Shown piece by piece: positions 1-64,000 of a stretch of DNA of 64,000 bases. The position numbers were made by a program, and so were the translations under genes. How positions within the stretch are numbered: the stretch's first letter is position 1; each line of letters opens with the position of its first letter. The stretch is from IMG/VR virus record IMGVR_UViG_3300005253_000031, positions 1 through 64,000 of that record; one strand, given 5' to 3'. Under the pieces are notes generated by a model, which was given only the letters and a program-made list of their open reading frames with translations, did no database searches and was not told where the DNA came from. The stretch is from a virus.

Positions 1-804
1 CATCAACTGATCGACGAACTCCCGCACGTCGTCGGGCCCAAAACCTACTTGAATTACTGCTGCATCATCCAACAGTTTCAAGCTGGTCCGGCCCGTAGTG
101 CGGCCATGCTTTTCACAAATGGCCCCAATCTCAGGCTCTTCGATGTCTGTTAGCGGAGATAATGAGCTACCTCCAACGGTTGTTCGCGAAAACCATGAAC
201 GTTTGGTAGGAATAGCCAACGCTGCATCAACTAAATTGCCCTTGGCGACAATGGGAACGAACTCATCTAGAACCCCACATTCATAAACCTCACTAAGTTC
301 AACACCAATCCCCTCTCGTACATCCAGGGGTCCGGGCTGATAGATCTTATCTCCGGGGATACCCTGATTGACGTTGGCCAGCACATGGTTGTTCGACAGA
401 ATCCGAGGCTCCCCGTCCTTCAAAACTATGCGTCCCATTGACCCCGCGGTAATATCTTTATGGCCAATGGAACACCCTACCATCAAACTGGACAGACGGC
501 CCGTTCCAGGCCCTGGAGGCGGAGATGTTAAGGCATTTACCTCTCCGATGGCGACCACATCCGTTTCGATCCCACCTATCTTGGCAGGTATCTGTTCGGC
601 CCGAGATAGCAAACTCAATGCCTTCTTTTCAGCGACGTAAATTCTAATTACGCCTCTATGATGTGGAAAGTTCAGTATAGTTTGAAAAAATTGGGTTTCC
701 CCACCTTTAATTCGGGGACGTAGCTTGCGAGAGTACCCAATTATCGTCTTGCGCTTGTCGCATTCCCTTTCAACTTGTTCAAATGAAAACCGGCGAAAAT
801 TCAT
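1..804 (-). CDS. Trypsin-like (S1/NAL1-like) serine protease, 3' end outside window
   Basis: Not in the ORF track. Manual translation from ATG 804 (AGGAGG SD 6 nt upstream): MNFRRFSF...IRIYVAEKK...IGGIETDVV...CSIGHKDITAGSMG...LSNNHVLAN...QPGPLD...VDAALA...KHGRTTG. Catalytic His and Asp motifs are visible; the Ser motif would lie beyond the window. Confidence 0.8.
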   Translation of the reverse strand, partial: MNFRRFSFEQVERECDKRKTIIGYSRKLRPRIKGGETQFFQTILNFPHHRGVIRIYVAEKKALSLLSRAEQIPAKIGGIETDVVAIGEVNALTSPPPGPGTGRLSSLMVGCSIGHKDITAGSMGRIVLKDGEPRILSNNHVLANVNQGIPGDKIYQPGPLDVREGIGVELSEVYECGVLDEFVPIVAKGNLVDAALAIPTKRSWFSRTTVGGSSLSPLTDIEEPEIGAICEKHGRTTGRTSLKLLDDAAVIQVGFGPDDVREFVDQLM

Positions 805-806
805 TC

Positions 807-938
807 TTATCCTCCTGTACCTTTGGTCTTCGAACAGATCGTGCATCGATACATATTGTCTTTTGTTGGGCCGGCGAAAACCCTATTACCCTTGCCGTGT
901 AACCTGTCTTGACTCACGTGCGGGCAAGTACATTTCAT
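807..938 (-). CDS. Small Cys/His-rich (zinc-binding-like) protein, 43 aa
   Basis: Manual translation MKCTCPHVSQDRLHGKGNRVFAGPTKDNMYRCTICSKTKGTGG; fills the gap between flanking genes exactly. Confidence 0.6.
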   Translation of the reverse strand: MKCTCPHVSQDRLHGKGNRVFAGPTKDNMYRCTICSKTKGTGG

Positions 939-940
939 AA

Positions 941-1183
941 TCATACTGCGTGCTCCCCACTACAAGCACAAGGCCTGTACTCCAAGTTTACCAGCTTGTG
1001 GATTAGGGCGTTGTCGATTTCCTTAAGATCAGCTTTTTGTAGGGATACACCTAACAGGGACTCAATCCTAGCGGAGGCCTTGGATAGCGCCCATAGCATC
1101 AGTGCTATTTCGTGTATCAACTCCCATTGCTTCGCTTGTGGTGTCATGTTAACACGGTTACCGCACAGCGGGCCATTATCCAC
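941..1183 (-). CDS. Hypothetical protein
   Basis: ORF in co-oriented gene array. Confidence 0.45.
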   Translation of the reverse strand: MDNGPLCGNRVNMTPQAKQWELIHEIALMLWALSKASARIESLLGVSLQKADLKEIDNALIHKLVNLEYRPCACSGEHAV

Positions 1184-1234
1184 ACAAGCACTATCGCCGT
1201 ACCGGCAAGTAGAACCATCTTCTCAAGCTTCATG

Positions 1235-2440
1235 CTATACTCCCTTGTAATTAAGGATGGAGGTCAACTTTACGACGGGCTCGACCAGGTCCGCACTGTC
1301 TGCCATCACTTGCTCTATGTCCTTGTACGCCTCGGGATGCTCGTCTAGCAACTGTTTGGGCTTGTAGTCGTTCCAGGCTCGATCCCCCATCCATTCCCGC
1401 AGTGAGTCTATGTTGAACGCTCTCTTAGCTGCTCCTCGACTGTGTGTTCGACCTGCCCCGTGTGGACTAGAGTTGTAACTATCTGGATTGCCCAGCCCTC
1501 TAACTATGTACGTCGATGTGGCCATGCTCCCTGGGATTATACCCAACTCTCCCGAGTTCGCGCGTATAGCTCCCTTCCGGGTTATGTACAGCGTCTCATC
1601 AAAATGGCTCTCAATGCTGATAAAGTTGTGATGGCAGTTGATAGTCTCCTCGATACCTATGGGAACAGTAAACCTACCCAGCGCCACCATTGCGGAAGTC
1701 ATCATTATGGCCCTATTGGTGTAGGCGTACTCCTGTCCCCAGAATACCACCTTCATGTATTCCTGAAAGCTCTCTGTGCCGCTCACGAGATAGGACAGAT
1801 CCTTGTCCTCCAGCCCAATTCCCTTTTTCTGCATCTCAGCCTTAGCGATGTCAATGTATACAGTCGCCAACTTATTACCAATTCCCCGGGAGCCCGAGTG
1901 GATAACTATCCATACCCAACCATCTTCGTCCAAGCTAATTTCCAGGAAATGGTTGCCCGAGCCCAGCGTACCCAGTTGCAAACTAGCCCGTTCGTATGCC
2001 GATGCGTAGTCTCGGGAATCCGGAAACACAGAGAAAACGTTCTTTAAGGTTTTACTGTCGTTCATCCACGCTGCTGCTCTCACGTGGGGCTCTTCTCGTC
2101 GGCGTCCTACTCCGGACGGGACAGCCTCAGCTATAGCATTGTGCACAAATGACAAGTCCGGTGGTAAGTCCTCCCGCCTCAGGTCCGTACGGGTAGCTAT
2201 TACCCCACAGCCTATATCTACACCAACCGCAGCGGGAATGATGGCGTCCTTGGTTGCTATAACGGAGCCAACAGTTGCGCCCTTGCCGAGGTGAGCGTCG
2301 GGCATCAACGCCACGTCTCCCCAGACTACGGGGCAACGCGCCAGCATCTCAGCCTGTCGGGCCGTATTGTCATCGAGTATGCTTGCCCAGTTTTTCACTC
2401 CGGTTAACTCGGTGGTGTATGTCATGCTATGCTCCTCCAA
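1235..2440 (-). CDS. rtcB: RtcB RNA 3'-phosphate/5'-OH ligase
   Basis: Motifs MPDAH, VGVDIGCG, GTLGSGNHFLE, HSGSRG, CHHN, RKGA, PGSM, HGAGR, DEHPEAYK. Confidence 0.97.
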   Translation of the reverse strand: MEEHSMTYTTELTGVKNWASILDDNTARQAEMLARCPVVWGDVALMPDAHLGKGATVGSVIATKDAIIPAAVGVDIGCGVIATRTDLRREDLPPDLSFVHNAIAEAVPSGVGRRREEPHVRAAAWMNDSKTLKNVFSVFPDSRDYASAYERASLQLGTLGSGNHFLEISLDEDGWVWIVIHSGSRGIGNKLATVYIDIAKAEMQKKGIGLEDKDLSYLVSGTESFQEYMKVVFWGQEYAYTNRAIMMTSAMVALGRFTVPIGIEETINCHHNFISIESHFDETLYITRKGAIRANSGELGIIPGSMATSTYIVRGLGNPDSYNSSPHGAGRTHSRGAAKRAFNIDSLREWMGDRAWNDYKPKQLLDEHPEAYKDIEQVMADSADLVEPVVKLTSILNYKGV

Positions 2441-2684
2441 CAGGCTCGTGGAACCTTAAGAACACCGGCATTTCATCGTACCCCACTATATTCCTCAGAT
2501 TCCAAGATTGCGGCACACTGTTCAAGGCGTCCACTAATTCTTTGACTGTTGTTCTGCTTTCTATACGCAGTTGGCTAGAAGCCGACGTGCGTTCCGTGGG
2601 AGTAATCTCTACCATCTGTTTCTCCTTGTCTCCTAATTCATGCTCACAATAATCTCTACACAACAGGTCGCATTGCCCTTTCAT
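2427..2684 (-). CDS. Hypothetical protein
   Basis: ORF overlapping rtcB start. Confidence 0.5.
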   Translation of the reverse strand: MKGQCDLLCRDYCEHELGDKEKQMVEITPTERTSASSQLRIESRTTVKELVDALNSVPQSWNLRNIVGYDEMPVFLRFHEPVGGA

Positions 2685-2854
2685 TTCTTCTGTCCTTCTC
2701 TCTTACGACTATCCGTATGGCTCGTGGGAGGGTACGCACAAGAACTGCACATCCCAGCAAAGTCTGGGTCAGCACTATCTGGGCAAGACGGCCAGCACTG
2801 CGAACAGTTGCACCAATTTGGGCTCATCCTATAGCGTAGTAGTTCAATTTTCAT
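2681..2854 (-). CDS. Small Cys-rich protein, 57 aa
   Basis: Manual translation MKIELLRYRMSPNWCNCSQCWPSCPDSADPDFAGMCSSCAYPP...; AAAGGAG SD; ATGA overlap with next gene. Confidence 0.55.
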   Translation of the reverse strand: MKIELLRYRMSPNWCNCSQCWPSCPDSADPDFAGMCSSCAYPPTSHTDSRKREGQKK

Positions 2855-2874
2855 CGCATTACTCCTTTCATTTT

Positions 2875-2951
2875 TGGCCCCAGGGGCAGGACTCGAACCT
2901 GCGACCCCCCGCTTAACAGGCGGATGCTCTTACCAACTGAGCTACCCTAGG
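2875..2951 (-). tRNA. tRNA-Asn (GTT), CCA encoded
   Basis: CCTAGGG TA GCTC AGTTGGTAA GAGC A TCCGC CTGTTAA GCGGG ... GCAGG TTCGAGT CCTGC CCCTGGG G CCA. Confidence 0.93.
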
Positions 2952-2952
2952 G

Positions 2953-3029
2953 TGGTGCGCTCGGCAGGACTTGAACCTGCGACACCCTGGGTCGAAACCA
3001 GGTGCTCTAATCCACTGAGCTACGAACGC
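2953..3029 (-). tRNA. tRNA-Arg (TCG), CCA encoded
   Basis: Cloverleaf with CCTGG-TTTCGAC-CCAGG anticodon arm, GGTTCAAGTCC T-loop. Confidence 0.93.
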
Positions 3030-3030
3030 A

Positions 3031-3104
3031 TGGCAGAGGTAGGAGGAATCGAACCCCCGCTTCTGGGTTTGGAAGCCAGAGCCCTACCACTAGACGATAC
3101 CTCT
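3031..3104 (-). tRNA. tRNA-Trp (CCA), CCA encoded
   Basis: AGAGGTA/TACCTCT acceptor, G73, anticodon arm CTGGC-TTCCAAA-CCCAG (C31:C39 mismatch). Confidence 0.85.
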
Positions 3105-3109
3105 GTATT

Positions 3110-3120
3110 CATTATACCTC
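3110..3120 (-). promoter_or_regulatory. GGTATAATG-type promoter of the tRNA-Trp/Arg/Asn operon
   Basis: GAGGTATAATG ends about 5 nt upstream of tRNA-Trp; same motif recurs in the window. Confidence 0.65.
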
Positions 3121-3130
3121 ATCTCCATGT

Positions 3131-3352
3131 TTATTGGGCCTCCTCCAGTTCCCCGTAATGGTTGTTCATAACCAACATTGTGCGCTTGGTTATGGCCGAC
3201 TTATCTATGAGGTGGAAGTCGTCCGTCCGGTCTCCGTTCTTATCCGCTTTCCAACCCGCCAGCCATCTATCCGAGTCCTTGGTAACCAGCAATATCAGTC
3301 TGCGTCGTCGCCCTGTATAATCCTTTGTGCTCACCCTCATATACGTTTTCAT
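3131..3352 (-). CDS. Hypothetical protein (early-type)
   Basis: ORF with SD, downstream of the promoter in the 105-bp repeat. Confidence 0.6.
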   Translation of the reverse strand: MKTYMRVSTKDYTGRRRRLILLVTKDSDRWLAGWKADKNGDRTDDFHLIDKSAITKRTMLVMNNHYGELEEAQ

Positions 3353-3390
3353 TAGTTGTATCCCTTTTCATGTACTTTCCCTACATTTAG

Positions 3391-3495
3391 ATATTATCAC
3401 ACATCTCGGGATTTGTACATCTTTAAAGGTGCCAGGTAAACTATATGTTCAGTAACCTTAGGTTTACTATTCTCTTCGAACGTCTTTGACAGCTT
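3391..3495. repeat. 105-bp direct repeat copy 1, containing a minus-strand sigma70-like promoter (TGTACA-N17-TAATAT, extended TG)
   Basis: Identical to 18297-18401 except for 2 substitutions. Confidence 0.95.
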
Positions 3496-3617
3496 GCTCA
3501 GCTCCCATCCCACGAACAGTAGGAAGACCGCTATATGCTCTCGTCGTAGTAGCCTTCTTGCCAGCTTTCAATAACATGCATCCATACATGTTGGGCTCTT
3601 CCTCGTCCATAAGTCCT

Positions 3618-3756
3618 TGGTGGAGGCGGTGGGAGTTGAACCCACGTTAGTTAGCAAGTACAAAATGGACTTGAACCACTTGTGCAACTGGTATGGTGGC
3701 CAGACACGCCCGCTTTTGGCTACCCGACTGTACGCTAACTCTTCCCCGACGCCCCC
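3618..3756 (-). ncRNA. 139-nt tRNA-like RNA with Ala identity (G3:U70, A73, CCA) and a nested second T-arm module
   Basis: GGGGGCG/CGCCTCC-A-CCA acceptor; GTGGG-TTCAACT-CCCAC T-arm; AGTTAGC-GTACA/TGTAC-TT-GCTAACT helix; inner AGTGG-TTCAAGT-CCATT T-arm; own GGTATAATGTA promoter. Confidence 0.8.
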
Positions 3757-3763
3757 ACGTAAC

Positions 3764-3776
3764 TACATTATACCCC
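3764..3776 (-). promoter_or_regulatory. GGTATAATGTA promoter upstream of the 139-nt RNA
   Basis: GGGGTATAATGTAG; one of six exact 11-mer copies. Confidence 0.7.
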
Positions 3777-3787
3777 GGGGACTCGAG

Positions 3788-4099
3788 TTAACAACCCTCC
3801 TTCTGAAACCTCTTCCAGGCCCACTTCACATGCTTGGTGTAGACCGATTTGTCGTAATATCCATCGTACTCCCATATATCGTCACGGTATATACGTTTCA
3901 TCATCCTGTTACTGCCGTTCTTCAACGTAATAATACATAGCTTGGCGTCGAAATTCACAGTAAATACGGCGGTCCACATAGGTGGAAGCCTGTCCTTGAT
4001 ATACTCGTACTCCTTACGCACGTCCCTGATTGTGTCGGGCTCATATAAGCCTACCTGGAGCCGCTTATCCTTCTGGATCTTGGTCTCTTTGGTCATCAC
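3788..4099 (-). CDS. Hypothetical protein
   Basis: ORF coupled (GTGA overlap) to the nucleotidyltransferase. Confidence 0.6.
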   Translation of the reverse strand: MMTKETKIQKDKRLQVGLYEPDTIRDVRKEYEYIKDRLPPMWTAVFTVNFDAKLCIITLKNGSNRMMKRIYRDDIWEYDGYYDKSVYTKHVKWAWKRFQKEGC

Positions 4100-4785
4100 C
4101 AGTTCTCCTTTCGTACTTTCAATAGGAACTCGTTGACCTTCTCTACGTCGGGCTCCTGTAGTCGCTCAAACGCCTCTGCCCTCTCGTAGGCCTCGTCCAA
4201 CTCTTCTCGTAGCGCCTCCGCCAGATCAACCACTGCTCCTCGAGTGTATTTACCGTCCCGTACGTTTTGCAGGTCCTCGAGCCATTCGTCGGGCACCACT
4301 ATAGACATTGTACCTGTTTCAATCAACTCGATGCCCTGTAGCAGGGTTCGTATGTACGCCACCGCATACTTCCAAGCGCGGCCATCCTTGTCATCTAGGA
4401 ACTTCTTGCGCTGGTTTAAGCTGTAGCCCACGAAGGCATTGCGAACCCCCTCCGTGCTCCACACGCTATCAAACAGGTCTCTAAGTTCATCGCCGATCTC
4501 GTTACTACCCTTCAACGGAGCTACAAACATCTCCAGAATGTTGGCATTAGATTTGGTCGCTAAATGCAAAAAATGGCCCAGCTCGTAGGAGGTATTGTCT
4601 TCGTTCTTACCCTCTACCCACGCTGAGGCCTTGTATTTACCGGTTCCTAAGGATAGCAGTTCACTTGTCGGTGTTACATACACTGCCCTATAGTCGTAAT
4701 CACTGTCTTCACGAGATAGTCCATTGGCTCGGCTACCCACCAGGACCTTAAGGATTTCGATACGCTCGCTCATAACACGCTCCAT
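4096..4785 (-). CDS. Pol-beta superfamily nucleotidyltransferase (RlaP/T4 NrdC.11-like)
   Basis: GSRANGLSREDSDYDYRAVYV (GS..DxD motif), YELGHF..LATKSNANILE, C-terminal EPD..KVNEFLLKVR. Confidence 0.85.
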   Translation of the reverse strand: MERVMSERIEILKVLVGSRANGLSREDSDYDYRAVYVTPTSELLSLGTGKYKASAWVEGKNEDNTSYELGHFLHLATKSNANILEMFVAPLKGSNEIGDELRDLFDSVWSTEGVRNAFVGYSLNQRKKFLDDKDGRAWKYAVAYIRTLLQGIELIETGTMSIVVPDEWLEDLQNVRDGKYTRGAVVDLAEALREELDEAYERAEAFERLQEPDVEKVNEFLLKVRKENW

Positions 4786-6110
4786 TCATACGTTACGTGA
4801 ATCGGTAGCGCTGGCACCAAACAGACCCACACGTTCACATTCTGCCAACTGCCGGTCGCCTTATCGCCGCGCTTCCAAAACGCCCCCACCCAAAGGTCCT
4901 GCGGTTTGAACTCAAGTCCTATGCTCAACATCTTCTTCGGGTACGGCCACCTGCTGCCAATCGGTATGTGTATCATTCACCGCTCCCCGTGACGTTCCTG
5001 GGCCCAGGCAAACCGTGTCGCATGACCGGCGTATGGAAGCTTATGCCGAAACCCCAGTCTTCGGCCACCTTTATACAGCCATCGAACGAGGGACTTCCGC
5101 CGCCGACGAAGTGCTCCCCCGACACCCGTGCGCCATTGTCGAACACCACGTCGCTACTGTACAGCTCCCACGAGTAATCGAACTCGCTGTTGCCGCGCCT
5201 GATCTTGAGCAAGTGCTCGTCAGTTTTAAACTCGCACTCGGTATTTGGCGTCTTCATCTCCATTGCTGCTCCTTATTCGCCTAACAGCGTCAGTATCTCG
5301 TCCAGCTCTCCCAACGTAACCATCTCTGCCGGAGACAGCGTAAACCTAATCATTGCAAGCTCCCGCACGTTCTCCTCGTCTATATCGCCGTGCTCATCGG
5401 CCAACTCATCTTTGACAAAGTCGTCCTTGTCCAGTATGAGATCCAATCTGAACCGAGCACCCCAAAAACCGTCATCTGATCCACCCCTGAACAGCGCGTC
5501 CTCCAAGCTCTCGCCCTCGTGAACCCTACCTACCTTGAACCCCGCGTCAACCTTCTTTGCTAGTTCTCTAATCATCTGTTTCTCCTTCGATAAACGTCTC
5601 GAACGTAACCGGCAATTCTATATGCACTGGTAGGTCATACTTATGTTCGTCGTTTTTATGGCCTTCGTCCAGCAAGCACCAAAATATCCCGCCGTCATAC
5701 TTCAGCCTGTACCTGCATTGATCCTTGTCCTGTATAGTAGCGAGTATCTGCTCGTTCACACCCGCAACCACCGCCTCGTCCTCCAGCCGCTTGATCTCAT
5801 TGACCAAGTCCTCTAACGTCTGATCCTCGTCGACGCCCTTTGCCTCATACACCTCATTGAATAACCTCGACATGCTGTGGCCCTCGCGCTCCTGCGTCAG
5901 CTCTACCATCAGGCGCTTGACTCGCTTCGTATCCAGCTGACGCCAATACTCCAACTGTTTTACTCGGTCCTCGGCCTTCGCCACCCTACGGCTGGTTCTG
6001 CGCCACAGGCCAACAGATGCTCGAGAACACTTCCATTCCTCTCCGTCGCCCAAGAAGCTAGGCATCTCGTGGCTTTTCGCTCTCTCTCCCTCCGATACAT
6101 GGCCTTCCAA
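4770..6110 (-). CDS. Four tandem hypothetical proteins (4770-4976, 4973-5263, 5273-5575, 5568-6110)
   Basis: Abutting or overlapping ORFs with SD sequences. Confidence 0.55.
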
Positions 6111-6153
6111 TACATTGCTTCCGGCATGCTACTCTGTGTCATTGTGTTCTCCT

Positions 6154-6375
6154 TTACGGCTCTATGACTCGTCTCACGCGTCTGACGGTACGTACTCGCT
6201 GTCCCGGACAATGATCTGGGTCGGGTTGATACCGTCGTATGGGCTCCGTATATGGTTGCGTCGTTGGATCCGCACGAACGGGCGTCTCTGTTGTCATGTT
6301 GCTCCACCTACTTGAATTCTCTTTGACAGATCTCAACTGCCTTAGAAACCAGCCCTTTTCAAACTCTACTGTCAT
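6154..6375 (-). CDS. Hypothetical protein with duplicated N-terminal EFEKGWFLRQLRSV module
   Basis: Start MTVEFEK after GGTG SD; shares 23-aa module with 6821-7729. Confidence 0.6.
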   Translation of the reverse strand: MTVEFEKGWFLRQLRSVKENSSRWSNMTTETPVRADPTTQPYTEPIRRYQPDPDHCPGQRVRTVRRVRRVIEP

Positions 6376-6383
6376 GGCATCAC

Positions 6384-6824
6384 CTACTTCTCTGCTTCCA
6401 GCCACTCGTAGACTGCCTTGGCGGCGGCTTCTAGGTAAGTAGCCTCTGTGGTAATGTCAATATCTGTTCCTAGTAAGTCACAACGCCGTCCTTCACCCGA
6501 CAAACTAGGATACAAATAAACTCCTTTACCCGTACATTCCAACAACACTTCGAGGTCACGGTTGACGGTGTAGCCTGGGCAGCCCACTGTCTCACATGTT
6601 TTCCAACAGTCACCATGTAAGATAGACATCTTAATGCCGTGAGTTTGTCGTGTATGCTTCCTTCGCAGCCCCTCAAACCGAGGGTCAAGCACACGGCCTG
6701 AACCTTCACAGGTTACGCATTTAGCTTCAGCACCGTGCTCATCATGAGAACTAGGACACCGATGTGTTGAAGCATCGGGGCACTCCACTGTCCTCGCGGC
6801 CAAGTTCGCAAGATAGTCTGTCAC
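6384..6824 (-). CDS. Cys-rich hypothetical protein (CxxCxGxG motif)
   Basis: ECPD...CVTCEGSG, CETVGCPG. Confidence 0.6.
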   Translation of the reverse strand: MTDYLANLAARTVECPDASTHRCPSSHDEHGAEAKCVTCEGSGRVLDPRFEGLRRKHTRQTHGIKMSILHGDCWKTCETVGCPGYTVNRDLEVLLECTGKGVYLYPSLSGEGRRCDLLGTDIDITTEATYLEAAAKAVYEWLEAEK

Positions 6825-7729
6825 GTCGTTGCCCCTTCCTGTATGCAGCCGTCTACGCAGCCCTCAGTTGTGCATTCGAGGGAATGCTTTGTTTGAGGAA
6901 TGCCGCCTCGTAAAATTTCTTTCCGTATGGCCCAGCATTCTATACAGAGCACCTCTTCTCCAAAGCATGGACACACCGTACCCGTCTCAAGTGGCTCGTT
7001 GGTGAATTCCGACTTCACATCCTCCGAGGATTGAACGTCACCACGCTGTCGTGCTTCCTGACCGGCCTTAACACCCGCTCGTAAGGCTTCCTCTGTCTCG
7101 TTGGTGAGGGCACGCTGAAATTTATGTTGTTCATAGCCATCGCCGTATGCTGGTGGCACGCTCTTCCCATAATGGTCACAGTTGCTCTCGTAATCCCTGC
7201 CACAAACTGAGCAGAGCCCCCCAAGAGGATGATAAGCAGAACACTCACACTCTATTTGGAAACATCGTTCCTTTGTCTCTGGGGCAGGTGCGGATGTGGA
7301 GGCGAGAGCTTTGTGTGCGGCACGGCAAGGCTCCTCATGTTCATCAACTTCCTCACCACTGTAAGTAGGGCACCAACAGAAGCCGTAGCCTGGATAGTCA
7401 CGCCACTGTCGAACGCCTTCCAGCGCCTCGCGTAGTGCTGTGACCTGCTGTTCAGTCTGTTCAAGCCATCGCTTCCAGTCCAAACGTTCTCGATTTACTT
7501 GCTCTAGCTCCCGTTCCACTGAAGTAAGGCTCTTTCGATTATGACTTGCCCACGTCAATATGTCTTTGTTTGCTTGCAGTAGTTGGGTTTGAAGGGCGAA
7601 CTTTTCCAATCGCAGGTAGTGTACTTGATTTCTTGATTCCTTCAGTCTAGTCGTGTCGTTACTCCATCTACTCGAATTCTCTTCAACAGATCTCAACTGC
7701 CTTAGAAACCAACCCTTTTCAAATTCCAT
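6821..7729 (-). CDS. Coiled-coil plus multiple Cys-cluster hypothetical protein
   Basis: GGAGG SD; N-terminal module shared with 6154-6375; several CxC/CxxC clusters. Confidence 0.65.
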   Translation of the reverse strand: MEFEKGWFLRQLRSVEENSSRWSNDTTRLKESRNQVHYLRLEKFALQTQLLQANKDILTWASHNRKSLTSVERELEQVNRERLDWKRWLEQTEQQVTALREALEGVRQWRDYPGYGFCWCPTYSGEEVDEHEEPCRAAHKALASTSAPAPETKERCFQIECECSAYHPLGGLCSVCGRDYESNCDHYGKSVPPAYGDGYEQHKFQRALTNETEEALRAGVKAGQEARQRGDVQSSEDVKSEFTNEPLETGTVCPCFGEEVLCIECWAIRKEILRGGIPQTKHSLECTTEGCVDGCIQEGATT

Positions 7730-7744
7730 TATATCCCTCCTTAA

Positions 7745-7978
7745 TCATACCGAAGGCGTATCCAGGAACTTTTCCAAACATTCAATGAGATATAAGACAT
7801 CATTTTCGTGAAGAGAGCCGTCGTTATGTCCAGCCCATGTCATCTCATATAGTCCAGCAGCTTGAACCTCCGGTGTATCTCGAAGAACGTAATTAGCCAT
7901 ATTTGGGTCAGGATAAGGCCAGTGGTCAGAAGCTAAATATTCCTTCGCCTGTTCAATGACTTGGCGTATATCAGTCAC
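7745..7978 (-). CDS. Hypothetical protein
   Basis: ORF in array. Confidence 0.55.
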   Translation of the reverse strand: MTDIRQVIEQAKEYLASDHWPYPDPNMANYVLRDTPEVQAAGLYEMTWAGHNDGSLHENDVLYLIECLEKFLDTPSV

Positions 7979-8430
7979 TATACCTCTCCTAGGCTTGTGT
8001 GGCCTCCGATACAGGCATGTCCTGTTCCCTTCTCACATTGACATTCCGACCCCATTAAAAGTGGGCGACCTACTCTTGCCTTCTTCTCGGGTAGAGCCCC
8101 AACAATGGGAGCATGGTTCAAGTACGAATGCTCCTCTAATGGCGCGGCGGCAGACCCATCCATTATCGGAAAGGCGTCTTCCTGCATTCTCCCTAGTTCG
8201 TTCACCATGATCTCGGTAGCCATCGCTGCTACCTGCATGGCCTCAGCGTATACCTTAGACGACTCCCCATCTTGCTTGATCTCGTCCCAAAGCTCGTCGA
8301 CTTCCTCCAGCATGATGGCGTAACCCTCGTGGCGTGAACCAAATGGTCCGTTCTTCACCAAGGCTCCAAGCAGTTCTCGCCGAACGTCCTCGAATGCCTG
8401 ATTCATGTTCTCTTGATACTGACTAGCCAT
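7978..8430 (-). CDS. MazG-like all-alpha NTP pyrophosphohydrolase family protein
   Basis: HEGYAIMLEEVDELWDEIK...AEAMQVAAMA (EExxE helix pattern). Confidence 0.6.
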   Translation of the reverse strand: MASQYQENMNQAFEDVRRELLGALVKNGPFGSRHEGYAIMLEEVDELWDEIKQDGESSKVYAEAMQVAAMATEIMVNELGRMQEDAFPIMDGSAAAPLEEHSYLNHAPIVGALPEKKARVGRPLLMGSECQCEKGTGHACIGGHTSLGEV

Positions 8431-8579
8431 TATCGTTCCTTTCTAGTTTCCAACGCGCTATACGAAGTTGGTACTCTGTCGTTTCCTCGTCAGTTAAATC
8501 GTCCATGCGGGTTTCCCAAACCCGTTTCCGAAACTGTTCTCCCGGCTTCCCCATATAGTAGGTATATCTGCGTCATGTT

Positions 8580-9804
8580 TCAACTGCTTGATGTATTGTG
8601 CTCTCTCTCATTCGTGGCCACAATCCTTTCTATATCACATTTACACTTGTGTGTATCTCTTAACGTAACAACAAAGATTCTAACTAGTATACCTAAAAGC
8701 GTCGCGCTCACGTAACCAATCGGCACTCCATATCCGTACTTGTGCCAGATGATCCCGGCTATGCTCATGATAACCCAACCATCAATTATCGCATTGACGA
8801 TCCAGGGAACTAATACGCTTCTTATATTCATTATACCTGCTCCTCCCATGGTAGAGCGTCTAGTATCTTGGCGAATTCCGTTTTAGTGTCTTCCTCAAGG
8901 GGCAGAGCATTCGGTAGAGTAAGATCGTTTCCCATCACAACATGTGCCGCTGTATTTACATTACAGCCATCCATAACCTTCTTCTTTATTTGCTTTACCT
9001 GTACATCAGTAGGCACGAGGCCTGTGATAGTTTTGATATCCTTCTTTATCAGGATAACATTGGAGGAAAGCTTATCCAGTAACGAGTCAGCAAAAGTAGG
9101 CTTGTCCACAGCTTGTCCAGGAGCTAGGTTGCTATGCACTGGATTCACAATCGACTCGTGGTGTTTGATAGTGCAGTCGAAGACTCCCTTGTTACACGTT
9201 ATCACAGGTGGTGGAGGTAGATTTGTTACCTCAACTACATCGTTATGGGGGCCGGGCTCCAAAGCAGGGGGATAGCTGCCTTCAGTCACAACCTTCATTT
9301 TATCCATTATCTTCCTCCCCATGGAATGACTCAGTAGACAGTTGTAATACGAGTGCCTGTCGCACTTCTCGAGATCTGCGCCATACTCTTGTTCAACCAT
9401 TGATGGCCTCTTTCACGTTGAGATAGGCCTGTCTCATTCTCAGCACCTTCTCTACGGCCTCATTGTAGGTGTTGCCGTATGCAGTTAGTCCCATGCACCT
9501 AATTCTAACCGCATAAGTGGTATCGGCTTTACTCACTTCAATTTGATCAATGTTCGTCCAGTTAGTCACTGTGGCCTCCCTGTGAACCATAGTTTTGTGC
9601 GCCCTCTCGAGTGTGCAACCATCTAAGTCTCTGGCCAGTAAACATCCCCACCACCAGAACCTCTAGACACAGCGCAAAGATGTTTCGTCGAGGCGCTCCG
9701 TAACTCGTCCTACAGTTCAAGAGGTCGAAACACTTAGAACAGTTCCTAACTCGTTCCTCTATCGTAGCTCTAATCATAAGAGTAATATCCCTGCGGCCAT
9801 CCAA
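8580..9804 (-). CDS. Four hypothetical proteins (8580-8831 membrane protein, 8831-9400, 9393-9590, 9562-9804)
   Basis: Abutting ORFs; the first has two hydrophobic segments. Confidence 0.5.
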
Positions 9805-10148
9805 CCTATGCCGATGAAAAATCCTATAGCCAACCCCGTGCCGAAATTCATCTTTTACCCACTTTCTATTAGCTGTGTATACATTATACCCCGGTTGGTA
9901 ACAACGGAAGCAACATTCTCATACCTTCTCCTATCTATCTGCTAGGTCTTCCCATATGTCGGCGAACTCATCTAGACTATACTTCAATAACTCGTCATGC
10001 TGTTCCACTCCGCAGATCGCGCACGTAACTGACGTGCCAGAAGGTGCTATGTTACTTGTGCCATCAGCTACCCACATCTGTATCCATACGGCACCATGCG
10101 GGCCCCAAGCCGTTAGATGCACGTCCCCAGTGGCCCCAGATAGAGACA

Positions 10149-12269
10149 TTATACCTCTCCCTCGGCCTCGTTGGGATGCCAATACTCGTAGACCATACCG
10201 TCAACGGTTACGTACCAGCTATTTCCCTCATCATCCTCTACTACCTTGTCGCCGTCATCCTTCTGCTCAACCGAATGTGCGCTCGGATGCTCTTCTTGCA
10301 GAACCTTCAACGCAGAGTCTAGGTCGCCGAATGCACCCTTCCGCATATTGCCCAGCGGTTCGAACGATCGATCAGCCGTTGCTGTTGAAAACATGCCCTT
10401 ATCCATTCCCGCTAGAGCCTGCTCGTGCGTCTCATTTTGCTTGAACCCCTGTCGTTGAAGCGCCTCGTGTGTGTCCTGAAACGCTGACTGTAGCCTAGCC
10501 CTTTTATCAGGCTGGATTTCATTATGATATAGCGTGGCCACCTTGGCGTGTTGGGCATGCAATTCAGTGGGGTTCATTTGTCCAATCAATTTGGAATGCT
10601 CGGGATTTACCCACCTATGAGACTGTTCGTTCCACTGTAATCCTGGATGCGGCGGGGGTCCCGGCGGACCTTTCTGCACCTGTAGCTCACTGCCCTCCTC
10701 TTGAACTATGACGTCAACAGGATTGGGTGCTCTCCCAGGTCGACCCGCCGCTACTGCGGGATCTGTGATGAAAAACTGCTTGAATACTCCCAGGTTAAAG
10801 TTGTTGATTTCGTTGTCGTTGGCCCACACATAGCCTAGATGCTCCTTAGAGAGACGTACACGGCCTTTAGCCATTACATCATATATCACAACGGGTTTGA
10901 TCTCTCCGCCCAACTTCAACGCTTTCACATAACGCATGTGGGCCTTCATAACCTCAAGCCCTGTTTCCTCCCCTATCTCCCTAATGAGTGCTTTATCCAA
11001 CGTCTCTCCATCTTGTACGTGTCCGCCCGGCAGATCCCACCAGTCACTATAGGCGTCCTTCAACAGCAGATGTCCACTCGGATTCTTGATTACCGCCTTA
11101 ACGCTTAGGTTAACGTCCACCCCTGCTTTTAGAAGTTTCTCAGGAAAATGGTTCGTTCGGGGCTGCTCAGGCTGGGGTCTACTCATACCCTGTTGGTGTT
11201 CTGGCTGAGGCTGGGACGGTTGCATTGGACTCTTCGGTCCCCTACTAAGCCACTGTGCGATAGCTGTTAGTCGAGCCTTTTCCTCGCCCTCTAGTTGCCC
11301 AGCTAACTCCGGATCCTTCAGAACCTCCTCCAGCATATGGCTAACCTGCTTTAGGGCTGCAAGAACTCGTTGGTCACTAGCATAGCTTTCCTCGGCCGGA
11401 ACCTCTGGAAGCGCGGTAAAGTTGTCATCCTCGTCGCCAGCATCCGGGTTCTCGATACCCGTTTCCTTGGCTAGAAGCTTGCCCCACAGGAACATACCTC
11501 TATCAGCTAACCTGTTAGCCTTTTCCAGATTGCTCATGTACGTTCCAGTGCCTTTTTCCTTGGTAATCAACGTCATTGCTAGTTCTCCGCTCAGTCTTTG
11601 CCGAGCTATTTCCAACTCTGTCTTGCTTAGGTCAATGCCTATACTGGTACGTCCTAGATCCCGTGCGGCCATCAAGGTGGTTCCTGTGCCCACGAATGGA
11701 TCAATAACTACACCATTAGCTGGACTGGTAGCCCGAATCAAGGGCTTTACCAGGTCCATGGGGAAAGCTAGTGTATCGCTGGTTTCGAAGTGCTTGCTGC
11801 TTCCGATAAGAGAAAGCTTGGTAAATGGCTCACCTGTCTCATAGTAGCTATCTCCTAGGGTGAACTGAATCACATAGTCATTGGAGTTTTCGGGATTCAA
11901 CGTGTACGCTCGCTCGATCGTCTGATGGTTCTTGTCCCAGGCGTAGGCCTTAGCTAACCTCCACCCGTCTTCTATCAACTTGGCGGTTACAATCTTAGGA
12001 ACGCCATGCAACCCGTTGCGGTAGTCGTCTCCCAGCACCAGCCAAAAGCTCCCGCTCTTCTTCAGAGAGTTCTTGAGATGAGAGAAGATGTTTACGAGCC
12101 TTGCTGCATAAGCAGATACGTTGCTTTCCCGACCTAGATCGCCACCTCGTGTGACTGTGCTTTCATTCCAGTATGGGGGACTTGTCACACAAACATCTAT
12201 AGACGCTCTAGATAAGCTCTTAAGCGTCTCACTGGCCTCTCCATGTATTAGTTCGTATGTGTCGTTCAT
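10149..12269 (-). CDS. Multidomain protein: beta-class N4-C/N6-A DNA methyltransferase + Nudix hydrolase + PPGPPP-W-HRW motif
   Basis: VTSPPYW and DPFVGTGTT (MTase motifs IV and I); WDLPGGHVQDGETLDKALIREIGEETGL (Nudix box). Confidence 0.85.
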   Translation of the reverse strand: MNDTYELIHGEASETLKSLSRASIDVCVTSPPYWNESTVTRGGDLGRESNVSAYAARLVNIFSHLKNSLKKSGSFWLVLGDDYRNGLHGVPKIVTAKLIEDGWRLAKAYAWDKNHQTIERAYTLNPENSNDYVIQFTLGDSYYETGEPFTKLSLIGSSKHFETSDTLAFPMDLVKPLIRATSPANGVVIDPFVGTGTTLMAARDLGRTSIGIDLSKTELEIARQRLSGELAMTLITKEKGTGTYMSNLEKANRLADRGMFLWGKLLAKETGIENPDAGDEDDNFTALPEVPAEESYASDQRVLAALKQVSHMLEEVLKDPELAGQLEGEEKARLTAIAQWLSRGPKSPMQPSQPQPEHQQGMSRPQPEQPRTNHFPEKLLKAGVDVNLSVKAVIKNPSGHLLLKDAYSDWWDLPGGHVQDGETLDKALIREIGEETGLEVMKAHMRYVKALKLGGEIKPVVIYDVMAKGRVRLSKEHLGYVWANDNEINNFNLGVFKQFFITDPAVAAGRPGRAPNPVDVIVQEEGSELQVQKGPPGPPPHPGLQWNEQSHRWVNPEHSKLIGQMNPTELHAQHAKVATLYHNEIQPDKRARLQSAFQDTHEALQRQGFKQNETHEQALAGMDKGMFSTATADRSFEPLGNMRKGAFGDLDSALKVLQEEHPSAHSVEQKDDGDKVVEDDEGNSWYVTVDGMVYEYWHPNEAEGEV

Positions 12270-12606
12270 TCTGTACCTTGTTCCAATTACTCAGATTTCC
12301 CTTGAACTTAGTTCTCCTTAACTATCATGGCTTATCTATTAAATGTGTGACATCTAAGCCGTTGTTAGCTCCGTATTGCGGATACGTGAGATTAACAAAT
12401 ATGGGTTCTAATCCCAATTCCCGTATAATCTCGATGGCCGCTCCGTTCATAGCACCATCAATCGCTCCATTAATCATAGGCTGTGCAGCCCCCACCGTAC
12501 TTCTAGATACCTTGTCTATTTGCTGGATTAAAATCACGTAAACACTGTAATACCCACGCCTCTTGTTCTACTGTCACTTTTATTCGATCTAAGGCACTAT
12601 TGCTAT

Positions 12607-12837
12607 TCATCGAATCTCTTTCTCCTCCGCCGGCTGGACTCTGTTACCTCCCCACAAGTTCACAGTCTCCTCACTGCGAAAATAGGTCGACGGGCAAGGA
12701 GCTTTATTCGAATCATGCTCGTCAGAAAAATTTATTCGGGCCAACTGCCTATATTCCTGGCCCTTCGGACAGTTGTCACAATATTTGCATTTTCCCGGGG
12801 CGTGCAACACTGACGGATCACAATGAGGCATTAACAT
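12607..12837 (-). CDS. Cys/His-rich small phage protein
   Basis: PHCDPSVLHAPGKCKYCD...PCPS...WGGN. Confidence 0.6.
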   Translation of the reverse strand: MLMPHCDPSVLHAPGKCKYCDNCPKGQEYRQLARINFSDEHDSNKAPCPSTYFRSEETVNLWGGNRVQPAEEKEIR

Positions 12838-12893
12838 TACTTAAATCTCCCAACGACTTTGTAATTCATATTCACGTACGCTCTGTTCATCAT

Positions 12894-13544
12894 TTAATAG
12901 TGCTGCCATTCTCCAGGATCTTCACGTCGGCCCCCGTGCAAAAGGTAATTCCCCGTACTTTGTTCATCTCTACCCTCGTCTCGTGCGTTCTCCAGCATCG
13001 TTTTCACCAACTCATGTATATGGTAGACCATACTGGCGGTTAACTCCTCGCCACAGTGATTGGTCAGATAACCTTCAAGCTCGTTCATTTGAATTCCTTT
13101 TAGATGCAAGCCATTCTATAAGTTCGGCCATAGCTTCCCGTTGTGTCTCCACTTTCTTGGCTAGGTCATATATAACCGACTCATGAGAATGTATAATCTC
13201 ATCGGCTACTCGTATGGGAGTGTTGATTATCTTGTACAGTTCAGCAATTCGTTCATCAGTCATTTGGATGTCCTTTCATAAGCTATACTGTCTTCATATG
13301 ACTTACGCTCTCGATCTGCCATCTCTCTGAGTTCCTTCCATGAATCAGCACTGACTCCGACTCTCTCTAGCATCGGGATAAGGTGGCCCTCACGCACCAT
13401 CCACTTCCTGAACTCCTTAGTTTCGTTCTCTCTACCACTGTTGACCCAAACCCCTGAGAAAAGCCCAATAGCCGCACCCAGGAACAATCCTATCATCAAA
13501 GGTATAAAATATTCAGCCATGTCGTCCACAGTCTCCTTGAACAT
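12894..13544 (-). CDS. Three small hypothetical proteins (12894-13109, 13075-13263, 13260-13544 with TM helix)
   Basis: Overlapping ORFs in array. Confidence 0.5.
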
Positions 13545-13689
13545 CGATAGCGCATTGTCTCATTACCCGGCCCCCAAAGCAAAAGCACAGGCCATTCCCA
13601 CAGCTACCACAAAGCCGGTGATTAAAAGGGTTGGCCAGTGCATATCATCTGTATCAGACTCTTGCCAACTCGTTAAACGTTTGATCCGT

Positions 13690-14094
13690 TTATTTTCGTT
13701 CATTGGGGCGTACCTCCATTTCAATTGCAGAATATTTTTCCACGGCTTTTTGATTAAATGGAAGCGCCGTTACTTCGTATGCTGGACGAATCAAGGGATG
13801 ATTTAGAAACACATTATGACTGTGTATTGCTTCGTATGTTACATAGCAGGGGAGCCCATAGGCCAAAGCGGCGCCTAATTCAGTCCATGCTCCCTGTAGT
13901 TCATTGGAATATACTAAATAAAACGCATCTGCTTCCTTTATAGCGCGCAAATCTTCAAGCGCTACTTCTCTAAAATCATTATTAGACGATTTTGTCCAAT
14001 CAAAAACTATTTCGTGACCTTGTTTTTCAAGGATACGCATTATCTCAGAAACACGTTCTCTATCCGTATATTTCCCTGCTACATAGAGTTTCAT
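13690..14094 (-). CDS. Nucleoside 2-deoxyribosyltransferase-like protein
   Basis: KLYVAG...EDLRAIKEADA...GAWTELGAALAYG. Confidence 0.8.
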   Translation of the reverse strand: MKLYVAGKYTDRERVSEIMRILEKQGHEIVFDWTKSSNNDFREVALEDLRAIKEADAFYLVYSNELQGAWTELGAALAYGLPCYVTYEAIHSHNVFLNHPLIRPAYEVTALPFNQKAVEKYSAIEMEVRPNERK

Positions 14095-14354
14095 AGACTT
14101 CTCACTTCCATAAACAGTTCACGGCCTCGAATCGTAGGCTTAACGCTCATCACCGCTACGTTCTCTATCTCTTCCCAGATCGTCTTCAGCTTCGCCAGAG
14201 ATAACTCTGAATGCTCGGCCTCTCTACCCTTGAACATAATCTGAATGCGTACTGCCTTACCTTTCCTCAACATGCGTTTGACAGTATTGGCCTTAACATA
14301 CAAATCATGTTCGGCGATGTTTGCGCCTATCCGTACAGTCCTCGGACTACTCAT
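14091..14354 (-). CDS. infC: Translation initiation factor IF-3, C-terminal domain only
   Basis: VRIGANIAEHDLYVKANTVKRMLRKGKAVRIQIMFKGRE matches the IF3-C consensus. Confidence 0.85.
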   Translation of the reverse strand: MSSPRTVRIGANIAEHDLYVKANTVKRMLRKGKAVRIQIMFKGREAEHSELSLAKLKTIWEEIENVAVMSVKPTIRGRELFMEVRSL

Positions 14355-15728
14355 CTACGCTGTCCTTTCTGTGTGTCGATGTGGCCTAGTGGCCCAACAA
14401 AACGGATGTAACCCAGTGGGCCTGGACTTGCCCCCATTCGTGTAAATGTGGTGCTCTGGTGTCCCGAGACAACAGTCCATTAGCTTGCACCACTGCTTGA
14501 TAAAGCGATACTCACCACCAAACAGTTTAGTCAGCTCCTTGAGTAGGTCGGTCGCCTTCACGAGACTCTCCTAGAGCTTCGAGCGAACCAATCCGTTGGG
14601 GGTATCGTCTCACGCTTCTCGTTTACCCGCACCCACGCTTCGCGCTTGAGCTGGGTTACCGGCTTCATTACCGTCCAGCAGTCCAACATGAACGCTATTC
14701 GAGTTGTTCCTTCCAAGCGCATAAAACCGGGGCCCTCGTTGTATCCCAGATGGCCAAACCGCGCACGTTCTTTTAGCATGTCATCTTCAATAGCCTCAAC
14801 AAATGCGTCTGCGCGTTCCTGTGTAATCTCTATACCATCGGGAGTATAATAATCCGCCGTAGGGTCTGGATACTGGTCGTTGGCAGTGCCTGCCTTCAGC
14901 ATGTAGAACCATTTATTGTATATCGCTCGAACCTCAAATATGTTCTCAGCCTCTACCCATGCAAATGCTGCACGCTCACGTGCGCCGGTTGCATCTTCAT
15001 TTCCTAAATAGCCCTGTACGTTCATAGCGCGAAACAAGTCCGCTACGGATATATTCTCATAGGACATGATCGAAAAACTCCCGGGCCAAAGCTCTCCCAA
15101 TACGTACAAAACGTCAGCGTCATTAACCTGGCCCTCTTTAGCCTGCTCCAAAATACTGCGACAAACCCTTACGAGTTCAGTCATCTAAATCTCCCGTATG
15201 CGCCTTACCGTTCGTATCGTCTGGCCCGGACAATGCGCGGGTAACGGGTCGTAATGCCTACGCTCATCAGGCAGCGTTTCCGGTTTAACTTTCGTTGGAT
15301 TGTCTGTTACCATCGTCATCCTCAATTCCGTTTACAAGATCTGTTAGCTGTGTGTAAAGCTTCGTATTCTCTAGCTCTCGTCCATTATATAGCTTGAGGC
15401 CTTTAGCTTTCGCCTCTACAACATAAATCCCTATCAACGTACGATAAAATTTATCCGCAAGATTGGTTCCCACTTTCGTCGAACCCATTTGAACAGAGCT
15501 TTTCGCATATTCTACCAATGCCCAAAGCTCTTTCTCGGTAAACTCGACTTCATAGTTCTGGGTTACATGGTCTTTGGTATACAGCAAGGCGCTGCCTATC
15601 TTTAACTGTAACCAGGGATGAATTACCTCTCTGTCTCCCAGCGGTACCGTATTCGTGTGCATGGACAGTTGGTCAGACAGGTAAATCGCCTCTAAGTTAT
15701 CCAACGTAATTGGGTAAGTCTCATTCAC
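14355..15728 (-). CDS. Hypothetical proteins (14355-14561, 14558-15184, 15285-15728)
   Basis: Co-oriented ORFs. Confidence 0.55.
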
Positions 15729-15737
15729 GTTATACTC

Positions 15738-16406
15738 CTAGAACGCCATCTCTGAAATAAGCTCTTCCACAACGCTCAGAGACTTGTCCAGAGCTTCCGA
15801 AACATACTCATCCTCTCGAGCATCAGCGAAAGTTCCGGGGTTGCCCGCGGGTACAAAGCCCGGAGTATCATCTACATCTTCCTCCAAATGAGTAGTTACT
15901 ACCGTGCTCCTTGGCTCAGCCTCAAGATCCACTGGATCATACTCCTTGGCAACCTCTGCTTGATAGCCCACATGCTCGATGGCCCAGTTGTGCTGAGAGT
16001 ACGTCGCATACAGGGGCTCATCCAACTTGTTAGTGAAGAACACTCGACGGCTGTCCGGATCAATTGCTAGAAGCTGCTTAACGCTGTGGCCCATACGTCC
16101 CAAATCTCCTTTGATAGCCTCAATAGGGATAGTGCCGTAGCCCTCCAGCGCCTTTTCCAAAGTCGCCAAACCAGCTACTACCGACTCTCCGTTCAGCTTA
16201 GTGCTCAATCGTTGCAACCTAAATGCAGAGTCACCGGGTGACAGTCTCTTCATATCGGGCGCATCCGGGATTCCCTTGGGATTTATCCAACGATGCGTCT
16301 CCTGGTTCCAAATTTGGCCGGGCGTCGGCGGAGACCCCGGGGGTCCCTCCTTATCGACGGTTTCTGAGGTTACCATATGGTTCCTCGATCTTGATTGTTC
16401 TGTCAT
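15738..16406 (-). CDS. Hypothetical (putative head-associated) protein with PPGxPP-W-HRW motif
   Basis: KEGPPGSPPTPGQIWNQETHRWINP, homologous to the motif in 10149-12269. Confidence 0.7.
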   Translation of the reverse strand: MTEQSRSRNHMVTSETVDKEGPPGSPPTPGQIWNQETHRWINPKGIPDAPDMKRLSPGDSAFRLQRLSTKLNGESVVAGLATLEKALEGYGTIPIEAIKGDLGRMGHSVKQLLAIDPDSRRVFFTNKLDEPLYATYSQHNWAIEHVGYQAEVAKEYDPVDLEAEPRSTVVTTHLEEDVDDTPGFVPAGNPGTFADAREDEYVSEALDKSLSVVEELISEMAF

Positions 16407-16471
16407 ATCATTTCACCTACTAGAAAAGTTACTTCTATTGTACTCCCCTAGTTACTATAAGTAAACCCCAG

Positions 16472-16846
16472 CTATTCCCAAGGCAAGCCGTTGAACAGTT
16501 CTTCATAATCTAATTCATCAGTCGGCGGGAGCTCTGAAGAACAGCCTTTACAGAATAGATCAGCACATCCAGGAGTATAACACAACCCACTTTTGAAAGG
16601 CAAAGCATCACCATATATTTCTTTATACGCATTCGCTTTTCCTACTACGTCTGCCGTATCTAGGGTAATCAGCTTTTCCTCCACTTGGGAAAAGTCTATG
16701 GCAAATAGATCACTTTTGCTCTTCTCTGCTTGTTGAGACTGAATAATAAAGTTGTCAATCTTCTTCGCCTCAGATCCAGGCTTTAGTGTTCCATCTGCTG
16801 CATAGCATACAGAACAGGAAAGCGGACAAGGACTATAAAAACTCAT
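16472..16846 (-). CDS. Cys-rich small protein with PolA-motif-like peptides
   Basis: CPLSCSVC...IDFSQVEEK...KANAYKEIYG...CYTPGC...CKGC. Confidence 0.6.
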   Translation of the reverse strand: MSFYSPCPLSCSVCYAADGTLKPGSEAKKIDNFIIQSQQAEKSKSDLFAIDFSQVEEKLITLDTADVVGKANAYKEIYGDALPFKSGLCYTPGCADLFCKGCSSELPPTDELDYEELFNGLPWE

Positions 16847-17037
16847 CTTGCTTCCTTGTTAGCCTTTTCCAAAGTCTTTATGCGAGCAACCAACGCAACT
16901 GTGTTCTTGTTTTGATTCTCTATGATCTCCCGCAACTTATCTAAAAGCATTTGATCTTGAGCCGCAAACTTAACAAAACCATCGGCGATATCCCCGACGG
17001 TTTCGTTCATTTTCTCGATCCACTCTTCAATTCTCAC
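16843..17037 (-). CDS. Small coiled-coil hypothetical protein
   Basis: GTG start after AAGGAG; the longer ORF-track version overlaps tRNA-Pro. Confidence 0.5.
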   Translation of the reverse strand: MRIEEWIEKMNETVGDIADGFVKFAAQDQMLLDKLREIIENQNKNTVALVARIKTLEKANKEAR

Positions 17038-17056
17038 TGACTGCTCCTTTAAGTTT

Positions 17057-17132
17057 TGGTCAGGGCGGTAGGGCTCGAACCTACGACCTCCTGGTTCCAA
17101 ACCAGGCACGCTACCAACTGCGCTACACCCTG
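17057..17132 (-). tRNA. tRNA-Pro (TGG), CCA encoded
   Basis: CAGGGTG TA GCGC AGTTGGTA GCGT G CCTGG TTTGGAA CCAGG ... GTTCGAG ... CGCCCTG A CCA. Confidence 0.93.
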
Positions 17133-17135
17133 TCG

Positions 17136-17489
17136 TTACTTCCATCTTACGTTACGACAGAGCAATCCCAGCTTCGTCGCCTGGGTAACCATATTCTTGG
17201 TCCCCTTACTATTGTCCAAATCATCGTGACAGTAGACCACTATAACGGGCTTACCCTCGTCCAGCATCTGAGTATTCCTAATGGGCCCCGCGGCACGCCC
17301 GTATCTGTCCCACTGCGCTGGGTAAACCTCAACCTCGAAACCCATTTCCGCTGCTATGTCTCCGGCAATACGATCGGCACCTCGGGCATCCCCTTCGATG
17401 ATCACCGAGCCCGCGGGTATGGAATCCAAATACTCCCATATAGCCTCACGGTCTGTCCAATTTCGATCTCCGCAAATCAGTATTCTCAT
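17136..17489 (-). CDS. YspA/DUF2493 SLOG-family protein
   Basis: ILICGDRNW, EGDARGADRIA, WDRYGRAAGPIRNTQM, SKGTKNM. Confidence 0.85.
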   Translation of the reverse strand: MRILICGDRNWTDREAIWEYLDSIPAGSVIIEGDARGADRIAGDIAAEMGFEVEVYPAQWDRYGRAAGPIRNTQMLDEGKPVIVVYCHDDLDNSKGTKNMVTQATKLGLLCRNVRWK

Positions 17490-17635
17490 ATGATCCCCAA
17501 TCTCCTGAAGGCCTTTTCGTTAATATCTTTAGCGGTTTTTCGGGCCACCATAGAGACTATACACATATCACATTTACACAAGCAATTATTTTCGCATTGC
17601 CCCCTATGTTGACACTTCATACCGACCCCCTATTA

Positions 17636-17710
17636 TGGAGTGAGCGGCAGGACTCGAACCTACTCTGGCAAGGCCACATCTTACCGTGCAACCCTTACAC
17701 TTCGCTCACC
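17636..17710 (-). tRNA. tRNA-His (GTG) with G-1, CCA encoded
   Basis: G-GTGAGCG/CGCTCAC-T-CCA; anticodon arm GTAAG-ATGTGGC-CTTGC. Confidence 0.88.
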
Positions 17711-17742
17711 GATTAGTACGCCTCTATCTATGAGCTCCCAAG

Positions 17743-18256
17743 TCATAAGGTCATTCCGTATGGGCAGTCTTGGCCTTTCGTGTACCCGTCGGAGTGGATA
17801 CAGTCAGGCGTTATGTCTTGAATACTGTCTAGGGCGATTTTTAATTGGTTAATTACATAATCAGCGTTTTCTGGAAGGGCATGTTCGTCCGGTGTTCCAG
17901 AGATAACCTCTAAGTGGGCAATAGCCGTTTTCATAGAGGCCCATGCCCTCCATATTCGAGTCACAACAATTTCGTGCTCACGCGTTGTTGCTGTCATCAT
18001 TTACTCTACCTTATGTAAGAATGTAATGGGTTGTTACTGCGCCGAGCCTAATTTCTTTTGCCTTGATAGACCCTTGTCGGAGAAGGCTATTAAGGGTTGC
18101 GCCGTGTACCTTCCTCATTTCACCGCTTGTTAAGACAATGGTTGCGCCCGAAAGTCCCGATACTAGCCTTCCGCCCTCTTCCAATATCTGTATGATTTCA
18201 AAGCCCGTAATTCTCTTGCCAGTCTTAATGCTGTTGGCGAAGTTGTGGTCTATCAT
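17743..18256 (-). CDS. Two small hypothetical proteins (17743-18000, 18011-18256)
   Basis: Downstream of the promoter in repeat copy 2; AGGAG SD. Confidence 0.55.
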
Positions 18257-18296
18257 CTTGAATCTCCTGGTTGACCTGAATTACCCTTACATATTT

Positions 18297-18401
18297 ATAT
18301 TATCACACATCTCGGGATTTGTACATCTTTAAAGGTGCCAGGTAAACTATATGTTCAGTAACCTTAGGTTTACTATTCTCCTCGAACATCTTTGACAGCT
18401 T
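18297..18401. repeat. 105-bp direct repeat copy 2 (promoter cassette)
   Basis: See 3391-3495. Confidence 0.95.
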
Positions 18402-18452
18402 TCGCAGTTCCCACCACAACGCAATGAGAAATATCGCAGCCACAACCAACAT
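18303..18452 (-). CDS. 49-aa membrane-anchored peptide spanning the repeat
   Basis: MLVVAAIFLIALWWELRKLSKMFEENSKPKVTEHIVYLAPLKMYKSRDV; ATG overlaps the rusA stop (TGATG). Confidence 0.5.
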   Translation of the reverse strand: MLVVAAIFLIALWWELRKLSKMFEENSKPKVTEHIVYLAPLKMYKSRDV

Positions 18453-18922
18453 CAAACGTCCTCCAATCTCTGCTTACGAATTAAGTCAAAAATACTTCGT
18501 TCCTCTATTCGCCCGTCGAAGGTTTCCTGAACGTAAATCATAACCCCCGGGGCAACTCCATAGTCTTCTGCATAACGTTTGCGAACATCTAAATCCACCA
18601 CACGACTATCGTCCTCAATGGTTCCTTTAATGGCGTCCAACGTCGCCCTCGTTAACTTGTCTATATCCGGCGGAACCGAGGGATACGGTCTATCCTTGAC
18701 GGATTTGGGACGCTTTAAGAAAAACCATAACTCAACACTTACTGGCCCATCTAACGCCCGTGCGTCCCCCAGATGCTGTCTGATGATAGCTTCCCAATCC
18801 TTGCTTTGCTGAGAATGGGTAACTATCGCACGGGCGGATTTGCCTTTGCCCACCACAAAACCCAACATAGAACCCTTACTCTTGGGGTCACCCTCTACCT
18901 CGACGTACAATGCTCTAGTCAT
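18452..18922 (-). CDS. rusA: RusA-like Holliday junction resolvase
   Basis: PKSKGS, F.LKRPKS, PPDIDKLTRATLDAI..IEDDSRVVDL. Confidence 0.9.
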   Translation of the reverse strand: MTRALYVEVEGDPKSKGSMLGFVVGKGKSARAIVTHSQQSKDWEAIIRQHLGDARALDGPVSVELWFFLKRPKSVKDRPYPSVPPDIDKLTRATLDAIKGTIEDDSRVVDLDVRKRYAEDYGVAPGVMIYVQETFDGRIEERSIFDLIRKQRLEDV

Positions 18923-19952
18923 GCCCTTCTTTCCGCCACAACTGGATTTCATACAGCCCATAGCCACAAACACATTCCCAATCTGCATCTGCGTCTAGTA
19001 CGTCTTTGCACTCCTCACAGGGACCGTTATCCACAAACGCGGCTTCTGCCAATTGGTCTTTATACCACTCGGGAAACCGGTTTGTGATCCCTCGAGCGAT
19101 GGTCTTCCAAAAGTGTTTGAACAGAACCTCTTTGATCCGATCCCCCTCTTCAGCTAACACATCTGTCTGAATCTCTCTAAGCAACGCGCCAATGTCTTTC
19201 GGAGAATGGTCCAGTTCGTCCCGCTCATTGAGGTGCTGCACGGCCTTGGCCCAACGTGCCTCAGTACGTAGTTCCTCGGTCAGGTTGAACACTATGTCCT
19301 TGGTATTGGGATTGCGATTCTTCCAATCCTTTTGGTGCGTCTCTTTGAACGCCTCCGATACCCACTTGCCCAACGCAATCGTTTTGTCGGGGGTAAACAG
19401 GTCGTAGTTCTTAATGACCATTCCCTCGATCTTCACGTTGCCCAGCACCGAATCCCTGTCGAAGAACTCTCTAAGTTCCTCTATACTGTTAACCATCCCC
19501 CGGAACAGTTCGGGCACAGCCTCTATGCCTAACGACTCTGCCTCTAGCTCAAAGGCTAAACGGTTCCGTTCATAATACTGGCCGGGCCGTTCGATGTCGA
19601 ACAACATCAAGCCATTAAAAGGGGTTCTCTCATATGCCAGCGAGTTATGCTTGGGCTTATTCAGCCACTCACAGCGATACGTTGCACCCAACTCAAGGTC
19701 CGGCACAAGGAGCTTGACGTATTCCACTGCTGCCGCAAACATTTTAGATGGAGCGTCTATATCAATTTGCTGGCCTTTTGAATGAACACTTAGTTGAACG
19801 TCATCCAGTTTCCCCTCTCCACCCTCGTCCAACAGCCCGAAGCTGAACTGTGAGCCGTCCACCTTCTCCTGAATAACCACCTCGGATCCAAACAGTCCCT
19901 CCAGGGCTCTATGTCCCACATTGTAGATCTTAGGATAAGATGCTACTTTCAT
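18915..19952 (-). CDS. ATP-dependent RNA ligase (Rnl2-like)
   Basis: YPKI, QEKVDGSQF (KxDG), FDI, VPEL, EGMVIK, KW motifs. Confidence 0.85.
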   Translation of the reverse strand: MKVASYPKIYNVGHRALEGLFGSEVVIQEKVDGSQFSFGLLDEGGEGKLDDVQLSVHSKGQQIDIDAPSKMFAAAVEYVKLLVPDLELGATYRCEWLNKPKHNSLAYERTPFNGLMLFDIERPGQYYERNRLAFELEAESLGIEAVPELFRGMVNSIEELREFFDRDSVLGNVKIEGMVIKNYDLFTPDKTIALGKWVSEAFKETHQKDWKNRNPNTKDIVFNLTEELRTEARWAKAVQHLNERDELDHSPKDIGALLREIQTDVLAEEGDRIKEVLFKHFWKTIARGITNRFPEWYKDQLAEAAFVDNGPCEECKDVLDADADWECVCGYGLYEIQLWRKEGHD

Positions 19953-20350
19953 TAGTTAAACTCCTGCATGAAGAATATGGCCTCTGGATTATGTAGAGTG
20001 GCCCCATCGGGCAACCTTGGCTTAAGGCCTAACCCCTCCCCACATAGATACATTTGCTCGGCCTCCCCTGGATTACCTGCATCAAAGTAAACTATAACAA
20101 ACGTTTCCGACGGTACCACCCATACTCCAAACAAGCAAGCCTTATTCGTTTCCTCGCCCCCATCTAAAACGTTTAGTCGCGCTTCAATCGTCGTTAGCTG
20201 TACGTCAACAGCACCCAAATCCTGAACGATCTTGTTGGTGGTGCTGTTTACGGTATCCACTGTTTCGTTCATATTGTTTATTTGAACCACCATGCCAATT
20301 TCAACAGCTATGGCCAATACAGCTATCACTATTCCAACTAGTTTCAACAT
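19952..20350 (-). CDS. Membrane-anchored hypothetical protein
   Basis: N-terminal TM helix plus coiled coil. Confidence 0.6.
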   Translation of the reverse strand: MLKLVGIVIAVLAIAVEIGMVVQINNMNETVDTVNSTTNKIVQDLGAVDVQLTTIEARLNVLDGGEETNKACLFGVWVVPSETFVIVYFDAGNPGEAEQMYLCGEGLGLKPRLPDGATLHNPEAIFFMQEFN

Positions 20351-20459
20351 TACTTACCCCGTTCTCTCCTTAGTTTGTCCTCTCGCCTAAACCGTAGAGC
20401 CTGTCCGACGTATATTCCGAACAGGAACATAAGGAGGACACCAAACCCTTCAAATATTG

Positions 20460-21029
20460 TCATTTCCCACTAAACCTCCGTAAAAACTTCAGAGCCTGCT
20501 CTAGAGACTTCACTCGACTAACGTTAAACGGGGGTTGATGCGTATCTACATGCGCGTTCCAGACCCTGTCCAAAAGATACACGGACTTTTCCGGATGCTT
20601 CTTCGCCTTCTCCGCGATAGTGGGGGCATCGTCAATCAAAACGTCTATAGGGTAGTCCAGCTTCTCAATACCCGGGCCATTAAAGATCAGCACGGTGTAT
20701 TTTATCCCCTGTTTATGCAACCACGCAGTCACCGCCGGGTGAGACTTGTAGGTGCGCCTCGTTATGATGGTGATGTCGTGGCCCTGGGACTTTAGGTCAT
20801 GTATCCATTTGGCCGAGCCGGGCTCGATCAATTCCACTAGCCCCCGTTCCCAAGCTTCATCCATCATATTCAATACATGCGATGTACTGAACTCAAAATT
20901 ATCCTGAAAGAAACCCCAGTCATCATAATCTTCAGATGTCAAGGCCAACCCATGCCGCTCATTAGCAACGATAATTAGGCCCCCTATAAGGTCGCCCAAC
21001 ACACCGTCCACATCGATTCCGATATTCAT
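20460..21029 (-). CDS. HAD-family 5'(3')-deoxyribonucleotidase-like phosphatase
   Basis: IGIDVDGVL, IITRR, LIDD, WN. Confidence 0.85.
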   Translation of the reverse strand: MNIGIDVDGVLGDLIGGLIIVANERHGLALTSEDYDDWGFFQDNFEFSTSHVLNMMDEAWERGLVELIEPGSAKWIHDLKSQGHDITIITRRTYKSHPAVTAWLHKQGIKYTVLIFNGPGIEKLDYPIDVLIDDAPTIAEKAKKHPEKSVYLLDRVWNAHVDTHQPPFNVSRVKSLEQALKFLRRFSGK

Positions 21030-21190
21030 GTACTGCTCCTTACATCCTAAAAGAGAAGGTGTTGAACACTCTTTTGCACTTGGACTTATGTTCTAGGCAA
21101 AATACGCCATCTGGAGAATCCTTGAGGTTTACGTATCCGACCACAGACAACTTGAGCGTGTGCATCTCTTTGCCAACATCACACTTGAAC

Positions 21191-21911
21191 TCATACGTAG
21201 GCACAGCCACACTCCTCCGCGGGCAGGTCTACCCTCCGTGGGGTAGGGTTGCCCCGCTTTTGCTCATCGACTGACCAAACAGGTCCCGCGTACTCAGGAT
21301 GTACCTGCCCATATGACGACAAATAGCCTTCGACGTCTCGTATGTGGGTCTTCATGCCATAATACTGCTCGACCATTTGATCTTCTATATTCTGCCTTCG
21401 ATCGTTATTCATGTTTTGCTCCGTCCTTACTGTTTCCATCTCATACCGAGATAAAACCCGAAACGGGGATGCAGCTTTGAGTTGGTCAACAGTCGATTGA
21501 ACACCACCACAAACGGGCCTACACTCAAACGGATTTCATTACATCCGTTGTGATTCTTCTTTCGTTTGAATTTCATCTTTATCCTCCCGTCAAGTCTGCA
21601 TCCGGAGTTCGGGCCTCTCGTTCCTCTAATCGGTTCAAAATGAATACAGTTAGAATACGTGGGGAAAACTCGCACTCCGTCCCTACCTTAAAGAACTCCG
21701 TAAGTACGTGGTTTTTCTCATCCAACTCAGCCTTGGACAAAGGCTCTTCCCGCATCAAAACCTTAACCGCGAATGACCTTACCGCGTTCAAAGAGGAAAA
21801 GAACTTGTTGGCCAAGTCTCCCTCGAACAACTCTGGGTCAAACTTAACGTGCTCTGCTTTATCCATGTTTCTCCCCTCACTCACAGCAAAACCATTGCGC
21901 TCCACAGTCAT
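21191..21911 (-). CDS. Hypothetical proteins (21191-21439, 21427-21675 and/or 21579-21911)
   Basis: Overlapping ORFs; boundaries uncertain. Confidence 0.35.
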
Positions 21912-22136
21912 GACAAGCTGCTCTCGTTTTCGATACTCGATATATGTTGGGCGACGCGCAAACCCTACACTCCACTACAGATCCTCGCTGGACAGTCGTG
22001 GATGTGAAGATAAAACTGCTTCCACGCCTCTGCATCAGTTAGCAGCCCCTCAGTATAGCGTTTTGCTATTCTCTGTACGTACTCACAATTCATGTATTCC
22101 CCTTTCTCTTTGTGAAAGCTCCTCAACTTACATAAA

Positions 22137-22206
22137 TAGAGATCGTGGGATTTGAACCACACATTTCCGATTTAACATCGGTGTCCTTCCGTTAGACGAC
22201 ATCTCT
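22137..22206 (-). pseudogene. Degenerate tRNA-like element (5-nt anticodon loop, no CCA)
   Basis: AGAGATG TC GTCT AACGGAA GGAC A CCGAT GTTAA ATCGG AAAT GTGTGG TTCAAAT CCCAC GATCTCT. Confidence 0.65.
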
Positions 22207-22331
22207 ATCTTTATATTGGGGACCTAGGTGAGTACTCTGAACAGTTTCAACCTAAGCCCTCGTAAGGAGGCCATGTATTCAATATACACTATTTTCAACA
22301 AAGTAAACATACCGTCTAGGTTATGTAATCG

Positions 22332-22752
22332 TTAACCCAGAATCAGTACAGCCTCGTACTCCCCCTGCTCATCAGCCAAAACAGTTAAATGGCCATCAAT
22401 CTCGCGGGCCCACCTACGCATATTAAGTGTGCCTGCTTGGCGGTCATGGTAGTCACAATACGTGCCCGCTACCACTCGCCCTCGTGCGTTCACACGTCGC
22501 AGGTAATACATCCCAAGCACTGTGCAGCCTCGCATAGCGCACTTAAGAGTTTCTCCCTCAGCTAGTCGTTGAATCAGGTCTACGGTAGTCATCTTCGTCT
22601 CTCTCTTTAGGCTTTCCAGCGGGACACACAGACTCTGTTACTACCAATACCTCGCGATGGTAATGGTCATCGTGGTCCCCAAAGCCATGCTTGTCATCTA
22701 CGACCGAGATTTCCAAGATGTCTCCCCGGGCTATGATCGCACACAGTTTCAC
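22332..22752 (-). CDS. Two small hypothetical proteins (22332-22592, 22558-22752)
   Basis: Overlapping ORFs. Confidence 0.5.
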
Positions 22753-23372
22753 TCGCTATCTCCCAGATATTCACGAATATCCAACATAGTAAACCCGCAT
22801 GTATTACAACTCCAACTTGGGTCGGCATCTAGTATTTCTATACATTCCGCACACGGCCTATCTACCTCAGAATGGGGCACGTTTGACAAGTTAGGCTTGG
22901 CACAACTAAGACGCCCGGATACAGGTGGATCTCCCCACTCCCCGGACTGGTTTTCCTTTTCCTTCAAGCGCTGATGCAGGATCCGAATAATTTTGACATA
23001 CACTCCTACATCGAATAAGCGAGGATCAATATCCTCCACCTTACCCTCGAAGCCTCGACTAAATGACCAAAGCACGTTGTCGACCTGCTTCATCAGATAC
23101 ACGAACGCCACAACTCTCGGGTCGCTTAACTTCAGTCCCGGATACAGTCCCAATATAGAGGATACCCTAAAGAAGTTTCCGTTAGCGTCTCCCCCCGCTG
23201 CGTAGTCGTAATTCTTGGCGCTGTACCCCTTTAACTCGCTGAGGGTTAGGTCCAAGAAAAGGCTATCTCCATGGGGGAATAGCTCTTGCAGTATACCTAC
23301 TATAGCCTCCTCAGTTACGTCGCTCTCTGTCGCATCTGACGCGTCTAGCAGGTCTTTGTTACTATTATCCAT
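22749..23372 (-). CDS. Nucleotide-modification-associated (DUF1599/Nmad-like, alpha-helical) protein with C-terminal Zn ribbon
   Basis: AKNYDYA..GD..GNF...MKQVD...ED...L.D..VY; CAEC/CNTC. Confidence 0.55.
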   Translation of the reverse strand: MDNSNKDLLDASDATESDVTEEAIVGILQELFPHGDSLFLDLTLSELKGYSAKNYDYAAGGDANGNFFRVSSILGLYPGLKLSDPRVVAFVYLMKQVDNVLWSFSRGFEGKVEDIDPRLFDVGVYVKIIRILHQRLKEKENQSGEWGDPPVSGRLSCAKPNLSNVPHSEVDRPCAECIEILDADPSWSCNTCGFTMLDIREYLGDSE

Positions 23373-23616
23373 GTGTTATCCTTTCCTTCCAGAATGCTAT
23401 ACCACTCAATATAATCCACATTACAGCCGTTATACCAACGCCAAGGGTACTTAACCACAAATTCAACGAGGCGAATGCTCCTGCAAACATAACTAACCAG
23501 AAGGCCGTCATGACACAGGTGATAAGTGGGGGCGGCTGTCGCTTCCAGATAGCTGGTATCATCGCTGCTCCCAGGCTAAAGCTGCCTATCATGAACACCA
23601 AGTCTTGCCATATCAT
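23365..23616 (-). CDS. Small 3-TM membrane protein (PQ-loop-like)
   Basis: MIWQDLVFMIG...MIPAIW; three hydrophobic helices; GGTATAATGTA promoter and GAGGTG SD upstream. Confidence 0.6.
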   Translation of the reverse strand: MIWQDLVFMIGSFSLGAAMIPAIWKRQPPPLITCVMTAFWLVMFAGAFASLNLWLSTLGVGITAVMWIILSGIAFWKERITHG

Positions 23617-24212
23617 CAAGATAACACCTCGTATATATACATTATACCCGCAATTGGCTTCAACAGCCACAATCCACGTCCACCCACTTGACTGAGGTAT
23701 GTATCTCGATGGGCCTGTTGGTCTAATTGGTGCGCTGACTGCATGTGCAGTACCCAGGGCTCTGCCAGTCCCTCCGGCCAATCGTGTTCCTTCTCGGACA
23801 GTGTTTCCAGACCTTCTGGTCCCAGCTTGGTTATATCGTACATTACATGCGCCGTAAACCCAGGGTTTAGTGGGACCGTTCCGTTCTCTGGATGATATAC
23901 AGCCACCGCTATTAGTCCCAGTTCTCCCGTACGGGCCAGTAAGCCCGCGCCATGCATTGAAAGCATGTTGTAGATCTTCTCGAAGTTAATCTCCACAGGG
24001 ATGTTAGCACTGGTGGAAATCAACTCCTCCTCGTAGCGGACCAACGCCACCCATGTCCCTGGAGGCTTGGCAGTCCAAAGGAAGTCACTCATTGGGTTTA
24101 CGTGTGAAGACATCAGTCGCCACGAAGTTACCTCCGGAAACTTAACAGCCTCCACCGCTGCGATTTTATCCGAATCGTTCACTAAATCTAGAACTGTTAT
24201 CCCCCTATACAT
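23616..24212 (-). CDS. Hypothetical protein
   Basis: 198-aa ORF. Confidence 0.6.
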   Translation of the reverse strand: MYRGITVLDLVNDSDKIAAVEAVKFPEVTSWRLMSSHVNPMSDFLWTAKPPGTWVALVRYEEELISTSANIPVEINFEKIYNMLSMHGAGLLARTGELGLIAVAVYHPENGTVPLNPGFTAHVMYDITKLGPEGLETLSEKEHDWPEGLAEPWVLHMQSAHQLDQQAHRDTYLSQVGGRGLWLLKPIAGIMYIYEVLS

Positions 24213-24786
24213 AGTTCAATTCCAAGCGCCACGTCTCATCTAGTATAGCCCTAGCAGCCTCAGCGGTCTTCTGAGCGTCATAAAGCGCATCATGTCCGCG
24301 ATCTTTCTCAAACATAATATCCTGTTCCTTACACATATCAGCCAAACTAAGGTAATCAGTAGCGCCAAAAGCCGCACGAAAACCGTGACACAAAGTTCGT
24401 ATATCTATTGTACGATAATCAAATGGAATAATACGGTTAGTTGCCTTAAATGCCTTGGTCAAAAAGCGGGTTTCAAAGTCAATCCCCCAAGCAGCAAGAA
24501 CAGATTGAGACCAGTCAATCTCCCTACACCACAACCCCAGAGCCTCGGGTAGTAACTTCCCGGCCATAGCGGTCTCATAGGATATATTGTGGGTATCCAA
24601 GGCCTCACGATCCGCGCTATTCCATCTACTTGGTTTAACATATGTGACCATTTCGGAATGAGGTACAATCGAGCGAGAAGCCACGTCCATAACGACTCTC
24701 GCAATCTGAATGATGTCATGCTTCTCGGGATTTAGCCCCAGCGTCTCTAGATCAGTTACGACCCAGAAACGTGCTTCCTTGCTCAT
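24205..24786 (-). CDS. DEDDh 3'-5' exonuclease (DnaQ-like)
   Basis: DLETLGL, FETRFL, ID, HDALYDA. Confidence 0.9.
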   Translation of the reverse strand: MSKEARFWVVTDLETLGLNPEKHDIIQIARVVMDVASRSIVPHSEMVTYVKPSRWNSADREALDTHNISYETAMAGKLLPEALGLWCREIDWSQSVLAAWGIDFETRFLTKAFKATNRIIPFDYRTIDIRTLCHGFRAAFGATDYLSLADMCKEQDIMFEKDRGHDALYDAQKTAEAARAILDETWRLELNYV

Positions 24787-24799
24787 ATAGATTTCCTTT

Positions 24800-25304
24800 C
24801 TACAGCTTGCTTCGTATTGGCCACCATAGGAACTGTCTCCACCATGCGCCCCAGGTACCGTAGCTCTCATTTAGTCGAATCTGACGCAATATATCTATGT
24901 AATCACGTTTACCAAGGCCGTAATATGGGTGCGCGGCAAAATACATAGTATGCCCGACTGTTATCCAGGGGCGCTTTAATACACGCGCTACGAGGATCCA
25001 CCAACTACTCCAGAACCCAACACTCCAGATCCACGCAGAAGTCGCAATCCACACCTTCACCTTCTCCGGATTCTCCAGTCCCGCCCGTAAATACGCCAAC
25101 TCCACCAGCGCCAGGATAAAAATTTCCATCGGAATCCTCCACTATCTCTGGAACCTCAAGTTGATTAGCTATGAACTCGATATCCACGGCCATGTTGAAC
25201 AGTAACTCCGTTTGAAGAGACAGAAACGAAGGCGCTCCCCCATCAGCTATATCCTCAAAGGTTGCGTAGATCTCCTCTAGACTGCGTAGCTTCTCTAGGC
25301 TCAT
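24800..25304 (-). CDS. Two hypothetical proteins (24800-25129 hydrophobic; 25005-25304)
   Basis: Overlapping ORFs; the extent of overlap is uncertain. Confidence 0.4.
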
Positions 25305-25306
25305 GT

Positions 25307-25852
25307 CTAAACCCCTTTCAATGCGTCATATATCTCTGTTTGTAGTTCTTCACGATGTGCTTCGTAGGCCCGGGTAAGGTAAAACTTTCCCTCTAGTCCT
25401 CGGGGATATCGTCTAGTAAACGGCCCTCGTTCATGCTTTTTCACCGTCTCCAGTCTCATGCCCGCTGGGACATTTATAGAACGACGATGGCGTTTGACGG
25501 TTATCCGCTTACCCTCCTTGTTGTAATACGCATGACGAGGTATGTTGGTGGTTCCCTTCCGGGCTTTTACAATGCCCTTACGAGTATGCTTCTTAACTGT
25601 GTGCTTGCCTACTTCCTCAGTAAAGCCTGGCGGTACTCCGAATTCTTGCTTAGAAGCGTAGTGCACAGTATACTGAATGACAAACCCGTTAGGCAATGTG
25701 CGGAGCACACCTGACCGTTTCAATGCTCCCGTCTTAACGGGAACGAAAATCTGAGACTCATCGAATATGCTTCGTCCCAATCGATGCGCTGCGTATATGA
25801 TCCGATTACGTACCTCTTGAGATTGTCCGATTCGGAAAGTGAGCTTAGGCAC
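25307..25852 (-). CDS. HK97 gp10-like neck/tail-completion protein with basic insertion
   Basis: VPVKTGALKRSG, YA..QEFG, KFYLTRAYE. Confidence 0.7.
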   Translation of the reverse strand: MPKLTFRIGQSQEVRNRIIYAAHRLGRSIFDESQIFVPVKTGALKRSGVLRTLPNGFVIQYTVHYASKQEFGVPPGFTEEVGKHTVKKHTRKGIVKARKGTTNIPRHAYYNKEGKRITVKRHRRSINVPAGMRLETVKKHERGPFTRRYPRGLEGKFYLTRAYEAHREELQTEIYDALKGV

Positions 25853-26719
25853 CTACAGTTCTATGCTCATGTCCAATCTGTCCTCGTACTCCGTGTGAAC
25901 TGGACGGACTTTAATGAGCACACCGCCCAAATTTGTTGGGGCCATCATGGCTTGTTCTACATAACTGCCTTGAGCACGCCCGTTGCGTGAACTCCCATAG
26001 GTATAGCCTCGCATAAAGCCCCCAGTACAAGCCAGGATACGCCTCTTGGCTTTAAGTCGAGCATGCTTTCCAAATACCGGAACTAGCACGTCCACCGGGT
26101 ATCCCACCTTGCGGGAGTAATGACCCAAGAGAAACATGTCAATCGTTGGAAAGCGTGCCAACATCTTCTCCAGCTTGTTCAACGGTGCTGCCATGGTCTG
26201 TCCGGAACCCTGTCCGTGGTGAACCCATATCTGACAGTTAACAGCCCGGTGGCCCTTTCCTACCTCAGATCGGAACTTGAGATTGACGATCGCGCAAGTT
26301 CCCAGGAAGGGGGTTTTAAGCTTTTCGGCTAACAGCGTGTCAGATGTTTGGCCATCCTCGAACTCAAAGTAGTGGTGACCCTCCACCATACCCAGCCAGC
26401 GACCCTCAGTCCCTTTCATAGCGTCGTATACCTTCTCCAGATGAAGCATGGCGATCTCGCCCAACGCATCTAACGTAGAGTCGTAAAATCCCGCAATTTG
26501 AATTGCTCGGCGATTGCTCGGCGAAGCCATGTCGACATAGTCTCCCATGCCGATGAAATATGCATTCTGCTTCATACCCCAATCAAGATGGCGCTTGAGC
26601 TTATCCAAGTCACTGCCACGCGCCCCGTACTGTATGTCCCCTACGGGCATTATGAACGTCTCGTCCCAGGGCAGCGTCAACGATGGCTGCGTATCTACCG
26701 GTACTTCCCATAGTTCCAT
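25853..26719 (-). CDS. Calcineurin-like metallophosphoesterase
   Basis: GDIQYG, MGDYVD, EGHH, HHG, GHYS. Confidence 0.85.
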   Translation of the reverse strand: MELWEVPVDTQPSLTLPWDETFIMPVGDIQYGARGSDLDKLKRHLDWGMKQNAYFIGMGDYVDMASPSNRRAIQIAGFYDSTLDALGEIAMLHLEKVYDAMKGTEGRWLGMVEGHHYFEFEDGQTSDTLLAEKLKTPFLGTCAIVNLKFRSEVGKGHRAVNCQIWVHHGQGSGQTMAAPLNKLEKMLARFPTIDMFLLGHYSRKVGYPVDVLVPVFGKHARLKAKRRILACTGGFMRGYTYGSSRNGRAQGSYVEQAMMAPTNLGGVLIKVRPVHTEYEDRLDMSIEL

Positions 26720-26758
26720 TTAGTTCACCTCACGTTCTTTCTATAGTTACATTATACC

Positions 26759-29566
26759 TCAGATGCTAGAATCCGGGGGCTCCAAATCCCCCTCTCCGCC
26801 GTACATCTGCGCCTGTTCAGCTTCTTGCTCAGCTCTCGGTTTAACCTCTCCAGTCAGCTCAAACTCATCTCCATCGGGATCGTATTTAGCACCAAACCCC
26901 GCACTTACCGCCGTCGACATCCATCCTACCTTGGCTTGTTTAAGTTCCCATTCAGCCTGGTCGCTGCGCTCTTCTGCGGCAATGAGAGTTAACTTCCAGT
27001 CTGTGATACCGAACGCCCTCAAAAGCTGCGGAAACAACTCCGTGTTGTATACGTCCTGGCTAGACATAGCCCCACGGGACATCCGTATAACCTGCTGACT
27101 TTCGTTGTTAAGCCCACCTACACCGGAGTCAAAGCCCATGAACAGGCCGGGAACCCCATACACTCCAGATACGGAGCGCTCTAGGTACTCCTGTACTGGT
27201 AGGAACTGCAATTCATCTAGGCTGTAGGCAAATCGCACAAACTCCGTCTTGCCCTGACCCGTGTTACTGCTCACTGCCAACCATGGAATGTGGTGCGGGT
27301 TGTTCAGCGTCTCAGCCAGGATTTGCTCCTTGCGAATCTCCACATCTTCGGGGTTATCAGTAACCGTAGTGATAACACCCTGAGGCATCTGTCGCTCAAA
27401 GAAGTAGTCATACAAATAACGATCCATGCCTATCAAAGACAACGCCTTCTCGTACACAGCTAAGACAGGAGAATAACCATACAATTCCGAGGGACTGAAC
27501 TTACTATTCCCTGCAAAAACAGGATAACCCATACGTCTTACTAATAGTACACCGTTCGGAACCTCACAGCAATATACCTTAGATTCTGCCATATTTGGAC
27601 TAAAGTCATCTCTATTATTAGAGTCTTCATGGCCCACGTTAATCGATAATTCAGTATGTAGATCAAAGTAGACACGTTGAGTCGTTGAGTGAATTGTTTC
27701 GTGTTTATACTTACTTAAACGGGCCGAGTAACCCAGTTTAAGAGCAATTTCCTGAACATCATCAAGTAAACGATTCGATGACGAGACAAAATACCCCCGA
27801 ACTCCGTTCTCGATATACTCTCTATTTCGTCCATGTATTTCTTTACCTTCAACGTCGCGTATCCAACATCCGTCAGCATTTATCAACGCATCAAACAATA
27901 TACGCAACTGTCGTTGAGATAAATTCTTGTATTCAAATGGAACAAATCGAGCTCGCGAATGTGAACTAACGCTTTTATCTTCCTTTTCAATTCCAAACGT
28001 CTCCAAAATATATGTTTTCAAGCGCTTATCGCGAATGTAAAACTTGGGGCCTGTTAGATTAACTGTAAAGGGCATTCGATCTAATAGGGCCTTAATTCGA
28101 TGCCAAGTAGGTGTTCCCAACTTCTGGGAAATTATAATGGCATTCCCCGCTATGTGACTATTGGCCGAGCCTTCAGCAAGCCACCACCCCAAGAACTCTA
28201 GCCAATCATCCATTGCAATTTCTATGTGGGGTAAATCATCATGTTTAGTACCTTGTGACTGGGGGATTCCAGGTAATATAAACTTTTCAATTTCCTCACC
28301 ATTCCAATCTGCCCCCAGTTTGAACGTTAACTTTTTGCGGTAAGCCTCCTTGGCTTGAATCAATTCATAGTCATCTGAGTCGTCTACCTTAACATAGAGG
28401 TTATGATTTGGTGTAACGTTCAAATCAAGCATATTACCTGCAACCTTAACACCTCCCTGTGCTGAGTACATGAACTCCGGCCCGTCGTACTCGAAATGAC
28501 TTGTAGGCTTCTGCCACTCCATGACATCGGTCTTCTGATTCAAAGTCATGACCACATCGGTGTCGGAAACGTCTTTGAAATACTGCCATCCGCGCTGTTT
28601 AGTCAATACCTGCGTTTGATCATCATAGCAGGCATGTATCACCTCACCCTGTACAATATAGAGGCTTTCCTTGTCCGTGCTAATGCCTCCACTCTTAACC
28701 CCATATGCGCCGCTCATAGGCACGTACCTGAACATGACGGGGAACGTGGGATAACCATCAATCGGACAGCGTCCCTTCCAGTCATGCTCCCAGCCCTCAT
28801 CAGCAGGTACTTCCAGCAGATTGTCTCGATGAGCCAGGCATACGTGATGCGCCATGCCGGGCCTGTTCTGAGAGTCGGCATCAAACTCCACGAACACTGG
28901 ATCTAGTCTGTATAGTTGCTTTACCTGACGATATATGGTGGGTTTACCATCCTCGGATCCCAACGTGTACTCAGACGACAGAAACAGAAAGGCATCATCA
29001 ACTATATTGAGATCATCCTCAAGAGTCTGCAATAGGCGAATAAAGGACTGTCCAAAGATATTTACCTTGGACATCAAGCGCTCGAACCTTACTCTCTGTG
29101 CGGGATCTGGAGTCTGCAATACTTCACTGCATCTCGGACACACTTCATTTTCATCCCGGTCATCCTTGAGGTCCTTCTGCGTGTAGTCAACCTCACACGA
29201 GGCACAGCGGTAAACGAAAGCCGGTAACCACTCCAATCCCCGCCTAAACACCTCTTGCTTTAGAGAAAGGATGGCAGTCTTGAGAGTGCTAAGGTTATGC
29301 GCCATTCCATACAGGTCGATGAGATTGAAGCGCTGAAATAACTGCTGACGTACACCCTTAAAGCCGATGTCCGGAACTCCAACCATAGGGGCCGATGTCT
29401 TCAACGCCTTCTGAATTGTTTGCAATGCGTTAAAGTTATCGGTATCCCCGGCCGTCAAGCGTTGCTCTATTACCTTCAGAAAACTCGCCGCTTTCGGATC
29501 CAGCGCTGCATAACTGCCCGCAGGTGCTCCTCTATTCTTACTAAACCACTTATTCCAAAAAGCCAT
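26759..29566 (-). CDS. Portal protein containing an intein
   Basis: Near TerL; EDDLNIVDDAFL, EVIH..SKFSPSELYGYSP, YFFERQMPQGVI, YGVP. Confidence 0.85.
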   Translation of the reverse strand: MAFWNKWFSKNRGAPAGSYAALDPKAASFLKVIEQRLTAGDTDNFNALQTIQKALKTSAPMVGVPDIGFKGVRQQLFQRFNLIDLYGMAHNLSTLKTAILSLKQEVFRRGLEWLPAFVYRCASCEVDYTQKDLKDDRDENEVCPRCSEVLQTPDPAQRVRFERLMSKVNIFGQSFIRLLQTLEDDLNIVDDAFLFLSSEYTLGSEDGKPTIYRQVKQLYRLDPVFVEFDADSQNRPGMAHHVCLAHRDNLLEVPADEGWEHDWKGRCPIDGYPTFPVMFRYVPMSGAYGVKSGGISTDKESLYIVQGEVIHACYDDQTQVLTKQRGWQYFKDVSDTDVVMTLNQKTDVMEWQKPTSHFEYDGPEFMYSAQGGVKVAGNMLDLNVTPNHNLYVKVDDSDDYELIQAKEAYRKKLTFKLGADWNGEEIEKFILPGIPQSQGTKHDDLPHIEIAMDDWLEFLGWWLAEGSANSHIAGNAIIISQKLGTPTWHRIKALLDRMPFTVNLTGPKFYIRDKRLKTYILETFGIEKEDKSVSSHSRARFVPFEYKNLSQRQLRILFDALINADGCWIRDVEGKEIHGRNREYIENGVRGYFVSSSNRLLDDVQEIALKLGYSARLSKYKHETIHSTTQRVYFDLHTELSINVGHEDSNNRDDFSPNMAESKVYCCEVPNGVLLVRRMGYPVFAGNSKFSPSELYGYSPVLAVYEKALSLIGMDRYLYDYFFERQMPQGVITTVTDNPEDVEIRKEQILAETLNNPHHIPWLAVSSNTGQGKTEFVRFAYSLDELQFLPVQEYLERSVSGVYGVPGLFMGFDSGVGGLNNESQQVIRMSRGAMSSQDVYNTELFPQLLRAFGITDWKLTLIAAEERSDQAEWELKQAKVGWMSTAVSAGFGAKYDPDGDEFELTGEVKPRAEQEAEQAQMYGGEGDLEPPDSSI
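27506..28630 (-). mobile_element. Intein (375 aa) with LAGLIDADG homing endonuclease
   Basis: Begins CYDDQTQVLT; block B VTPNHNLYV; LGWWLAEGS and LFDALINADG; ends VYCCEVPNGVLLVRR..PVFAGN|S; AT-richer than flanks. Confidence 0.92.
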
Positions 29567-29570
29567 TATA

Positions 29571-30044
29571 TTACCTCATGTCCCTATTAAAATTCTCAAA
29601 CAATATGTCGGCCTCCGGATCAACGGTTTCTCCCCACCAACACCATTGACAGAAAATTTGGGCAAATGCCTCATGCCCATTCGTCGTCGCATATTCATCA
29701 ATCGGTATGAAATCAAAATCAAATCCGACCATCTCATGAAGCGCGTGTCCCAATTCATGAACTATATCTAAGGGCGTTAAATCAACCACAGGTTCCGGCA
29801 ATACAATTGTTGTTCGTCGAAGAGATTTTGGTAATCTATTCTGGTTATGTGCATAGGAACAATGAGCAGTATTTCTATAACTGCGTCCGTCTTTTATGTT
29901 TTCGATCGTCCCCAACCCAGCAAAAAGAGGTTCACTTCCAGTAAAAAAGTCTATGTCTTTAAGTCGAAAACGAACGTTCATTGGAATCTTTACATATCCC
30001 GCTTCGATTAAAGAGCTATACGCATTGTTGGTTATTCGTTTCAC
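29571..30044 (-). CDS. Zincin-like metallopeptidase
   Basis: IVHELGHALHE...YATTNGHEAFAQ. Confidence 0.7.
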   Translation of the reverse strand: MKRITNNAYSSLIEAGYVKIPMNVRFRLKDIDFFTGSEPLFAGLGTIENIKDGRSYRNTAHCSYAHNQNRLPKSLRRTTIVLPEPVVDLTPLDIVHELGHALHEMVGFDFDFIPIDEYATTNGHEAFAQIFCQWCWWGETVDPEADILFENFNRDMR

Positions 30045-30047
30045 TTT

Positions 30048-30476
30048 TCATACCCTTTTAGCTAGTATGTCTTCCGATCCCGGCATCAGCAGAGTCTCTC
30101 CGTTAAAGCGCCATCGGCTCCCTTGCCACTCCGAAAAAATCACTTCGTCCCCCACGCTTACCCCCAACTTCTCTCCGGTCTTGGGATGAATGGCTCTAAT
30201 GAATCCATAGGTGGTATTGCTCGTAAGAGGTCTTGCAATGGCTAATCCCGACTCGGTGGTGCTCGGTAGTTCTATTTCCTCCAGCAATACCCAATCCGGC
30301 AAGGGATGAATCTGCGCTGCGTCTGCGTCCACAGGAATAGGGGCCCAGTTGGGTCGCTCCCCCGCCCTACGCCTCTTTTTCTTCAGTGAGTTATAAGGTC
30401 TCCGGTTCATCATCGTTTTGCTTCCTCCGTTTAATCGCTCGGGCCTCAGCATCTTCATACCCGGATACGTCATCAC
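30048..30476 (-). CDS. groES: GroES-like co-chaperonin (divergent, basic N-terminal extension; start uncertain)
   Basis: IHPLPDWVLLE, TTESGLAI, VSVGDEVIFSEWQG, EDILA. Confidence 0.75.
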   Translation of the reverse strand: MMTYPGMKMLRPERLNGGSKTMMNRRPYNSLKKKRRRAGERPNWAPIPVDADAAQIHPLPDWVLLEEIELPSTTESGLAIARPLTSNTTYGFIRAIHPKTGEKLGVSVGDEVIFSEWQGSRWRFNGETLLMPGSEDILAKRV

Positions 30477-30983
30477 TTAGTTCTCTATTACGATGTCGTA
30501 GACGGGCCGCTTGTAGTCGAGCCTTGTTCTCATCAGCTTCCATCTTCAACTTCCTGAAAACGGGCACCTCCGCCTCGATCTTATGTTCAGACACTCTCTC
30601 CGAGCGTAATGCCTCAGCGAACTCCTCCTCTGTCATTGAGAGGAAATCCTTTCGAAACGCAACGGGATTCAATGTTGCACGTCGCTGTTGCAACGCTTGG
30701 AATCCCTTACCCGGCGGCTCACGTCTCCAGTTGTTCATAACTAGAACGTCTCCAGAAGATCTTCGTAAAACTCAAGCATGGCCTCACAACTCGCTACGGC
30801 GTCCTCAACCATATTGGGAGGAAAGCCCTTTGCTCCCATCTCCCGAATAACCTTCTTACGCATCTCCTCATACCATCCCACGCGTTCCTCTATAAAACGT
30901 CGAGTCTGCCTCGCCCCTCTAACTGCCTCTAAGGGTACGTTCAAATACAGTGAATTCATTGATTGCCTCCAAGTTGTCTCCAA
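30391..30983 (-). CDS. Two hypothetical proteins (30391-30738, 30741-30983)
   Basis: ORFs between TerL and GroES. Confidence 0.55.
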
Positions 30984-32503
30984 ATAGTATCCCTGGGGCT
31001 CTCCTGTCGTTGATTCTTCATAAGACTAGAGCGTGGATCCGCGCTTCCAATGTCCACCAAGACGGGTCCATCGTCAGCGGCTTTCACCGCTAGTGCATTG
31101 GACCAGAAAGCGTCTCCATGTCCATCTGGGGTTTCGTCCGCCTTAAGGTCCTTACGAACCATGACAATACTTCTAATCTGTCGCTCATCCCCCAACAATA
31201 AGATCCCTTTCTCATGGCTCTCAGCAAATACCCGCTTTTCCAGCTTCACTGCTATGTCCGCCTTGAGCTTGTTAGTAAAGGTCCGCCCTCGCCAACGCTT
31301 ACTAAGACCTCGATCGTCCAACTCATTACGTGTGTTATCGTAATATCCGCGGGTTAGCTGAAACTTAATGGCCAACGCATTCAGAATTTTCACTTGCTGT
31401 ACATAGTTAGTGTTATCCAGGAACCTTTGGTACAACTGTATGAGAGTGCCAGACGGCATCTCCAAGAATATTGATACGTGGCTTGGGTGAACCATTTTTC
31501 CTATGTCCATCCCCGCATAGGTGCCTAACTTATCTAGATTTACGAAGTTCTTTCCAACGGGCCATGGACTCAGTTGAGGATCCACGGCCAACAGCACGTC
31601 CTCACGGGTTAGGAACTGGTCCGTTACCGTTATGGGTGTTAGCTGATACTCAACCTCAAAAGCTGTCTCTCCAATGTTTTTTCGAATTCTCGTAAGTCGT
31701 TCAAAATCAAACTTCTCCGGCCACTGAGTTTTCTGTTTTACCCAGTCGCTGATGGCGGGATATATCAACCACATCCAATCCTCGTTTGCAGCCAACTGGT
31801 ACAGTATGTCGTCATAGGCTTGCGGAGTTCCCACCAACCACAATATATCATCGGGGTTAGAAGGCAACGACATGATGGTCTGACGGAAGATCCTGTTAAT
31901 CAGCCTCAACTCCGTGCTCGCCAACGGATTAGAAAAATCAGATAAAATATCATCACATATCACAAACTTCGGATGTCGTCCACGTGTTGCGCTCTTAATT
32001 CCCGATCCCTTCAACGTAACCTCAGCAATCGGTCCATCGCCCCAGTCTACCAAAAAATCAATTATGTTCTCAGAAGTAGGTTTTAAGTCCCTCCAAAATC
32101 TACAATAGGGATTCGTCAAGATCAGACGCTTTAAGGCTGCTACCTTCTCATTTGCAAGCTCTGCCTTATAACTAAAGTAAATCCCATCTACCAACTCGTT
32201 GTCTGCGGCCTTGAACATCAGCCAAAATGGGCCGCCTTGCCCAATCACCGTAGTTTTCAAATGCGCTCGTGGGGCTTGTAAGCACATGCGCGGATTAAAC
32301 TGTGCCAATACGGCCCACTCTCTATGTATGTTTGAAAACTCAAAAGGCTCCCGCTGTCCCTCGTGCCCCGTAAAAGTTAAGCCTTCGAACGACTTGATAA
32401 AAATCGTCTCCAGAAACCACCAGAAAAACGACTTACCCAGCTGAATATTTAGCCGCTCCTCCTCGGTAAAGGGTTGCGGCGCTTCGTCCCTGTATTTGTT
32501 CAT
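30956..32503 (-). CDS. terL: Terminase large subunit
   Basis: APRAHLKTT (Walker A variant), RGRHPKFVICDDIL (Walker B), VGTP, GMDIG, HGDAFWSNALA. Confidence 0.92.
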   Translation of the reverse strand: MNKYRDEAPQPFTEEERLNIQLGKSFFWWFLETIFIKSFEGLTFTGHEGQREPFEFSNIHREWAVLAQFNPRMCLQAPRAHLKTTVIGQGGPFWLMFKAADNELVDGIYFSYKAELANEKVAALKRLILTNPYCRFWRDLKPTSENIIDFLVDWGDGPIAEVTLKGSGIKSATRGRHPKFVICDDILSDFSNPLASTELRLINRIFRQTIMSLPSNPDDILWLVGTPQAYDDILYQLAANEDWMWLIYPAISDWVKQKTQWPEKFDFERLTRIRKNIGETAFEVEYQLTPITVTDQFLTREDVLLAVDPQLSPWPVGKNFVNLDKLGTYAGMDIGKMVHPSHVSIFLEMPSGTLIQLYQRFLDNTNYVQQVKILNALAIKFQLTRGYYDNTRNELDDRGLSKRWRGRTFTNKLKADIAVKLEKRVFAESHEKGILLLGDERQIRSIVMVRKDLKADETPDGHGDAFWSNALAVKAADDGPVLVDIGSADPRSSLMKNQRQESPRDTIWRQLGGNQ

Positions 32504-33180
32504 ACATCTTCTTCGAGCAGGTCCTCCTCCATACTAGGCAAAACTCGGTGGTTGCCCCGGACCTCCTCTTTATGTCTCGTGTCTATGTCCACCACCAACT
32601 GTTTAGTGGTTGCGGCTACCTTATCTACGATGTTCTCCATCCAGTTGCCGGAGCCTTCAACGACAACCCCGGTATCGTTCTCCTTAGATCCGCCGGAGAA
32701 GATGTTAACCGCGAAAGTTTCTCCCTGTACGCTCTTAAGCATTTCCATCATGCGGAAGTTAAATCCCATCAACTCATTCCAAAGCATGTCCATCCGCGTG
32801 TAGTCTTGCTCGTTAAACTCTATGCTAGGATCTTCAGACTCAACCTGCTTGTCTATCTCTGACTGCTTCTGTCGCTCTACCAACGACAACCACTCAACGA
32901 AGCGTATGTTATAGGCCATAATTGACAGCTTCATAACATCTTGCACCTCGGAAGTGTTGCTGTCAATTGACTCTCGCAGGAACTTGTTAACTCTCTCGGG
33001 AAGAAGCTCCAGGGAATACTCCCTCATTAACGTAGTGCGAATAGTTTTCCAGTCAACCTCTTCCCCCGTTAACTCCAGGTAACGCTCAGGCATATCTCGC
33101 CAGGGAACTTGCTCCGTAACGCGTATGTCCATCAACGCTTCGAGAAGGACTGGATCAGTTATCTTTCGAGGAGCAGCCAT
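32500..33180 (-). CDS. Putative terminase small subunit
   Basis: Immediately upstream of and coupled to TerL; N-terminal HTH-like region and helical body. Confidence 0.5.
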   Translation of the reverse strand: MAAPRKITDPVLLEALMDIRVTEQVPWRDMPERYLELTGEEVDWKTIRTTLMREYSLELLPERVNKFLRESIDSNTSEVQDVMKLSIMAYNIRFVEWLSLVERQKQSEIDKQVESEDPSIEFNEQDYTRMDMLWNELMGFNFRMMEMLKSVQGETFAVNIFSGGSKENDTGVVVEGSGNWMENIVDKVAATTKQLVVDIDTRHKEEVRGNHRVLPSMEEDLLEEDV

Positions 33181-34751
33181 CAGTATATCTCCACCGTGCC
33201 CAGCTTGGCTCGCGTTAAAACTAGATCGAAAATGGTCTTTTCGTACGTTGGGCCACTTCTCTTAACCTTCTTCAACGTGCCCTTGGACAGTCCCATGAGC
33301 CACCAAACCCCGGTCGAATAGGACAGCAAGTCCCGCCAGGTCGAGAACTCCTCATTGCAGAGGGTAGCAAGCAATACGTCAACATAACTCTCCAGAAACC
33401 TCTCATCGATCGCTGGATAAGCCTGCTTCTCAACCATTAACTCAACCTGCTTCTCAATCAAGGTACCTGCCCACTGAGCAACATTTGGAGAATACAAATT
33501 GGTCACACAAACCGCCCCCTTGGTGAAGGAATCTAAGCGCATTACCTCATCATTGCGTGAGAAAACACCTTCGTAAATCGGAATTGCTCCGGGAGACAAA
33601 TAGGAAAACATCTCATCAACAAAGGGAGCCTCAGGCCCTACTTCGAAAAGCTCCAATTGCTCATCATGGTCTCTAACAGAGGGCAGAAACGCGTAAAGCC
33701 AATTAGCTTCAAAGGGTTCTACCCGAGCATTAATAATAGTCTGCGCTTTCTCCAGTAACAGATCTCGGTTTAACGTCTTCATAGCTTCTCTCCCCTTAGT
33801 TGAATCCCGTAGGCATTTTGACGTTTCTCTCCGCTCTTCGACCCGCTTCCTCAAAACCCCGAGTCACAGCACTTCCGTATCCAGACGCCAAAGCGTTGGC
33901 CAAGGCTTGCGGATCTTCCTTTATTCCTTCATGCGCCTGTGTTACCACCTGTGCAGAAGTTCGGCTATCTTTCTCTTCTGAAGTAACGTTAGTTACGGGA
34001 ACTTCCTCGTCGTCCTCAGGTTCGGGCCTCAGATTCCCAGAAGACTCGGGGATCACGGGATTTACCACAGTCATTCCAGGTGTAGCCGCTGCCGTTTCTC
34101 CCGCGTGCAATAACGCATCTACTTCTATGTTGAGACCCCTATCGGCCAACTCACGCTGCATGGCCAACAGAGATATGCGCTTCTCCTCCCATGTTTTCCG
34201 GAGACTCTTAAACTCCTCGAGGTCCGACATAAACTCCCCAACGATCTCAGTAATAGGCTTCTCCACCACTACGCGAACACCCTCAAGGTCAGCCAGTACG
34301 TCTTCGGCTTCTGTTAGTTCATCCTTATTCTCGTTCATCTATTTCCTCCATTTCCAGCAACTCTGGGTTGACGTCTTCAGACAATATCTCCTCCCCGTCT
34401 AATGCTCCACACATTAAACAACGGATCTCATTATCGTCATCAATTACCCACTGGTGCTCGTGTTCTTCATCATTCCACATTTCGCTCTGCTATCACCTTC
34501 ATAAGTGGACACACGGATGCGTCATTTACATTGCTAGCATCGGGAGAACTCCTACAGGGGCATGACGCGCACACATCTGTTGGAAACCGATTACAGTTCC
34601 CCGCACAGCCTTTGAGGTATAGCGGACAGGTATCACACTGATTATTGCAGATTATCAACTTGAGAAGCTTCTGTGCCGGTTTAGTTAGCTTCTCAGGAGG
34701 AATATCTCTGATCCGCTCAGTAAGTAGCGCTCCCGCTAGTCCTCGACTCAT
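33180..34751 (-). CDS. Hypothetical proteins (33180-33782, 33796-34338, 34470-34751 very Cys-rich)
   Basis: Co-oriented ORFs with SDs. Confidence 0.6.
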
Positions 34752-34786
34752 TTATATTGTACTCCCTTAAATGTTAAGTGTACACC

Positions 34787-35062
34787 TTATCGATCGATAA
34801 CAGCCAAAACGACCTCTTCATCGACGATACGATACTGTTCCTGGCCTATTTCAACACCGTCGCCGGCAAACAGACTCACCAAAATCAAATCCCCTAGTTT
34901 GACATTTTCAACGTCGGAACCAACAGCCACCACGTCGGCCTTGTGGGTATCTCCTGGAGCATTGCTGCCGGGCAATACAAGCCCGCTTTTAAGCTCCTGC
35001 TCCTCAATCTTCTGTACCTGAATCAGTATCCTACTTCCAAGGGGTTTAACACCTATGCTCAT
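34787..35062 (-). CDS. groES: GroES co-chaperonin
   Basis: VKPLGSRILI, KSGLVLP, VVAVG, VKLGD, YRIVDEEVVLAVI. Confidence 0.92.
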   Translation of the reverse strand: MSIGVKPLGSRILIQVQKIEEQELKSGLVLPGSNAPGDTHKADVVAVGSDVENVKLGDLILVSLFAGDGVEIGQEQYRIVDEEVVLAVIDR

Positions 35063-35175
35063 CTTCGTCTCCTTTCACACCCATGATGTCACAATATGCT
35101 GTAGTATGTTGCGGACTGCCACACATCCCGCATCGCTTACGCTCGGACATTAACAATAACCTCCCTACGTTTCCT

Positions 35176-35682
35176 TTACATATGGCTTTCAAGTTTGCGA
35201 GCTGATGCCCGTCTAATTTGCTCATCCCTCAAGGACCACACCTGAATCTCAAGTCCCTTAGTAAGTCCCTCCAGAGTTTGAATCTCCTGACCCAATTTAA
35301 TACGCTGGGTAAACAATATTGCCATGTCTGAGTCCGTGGTCAAAATCTCTCCCCGTAACACATCCTTAGCAGGCGTCTTCCCGTCAAAGGTCTTACCCAG
35401 GGCGTATATGCGCTCCGCAACGTTTACTTCGAACACCTCGTCTAGCGCGGCGTATTCAGCTTTCTTAAACGCCACAGAGGTAGTAGCAAAGGCATACCAC
35501 GCGTTAAATCTCGCACATAAGTTGGCCAACGGAATATCGTTCACTCCCGCTATGTCCGTGGGATATACCATCTCGGACAACGCTATATTGGGCTTCTTCG
35601 GAATCGGGAAGCCTTTATCCACTAAGACCTTCCGGGCCTCATCTACCGCGGCTCTCCAGTCAAAGCTATTAACCAAAGACAT
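35176..35682 (-). CDS. Helical hypothetical protein in the recombination module (possibly UvsY-like)
   Basis: Position after RecA and exonuclease; coiled-coil character. Confidence 0.45.
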   Translation of the reverse strand: MSLVNSFDWRAAVDEARKVLVDKGFPIPKKPNIALSEMVYPTDIAGVNDIPLANLCARFNAWYAFATTSVAFKKAEYAALDEVFEVNVAERIYALGKTFDGKTPAKDVLRGEILTTDSDMAILFTQRIKLGQEIQTLEGLTKGLEIQVWSLRDEQIRRASARKLESHM

Positions 35683-35695
35683 CAAACACCTCTTT

Positions 35696-36631
35696 CTATA
35701 TGTCCAGATCTTCCAGCTTGGTCCATTCCTTGACTTCGTTAAGCGCCACCTCTTCGTCGTCGTGAAGTCCACATAGGACGCTGTTCTTCTTGGACCCGAA
35801 CCCGTTCTCCTCCGGATCATGCGTACACGGTGGTACAACCTGCTTGACCCAGTATTCATTTAGGTGGTTCATTCTCTCAAACTGGGAGACTATCATGTCC
35901 CGCCCCACCTCTAGCGAAATGTAGAAGTCTCGAAACTTACTGTCGTTCTTGTTGTCGAACAACAGAAATCCCTCCTCAACGTTCTGTGCGTACAAATAGG
36001 CGAGAAGCTGAAGGAGATACTTTTTCACCTGTCCCCCGAAGTAGCTGTCGCCGATGTTGCTGAGGTTCTCCAAGTTAGCCACAGGATCCAAGGTGCGCTG
36101 AGGCAGAAGCTTGAAGCTCCGGTCATTACAGGACTTGATCTCTCCGATCATCCTTCGTCCCCGCTCAAACGGATGCTTGATCATGACGTCATACTCATAG
36201 CTGAGTTTAGGCGGACCATCAAACTTGGCGCGAACGTTGCTTCCAATCAAGATACCAAACTCAGTAAATCGCTTCTGCCATAGCTTCTCAATCGCCTGCC
36301 CCATCTCAAAGATGCGCTTGACATGCGTGGGAAAGGGCTCTCCCCGGAAGCCCAACAGCCCCAGTATCAACAGGCGGTCACAGGAGTTTACCATACTCGA
36401 GGGAGTCCATCCCTTCTCCGGCTCTCGACCTGGAAGCCACAACGGTCGATTGTCCGTATACTTCTGTGCAATGGACAAGTCTAACCAGCTTTCCTTGGCC
36501 ACCGTTCCAACTGTTTTGGCCTTGGAATTTCCCCTTCCCCGGCCTCCTCCCCCTACTCTCTTGTTAACTGCGGGAGTTCTCTTACTCGTTAAACCCGCCA
36601 AACCTCTTCGTGCTTGAGTCATTATTCCCAC
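35696..36631 (-). CDS. PD-(D/E)xK (Cas4/RecB-like) exonuclease
   Basis: PSS...CDR, G..IE, YDVMI, GEIKS, QLLAY. Confidence 0.75.
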   Translation of the reverse strand: MGIMTQARRGLAGLTSKRTPAVNKRVGGGGRGRGNSKAKTVGTVAKESWLDLSIAQKYTDNRPLWLPGREPEKGWTPSSMVNSCDRLLILGLLGFRGEPFPTHVKRIFEMGQAIEKLWQKRFTEFGILIGSNVRAKFDGPPKLSYEYDVMIKHPFERGRRMIGEIKSCNDRSFKLLPQRTLDPVANLENLSNIGDSYFGGQVKKYLLQLLAYLYAQNVEEGFLLFDNKNDSKFRDFYISLEVGRDMIVSQFERMNHLNEYWVKQVVPPCTHDPEENGFGSKKNSVLCGLHDDEEVALNEVKEWTKLEDLDI

Positions 36632-36999
36632 CCCGATTCTCTAGCGTATTCTATGCGTGCCAATGCCGATTGTCTCTCCGGATCTAAGACTTCCCATAAC
36701 AATGCAATTAGTCCGGTTTCTGTATCGCTCCTAGCAGCTAACTCACTGTAGTCCAGGCGATACACGGGCAAGGCATATTTAGCCATCAAATATGTGTCCC
36801 GCCTCTTATCCCGAGTCTCCGAGTGCTGCGGACCATCTGCCTCGAAGGCTATATGTCGGGACCGTACATATATGTCTACTGTATAGGGTGAAAATGAAAC
36901 CTCTTCCTCGAGCTCAAACCCCACCGTCTTCAGCAGTTCCACCAACTTTAGGTGTATCCCCGTCCCCGTCGTCCTCTGACCCGTCTCCATTATTGGCAT
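36622..36999 (-). CDS. DUF559/Vsr-like endonuclease
   Basis: PYTVDIY..IAFEADGPQH..RDKRRDTYL. Confidence 0.8.
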   Translation of the reverse strand: MPIMETGQRTTGTGIHLKLVELLKTVGFELEEEVSFSPYTVDIYVRSRHIAFEADGPQHSETRDKRRDTYLMAKYALPVYRLDYSELAARSDTETGLIALLWEVLDPERQSALARIEYARESGWE

Positions 37000-37273
37000 G
37001 TTTACTCCCTTTTGCTAAAGCAGTGATATCTCGGCCCAGAACATAGTCCTCCCTAATCCGCCTCATTTGCCCAAGTATGTCTGGCTTATACATCAGCACC
37101 TCTGTTCGGTATGCTCTGCCACACTTGCAAAGTGCTGCATAACATGCCCGAGGCGATGGCACGGACTCAGCGTATCCACTCAAACTAATCAGTTTAGTAC
37201 ATGTACAGCGTATTACCAGTCCATTCTCAGGGGAGAGTTCGACTATATCTTCAGAAGTAAATGGATTAAACAT
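36914..37273 (-). CDS. Zn-ribbon hypothetical protein
   Basis: CTC...CKCG. Confidence 0.5.
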   Translation of the reverse strand: MFNPFTSEDIVELSPENGLVIRCTCTKLISLSGYAESVPSPRACYAALCKCGRAYRTEVLMYKPDILGQMRRIREDYVLGRDITALAKGSKHANNGDGSEDDGDGDTPKVGGTAEDGGV

Positions 37274-38307
37274 TACAGCGGCTCCTCTGTGAATATTGTT
37301 TCATCGATCTGACTGTCGTTGGTCTCAACCAGCATCGTAAGCTCCTCTACATCAGCCGGATTCTCCTCGAAGTGCTCCCGCAACTTAGCAGCCCCGTGAA
37401 TGGTCTTTCCCTTCCAATGGGCATATCCACCCTTTCCAACGGGTATGATGTTCAAGTCCTTGGCCAGCTCCAACAGTCCAACGAGAGTATCAATAGTCCC
37501 TGTAAACATAAACGGAAACTGGCACTCCTGCTCGGGCGGGGCCAGCTTATTCTTAATAGTACGTATATTCAAGTTATAGCCTACCTTGCGGCCGTTATCC
37601 TCTACCCAGCCCGCTCGTCGAACCTTCAAGATGTACGAGGCGTAGAACTTCTGAGCCCGACCTCCAGGTATCTCGTCCGGGCTTCCATACACTATACCCA
37701 ACTTGCTGCGTAGCTGGTTAGTACAGAGGATAAAGCTATCCCAGTTCCGGTTAGTCAGTTGCGCCAATCCTTCGCCAACCTTGCGAGCGTGCAAACCCAT
37801 GACGTCCTTTTCCTCCAAGTCATGCTCCAGTCGGTACACGGGCACCAAGGCAGCTAAACTATCTATACCTATAAAATCCATGCCGTTCGCCGCCCAGTCG
37901 CAAGCTAGATCAAACGCCTGCTCGGTACTGGTGGGCCTAACCACAAGTAGTTCCGAGGTGTTCACTCCAGTCTTCTCGAACCACTCGGCATCAAATGTCT
38001 TCTCGGGATCAATAAATCCGCAAACATAACCCTTTTGCTGAAAGGCCCTAATGGTCCATTGCATTATCAGAGTCTTCCCCATTGACGCCTCACCAATCAC
38101 CATTCCCATACGGCCTCGACGCCAGCCCCCCGCCAGTATGTCGTCCAGTCCCGGGATGTCGGTCTCAATGGTCTCCATATGAAGCTTGGGATCATCCCCC
38201 ATTAGGCCCCGCTTCGCTCCAACTCGCGCCTTTGTAATATCCATAAGCTTGGCTCGACGTTCTGAGGCAGTGTCTAAAAGCTCGGATTCATCTTTCTTTC
38301 TACTCAT
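37273..38307 (-). CDS. recA: RecA/UvsX recombinase
   Basis: GEASMGKT, FIDPEKTFD, IDSLAAL, NQLR, PGGRAQKFYAS, KNKLAPP. Confidence 0.95.
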   Translation of the reverse strand: MSRKKDESELLDTASERRAKLMDITKARVGAKRGLMGDDPKLHMETIETDIPGLDDILAGGWRRGRMGMVIGEASMGKTLIMQWTIRAFQQKGYVCGFIDPEKTFDAEWFEKTGVNTSELLVVRPTSTEQAFDLACDWAANGMDFIGIDSLAALVPVYRLEHDLEEKDVMGLHARKVGEGLAQLTNRNWDSFILCTNQLRSKLGIVYGSPDEIPGGRAQKFYASYILKVRRAGWVEDNGRKVGYNLNIRTIKNKLAPPEQECQFPFMFTGTIDTLVGLLELAKDLNIIPVGKGGYAHWKGKTIHGAAKLREHFEENPADVEELTMLVETNDSQIDETIFTEEPL

Positions 38308-40289
38308 GCAGCTATCACCTCGATTTTCCTAGGCTCAGCCCAGCTAGGCTCTCCGATAGATACCTCAACGGGCAGGAATGTACCAATCTGGCGTTCCTCC
38401 ATAATACGCTTTAACTCCGGAATCACGAACTCCTCCTCCTCGTAGGGCACCTCAAAGATTATCTCGTCGTGCACCTGGACCAACATTCGTGTCTTCAACC
38501 CATTCTCTAACAACCAGTCTCGAGCGGCCACCATACGGTTCTTAACGATGTCAGCACTGGAACCCTGTACTAAGTAGTTCACTCCAATGTAGGCTCTGTC
38601 GGGATCAATCCAATAACGACGACCAAAGCGGTTCTTTATCCATCCGCGCACTTCCACGGTTTTACACACTAAGTCAATGAAGGTGTACGCCTTCGGAAAA
38701 CGGGAGAAGTATTCCGCTTTATAGGTCTTGGCTTCCTCCAGCGTCTTCTGGATCTGAGAAGCCAGCTTTTTCATCCCGATGCCGTAGATCAATCCGAAGT
38801 TAATTGCCTTGGCCAGAGTACGATAGAAGGCCCATAAGTCACTACTCTCATCTACACTCCATACCGTCTTAGCGACGTGGCTGTGAAAGTCAAACTTCGG
38901 ATCTTCTAACAAAGCCGACAATCCCTCGTCCTTAATGTAGTCGGAGAAAACCCGCATTTCCATCTGGCTGTAGTCAATCAAGACCATCCTGCATCCCTCT
39001 CGAGGAATATACAGTCTACGAACTGAGACCAAGGCATCGTTAGCGTTATCGAACTTACTGCCTATGGCTTTTGTGCCCCCATAAGTGAGTCCACCTGCCA
39101 TGCTTCCCCCAACCTTCGTCATGTCCACGCCTTCCTTAGCTCCCATCGCCGCGGACAACGCTGCAAGCACCTCATCCGAGGTATCATTACCACTTAAGTT
39201 GGAAATGTTCTTAGCAACGTTTTGCAAGTTGGGGTCCGAACACGCTAAGCGTCCAGTAACAGTACCCCAATTCTTAAATGACGGATGCACCGCCCCGGGC
39301 CACTCTAGGATAGGCTCAAAGTAGGAGTTTAACAGCTTCTTAGTTCCCCTATACTCCAGTATCAATCCGGCGACGGGATGGTCTATAGCCATCATAGCGC
39401 CAACACCCCAGGACGGGGCCCCTGTCTTTATGGACTTAACGGTGGACTTCAATCCAAGATTTGCCATAACGTCGCCGAGTTGCTTCGAGCTACCAATGTT
39501 GAACGTAGTGTCCGTTTCGCGGTAAATATCCTGTTCAAGTTCCTTAATGCGCTCTCCCAGGGGCCCCACTTTGGACTCGGCGTATTCTTTGTCATAAGCG
39601 ATTCCCAAGGACTCCATTTCCCATAGAGTCCGCGTCAACTCCTGCTCCTGCTCCCATATGTAGACTTGATTCGTATCCTCAATCCGCTGTTCATAAATGT
39701 CAAGTAGGTCCTCAGCATACCCGCAATCATCTTCACAGTATGGCGCTATCTTGTCTATGGGAGCATAGTCAAAATGCTTGCTCCACTTGTTCTTCCTAAG
39801 ATACGCCTTAAACTCCGCGTCATACGCCGCCTTATCCTCCCCCAGAAGCATCGCAGTCTGCCCCTTCAATGACAGGTCCGAATACTTATCCTTGTTGCAC
39901 ATCCGCGCAGCCACTATTACGTCAATCAACTGGTGGTCTTCACGGGGACGAAATCCATCCTGCCACATCATGGCTAGATCAAACTTGAGGTTCCATCCTA
40001 TCAGCTTAGGTACCTTGTCGAACGCCTCCCATAGAGCTGGAAGCGTAACCAGTTCGAGGTTTTCCGCTACCAACTCATGCTCCGAGTCCTTGGCCCCGTT
40101 GCGATGTCGGTACGGAATATAGTACGACTTGAGATCTTCGCCCTCATGCCAAGCCAGTCCAATGCCGCAGAGTCGATCCTGCTTCCAGGGCTCTAGACCC
40201 GTGGTTTCCGTATCAATGACTACTCGCGGTTGTTGCGCTACTTCAACTAGAAGTTCCTGTAGCTCGACGGCGGTTTTAATAACTGCCAT
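38304..40289 (-). CDS. polA: Family A DNA polymerase with 3'-5' exonuclease
   Basis: DTETTGL, TGRLACSDPNLQN, DYSQMEMR, R..AKAINFGLIYG, QGSSAD, VHDEI. Confidence 0.97.
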   Translation of the reverse strand: MAVIKTAVELQELLVEVAQQPRVVIDTETTGLEPWKQDRLCGIGLAWHEGEDLKSYYIPYRHRNGAKDSEHELVAENLELVTLPALWEAFDKVPKLIGWNLKFDLAMMWQDGFRPREDHQLIDVIVAARMCNKDKYSDLSLKGQTAMLLGEDKAAYDAEFKAYLRKNKWSKHFDYAPIDKIAPYCEDDCGYAEDLLDIYEQRIEDTNQVYIWEQEQELTRTLWEMESLGIAYDKEYAESKVGPLGERIKELEQDIYRETDTTFNIGSSKQLGDVMANLGLKSTVKSIKTGAPSWGVGAMMAIDHPVAGLILEYRGTKKLLNSYFEPILEWPGAVHPSFKNWGTVTGRLACSDPNLQNVAKNISNLSGNDTSDEVLAALSAAMGAKEGVDMTKVGGSMAGGLTYGGTKAIGSKFDNANDALVSVRRLYIPREGCRMVLIDYSQMEMRVFSDYIKDEGLSALLEDPKFDFHSHVAKTVWSVDESSDLWAFYRTLAKAINFGLIYGIGMKKLASQIQKTLEEAKTYKAEYFSRFPKAYTFIDLVCKTVEVRGWIKNRFGRRYWIDPDRAYIGVNYLVQGSSADIVKNRMVAARDWLLENGLKTRMLVQVHDEIIFEVPYEEEEFVIPELKRIMEERQIGTFLPVEVSIGEPSWAEPRKIEVIAA

Positions 40290-40695
40290 ATACTTTATCC
40301 CTTATCTCCGCGATACTGTCGTTTATATGCTGTTCAGTATTAACTATGTGAATCTGTTGTATGGCGGTATAACGGGTAAAATACTGGCCAAATAGATAAT
40401 CTGCCCGGGACAAATCCTCCACATTATCATCATCCTTAAGTCTACAACGCTCCAACGCTGTCTCCGAACTACATCTCAACCAGACAACGTGGACGTCGTG
40501 CTCAACCATAATGGCCCTATTCATTACCTCATAGTCCACGTTCGTTCTGCTGTACAGTTGATTGTAGACCCAACAGGACGGGGTAAATCTCGCCACAGAT
40601 AAGTCCGCATAGTTGGATAGCTTTCCCACTGGATGCAGCAAAGCGGTTTTCCCTGCTCCCGAGATGCCCTCCAAGATAATGAACTTAGGCTTCAT
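40276..40695 (-). CDS. Small P-loop (dNMP/thymidylate-like) kinase
   Basis: IILEGISGAGKT, ARF..S.WVY. Confidence 0.75.
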   Translation of the reverse strand: MKPKFIILEGISGAGKTALLHPVGKLSNYADLSVARFTPSCWVYNQLYSRTNVDYEVMNRAIMVEHDVHVVWLRCSSETALERCRLKDDDNVEDLSRADYLFGQYFTRYTAIQQIHIVNTEQHINDSIAEIRDKVYGSY

Positions 40696-41603
40696 AGGTT
40701 AACTCCTACGTTCCCACGGAATTTGTAATACTCCGTCAACGTAATGCGATCCCGTGCTTCCCACTCCGGATAAAAGCGCAGTAACTTCCTGTAGTCATGC
40801 CGCTGGTTTTGCTTGTAGTCTACGTCGAGGAGAAACCTCAGGCGACCATCAACAGCGATTATCTCATCTCGAGAAACGTCTATGAAGCGTTGATTGTGCA
40901 TGGCCCCAACGGTAATCCGGGAGCCCCAGGCAGGCTTCTCAATGATACGCTGCATCAGCCACACAAAGTCCGAGATATGCGTGTAGTCCTTAATCCACTG
41001 GGGATCAATCCGCGCCTCACAACTGGGAAAATCCCTGTCATTCAGCAACTTAACCAGCAAGTCGGGAATTGACTCCGAGCGGTTAGCTGCAAACGTTCCA
41101 ATGTTTCCGTAGAGGAACACGGGCTCAATGGTCATGTACTTTCCAACACACTGCGCCTCCAGTAAATGCAGTTGTAGCATTTTAGTTATCCCGTAGGTTG
41201 TCTTAGGAGCCATCAGCGAATACTCGTCAATAGGCTTTGTACTTACATCCGAGTGATAGTACGCCGTTGTCCCAAAGTGAATGAGGGGCGTCTGCGACTC
41301 GTTAGCCACCTTAATCACATTTCTCATCCCGGTGACGTTACTGCGGATGGCGCTCTCTACGTCCTGGTCCACGTAGTCGGAGCCCTTGCGTGCCGCCAAG
41401 TGAATGATCAAGTCGGGAGAGGTCTCAAACACAGTTTCAGATAGTTCCTCATAGTCAGCCACATCTACCGTAGCTCCGTTGTCGTACTCGCTCTGCCACC
41501 CCCCCGTATTAAACTCAGGGACTATGTCATATCCGACCCCTCTGAGATACCTACTCAGGTTCGTGCCAATAAAGCCGTGAATCCCTGTAATGAAGATCTT
41601 CAT
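40692..41603 (-). CDS. NAD-dependent NDP-sugar epimerase/dehydratase (extended SDR)
   Basis: ITGIHGFIG, IIHLAA, NVTG, YGITK, LYG, DYTHISD. Confidence 0.9.
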   Translation of the reverse strand: MKIFITGIHGFIGTNLSRYLRGVGYDIVPEFNTGGWQSEYDNGATVDVADYEELSETVFETSPDLIIHLAARKGSDYVDQDVESAIRSNVTGMRNVIKVANESQTPLIHFGTTAYYHSDVSTKPIDEYSLMAPKTTYGITKMLQLHLLEAQCVGKYMTIEPVFLYGNIGTFAANRSESIPDLLVKLLNDRDFPSCEARIDPQWIKDYTHISDFVWLMQRIIEKPAWGSRITVGAMHNQRFIDVSRDEIIAVDGRLRFLLDVDYKQNQRHDYRKLLRFYPEWEARDRITLTEYYKFRGNVGVNL

Positions 41604-41623
41604 GTTCCCTCCGTATGTATACA

Positions 41624-42043
41624 TTATATCGTCAAATACAGATGCCACGACCCAATTGTGGCCTCCAAGCAGTCCGCGCCATATCTCGCTGCTATCCTCC
41701 CCAGGAACCCAATGTCGCTGGGAAACCGCTTGAGATCTGATGAGCGGATATAGGCCAGCATTGTGGTTTGCGACGGGCGAACCAGTAGCTGCATCATCGT
41801 GATGCAATCATGCGGGGAACTCCATGCCATATAGGCTTTGCGCGTTCCAGTTCCCCCATAAGACGTCTCTCGAAATACAGCGTCTCGGAACTGCTTTTCC
41901 TTCCGGTCGTAATACTCCGTCTCATCGTCTAAAACCGTATTTAGAGCAACACGTTCTATCTCTGACTTGTTCAGTGTTATGACGTTGTTTCCAACGTGCT
42001 CTAGTACCAGTTTATCGGCGGAATCCCACTCTACTGACCACAT
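41624..42043 (-). CDS. Truncated thymidylate-synthase-fold protein (Asp-type, dCMP-modifying-like)
   Basis: TRKA...HDCITMMQLLVR...YIRSSD...FPSD...IGSWHLY. Confidence 0.7.
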   Translation of the reverse strand: MWSVEWDSADKLVLEHVGNNVITLNKSEIERVALNTVLDDETEYYDRKEKQFRDAVFRETSYGGTGTRKAYMAWSSPHDCITMMQLLVRPSQTTMLAYIRSSDLKRFPSDIGFLGRIAARYGADCLEATIGSWHLYLTI

Positions 42044-43012
42044 CTAGTCCTCCAGGAAGTAGGCTCGATCGCTCGAGTCCAACTGGGCCAACGTTATCTC
42101 GGGGTCCGGCATCTCTTCGTTGCCCCGGGGAATGTGCATACCCAACTGGCCCATGATGGTCTCGCGATCCGTACAGGCTGTGTTAAACGTGTACTTGTCT
42201 CCAGTCTGCTCGCAGGGCCAACGTCCGGAACACTGGAACAAGTTGTGAAACGACTCCCCTATTTGATCCCCATGCTCCAAACAGCGTCGAGCATGGTCGC
42301 TTGCCGGGCGCAGGTATGACGCCAACAGTGGGAAGCGAATCCTAATCTCACGCCTCATTAGCCATGCCGTGGCCACCGTATCTGCTTGCTCCGAAAACAT
42401 GAGACGCTTGGACATGAAGTTCTGTAACGCCATGTAGTTGATGCCCATACTCCAGCGATGGCATGCGCTTATGGGCAGTACAGCCCGTGCATCCTGCCAG
42501 TTGGACTGGCCCGTCGCCAGCTCATCGACGTAGGCATCCTTAGCTACCTTACACGCCTGCATGAAACGTATGAGTCGATCCCCGTCCTGGTAAATGCTCT
42601 CCGGAACGCGGAACCCTATATTGCTGTGGTTGTTGTCCCGCCAGCCCATGGATCCAAACACCGCCCCAATCCTAGCGCGTGCAATCTGATCAAAGGCGCT
42701 GCGCGACGGCCCCGCTATCTCAAATGTAAAGCTGGGAGCTTCCATAGCGTTAGGCAGAGACTTACGATTTAACACCGCCTTAACCACAAACAGCCTTGCC
42801 TCCGGCTCTGCTTCAGCCCACTTGTAGGTTTGGTACACTCCACCCCATGTAGACGTTGCAATGGTAAACATAGCCTTGTAAGGATTAGCCGGCCAGTCAA
42901 TCAACCGGACGTCTATGTCCTCGACCCCCCGATGAAACTCGGTATCCGTATCGGGGGCCTCTTGGGGCATGGTCTTAATCCACTCTCGTAACGCCCTGTC
43001 TTCCTCATTCAT
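42044..43012 (-). CDS. Divergent ThyX-fold flavoprotein
   Basis: FTFEIAGPSRSAFDQIAR, QDARAVLP, F..KRL; signature RHR..S.R altered to RAR..G.R. Confidence 0.75.
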   Translation of the reverse strand: MNEEDRALREWIKTMPQEAPDTDTEFHRGVEDIDVRLIDWPANPYKAMFTIATSTWGGVYQTYKWAEAEPEARLFVVKAVLNRKSLPNAMEAPSFTFEIAGPSRSAFDQIARARIGAVFGSMGWRDNNHSNIGFRVPESIYQDGDRLIRFMQACKVAKDAYVDELATGQSNWQDARAVLPISACHRWSMGINYMALQNFMSKRLMFSEQADTVATAWLMRREIRIRFPLLASYLRPASDHARRCLEHGDQIGESFHNLFQCSGRWPCEQTGDKYTFNTACTDRETIMGQLGMHIPRGNEEMPDPEITLAQLDSSDRAYFLED

Positions 43013-43142
43013 AGAACGTTTCTCCCTTCTCGGCCCTCTTAAACTGCTTACAGTCGCACTCTTTGCACTCTCCGGAGTATTCAACGTGAGTTCGACGTCT
43101 CTCCCCGCAGGTGCATATGTGATATCGTCCTCGTCTACTCAT
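43005..43142 (-). CDS. Small Cys/His-rich protein
   Basis: MSRRGRYHICTCG..H...CKECDCKQF. Confidence 0.55.
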   Translation of the reverse strand: MSRRGRYHICTCGERRRTHVEYSGECKECDCKQFKRAEKGETFYE

Positions 43143-43155
43143 TGAGACTTCTCTC

Positions 43156-43497
43156 CTATATACTGAAGGATGTTCCGCATCCACACATAGTTTTCGCATT
43201 GGGATTGTTGAAAATGAAACCCCTACCGTTTAAGCCCTCAGAATACTCTAGCGTAGTACCCGCCAAAAAGACATAGGACTTCTTATCAATGTATAAATTA
43301 ACACTATGTCCCCGTATAACCTTGTCATCTGGGAGCGGAATCTCAGCGAGTTCAAGAACATACGTGAGACCAGCACATCCACCACCCTTGACTCCAACTC
43401 GTAGATGGGCGTTGGGTTTTCCCTCCACCTCTCTAAACTGTTGAACACGGGCACTTGCCTCTTCGCTAATTGTAATCGTTAAAGGCTCAGGCATCAT
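43156..43497 (-). CDS. iscA: A-type Fe-S cluster carrier (IscA/ErpA/HesB)
   Basis: LRVGVKGGGCAGLTY, F.FNNPNA..MCGCGTSF. Confidence 0.95.
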   Translation of the reverse strand: MMPEPLTITISEEASARVQQFREVEGKPNAHLRVGVKGGGCAGLTYVLELAEIPLPDDKVIRGHSVNLYIDKKSYVFLAGTTLEYSEGLNGRGFIFNNPNAKTMCGCGTSFSI

Positions 43498-44483
43498 ACT
43501 GCTCCTATAGGTGAATCGTTGGGTCCCGTCGCATATCGCGTGTCGTCCCACTTCTTCAGTTTCTCATGACGTTCCCTAATATACGCAGTCACCTCACGGA
43601 GGTCTGTCTCCTGGGTAACGTAGAAGGCTGCTATACCCTGACTGCGAAAATCCGAGACGATTCCCTCATTGTCGTCAATCACCACGTCAACCTTGGGCAG
43701 TATGTCCTTTAGATACACGAGCTTATCCGCCACGTCGACACAGTGTAGGTAATCGTACTCCAGGTTGTTAATCTCGAGCCAGACCATGGTATCGTAAAAC
43801 AGAGATGGATAGGTTTTCACCGGGCGGTTGGTAGCTATCACCACGAAGTAGTCTAGCTTCTGCAAAGTAAACAGTAGGTCCTTGGCATACGCCCGTACCC
43901 CCAAACGTCTCTTAGCCCCAGAGCGTCTGTATTCGTCTTTCCACTCTCCCCAAACCAGGGGCCTCTCTTGTTTAGCCGCAAGTATCTTGCGTATGTCCTC
44001 GTCCGGATATTCCTTCAACACCCACTCTCGGAAACAGTTGGGATACGTGTTCAGTACCCCGTCAATATCTACAACCGCAACTTTGGTAGCAGCTAGCAGT
44101 TGGTCGTGTACCTCCCCCTTCTCCTGTTTCCATCGAAAGTCAACTACCTTGGACTTCTCGACAAAAGCATTGTGTAGCTCTCCCTTTGAGATGCTCCACT
44201 GCTGCATCCAACCCCAGAGAAACTTCTGTAGGTCTACGAACTCCTCCATCATGGCGGCTCGATTGAACCCCGTCTTGGCCACACGGTGACGCTTCCAGTT
44301 GAACGTATTGAGAACCTCCGGAATCTCGCCCACTATTTGAAGCGCATACTCCTTGGACTCCTCTACACGTTCAGAGTCTTCCAACAAAGCAAGAGACTTC
44401 CCGTTAAAGTGCATACACACCATCTCGGCGAACTTTTGCTGTAGGTCCCACAGATCATTTAGATTTTCACTCACAGCAACCAC
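43494..44483 (-). CDS. Dimeric all-alpha dUTPase/dCTPase fused to HAD phosphatase
   Basis: GEIPEVL..NWK.H, EEFVDLQKF, K..V..R; VDIDGVL, ATNR, IDD. Confidence 0.8.
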   Translation of the reverse strand: MVAVSENLNDLWDLQQKFAEMVCMHFNGKSLALLEDSERVEESKEYALQIVGEIPEVLNTFNWKRHRVAKTGFNRAAMMEEFVDLQKFLWGWMQQWSISKGELHNAFVEKSKVVDFRWKQEKGEVHDQLLAATKVAVVDIDGVLNTYPNCFREWVLKEYPDEDIRKILAAKQERPLVWGEWKDEYRRSGAKRRLGVRAYAKDLLFTLQKLDYFVVIATNRPVKTYPSLFYDTMVWLEINNLEYDYLHCVDVADKLVYLKDILPKVDVVIDDNEGIVSDFRSQGIAAFYVTQETDLREVTAYIRERHEKLKKWDDTRYATGPNDSPIGAV

Positions 44484-45250
44484 TCCAATACTCGATCATA
44501 TACCATATGCGTCAAAATAGTTTTATCCCAAGCCCCGTATCGACCGGTAAACAGGAGACGCTCACTGTGTGCTGGTATGTTCCGACGACCCACCACTTTG
44601 GTAACCTCGAAGTAGTTATACTCAGGTCGCCGAACGGGAATATAGCCTGCCCTATACTCCATAGTAAATGTGCCCCAGATTGCCGAGCACCTGTACCAGT
44701 CACAATGCTCGTTTATGTTATACAAAATCCAGGCCTCGCCGTCAGGGGCTTTACCGCCCCTAATCCAAAGCGTAGCGGACTCGTAGTCCAATCCGGAGTA
44801 GAGGTGATGTAATGGAATGGTTGATATCACCCTATCGTACTCCCGCAGTAACTCCCCTATGTCGTGTAAATCCTCTATAGCTTTAGTCTGTACTTGCTTC
44901 CCGTACAAATCCCAAAGCATGTTGATGGCTGTTCCTGCATTGTATCCCTGTATCTCCGGAACCTGCCTGGGCCCCAGCACACTGTTCTTTACCGACGGGA
45001 TGCCATACACCTTTTGGCCATAAGCCAACGCCACATTCCTACTCAACATGCCCTCAGCACCCAACAGCCGTTGCTGAATTGACGTAGGCGTTAATGGAAG
45101 GTTGCACGAGGCGTGTAGAAAAAACACTCCCGCGTTACGCTTACTCTTGTTAGGGTCGGCATCAAAGATATCTACGTAATTCCCACACTCCGACGCTGCG
45201 TGTGCTGCCATCATCCCAGACGGGCCTGCACCCAGTATGGCTATCCGCAT
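44471..45250 (-). CDS. FAD-dependent oxidoreductase (UDP-galactopyranose-mutase-like)
   Basis: IAILGAGPSG, YD.VISTIPL, W.R, FTGRYGAW. Confidence 0.75.
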   Translation of the reverse strand: MRIAILGAGPSGMMAAHAASECGNYVDIFDADPNKSKRNAGVFFLHASCNLPLTPTSIQQRLLGAEGMLSRNVALAYGQKVYGIPSVKNSVLGPRQVPEIQGYNAGTAINMLWDLYGKQVQTKAIEDLHDIGELLREYDRVISTIPLHHLYSGLDYESATLWIRGGKAPDGEAWILYNINEHCDWYRCSAIWGTFTMEYRAGYIPVRRPEYNYFEVTKVVGRRNIPAHSERLLFTGRYGAWDKTILTHMVYDRVLEWLL

Positions 45251-46140
45251 ATCTCAACCGCCTTCCTCAGATTTTCCGCGTAACCCAATACGTCATTCGC
45301 GTGAAACCGTCGCATGTATTGAGGGTGCCATACCCCCGCGCTCCTAACGTCATAAGCTGCGAGAGCCGCCATAGCCTTTCCTCCTAAAGCCACTACTTTC
45401 GGATATCCTAATGCCGCCCACTTATCGTATAGCGGGTAAGGAACACCATCGTCGTCATAGGCGTTGCTCACGTGCACTCTATCCCAATTGAACCCCGCCA
45501 CCTTAAACGCCTTAAATAGGTGCTTGCCGCAACCCCCAGAAAGCGTGGTGTTCGGCAGGAAATTCTTGTCCTTGAGGTTGTGCTGCTCTCCCACAAACCA
45601 CACCTCCGGCATTACGGTTCCCATGCCATCATCAGTAATAGTCACCGGCTCATACGTAATAAAGTTACGAATTCTGTCTACCATCACGTTAAGATCTGCG
45701 CTCCTCACTAGGGTCTTAGTCAAATGAGAAAACTCAAAACCATAACGCAGAAACTGGCTAACGCCCCTCCAATCCACCACACCTCGATACCTCTCCTGAA
45801 AACGGTCGAGCGTATGTTGATTATGGCCATCTAACAGGAACAGGTAGGCGTCATGAGCTCGTAGCCAACCCTCTAACACCCAAATCTCGAACTGAGTAAG
45901 TCCTTCCTCACCGCGAACCAACGGGCCATAGGCCAACTCGCTCAAGTGTAAGCGGTCTACAACTACGTTCATATCTGGAAAATCTACGAGAGCCTGTTGC
46001 ATCTGAGACAGCCACTCAAATAGACGGTTTTTAGCGATGTGCGGAAAGTGCAGAGACCTCCCGCCGTCCAGTTCTACCAACCGCTGGGCGATGGTGGACT
46101 TACCAATCCCGTCGATACCTTCAAGGATGATTATCGCCAT
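45241..46140 (-). CDS. dNMP kinase fused to UDG-like domain
   Basis: IILEGIDGIGKST, VDRLHLSELAYG; VWFVGEQ, VSNA, VVALGGKA, HPQY. Confidence 0.75.
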   Translation of the reverse strand: MAIIILEGIDGIGKSTIAQRLVELDGGRSLHFPHIAKNRLFEWLSQMQQALVDFPDMNVVVDRLHLSELAYGPLVRGEEGLTQFEIWVLEGWLRAHDAYLFLLDGHNQHTLDRFQERYRGVVDWRGVSQFLRYGFEFSHLTKTLVRSADLNVMVDRIRNFITYEPVTITDDGMGTVMPEVWFVGEQHNLKDKNFLPNTTLSGGCGKHLFKAFKVAGFNWDRVHVSNAYDDDGVPYPLYDKWAALGYPKVVALGGKAMAALAAYDVRSAGVWHPQYMRRFHANDVLGYAENLRKAVEICG

Positions 46141-46490
46141 TACTTGCCCTCCGTTTTAGGCTTCTCGTCTACGTGGAACTTACTTAACTCCGAAACCTTC
46201 GTAACGATTTTAGGCACTATAGACTCCATGGTTCCAAGCCGCTTCTTCACATCCTCGAAGTGGTTTTTGATGGTCTCGGGGTTACTGTCCGGGTCAATTA
46301 GCATAGCTTCAACCTGCTCCAACATGCCATCGTTTAACTTACGGGTCACCTTAATCCAGGTCTCCAGCGCCTCAGACGTCTGGGCTTCAATGTCCTGCTC
46401 AGTGTCCAGCTCTAGAACGTCTAGTCCCACCTTCAACCATGCACCCGTCTCCGTAGGAATGGACGAGTGCAACGTAACGTTTATCTTCAT
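46140..46490 (-). CDS. Hypothetical protein
   Basis: ORF between SSB and kinase. Confidence 0.6.
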   Translation of the reverse strand: MKINVTLHSSIPTETGAWLKVGLDVLELDTEQDIEAQTSEALETWIKVTRKLNDGMLEQVEAMLIDPDSNPETIKNHFEDVKKRLGTMESIVPKIVTKVSELSKFHVDEKPKTEGK

Positions 46491-46503
46491 TATTGCGCCT
46501 CAC

Positions 46504-47331
46504 TTACCAGGGAAGATCGTTTGGGTTTAGCTCATCCTTGGTTTCTACCCCAAGATCCTCAGAGGGCAGGTCTACCACGGAACCTGGTGACTCAACCACC
46601 GTTCCACCCAGGGTTTCAATCCGCCCCGATCCGATATCCTCAAGGTCGGGTAGCTCAGCAACTTGAGCTAGAAACTCCTGCTCAATATCGCTTACCGTAG
46701 CTGCATCTAATTCTCTAGTGATTTTCTGGGTTCCCTTGGCCCCGTAGCGAGTGATGACGTAATCTCGATCCATAAGGGTTCCGTACTCCTCAATTTTTCC
46801 CAGCATCTTTCGGGCCATGTAGAATCCGTCCTGCCAAACAACGAACTCGTTAACCTCTTCCTTGTATCTCTTGGCGGCTGCGCCTAACGTCACTCCTTGC
46901 CACTTACCCTCAGCATCCGGCCTTGTGTGATATATGGCATAAAGATATACCCACGCCATAAACTGGGTACTGCGAGGTATCTCTGTCGTACATGCCTCAC
47001 ACTCTCCTGAAAGCTCGAAGGTGTCAGAATCTTCCACCAGCGTACACAAGCGAGAAACGAAAAACTGCTTGCCTCCCTGAGAGTGTTTTTCAATTCGATG
47101 AAACTCCCCGTTCAAAATCTCAACAGTTGATCCGTGCTCCGCTGCATACTTGTCAATATGCTCGGGCTCGGGGCCCCATTGACCCATAGAGGTAACTACT
47201 CGAATTTTAGCCTTGTCTCCATCATCTCGAAGAATCAAGCGAGGAATGAAACGCCCGCCCTCACCCATGAACTCTGTATTCGAGTCAAACTTCTTTTGTG
47301 CAGATCCAAATCCCCTTCGTACAGCGGTCAT
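46504..47331 (-). CDS. Single-stranded DNA-binding protein (gp32-like)
   Basis: H/C metal-binding residues (C..CEAC), DRDYVITR.G, acidic tail ending DLPW. Confidence 0.7.
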   Translation of the reverse strand: MTAVRRGFGSAQKKFDSNTEFMGEGGRFIPRLILRDDGDKAKIRVVTSMGQWGPEPEHIDKYAAEHGSTVEILNGEFHRIEKHSQGGKQFFVSRLCTLVEDSDTFELSGECEACTTEIPRSTQFMAWVYLYAIYHTRPDAEGKWQGVTLGAAAKRYKEEVNEFVVWQDGFYMARKMLGKIEEYGTLMDRDYVITRYGAKGTQKITRELDAATVSDIEQEFLAQVAELPDLEDIGSGRIETLGGTVVESPGSVVDLPSEDLGVETKDELNPNDLPW

Positions 47332-47909
47332 ACCTTCTCTCCTATTACTTCCAGTCTCAGTCCACAACTATAATCTGTGGTGTTTCTCAAGACAGCTATT
47401 CTCTTTTTCGCGCGATAACGTACTCTTTTCAACGCTTTCTCATCTACCTCGTAGGCCTTCGCTGTAGATGCCAGTGACATGAAATCCATTCTCCCCAACA
47501 TATAGGGAATCTCCAAATCCTGAAATCCCAAGATCTCCAATTGAAGCTCAAGGGAGTCATCCACGGTCTTACATAGCTTGCCCATATCTCGAGATAATGG
47601 GCCGTCCTCCTCATCACCGTCAAACATAACATCCATGGACAGCCCTTTCTTCTCTGGGCCGTAATGCCTGTTTGCATATTCGGTGAGAGTGGTGATTTTG
47701 TTCCAACAGGCCCTATGGAAGAACGTATGAAACGTTACCCCCCGCTCGGGATCATACTTTTGCAGGCATTTAAGCAATATCAACTTTAGCTCTTGTTCCA
47801 GGTCTTCCCGCTCCATATAGGGAACGTGCACTTTATAGGACATGCTTATTAGCTTAGGTGTCCACTGCTTAACAGCTTCTTCAAATTGTGCGTCCGAAAC
47901 GGTGCTCAT
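47328..47909 (-). CDS. Sigma70-family RNA polymerase sigma factor
   Basis: EREDLEQE...LKCLQKYDPERGVTFHTF (region 2); C-terminal HTH. Confidence 0.85.
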   Translation of the reverse strand: MSTVSDAQFEEAVKQWTPKLISMSYKVHVPYMEREDLEQELKLILLKCLQKYDPERGVTFHTFFHRACWNKITTLTEYANRHYGPEKKGLSMDVMFDGDEEDGPLSRDMGKLCKTVDDSLELQLEILGFQDLEIPYMLGRMDFMSLASTAKAYEVDEKALKRVRYRAKKRIAVLRNTTDYSCGLRLEVIGEKV

Positions 47910-47951
47910 ATATACATTATACCTCAGTTGACTACTTTGAACACTCAATTC

Positions 47952-48890
47952 TCACCAAAGATTACCGCCTTTAGTAAATATCCTCATCAGCTCTTCACGA
48001 GGCATTTCCTGTACGTCTTTACGCCCTTTTGGCAACTCGATTTTAACCACATTCAACTTATGGCCCAACTTATCTCCTATCTGAGCGTCTAAATTTCTCC
48101 CTGCATCATCGTTATCCACAGCAACAAAGACGGTCTGTCCCAGCTTCAAAAGGCTTTTCTCCTGGTCCTTGGATAAAGAGGAACCCATAATTCCCACCGT
48201 CGATGTAAAGCCTAACTGATGCATCCATATAACGTCCAGAGGTCCTTCTACCACTATTACCACTCCCGTATTGCGCGGATGCTTCCAGGCCCCATACAGA
48301 AACCTAGTCTTCTTGCATCCCGGAGACACCAGGTACTTATTACCCAATGGATACCCAGGAATTTCCCTTCGAATTATGCCCACCAAATGCTCACCCGTGT
48401 CATCAAACAGCGGAAGCACAATAGAGGGAGTACGCTCATCATATCGGATTCCCCACTCTTTAAGCGTCGCAGGTGTGAATCCCCTGTCCAGTATGTAGCT
48501 ATGAGTACGCTCTGTCGACTGACGTGCATAGTCCTGCCTAAACATAGCTTCAAATTCGTACCCGATAACTTCCTCAGCAGAGTTCAGTAGGCAGTCGTCT
48601 ATTCCGTACTCTACCTCTCCTCCCCGAACTAGAAGCCATCGACGCGCCTCAACAGGAGTATACTCTAAGACCATCGACGCTAGCTGCTCAAAGGAGCCTC
48701 CCCCACAACCCTTGAAACACTGCCATTGCCCGGTCTCAAGAACAACTCCCAGTCCCGGACGCATGTCATCATTAGCGTGATCCCCAAATGGGCAGGCCAC
48801 CTTTACGTAGTCTGAACCCCATACCTTAGGCTCGAGACCCAGGTCCCCCAAGGCGCGTTCAACATCTATGGTATAGGTACCTAATTTCAT
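47952..48890 (-). CDS. dnaG: DNA primase (CHC2 zinc finger + TOPRIM)
   Basis: CPF..H.D, CFKGC, VEGPLD, DNDDAG, KDVQE. Confidence 0.92.
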   Translation of the reverse strand: MKLGTYTIDVERALGDLGLEPKVWGSDYVKVACPFGDHANDDMRPGLGVVLETGQWQCFKGCGGGSFEQLASMVLEYTPVEARRWLLVRGGEVEYGIDDCLLNSAEEVIGYEFEAMFRQDYARQSTERTHSYILDRGFTPATLKEWGIRYDERTPSIVLPLFDDTGEHLVGIIRREIPGYPLGNKYLVSPGCKKTRFLYGAWKHPRNTGVVIVVEGPLDVIWMHQLGFTSTVGIMGSSLSKDQEKSLLKLGQTVFVAVDNDDAGRNLDAQIGDKLGHKLNVVKIELPKGRKDVQEMPREELMRIFTKGGNLW

Positions 48891-48979
48891 TTACGAACCA
48901 CATCCCTGAGGCGCAAATACCAACAACGCCATAATCGCCACCGAACCAACAACAAATATCGCATATATTCCCGTTCTCA

Positions 48980-50275
48980 TTACAACGACTCCTTCTCAAA
49001 TTCCTGTGGTGCCATAAAGTCCATCTGTGCAATCAACCCGCTGTCTACGTCCCACTCGAGATACTGCTTTGAGTCCCAGGTTTTTCCTGCTCTGTTGTAT
49101 GGCACCTTGAAAATCCGTCTGAACTTACTCTCCGGATCCTCAGCAATAGTTATCAGCCGATTAGCTGCTTCTACTGCGGACTTGCCGTATCCCACCTGTA
49201 TGATGTCATGGATCGGCTCATTTTTGTTGGTCAACCCCTGTGTGTTTGGCTGGCCAGCCCAGATCACGACGTTGTTGTAATACTGCGCTGCATTCTTCAG
49301 GCCATCCGCACACTCCTTAATAGTTTCCCAGCCGGTTTGGCCCTCACGACCCTGTAGCAAGTGTATGCCGTCTATCAACATGAGGTCAGGACGGTGCTCC
49401 TCCATGAGCCCTAACAGGTCCTCGAACGTAAACCCAGATGCTGATTGGCTGTCAACGCAGATGAAATCCGCCCGCTCCTGAAGTTTGTACAGCCAGCTTC
49501 GATACGCCTCCATATCCACGTCTTTCCCGGAACTCAACGTATCATGAGAAAACTGATTTCGGAACTGTCGAGCTAGCACTACATCAAATCTCAAGCCGCA
49601 CTCTGTCATCGACATCTCAGGAGATACCAACAGCACTTTATAGCCTGCTCGATACGCAACACATCCAAAGTACATCAGTAACCAGGACTTACCCGAACCT
49701 TTTGGGCCCACGACCATGATTCCTTCGCCCTCATGCCAGCCCTGATAGTAGCCATCAAAACAAGCCAATCCCGTGGGAATCCCCCCAACTTCTCCCTTCT
49801 CTATGCCCGCGATCTTCTCCTCAAGCGCCACCATCCTAGACAGCGCATCTCGATCAAGGAACGCCACGTGCTTCGCAGTCTGAGGTTTCAATGCACGCAG
49901 ATCCAACTCTAACCCGGCCAGAACTTCGTAGGGGTCGTCCCGGAGATTTACTCCCCCTGCTCCAAACCTATCCCGTACAGCTTGACTCATCATTCTAGCA
50001 GTGTATTGAGACAGCAACTCGTCTATGTAATAGGAGATGTCCCCCGCCTCCAAGAACTCAAACTCCAGATCTGTGTTCGAAAAACGCTTGATGATATCGC
50101 CCTGGTTGGGGAAATTGCCTTCGTAAACCTGCACGTAGTTGACAATGAAATCAAGCACCTCCCCATACAACAGAAAATGCTCGGAGCGAACACCCTCCTG
50201 GGACAGCTTCCGCAAATCCTCTACGTTCTTGATGGAACTCAATAAACCTTGTTCAACGTCTTCTGGTGTAAGCAC
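48980..50275 (-). CDS. dnaB: DnaB-like replicative helicase
   Basis: GIPTG, GPKGSGKS, SPEMS, IDGIHLL, Q. Confidence 0.9.
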   Translation of the reverse strand: MLTPEDVEQGLLSSIKNVEDLRKLSQEGVRSEHFLLYGEVLDFIVNYVQVYEGNFPNQGDIIKRFSNTDLEFEFLEAGDISYYIDELLSQYTARMMSQAVRDRFGAGGVNLRDDPYEVLAGLELDLRALKPQTAKHVAFLDRDALSRMVALEEKIAGIEKGEVGGIPTGLACFDGYYQGWHEGEGIMVVGPKGSGKSWLLMYFGCVAYRAGYKVLLVSPEMSMTECGLRFDVVLARQFRNQFSHDTLSSGKDVDMEAYRSWLYKLQERADFICVDSQSASGFTFEDLLGLMEEHRPDLMLIDGIHLLQGREGQTGWETIKECADGLKNAAQYYNNVVIWAGQPNTQGLTNKNEPIHDIIQVGYGKSAVEAANRLITIAEDPESKFRRIFKVPYNRAGKTWDSKQYLEWDVDSGLIAQMDFMAPQEFEKESL

Positions 50276-50852
50276 TCAATCCCCCTTGTGGTCGTACGGC
50301 ATATCGTACCCAGCAACTATCACAATGTGTTTCATCACCTTCGGGATGGTTCTCGCCCCCTTCAATCTCAGGCCACTCCTCCAATGCTCCTCTCTCCTTC
50401 AAACGGGCATCAACAGAATCACACGCTGAGTTTAGCTTCTCGATCGGATCCTCATCTGCATTATACCCGTTTCGAACATCCTCAAGGAGTCCCATCCAGT
50501 AGGCAAAGTAGAAACGCTCATACGCAGTTTCTGAGAAACGCTCGTAGTACATGTACTTCCAAGGCTGGTTATAGCCTCCTAGGTCGATCACAGCGCGATT
50601 AAACACGTTTGTCGTCAACAATCTACCCGTAACGCCTACCACATGGATGAACTCTCCAGCAATCAAACGGTCTGTTGCACATACCAATAGGTAACGATTG
50701 TTATCGAAGTTCTTCAGAAGGGCTGCATAACCTCTAACCAAAGGGGCTTTCATGGTAAAGCTGTCTCCGAGTCCCTTGGCCTCAGCTCGACTAACGAAGT
50801 AGTCGGCCAGAGCTGTTGGAGTATAGCTTCCCGCCAACGTTATGATTTTCAT
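50253..50852 (-). CDS. Hypothetical protein (replication module)
   Basis: ORF between rnhA and dnaB. Confidence 0.6.
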   Translation of the reverse strand: MKIITLAGSYTPTALADYFVSRAEAKGLGDSFTMKAPLVRGYAALLKNFDNNRYLLVCATDRLIAGEFIHVVGVTGRLLTTNVFNRAVIDLGGYNQPWKYMYYERFSETAYERFYFAYWMGLLEDVRNGYNADEDPIEKLNSACDSVDARLKERGALEEWPEIEGGENHPEGDETHCDSCWVRYAVRPQGGLSAYTRRR

Positions 50853-51325
50853 GCAGCTTCCCTTACCTCAGATACTAAGTCCAATATCCACTTACTGCAC
50901 AACGTGCGATTCAACACTGCCTTCAAAGCTAAGTCGTCAGCACGCTCATTACCCGCAATACCCACGTGTGCTTTGACATGTTTTAGCGTGATATATCGAC
51001 CTACTTTTTGGTGGGCGGTGCGAAGTTTAATCGCTTCCTCATATAGTCCCCGTAAGTGTGGCTGCTTTACCCGCCACAAGCCGCTGACTTGCTTCACCAC
51101 CAACATACTGTCACTACGTATAACGACGTTCATGTCCTGAAACTCATGTAGAGACTTTAGAGCAACGATTAGAGCAACGTATTCCGCTATATTGTTGGTT
51201 AAGTCATCCCCAAGGAACCCACTTTGCTCCATGAAGGATTTACCGTCCTGATACCACGCTATCCCATAACCGCTGGGTCCCGGATTAGTCGGACGAGTGG
51301 AACCATCTGTAAAAATCTCAATCAT
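50849..51325 (-). CDS. rnhA: Ribonuclease HI
   Basis: FTDGS, TNNIAEY, SDS, HVKAH.G..GNERADDLA. Confidence 0.95.
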   Translation of the reverse strand: MIEIFTDGSTRPTNPGPSGYGIAWYQDGKSFMEQSGFLGDDLTNNIAEYVALIVALKSLHEFQDMNVVIRSDSMLVVKQVSGLWRVKQPHLRGLYEEAIKLRTAHQKVGRYITLKHVKAHVGIAGNERADDLALKAVLNRTLCSKWILDLVSEVREAA

Positions 51326-52360
51326 CTATCTCGTCCAATATCTCTTGTACTTCTTCCTTGGGCATCCAGGGCCCTAATTGATTAAGCGCATCCCCTAGCG
51401 GCCCCACCAGGACCCGCATCTTATTGCTGACCTTCACAATCACGCTTTCGGTTTCCCGAAGACAGGGTTGGCACAACCGAGTTTCCACCGGTTTATCCAC
51501 CCGCCGTAACGTGTTTTTTGTAGACCCGCAACGAAAGCAGTTCAGTATTAACATCTATTCTTCCTTATCTGTGGACTTTGGGGTGGTGGCGAGGGCCTTA
51601 ACGACTTGCTTTAAGTTGTCGTGGATCTCATCCACAATAGCCTTCATATGATCTTCGGCTGTTTCCGAGGGATGTTCCCTAATGCAATATCTTAAAAAGT
51701 TCCTAGCTTCAGTAAACATTGGGTCGTAGTCGTCCTCGATGACATAATCCCTACCTGTTAATTCCTTTAGTCGATCTAAGTGTCGTTCGCGTTCATCTGC
51801 TGCATGACTTTCTTGCCAAATAACCTTATCCAGTTCGTTTTCGCTCATAGCTGCACGATCTCCTCTGTAGGCTCTGAGATAGTGACGAAATCAAATTCTC
51901 TCTTATCCATCTACTCTTCTTCCTCCTCAGTAAGGACCGGGAAGTATACCGCTGGGGTATAGTCAACTTCTGACGTAGCTTCCTTCAGTTCCTCCTCAGT
52001 AATCCGCCCCTGAATTCGAGCCTCCTCAAACTTGGCGGTGTTGAGGACATAGGTAGTAATCTTATCGCAAATGTTTTGAAAGCGCTTAATCCCGATAACG
52101 TCTCGCAGTTTCCCCTCGATAACCTCTCCGCCCTTCTTCGTAATCCGACGATCAAACATCTTCTTCAGTGTGGGTAGAGGAAGTATCACTCGTTGGTTTT
52201 TCCCGCCCAGCTTGTCGCTAATGTCGTTGATCTGCTTCTTGATTTCCTTCTTCCGTTTGTCCCCCATTTTCCCGGATTGATCAATGAGATCATACTCCTC
52301 CCCCAACTGCTCCAAGAGAGCTACATACTCAGACAGTGCATCCATGTTAATCCTTACCAT
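51318..52360 (-). CDS. Three hypothetical proteins (51318-51554 Zn finger, 51555-51848, 51911-52360)
   Basis: Co-oriented ORFs. Confidence 0.55.
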
Positions 52361-53292
52361 GGTAGATCCTCCGCTTCCGGGTCGATTGCCCCAAGGTTAC
52401 TTAAGTTATTATGCTTCGCCAAGATCTCTTCGATCCAGTCATTAGGTGGGTCGTTGAACTGGGTGATATCCGTTGGTGCGTCAGTGCTGTGATACTCACC
52501 ATCCATTGAACCCGCGATGTATTCGTTAATCTCCTCCTCAGTCAGGAACTCCAACTTGGTCTCTGGGCCCAATGAGGTCGTCATGGTCTTCTTCGCGGGC
52601 CACAACTGACTTGGAATCTCCTCTCCCGCATACGTGTATATCAAGCGCTGTTGGGCAAAGGTTTCAATAGCCTCGTCACAATGCCTCAAGCGGGTTTCGG
52701 TGATCGCTTTTGCGGCCGACAGTCCCTCCATCTTGATTAAGATGCCTGCTACTACAGTTCCGGTTCTACCGTGCGCTCCCATGCAGCCAATATCAACATG
52801 CTTGCCCTCTTTGAGATACTGCACTGCTAAGTCAATTATGCCTGCATAACGCGCATCATCTATAGTTCCAAAGTCCTTCCACACCACGATGTAAAACTGT
52901 GCGGGACTCTCCGAATGAGATGCAACCCCAGTAAGTCCGGGAGTCACCATATCCTCTTGAAGGAACTCCCCCCACTTGGCATCTAGATAAATACCCAGAT
53001 CCGGATCGGAGTATGGCTTTTTGTCAGCGCGTAACAAGCCACTAACTGTGAGATTATACTCTCCTACAGCCACCTCGTCCTGCCAGTGGTGGCATACGGG
53101 CTTGGGTACGTAGTTAGTCTTTTTCCCAGCTTTGCCTGTATAGACATAACCCCCCACAGTTATAGCCTTGGTCGTATTCTTCTCATAGTCTTCGGAAATC
53201 GACGTTCCCCATATCTCTTCGTATGTCTTGTAAGATGCAGCCTGCACGACCTGCTTTTCCCTTCGCGCCCTGCGTCTACTAGCTCTGCTCAT
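52354..53292 (-). CDS. Protein-tyrosine/dual-specificity (CX5R) phosphatase
   Basis: WKDFG, HVDIGCMGAHGRTGT, AIET..Q. Confidence 0.88.
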   Translation of the reverse strand: MSRASRRRARREKQVVQAASYKTYEEIWGTSISEDYEKNTTKAITVGGYVYTGKAGKKTNYVPKPVCHHWQDEVAVGEYNLTVSGLLRADKKPYSDPDLGIYLDAKWGEFLQEDMVTPGLTGVASHSESPAQFYIVVWKDFGTIDDARYAGIIDLAVQYLKEGKHVDIGCMGAHGRTGTVVAGILIKMEGLSAAKAITETRLRHCDEAIETFAQQRLIYTYAGEEIPSQLWPAKKTMTTSLGPETKLEFLTEEEINEYIAGSMDGEYHSTDAPTDITQFNDPPNDWIEEILAKHNNLSNLGAIDPEAEDLPW

Positions 53293-55876
53293 CAAATCCA
53301 CCTTCCCCAAAATACTGACGCTGAAGTGTGCTAGTTTCCGGCTCCAAGACTTCAATGTTTTTAAGCCTAAATCCATGCTTCTCTCCATTCACCATCACCT
53401 CTACAAATAGTCCGTCCCGCTTGAAGGTTTTTAGATTTATGACTTTACCCACCAAGCCCCGTATCTTTATGTTACGGGCTTTATCCGAGATGCGTACGGT
53501 TTTCCACAGGATGCTTTCAGAAGCTTTTACCCATACATCCCTAACCACCTCAAGGCCCATAATCTCTACATTGGTTTCGTCGAGATCTTCACACAGTGAA
53601 AACATGTCCGCCACATTCTTAGAAGAATGCTTCAACAGGGAACCAAACTTTCCGTGTAGCTTCCAGTCCAGTATGAGGTCCAACTTCGTCAGATTCCATC
53701 CGTAGTGGATACCTCCGTGATACTGAATCTTGTTAAACATGCAGCCAGAATTGTGCTGGAGGTCAAACGCAAGGTCAACGAATGTAACTGCATTGATTTC
53801 CCCCACTAGGAAATGATGAAGCAACTCCGCCCCATTGGCCCACTTCTCGCCCCCAAAGGAGCCTGTAAACTGGTCGGGATCATTAAAGGCATCCCGTAAG
53901 TCTAACAGCAATCCTACTCCTAGGGTTTGTCTAAGGATTCTCCACTCCTTGCGGGCTAGATTACGGCTACCCCTTAGGAGCCCCCTGTAACCCGTTCTAC
54001 TATGTCGGGCTTCTCCCCCGCAGGCAGCATCTAAATAGATAGCCAGGTCCTTGGCGACCACCTCGGCGAACTGTTCTAACACGGGTTTAAGTTCAGGATT
54101 TATCCTAGCAGATTCAGACAGCAGGTAGAAATCTGCGGCAATCTTGGTGGTATCCAGGTTTATCTCTAACTCGGGCCACCAGTATTTGGTTTCGGACTGT
54201 GGCACGGGCTTTGTAGTCTCCTGGATGTTGGAGCGTAAACTGAGCCCAATGTTAAACTTGATATTCAGCTTTATCCCGCTAAGACCCAACTCCTCATGCC
54301 ATTCCTTGATGGTAGCAGTGAAGAAGTTATCGCCGGCTGGCTCTACCTCCAACTCTCCGCTATAGACGAGCCCAGCATCTCCATCTACAGTGACTAACGT
54401 ACCATCCTGTAGTGTCTGCCCCGACTGCGTTCGGATAATCTTTTTACCGGGCTCAAATTCTTCAAAAATCCATTCAGAGATACCAACCACACAAGGCTTG
54501 TTTTCTCCCCTTGCAACCACCGCTGCGTGACAAGTAGTTCCACCGGTTCCCGTAGCAAACCCTTCAGCCCCCAACATGTAGCGAACATCATTGGGTGTGG
54601 TCATCTCACGGGCTAATATGTAAGGTTTACTCGCTGCTATACACTCCTCTATATACCAATTTGCTATTGCCAAAACTCCTGAAACCACTCCCGTCGACGC
54701 GGCTAGTCCAGTCCCAGCGATCTTCTCGTTCCCAGTTATCTTAACAGTGGGAACATCAACTTTCCTGAGATCTAAACGAGTTACTCGACTAGCTGCGACT
54801 TCCTTGGTTATGAGGCCCTCGGAGTGCATTTCAACAGCCATACGAATTGCAGCCTTGGAAGTACGCTTCGCCGAACGGTGTTGCAACAACCAAAGCGTTC
54901 CGCTGTCTACCGTGTACTCAATATCCTGTGCATCTCCTTGGTCCGTTTCTAGTGTTTTGGTTAGGATCATCAACTGGTCGTATACGGGAGTGTTCCACTC
55001 TCTCAGGAAGTCCAGCGTCTTCGGTGTAGTGGTTCCCCCAACAATAGCCTCACCTTGAGCTTGCACATCAAATTCTCCGTAGGGCTTGTTTTCTCCTGTA
55101 GACGGGTCACGAGAGAACAACACACCGGAGCCGCTTTGTTCATCTCTGTTACCAAACACCATGGCCACTACAATTACCGCTGTTCCCATTTGATCATTAA
55201 TTGTATTATGCGTCCGGTACTCCATCGCGTTGGGGCCCATCCAGCTATCTATAACAGTGCGAATAGCTTTGTTGAGCTGAATGTACGGATTGTCTATTAC
55301 ATCCAGAGACTGCCCCCCACGTACAACTCGGTCCCGTGTCACCACCAGCAGTTCCCGCAGTTGCTCATCTGTCAACTTAGCAGCGGGCTCCAACTGTTTC
55401 TTGGCTTTGTAAAACGCCACCGGAGACTTCAACCTCTGGGAGGTCTGTCCCAAAACGGTGTTTCCGTAACGACCCAGGAACTCCACATATGTAGGAATGG
55501 AGAAACGGGGATTGCCCATACGCTTTAGGTTGCTGGGAGTGATGCCTACGTTAAGAATAGTTTCCATCATGCCGGGCATGGAAACAGGGGCCCCGCTCCG
55601 AACAGAGACCAGCAAGGGAAAACCCTCGTCCTTGCCCCCGAACGTCTGTCCTGTCTGCTTTTCCAGAGCTAGCATGGCCTCGAACAACTGCTCGTTGAAG
55701 TCCTCTATGTTTAGATCCCCCGCCATTACTACTTTGCACACGTCGGTGGTTATGATGAACCCCGGAGGTACCGGATAGCCCTTCTGCGTCATCCTAGCCA
55801 GCCCCGCACCCTTTCCACCAAGCAGCTCCACATCATCGGGGTTCGCTTCTGCAAATGTGTAGATGTATTTCGTCAT
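53279..55876 (-). CDS. PPDK-derived phosphotransferase: ATP-grasp + phospho-His domain + non-PPDK C-terminal domain
   Basis: LGGKGAGL, VPPGF, VSVRSGAPVSMPGMM, MVFGN, QGEAIV.G, DIEYT, LQ.R, GGTTCHAAVVAR; no PEP-binding barrel recognisable. Confidence 0.85.
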   Translation of the reverse strand: MTKYIYTFAEANPDDVELLGGKGAGLARMTQKGYPVPPGFIITTDVCKVVMAGDLNIEDFNEQLFEAMLALEKQTGQTFGGKDEGFPLLVSVRSGAPVSMPGMMETILNVGITPSNLKRMGNPRFSIPTYVEFLGRYGNTVLGQTSQRLKSPVAFYKAKKQLEPAAKLTDEQLRELLVVTRDRVVRGGQSLDVIDNPYIQLNKAIRTVIDSWMGPNAMEYRTHNTINDQMGTAVIVVAMVFGNRDEQSGSGVLFSRDPSTGENKPYGEFDVQAQGEAIVGGTTTPKTLDFLREWNTPVYDQLMILTKTLETDQGDAQDIEYTVDSGTLWLLQHRSAKRTSKAAIRMAVEMHSEGLITKEVAASRVTRLDLRKVDVPTVKITGNEKIAGTGLAASTGVVSGVLAIANWYIEECIAASKPYILAREMTTPNDVRYMLGAEGFATGTGGTTCHAAVVARGENKPCVVGISEWIFEEFEPGKKIIRTQSGQTLQDGTLVTVDGDAGLVYSGELEVEPAGDNFFTATIKEWHEELGLSGIKLNIKFNIGLSLRSNIQETTKPVPQSETKYWWPELEINLDTTKIAADFYLLSESARINPELKPVLEQFAEVVAKDLAIYLDAACGGEARHSRTGYRGLLRGSRNLARKEWRILRQTLGVGLLLDLRDAFNDPDQFTGSFGGEKWANGAELLHHFLVGEINAVTFVDLAFDLQHNSGCMFNKIQYHGGIHYGWNLTKLDLILDWKLHGKFGSLLKHSSKNVADMFSLCEDLDETNVEIMGLEVVRDVWVKASESILWKTVRISDKARNIKIRGLVGKVINLKTFKRDGLFVEVMVNGEKHGFRLKNIEVLEPETSTLQRQYFGEGGFDEQS

Positions 55877-55909
55877 CTCAACTCCGTTGTTATTTGTTTC
55901 CCTATACTG

Positions 55910-55937
55910 ATCTTAACACACAATCGGACTTTGTAAA
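55910..55937 (-). promoter_or_regulatory. Sigma70-like (early-type) promoter of the PPDK-like/phosphatase operon
   Basis: TTTACA-N16-TAAGAT with TG extension; resembles promoters at 3391, 18297 and 58061. Confidence 0.6.
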
Positions 55938-55959
55938 CCCAGTAATCGTTAACTAAAAG

Positions 55960-58023
55960 TTATCGGCTATGTAAGTTGGGGGCTATGTTTTCCGTCCAGT
56001 ATTTAACTGCCGCCACCTGTATTTTAGGTGGAAACTTAGTTAATGGGAAGATGGTAACGTTACGCGGGTCCTTACCCGACGAGGCTATTACGTGTACAGC
56101 CTCCTTGAGCTGAACCCTGAACATAGCATCTGAATGTCGGTTTCGCTCATGCATGGCCACGACTGCCTCAGCGGAATTGGTAAACTGAATTCCCTTTGAA
56201 CAAAACACACAGCCGTAAACGGTAATCTTTTCCGGCATTACTTTCGCCCCCGCCTTCGCTTTGGGTTTGCTGCTCTCTCACTGTTCCTCATCCGAGACTC
56301 TAGAGAACGTCGAGTACTACGTCGAGATAAATTCTCTTGTTCTGCCACAGCTTGGGTATTGCCTCTAATGCAAGTGTAACAAGGAGAGCCCTTCTCAACA
56401 ACTACCACCCGTTGTGTAATCTCACGGGTAGTTACCTCTCGCTCGATTAACTTTTTCCGTTCGGACATCGACACACTTGCTGGCCACTTAAAGTCATCTG
56501 TCACCTTGGGGAACTTGCCATCATTGCTGATCTCCATATTTAATCCAAAGAACGACAACACATCTGGGCAGTCGTCGTCGAACTTCACCAGAATGAGGTC
56601 TCCCTCGTTTGTAACCCTGGATTTTATAGGGCAACGCTCCCAGGTATCCGTTGGCATGTAGTCCATTTATCACCTCTAATGCGGGAAACGTTTCCCCAAA
56701 ATTTTTGTCAAAACAGTCATCACCAAGGTTAACGCGAGGATTGCAAAAACGCTACCCTGTAGGTTCCAATCAGTAAATCTACCAATAAACAACCAAATGG
56801 CGTCGTGAGTAGCATGCAACACGAACCAAACGGCGAATACAGCTACATGCCATATGAGGCTCTTAGATAACATTATACCACCACTCGCTTACTCACCATA
56901 GTGTCTCTTTCCCCCTGCGTCAGATACCAAACGGTACGTTCGTTGGCATAAACGCCGTTCGCGAACACGTCGCCACAGTGAACGCACTTCTTGACGTTCT
57001 CCCCTTCAATAGAGGATACTATGTGATTCTGGATACTGTGGCCGCATTGCTTACTCATGTTGTTTCCTTTCCGTGTCGTAGCACTGCTAAGGGTGAGATT
57101 CCGCTGCATGACCCCCACAGGCCATACGGTACCTATGTCCGCCTGTCCTTCCACACTTGGAACATACACGGGGCTGTACTTTGCGGGTCTCACAATTGGG
57201 GGAGGTCACGATGTCCCTGCTGTCAACGGGGCCTTGGTAATTTCCCACACGCCAGCGCCCAGGTTCTTGGCGACTAGCTGGCGTTGACGCCCTTCGACTG
57301 TAATGCGGTCGCGTTCGTAGAGTAGGATGTATGACCACACCTTACGTTCGCACCGTTGCCTGTAGTCTTCGCGGTAGTAGTGGCCTGGTTGCACTAGACC
57401 TTCTCGTGCCTTGACGCTTAGTGCCTTCATGGTTTTCCCTCCCCCCAGGGTAGCTGGTCAAAATACTTGAGTGCGGCGTCGCGTTGTTTTACGCCGTTGC
57501 AGATGTAGCAGTCGGTCCTACCCATTGGGCAGATGTAGTCGTTGTCCTCACAGCTAGAACTTTTCAAGGCCGTGCGTATGACGTCCACGTCTGCTGGTGT
57601 AAGCAGTAAATACTTCATGATGTTCTCGCTTTCAGTCCCGTGTAAACGGACTAATTACTGTTGACCCACGGAACGACAGTTCGTTGTAGCTGGCCTGCAC
57701 GCGGCGGTTATAATCCTGTTTGCCTCGTATGCAGGGAAGACATACACGTACAGAGTTGTTCGAATCATGCCTGTCCAAGGTTAACCCACAGTGGGCATAG
57801 ACCTGGACATTACTAAGTGTTGCGCGTATTAAGTGCTTCATCTACTTACAATCTCCCCCATCTCATTTACCCCGTAGTCTGAAAGCTCTTGGATATACTC
57901 AACGGTGGTCTCCAGCGCCTCGGCGACCTCGTTTGCAGTCCGGGAAACGTTAAAGCCCGACTCATCGTTATATACTTCGGGCTTCTCGCCCACTAGCTTA
58001 ACCATGAAAACTTTTACTTGCAT
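55960..58023 (-). CDS. Array of eight small hypothetical genes (55960-56238, 56238-56666, 56676-56873, 56873-57058+, 57206-57430, 57427-57618, 57632-57841, 57838-58023)
   Basis: Abutting short ORFs, several with CxxC pairs, downstream of an early-type promoter. Confidence 0.55.
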
Positions 58024-58060
58024 CTGCTGTGTACCTTTCTCTTTTGCTTACTGTACACTT

Positions 58061-58089
58061 ACCTTATCACATGTAATCCTTAGTGTATA
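58061..58089 (-). promoter_or_regulatory. Sigma70-like (early-type) promoter
   Basis: TATACA-N17-TAAGGT with TG extension. Confidence 0.55.
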
Positions 58090-58483
58090 CATGTAGCTAG
58101 ATTATATAGATGTTAAGTTTAGGTTATATTTAGCATAGACGTTCCCTGCGGGCGCTTTACAACGTCCGAATACAAACATCTTGTTCCCCAACTTTCCCGA
58201 TAATCTAGACGACCTTTCGGCCCGTCCTACCACGTTCATTAGCACTCTTCTAAATAGGAGTTACTTACCTGCCCAGGTATCTCTTTACCAGGTGCCCGCT
58301 CATAACGGATCTTCATCCCGACGTCCATTGGTTGATCACGGTCGTTCGCTTCACGCTTTTTTGCGTTCCCCCTTCCCAAAGAGCATGGGCGGGGTACCTC
58401 ATCGGAGAAATCAATCTCCCCTACTTATTTTCTTCTGGGACCAATTACCGGATTAATAGGGTGCTTGTAACACAACTCCTTTC

Positions 58484-58526
58484 AATACAAAAATGGCCTC
58501 ACGTCCCGACGAGACGTAAAGCCATT
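58484..58526 (-). terminator. Rho-independent terminator
   Basis: AATGGCTTTACGTCTC-GTC-GGGACGTGAGGCCATT followed by TTTGTATT, just after the stop at 58532. Confidence 0.65.
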
Positions 58527-58531
58527 AGGCA

Positions 58532-58789
58532 TTATCCAAGTGTTAGTTGATAGTTACCTGTGCTTGTTGCCTTGCAGTCTGTGAAGAGGTGGGAAACATA
58601 GTTTTCTAATTCGAAAAATCCAGACGTGCCTTTTTGAAGCGCATCCTTCATCCAACCGCACTGAAAACATTGTAAGTACCATCCATAGGTATCATTTTCC
58701 CTATAGACGTCACCCTTGCAACGGCGACAGGCTTTCAACCATAAATTGACTGTATTCTGTTTTGCTGTTCGCGTAATCTCTCTAACCAT
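58532..58789 (-). CDS. Small zinc-ribbon protein
   Basis: LKACRRCKGDVY.E.D.YGWYLQCFQCGW; own GGTATAATGTA promoter and AAGGAG SD. Confidence 0.7.
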   Translation of the reverse strand: MVREITRTAKQNTVNLWLKACRRCKGDVYRENDTYGWYLQCFQCGWMKDALQKGTSGFFELENYVSHLFTDCKATSTGNYQLTLG

Positions 58790-58966
58790 TCCACTCCTTA
58801 GTTACATTATACCTATGAAGTGCAAGTTCAAGAGAGTGTTATGGACTACGTGTCACCAACATGGCAACCTCTTTTCGAGGACCGTAATTAAACCGCATAG
58901 CCTTCCCCTTTCCTTTGCTGCTCAGGTCGATCAGATTCGACAGAGAGCAATGTTTTAGTTGTTCCG

Positions 58967-61900
58967 CTAGTATCCACCGCGTTGTACTCCTCTACGTGCA
59001 TCATCTTGCACTTTTTGAAATATTTCTTCTCCAGTGGTAAAGTCCCCAATAGCTGAGGACGTGAAGTTCTTGGTAACTCTTAGCGTACACGAAAACGACG
59101 GTTCTCGATAGTCTATCCCAGTTATCAGATATATGTCATCAATGTGGTTGGGTTCATCCACCTGTACTCTTATCAAATCCCCAACTCGAACATAACTGCG
59201 TTTCTCAATTCGATATTCGTCAGCATTATCCCATTGCGTATCCGTGCCGCCGGCTAATGCAGCAACTCCAATTACAGTGTCTCCCTCATTAGTAGTAGTT
59301 GTTATGCTACTAACTACCTGTGTTCCGTTACCGGCCGTAACGTTAGTCACCAAATCTCCCGGCTCTACATCCCACTTTTTGAAGTTTACATCGATATCTA
59401 TTAAATTAGCTAAGTCGTTGCCTCCATTGTGCTCGTATATACCTGAGGGTTCAATCGAGCCATCCAGCAAATGTCCAACATCTACACCGAGGATTGCCCA
59501 CCCCTTCCGCTCTGTAAGACGAGTATAAAACGGCAATCTAAACGTTTGAAGCATTCCGCGTTGAGACTGATTACTGAGACGGGCCAACTCCGTATCCGCC
59601 CTAACACCGGCCTCACCAGTTGAACGTATGCTGTAGTCTACTATGGTGGTCATGTTGGTTCTACTCTGGGTTCGTTGTGCCCTAGTGTTGTCAGCCACCA
59701 CGTCAATTACGATCCCCCCCGATGTTCTTCCTATTACGCGAACCCGATTAACTGAAGATCTTGTGGATTTGGAGAACTCCCCGGATTTCACAGGCCATAT
59801 CTGTTTGGCGCTGTCACCTTTCTGTCGTATGGTTTGACCAAACTCCTGAGGTCCTCTCCACGGCTTAGATCCCATTCTAAAGTAACAGGTCTTAAAACGT
59901 GTTCTTCGAATTCTGATTAAATCCCCAATATCGAAATCGTTGTCTGATCCACCCGACAAGCCGTCCGCAACTAACAACTTGTCGTACAGGTTGGTATCAG
60001 TGTCTATGCCGGTAACTATGCCGGTAGAACCATCGGTACGGTTATCAATTATGTCCCCCACCAGCACACCGTGAGTACCGATAAAATCTTCGCTGTTGTC
60101 TATAAAATTCGCGTTGTTCGTGGTTCCGTCATGTGTTAGACTTTCGACTATAACGTCATCGTGAGTCTCGTCTAAGCCACACAGCAGATACCCGCTTCCC
60201 GGTCCGGGCGTTACTAAATCTATCTCGGCCTTAGTTGCGGGGGAGACACTGCTCTGAATAGACAGCCAATATCCCCGCATATCTCCGACGTCTGCAAAGC
60301 CCGGGGCACTGGCTTCTGGATTGCCTGCTACTAATACCGACGGCACCCAGTCGTTGGGTATCTCCCACTCCAGTGTTACAGTGTTAAACTCTGTGAACGC
60401 AACGTTGGTCTCTTTCAGAATCACTGTGCGCCACCGACTGAGAACCTGATAAGACTCTGCCGAAGCGCTCCAGCTCATACCCCCAGAAACAGCCGTGATG
60501 GTTGTGTCAGTATAGGCCGTAATCACTCCCACTGCTCCGTCTGTAACGTTTACGATTAAATCGCCTTCCCGTATCCCAGAGTCATCAAAGTTAGCTCCCG
60601 CGTCCGTCAATACTGTAGCGCTTGTGCCTCCGCTATGTGTTCCAGATGCTCTAAGCTCTAGATTTAGAACGGAATAGTTGTCTCCTTTGTCGTAATCCGT
60701 ATCCGTTCCACCCTGAAGTGTACCCACTAGCGTGGTTTCCGTAATAGCGGTTATAATGGCGTATGAGTCGTCTCGTTTGTTATGTATGATGTCGCCTACG
60801 GCCACACCGCTCAATCGAAATTCCTTGTCTGTATCCGTTAACGTTGAGGCTCCATCAGCTCCGTCATGCAAGCCTACTATTTTAGCTCGATCTGTTCCCA
60901 AATATCTCACAGTGATAGTCCCGTACTCAGCGCTTGCTGCCGTATTTTCTACTAGAAATCTTAATTGCTGTAGCGGCGCTCCGGTTCGTATATATGCTCG
61001 ATCTTCTGTTGCCCCCACGCCTGCAATGGTGGCTAGAAACCTTGCTCTACTTACGTCCTCCGTGGCGACTTCCGTAGTTTGATCTTCCCAAGCATCTCCG
61101 GATACGTTGTAAAAATACACAGCGTCGGCGTGTTCAAATACCTGGAAGCGGAAATCCTTGGCGCTGTTATTGGACCACGCGTTGGTCGAATACTGTGCCA
61201 TTTCCCCGTCTGCGTATCCCGCCGCCCCGTCATCAAACCACTTGACGAAGTCTACTGTAGCGGTATATCCCGAGACGTTTTCCTCCTGATACGATAGTAC
61301 GGCCCAATAGGTTTTCCCGCCCCGTAGCGCCACGGGCTCCGGAAACGGGAACTGAAGGATGGCCCCGCCCGCCGTAACGTCTGAGATATTTACCAGTACC
61401 GACTCTGACCACGACGTAACTAACTCCCCGCTCGGGATGTCTCCGCCCAGTGCGCCCGATGGGTCATTGGCCTCCAGTCTTACGTATATGTTGCCTGTCG
61501 GGGCTGTTCCAGTTGTGCCCAGGTATAGCCCCACCTTAGACACCCTCGTAATGCCGGTTCCCGCTGTTTTGAAGCCCTGGGCCAAGTTGCCCTGTGCGCT
61601 CGGAAAAACCAGTTCTTGAACCTCGCTGCTGGTTGTAAAGTCAATGACCGGATTCGCGGGCTCGCTTATCCCGACGGGGGCCCAATACTCGGTCTTTGAA
61701 TAGTCTAAAAATGAAGCTAACGCGCTGCGCGTAGTTCGGGAGAAGTCGGGGTCGGCAAGCTTATCGCTTTGCGAATGTTCTATTCCCTCACTTCCATCGA
61801 AATTCGAGTTAAAAGGAAACAGCATAGGTCCCGCTTCGGATCCGCCTACTGTGGGGGTCTGCCTCTGATTTAAGGCATCCTGTATAATGGCGGAGCGAGG

Positions 61901-62485
61901 CAATGAGCCTGGATCTGTCTGGGGTGAGCTATCTCTAAGTTCTGCCTCATGGCTGATTACCACCACTTTGACTAGCCGCCCTTGTCCTCCTATCGGTAAA
62001 GTTTCTTGAACGATCCCGTCCAGCAAAACCTTGTTTATATCTCGCCCAGTTATACGTACCCGCGTAACAAAGGGTATGTAAATGTCTTCTATATTTCGAC
62101 GTTGAATTACGTAGGCGTCATCCAAGTCAAAATCGTCATCTCCACCTCCACTCGTTATCAACTGTACAGATACCTCAGTAGAACTAGTTCGAGCCACAAC
62201 CTCATGTAGTGCATTGCCATCTGTGGTATTAGTCACTAGGTCTCCAGGTTGTACCAACGACGAAATAAAATTGGCTTGACTATCTATAAGTGACGCGCTA
62301 TTGTTCGCTCCCGTATGAGTGCCCGACACTAACGTTGGCAGTCTCTGACTTGGGTTTGCTAAAGTCAACGTTACCGTTCTAATGAAGCCGACTAAAGAAG
62401 CGTCGTATTGTAATTCGACAATCGACTGTTCCTCGAGAAATCCTCGAGCCTCGTTGTTAAATTCGATTTTAGAAAATTGACTCAT
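58967..62485 (-). CDS. Large tail/baseplate hub-like virion protein with five repeated ~70-aa domains
   Basis: VNRVRVIG and VRVGDLIRV..YLITGIDY resemble hub motifs; repeats of GxHxG..LxD..F..GVxxGDxxxNxTDG. Confidence 0.7.
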   Translation of the reverse strand: MSQFSKIEFNNEARGFLEEQSIVELQYDASLVGFIRTVTLTLANPSQRLPTLVSGTHTGANNSASLIDSQANFISSLVQPGDLVTNTTDGNALHEVVARTSSTEVSVQLITSGGGDDDFDLDDAYVIQRRNIEDIYIPFVTRVRITGRDINKVLLDGIVQETLPIGGQGRLVKVVVISHEAELRDSSPQTDPGSLPRSAIIQDALNQRQTPTVGGSEAGPMLFPFNSNFDGSEGIEHSQSDKLADPDFSRTTRSALASFLDYSKTEYWAPVGISEPANPVIDFTTSSEVQELVFPSAQGNLAQGFKTAGTGITRVSKVGLYLGTTGTAPTGNIYVRLEANDPSGALGGDIPSGELVTSWSESVLVNISDVTAGGAILQFPFPEPVALRGGKTYWAVLSYQEENVSGYTATVDFVKWFDDGAAGYADGEMAQYSTNAWSNNSAKDFRFQVFEHADAVYFYNVSGDAWEDQTTEVATEDVSRARFLATIAGVGATEDRAYIRTGAPLQQLRFLVENTAASAEYGTITVRYLGTDRAKIVGLHDGADGASTLTDTDKEFRLSGVAVGDIIHNKRDDSYAIITAITETTLVGTLQGGTDTDYDKGDNYSVLNLELRASGTHSGGTSATVLTDAGANFDDSGIREGDLIVNVTDGAVGVITAYTDTTITAVSGGMSWSASAESYQVLSRWRTVILKETNVAFTEFNTVTLEWEIPNDWVPSVLVAGNPEASAPGFADVGDMRGYWLSIQSSVSPATKAEIDLVTPGPGSGYLLCGLDETHDDVIVESLTHDGTTNNANFIDNSEDFIGTHGVLVGDIIDNRTDGSTGIVTGIDTDTNLYDKLLVADGLSGGSDNDFDIGDLIRIRRTRFKTCYFRMGSKPWRGPQEFGQTIRQKGDSAKQIWPVKSGEFSKSTRSSVNRVRVIGRTSGGIVIDVVADNTRAQRTQSRTNMTTIVDYSIRSTGEAGVRADTELARLSNQSQRGMLQTFRLPFYTRLTERKGWAILGVDVGHLLDGSIEPSGIYEHNGGNDLANLIDIDVNFKKWDVEPGDLVTNVTAGNGTQVVSSITTTTNEGDTVIGVAALAGGTDTQWDNADEYRIEKRSYVRVGDLIRVQVDEPNHIDDIYLITGIDYREPSFSCTLRVTKNFTSSAIGDFTTGEEIFQKVQDDARRGVQRGGY

Positions 62486-62530
62486 TTGCAGTTCCTTATA
62501 CTATTCACGATAATAGCAACTGGGGCGACA

Positions 62531-64000
62531 CTAGTTCCACTCTCGTAGGACGGGCAGTGCCGGGGTCCATGTGGTTTCGAATTTCATCTGAAACTCTATA
62601 CGACTGGTTCCCCCTTCTTCTACGATTGTCATAGCGGTTATGACACCTTGATATGTGCGGCTTAGGGTGGTGAGTTTTAATGTGATGCGTGGTTTAACCG
62701 TTGGAATGTCCTTGTTCCACATTATAGCCATTTCCTCTAGGTCGATAAAGTCGGGTTCATGCCCTAGAGAGATGGGATGTGGAGAATGCTGAATGACCGT
62801 TCTTCCTTTTATCTCATGTGTGTAATATACAAAGTTCAAAGATACGGCATCATTGTTATGGCCGGGATTGTTTAGCGCCAAAGCTTTTGTAACCATCTTA
62901 CCTTTCCACTCAACTATCTGGAAATCAAAGTCGAGATCTACTCCCGCCCCCCCGAAAAAGGGTTGATATCCCGGTATTACTGCTCTCCCTCCGGTTTGTT
63001 GTGTGGTACGTGCTACACCGAGATTCACCGCATTAGAGGTGTTGGTGAATATGTCATCCAGCGTCGTGTCAAACCAGCACACCAGCCACCTGCCCCTACC
63101 GGTAACACCTGGAGATACGCTTATGCGTTGCATAACGTACGTGGTGCCGTCGCCCTCGGTGGTCTCGCTCTCCCACGTTGCCCCGTTGTCATGCGACACC
63201 TTGGATCTAGCCACCAGGTTGCTTACGTCCGCGCCCCTGCCGTAAGCCACGTATACATCGTCCGTACCCTGGTCTACAAAAATATTGGACCGCAGGTAGT
63301 CGTTACTGCTAATTACATTGGTCTTTTCCTCAATTTGGTCAATGCCCCCTATCTCCCAAACCCTCAGCGGAACCGGCGTAGCGAACGGGTTTCCGCTTAT
63401 GCCGGACAGCCAAAGGTGTCGCGTAGTGTGGCTTATGGCGGTGCCTATGTTGCCACCAACCGACGTTGACCAGGTCGCCTCTATGGTCTGCGACTTCCAA
63501 GAATCTGACCCGCGACTGTATACCCAGAATTGCAAGGCATTGACGCTGTTGTTCTGCACTATCGCCCATACGTCATTCGGGTCGTCCTCATCCGACGGGA
63601 ACAGGTATACCTCATGGTTATCGGACGAGGACGCGTTCCACGGGTCCAATTTATTGTCCCACGTGGCGCCGTCATCATCCGATATGAAGAAGTCGCTCTT
63701 AATAACGGCGCTGCTGCTGTTCCAGATAACCGCCAGTTCTCCTCCCCTGCTCTTTGTGATGCTGATATTCGCAGGGGGATCCGACAAGACGGCCGCGGTT
63801 ATGTTCACAGCTGCGCTCAACGAGTCATCCGCCGTGTCCAAACTACGGTACACCATCTTGGCGCTGTTGTCCTGATGGAAAGCGAGATGTATTTTAGTGC
63901 CCGTATCGCCGGGCGTCCACCTGTCGTACCATGATGAAAACGCCAGGTTCGCTATAAGACCCGCCGTGCTTACCAAGACCGGAGCGCCCCACGTATCGCC
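62531..64000 (-). CDS. Virion protein with BNR/Asp-box (sialidase-like) propeller; 5' end outside window
   Basis: SDDDGATWD, SHDNGATWE; the frame stays open to the window end (GDTWGAPV). Confidence 0.7.
   Translation of the reverse strand, partial: GDTWGAPVLVSTAGLIANLAFSSWYDRWTPGDTGTKIHLAFHQDNSAKMVYRSLDTADDSLSAAVNITAAVLSDPPANISITKSRGGELAVIWNSSSAVIKSDFFISDDDGATWDNKLDPWNASSSDNHEVYLFPSDEDDPNDVWAIVQNNSVNALQFWVYSRGSDSWKSQTIEATWSTSVGGNIGTAISHTTRHLWLSGISGNPFATPVPLRVWEIGGIDQIEEKTNVISSNDYLRSNIFVDQGTDDVYVAYGRGADVSNLVARSKVSHDNGATWESETTEGDGTTYVMQRISVSPGVTGRGRWLVCWFDTTLDDIFTNTSNAVNLGVARTTQQTGGRAVIPGYQPFFGGAGVDLDFDFQIVEWKGKMVTKALALNNPGHNNDAVSLNFVYYTHEIKGRTVIQHSPHPISLGHEPDFIDLEEMAIMWNKDIPTVKPRITLKLTTLSRTYQGVITAMTIVEEGGTSRIEFQMKFETTWTPALPVLREWN

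Follow-up and report, generated by a model that had tools for sequence, protein, structure and literature searches.

The window analysed here is the first 64 kb (64,000 nucleotides) of a 90,882-bp IMG/VR record of an uncultured phage, which has direct terminal repeats and carries nearly all of its genes on the minus strand. On this strand, the window contains the gene for a 139-nt RNA, the predicted mature form of which begins at G1 and ends in an encoded CCA (Table 1). The sequence-only reading of this DNA had placed the RNA next to RtcB and an RlaP-like nucleotidyltransferase, and both neighbours were confirmed, RlaP by PF10127. Before RtcB, the downstream region also encodes a 73-aa ORF and tRNA-Trp, tRNA-Arg and tRNA-Asn, and everything downstream of the RNA is on the same strand. 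The upstream neighbour, an orphan protein of about 102-103 aa, belongs to no family and has a low-confidence Atlas model; it is also encoded on two other contigs. The phage genome has no SmpB gene. Therefore, any SmpB partner of the RNA must be that of the host.

Table 1 Coordinates of the 139-nt RNA gene and its parts, of the promoter motif and neighbouring genes, and of related RNAs in other records
Feature	Position	Strand	Basis or remark
Promoter: TTGTTA (3794-3789), 16-nt spacer, TATAAT (3772-3767)	3767-3794	-	part of the GGTATAATGTA motif at 3774-3764
GGTATAAT copies in the window	58813, 56879, 50467, 47923, 26758, 23648, 10155, 9890, 8837, 3774, 3118, 1543	-	motif count
GGTATAAT copies past the window	82007, 90238 of the genome	gene strand	motif count
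Whole RNA gene, 139 nt	3618-3756	-	predicted mature form, G1 at 3756 to CCA at 3620-3618
Acceptor stem 5' strand GGGGGCG, RNA positions 1-7, with G3 of G3:U70	3750-3756	-	standard pairs
D-loop analogue UCGGGGAAG, 9 nt, positions 8-16, without D-stem and UUCGAC	3741-3749	-	sequence read; compared with PMC1168896
Helix 2 5' strand AGUUAGC + GUACAG, positions 17-29	3728-3740	-	MFE fold, pairing check, pair probabilities
Inner linker UCGGGUA, then weak 3-bp D-like hairpin GCC/GGC, positions 30-49	3708-3727	-	MFE fold; pair probability 0.44
Inner 8-bp hairpin with UU bulge and 8-nt loop CCACCAUA, positions 50-75	3682-3707	-	MFE fold, pairing check
Inner T-arm AGUGG-UUCAAGU-CCAUU, positions 77-93	3664-3680	-	shuffle test; pair probability 0.69-0.79
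Helix 2 3' strand UUGUAC, UU bulge, GCUAACU, positions 94-108	3649-3663	-	MFE fold, pairing check
Connector AAC (3 nt) and outer T-arm GUGGG-UUCAACU-CCCAC, positions 109-128	3629-3648	-	RF00023 alignment; T-arm motif
Acceptor 3' strand CGCCUCC (U70), discriminator A73, encoded CCA	3618-3628	-	RF00023 alignment, standard pairs
RlaP (PF10127)	4096-4785		upstream of the RNA, 340 nt away
RtcB	1235-2440		downstream of the RNA, 1.2 kb away
Rnl2-like ligase	18915-19952		elsewhere in the window
Two-T-arm family of about 100 nt (n = 7)	L161:3081-3180, L171:7764-7859(-), L180:1564-1661(-), L192:8709-8807(-), L193:9974-10075, L200:597-693(-), L032:1402-1501		
Lone T-arm/acceptor pieces	L163, L164, L166, L168, L170, L172, L175, L178; L217, L241, L269, L229, L305, L306, L312		

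Two further features of the phage should be mentioned. A 47-aa ORF (MDEEEPNMYG..., 3467-3610 on the minus strand) starts 8 nt (AGGACUUA) past the CCA of the RNA, and its AAGGA Shine-Dalgarno sequence overlaps the A of this CCA. The ORF could not be annotated, and it may be spurious. The other is a tRNA at 22135-22208 on the minus strand with the anticodon UUA (ochre-suppressor type), which scores weakly (38.7 bits) and in which G replaces U33. The phage code is standard, and TAA is the commonest stop codon (48 of 121 long ORFs). A UUA suppressor tRNA would cause read-through, and the phage might for this reason have to dampen the tagging by tmRNA.

The RNA gene begins 10 nt behind a recurrent phage motif, GGTATAATGTA, and transcription is predicted to start about 4 nt ahead of G1. 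The core of this motif, GGTATAAT, is present in 14 copies on the gene strand, compared with 1.9 expected, and is absent from the other strand. The copies usually extend to GGTATAATGTA, written as GGTATAAT(GTA), and have no conserved -35 element. One of them is located 6 nt ahead of tRNA-Trp, at the front of the downstream tRNA array. From these counts, GGTATAAT(GTA) is a putative phage-wide -10-type promoter motif. Thus, the promoter that had been ascribed to the RNA is real as a motif, by its excess over expectation and its strand bias. The nucleotide at position -1 of the RNA is U, which RNase P prefers at this site, and CCA is also encoded by all five canonical tRNA genes of the phage. No intrinsic terminator was found 3' of the RNA.

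The minus strand of this interval reads letter for letter as had been written before. The acceptor stem has 7 bp (G1-C72, G2-C71, G3:U70 and G4-C69 onward) and is followed by A73 and CCA. Helix 2 has 7 + 6 bp (13 bp), its 3' strand being interrupted by a UU bulge. Both linkers contain UCGGG, the inner one as UCGGGUA, and no nucleotide separates the inner T-arm from the 3' strand of helix 2. The loop of the inner hairpin, CCACCAUA, is not an anticodon loop. All proposed helices, including both 5-bp T-stems, consist of standard pairs, and the unconstrained MFE fold has the same architecture as that proposed. The described outer module, with its 7-bp acceptor stem, G3:U70, A73, CCA and T-arm and without a D-stem, agrees with both results. 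In the ensemble, the acceptor stem had pair probabilities of 0.95-1.0 and P2a had 0.86-0.97. Those of the inner T-arm were lower (0.69-0.79), as were those of the inner hairpin and the outer T-arm, which together ranged from 0.52 to 0.68. The z-score of the fold against shuffled sequences was -1.18; modest values are usual for tRNAs and tRNA-like RNAs.

No Rfam family reached its gathering score at 3618-3756. When the search was performed with an E-value threshold, the tmRNA model RF00023 gave 39.7 bits (E = 2.7e-14), which is below its gathering threshold of 47 bits. The alignment spans model positions 1-374, but only the two ends (the acceptor stem, the T-arm and ACCA) are matched; between them, 326 model positions are passed over, opposite 99 nt of the RNA. 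Thus, the Rfam scan that the sequence-only reading had named as a check gave no confident full-length match, and the proposed likeness of the outer module to the tRNA-like domain (TLD) of tmRNA holds at both ends. The RNA shares with bacterial tmRNA the alanine identity set (G3:U70 acceptor, A73, CCA) with the T-arm, and a helix 2 that leaves the TLD; the RF00023 alignment and the pairing check bear out the idea of an anticodon-less RNA with the full set. In contrast, the mRNA-like domain, resume codon, tag frame, stop codon and pseudoknots PK1-PK4 of tmRNA are all absent. The lack of a tag ORF and of pseudoknots had already been noted, and the absence is supported by ARAGORN, which gave neither a tmRNA nor a tag, and by the 99-nt interior, which folds as helices and hairpins. 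ARAGORN called no tRNA at 3618-3756 either, although six tRNAs were called elsewhere in the window.

The D-loop analogue is also divergent. In tmRNAs, the linker is 10-13 nt long, and near-universal 5' UUCGAC and 3' GAC sequences form sheared G-A pairs by helix 2a, which is the SmpB site (PMC1168896). In the 139-nt RNA, the linker is 9 nt, and the connector is AAC. Because the linker is short and both 5' UUCGAC and 3' GAC are missing, binding of SmpB is doubtful.

TLD-only tmRNAs of phages are already on record, so the outer module is not in itself a new idea: mycobacteriophage DS6A is listed with a "TLD only" tmRNA (Hudson, Lau and Williams 2014, PMC4131195). Furthermore, as cited there, tmRNA is strongly inhibited by a molecule similar to TLD-only, and titration of SmpB is a possible cause (Mao et al. 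2009, via PMC4131195). We located the DS6A gene (tmID 11587 in the tmRNA Website) at 28478-28560 of JN698994. Like the 139-nt RNA, it is encoded by a phage, has a G3:U70 acceptor stem, a T-arm and A73, lacks a tag frame and pseudoknots, and is aligned by RF00023 at the ends alone with a score below the cut-off (43.2 bits). It differs from the 139-nt RNA in that it is 83 nt long with a simple helix-2 hairpin, keeps UCGAC and ends in CUA, whereas in the 139-nt RNA helix 2 extends over 13 bp and bears a branched cap that holds a second T-arm, CCA is encoded, and UCGAC and GAC are both lacking. Plain TLD-only genes of 82-83 nt were found in four more viral contigs (L177, L183, L194 and L197). Two of these, L177 and L197, keep both 5' UUCGAC and 3' GAC, and DS6A keeps the 5' GAC. 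The 139-nt RNA, too, is a phage gene that consists of an acceptor stem, linker, helix 2 and T-arm without a coding part; its size and branched tip depart from the DS6A type (about 70-85 nt, simple helix-2 hairpin), and deletion of positions 24-101 would leave a standard plain mini-tmRNA. Judged by its sequence, the 139-nt RNA is a real RNA gene, and its outer shell falls into the known but little-studied class of phage TLD-only mini-tmRNAs. What is new is the second, nested tRNA-like module on the lengthened helix 2.

The ends of the RNA also resemble those of particular bacterial tmRNAs. Over the acceptor stem and T-arm (7 + 28 nt), the RNA is identical to tmRNAs from several Terriglobales/Acidobacteriota metagenome-assembled genomes, among the matches listed. 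The same 28-nt 3' end together with the 5' start GGGGGCGUC (the first nine nucleotides) was present in four full-length tmRNAs (L083, L085, L113 and L151), again among the matches listed. The identity of these listed matches suggests, as a hint only, that the phage RNA may mimic the tmRNA of its host.

We then considered whether the inner module exceeds chance. A strict T-arm motif was defined as a 5-bp stem closed by G53-C61 with the loop UUCRANY. Seven copies are present on both strands of the 90,882-bp genome, five in tRNAs and two in the 139-nt RNA, which is thus the sole non-tRNA locus with tRNA-type T-arms. When the insert was shuffled 200,000 times, a T-arm appeared with a frequency of 1.15e-4, and a T-arm followed, as in the 139-nt RNA, by 6 nt that pair with an upstream segment appeared with a frequency of 5e-6. 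Because such arms are rare in the shuffled sequences and the motif is rare genome-wide, the inner T-arm is a built feature, far beyond chance. Taken as a whole, the inner module is no tRNA: RF00005 did not match it at E ≤ 10, and ARAGORN found just a poor, mismatched cloverleaf in it with thresholds lowered to 70%. The D-arm, the anticodon arm with a 7-nt loop and U33 of tRNA are absent from the 139-nt RNA. Therefore, of the earlier description of a second module with the same parts, the second T-arm is genuine, while the tRNA character of the module did not hold.

Three other ideas on the interior were rejected. The inner module is not an internal duplication of the outer one, since their likeness is restricted to the T-loop. 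No similarity was found that would derive it from a tmRNA body or from the phage tRNAs. An antisense role of the loops was also dismissed, as complementary sites are not enriched in the phage genome.

To search for homologues, a model (R1) was built from the sequence of the 139-nt RNA. Pattern scans of IMG/VR with 7-nt spacing between the T-loop and TCCACCA yielded 44 and 117 loci, and R1 and blastn found no interior homologue among them; most matches of the 117-locus scan were tandem tRNA/tRNA-Ala pairs. By blastn of the 139-nt RNA against INPHARED, nothing or the last 30 nt alone was matched. R1 detected nothing in 151 Terriglobales genomes or in five whole records (L002, L003, L005, L007 and L009). 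The RlaP loci L002-L006 contain no TLD, relatives by TerL (≤46% identity) encode ordinary tRNAs only, and the RtcB of the phage has no close relative in IMG/VR. Because no interior homologue was obtained from the databases and relatives searched, no helix of the 139-nt RNA has covariation support.

The sequence-only reading had called the recursive plan unfamiliar. The plan is not unique, since three unrelated phage RNAs have the same nesting: L174 (3151-3253, plus strand), L037 (141-265, plus strand) and L233 (1956-2103, minus strand), and a family of about 100 nt also has two T-arms. Like the 139-nt RNA, the three are found in phage contigs and have a shell of acceptor stem, T-arm and ACCA, with a helix the branched tip of which holds a second T-arm. 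In contrast to this likeness, their interiors have no sequence similarity to that of the 139-nt RNA, and the inner T-arm is placed elsewhere in the junction. L174 (103 nt) shares the 3' acceptor strand CGCCUCC with the 139-nt RNA; in L174, a three-way junction that includes a T-arm-like hairpin closes the 10-bp helix 2, and a terminator-like GC-rich hairpin follows the RNA. L037 (125 nt) is built from a 7-bp acceptor stem, a linker of 9 nt and a 7-bp helix, on top of which is a cloverleaf called as a tRNA by ARAGORN; it differs from the 139-nt RNA in having A3-U70. L233 (148 nt) has a tRNA-Ala-like shell, the long anticodon-side helix of which bears a branched insert with a T-arm, and differs in that the D-arm is kept. 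Neither RtcB nor SmpB was found in the records of L174, L233, L037, L177 and L197, four of these five records being fragments.

The family of about 100 nt has seven members (Table 1). Its acceptor stem is of the alanine type, with G3:U70 in five of the seven and A3-U70 in the other two, and it has an invariant GUAUGGUAC hairpin and a CGACGG motif. In the alignment of the seven sequences, compensatory changes back the acceptor stem and the inner T-arm. ARAGORN did not call the member L161, and we know of no description of this family. Two more families with an alanine acceptor and two T-arms were observed, one of 117 nt (L184, L186 and L198) and one of 99-100 nt (L176, L182 and L199). Both have several small hairpins around one multiloop, and ARAGORN was silent on L184, L198 and L176.

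Several other arrangements were encountered. In a 407-kb phage contig (L036, about 5891-6070, minus strand), a shell of GGGGCUG...CGGCUCCACCA with G3:U70 and its own T-arm appears to enclose a complete, ordinary tRNA gene. A similar shell appears to surround a complete tRNA in L033 (3349-3483, minus strand); its putative 5' strand overlaps the 3' end of the preceding tRNA, and the shell may be due to chance. In many phage contigs, a lone piece made of a T-arm, a 3' acceptor strand and ACCA lies within about 10-70 nt behind a tRNA, and no 5' partner is present near it (Table 1). Some of these lone pieces have a tmRNA-type GGAC ahead of the T-arm. Duplicated att sites, or the acceptor parts of two-piece tmRNAs, could explain the pieces.

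The RNAs of T4 known as rnaC and rnaD (species 1 and 2) were also compared. Like the 139-nt RNA, they are encoded by a phage in a tRNA cluster and have no known function, and rnaC is also 139 nt long. In contrast, rnaC has one T-arm and a different fold. Within rnaC (L207, T4 AF158101, 1907-2001, minus strand), the 3' 95 nt align to R1 as a TLD-like unit with one T-arm and the acceptor CGGAACG/CGUUUCG, including a G3-U70 pair; the score is 22 bits only and the MFE fold differs. On this score and fold, rnaC was rejected as a relative of the 139-nt RNA.

How may the 139-nt RNA act? The explanation that we favour, tentatively and with somewhat less than even confidence, is that it would be a tag-less mini-tmRNA, made of a TLD only, the 13-bp helix 2 of which is capped by a cloverleaf-like T-arm module, and that it may compete with host trans-translation. 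The anatomy of the shell and the literature precedents (DS6A and the inhibition by a TLD-only-like molecule) support this reading. In contrast, the missing SmpB-site consensus lowers our confidence in an alanine-charged decoy that would interfere with host trans-translation. In the proposed mechanism, the transcript would be made from the phage promoter, trimmed by host RNase P (with U at -1) and 3' exonucleases, charged with alanine by host AlaRS and then bound by EF-Tu. Host tmRNA and tRNA-Ala would then have a competitor for the trans-translation machinery (SmpB and the ribosomal A site), so that the tagging and rescue of stalled ribosomes might be blocked or redirected during infection. 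The inner module would most likely be a compact nuclease-resistant cap that replaces the tmRNA body, or a second elbow for an elbow-binding factor. Of all the steps in this proposal, we are least sure of what the inner module does.

The divergence of the D-loop analogue from the tmRNA consensus also fits another explanation, in which the target is a factor other than SmpB. A tRNA mimic with two elbows might soak up a host factor that recognises the acceptor/T-arm or the elbow, for example a tRNA-targeting defence nuclease or acetyltransferase, AlaRS, RNase P, or a CCA-adding or modification enzyme, and the two elbows would double the bait. Both T-arms are canonical, each is preceded by a UCGGG linker that could give G18/G19-type contacts, and the gene is located in a cluster that would counter RNA damage (RtcB, RlaP, tRNAs and a Rnl2-like ligase). 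However, no specific host factor can be named, and the analogous RNAs occur in phage records without RtcB. Anticodon nucleases are not among the candidates, because the 139-nt RNA has no anticodon loop and cannot bait them. We consider a decoy for a non-SmpB factor rather unlikely.

The existence of other RNAs with two T-arms raises the possibility that alanine-charged "double-elbow" phage RNAs form a functional class of their own, in which the inner elbow would be the business end and not ballast. The TLD shell would then bring the second module to the ribosome or to a tRNA-recognising factor of the host or phage, and the inner elbow might serve, for example, as an RNA substitute for the SmpB/anticodon-arm side or as a second bait. 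We regard this class as unlikely.

Since removal of positions 24-101 leaves a plain mini-tmRNA, a nested insertion should also be weighed: a plain mini-tmRNA (about 65-70 nt, helix 2 of 7 bp) may have taken a tRNA-like insert of about 78 nt into its apical loop, the composite being tolerated or only one of its two parts still being at work. The whole tRNAs between TLD-like shell halves in L036 and L033, and the inner module of L037 called as a tRNA, are consistent with such an event. However, the inner module has no second copy in the genome, and direct repeats, a nuclease gene and an integrase are all lacking at the site. Moreover, the continuous 13-bp junction helix is clean and the T-arm abuts its 3' strand, so that the structure looks built rather than accidental. 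An insertion of this kind is quite unlikely in our estimation.

A further explanation is that the RNA, at the 5' end of the transcription unit, is a processing or stability element, which would mainly give an RNase P or 3'-end cleavage signal, or a protective cap, for a downstream message (the 47-aa ORF, the 73-aa ORF, the tRNA array and RtcB). The lack of an intrinsic terminator, the 47-aa ORF close behind the CCA with its overlapping AAGGA, and the common strand of everything downstream would agree with this. However, for punctuation a full alanine identity set with encoded CCA would be superfluous, and so would a second T-arm, and the downstream tRNA array has its own promoter. A processing element is thus very unlikely.

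It should also be mentioned that bacterial Y RNAs such as YrlA contain a tRNA-like module, and their genes accompany those of Ro and RtcB (Chen et al. 2014, PMC4201824). The 139-nt RNA is likewise non-coding, with a tRNA-like elbow and RtcB nearby. Unlike YrlA, its ends form an acceptor stem with CCA instead of a Ro-binding terminal stem, a Ro/TROVE gene (PF05731) is absent from the phage genome, and no Y-RNA family of Rfam was matched. RlaP enzymes extend damaged 3' ends of RNA by one or two nucleotides, and ligation follows (bioRxiv 10.64898/2025.12.29.696909; PMC7824862). DS6A (L038/L040) also encodes an RtcB-like ligase, gp76, at 49300-50502. That the RNA is a dedicated partner, guide or substrate of RtcB/RlaP, in the manner of YrlA with Ro and RtcB, is far-fetched: RlaP acts on RNA 3' ends and both genes are close by, but the phage has no Ro protein, the RtcB of DS6A is 21 kb from its TLD gene, and none of the five other phage records with TLD-type RNAs (four of them fragments) contains RtcB, so that the partnership with the neighbouring RNA-repair enzymes proposed earlier is not backed.

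Tag-less mini-tmRNAs look common in phages and, to our knowledge, have barely been studied; the literature amounts to one line on DS6A and one inhibition experiment. The combination of perfect alanine identity, no SmpB-site consensus and an extra elbow raises the question of whether mini-tmRNAs act through SmpB at all, and the 139-nt RNA, with its shell and inner module, is a natural construct for this question. If the double-elbow class is true, L174, L037, L233 and the two-T-arm families of 100-117 nt would be members of one undescribed class. If several unrelated phages have converged on designs with two T-arms, the tRNA elbow may be a target in the conflict between phage and host, in translation or RNA repair.
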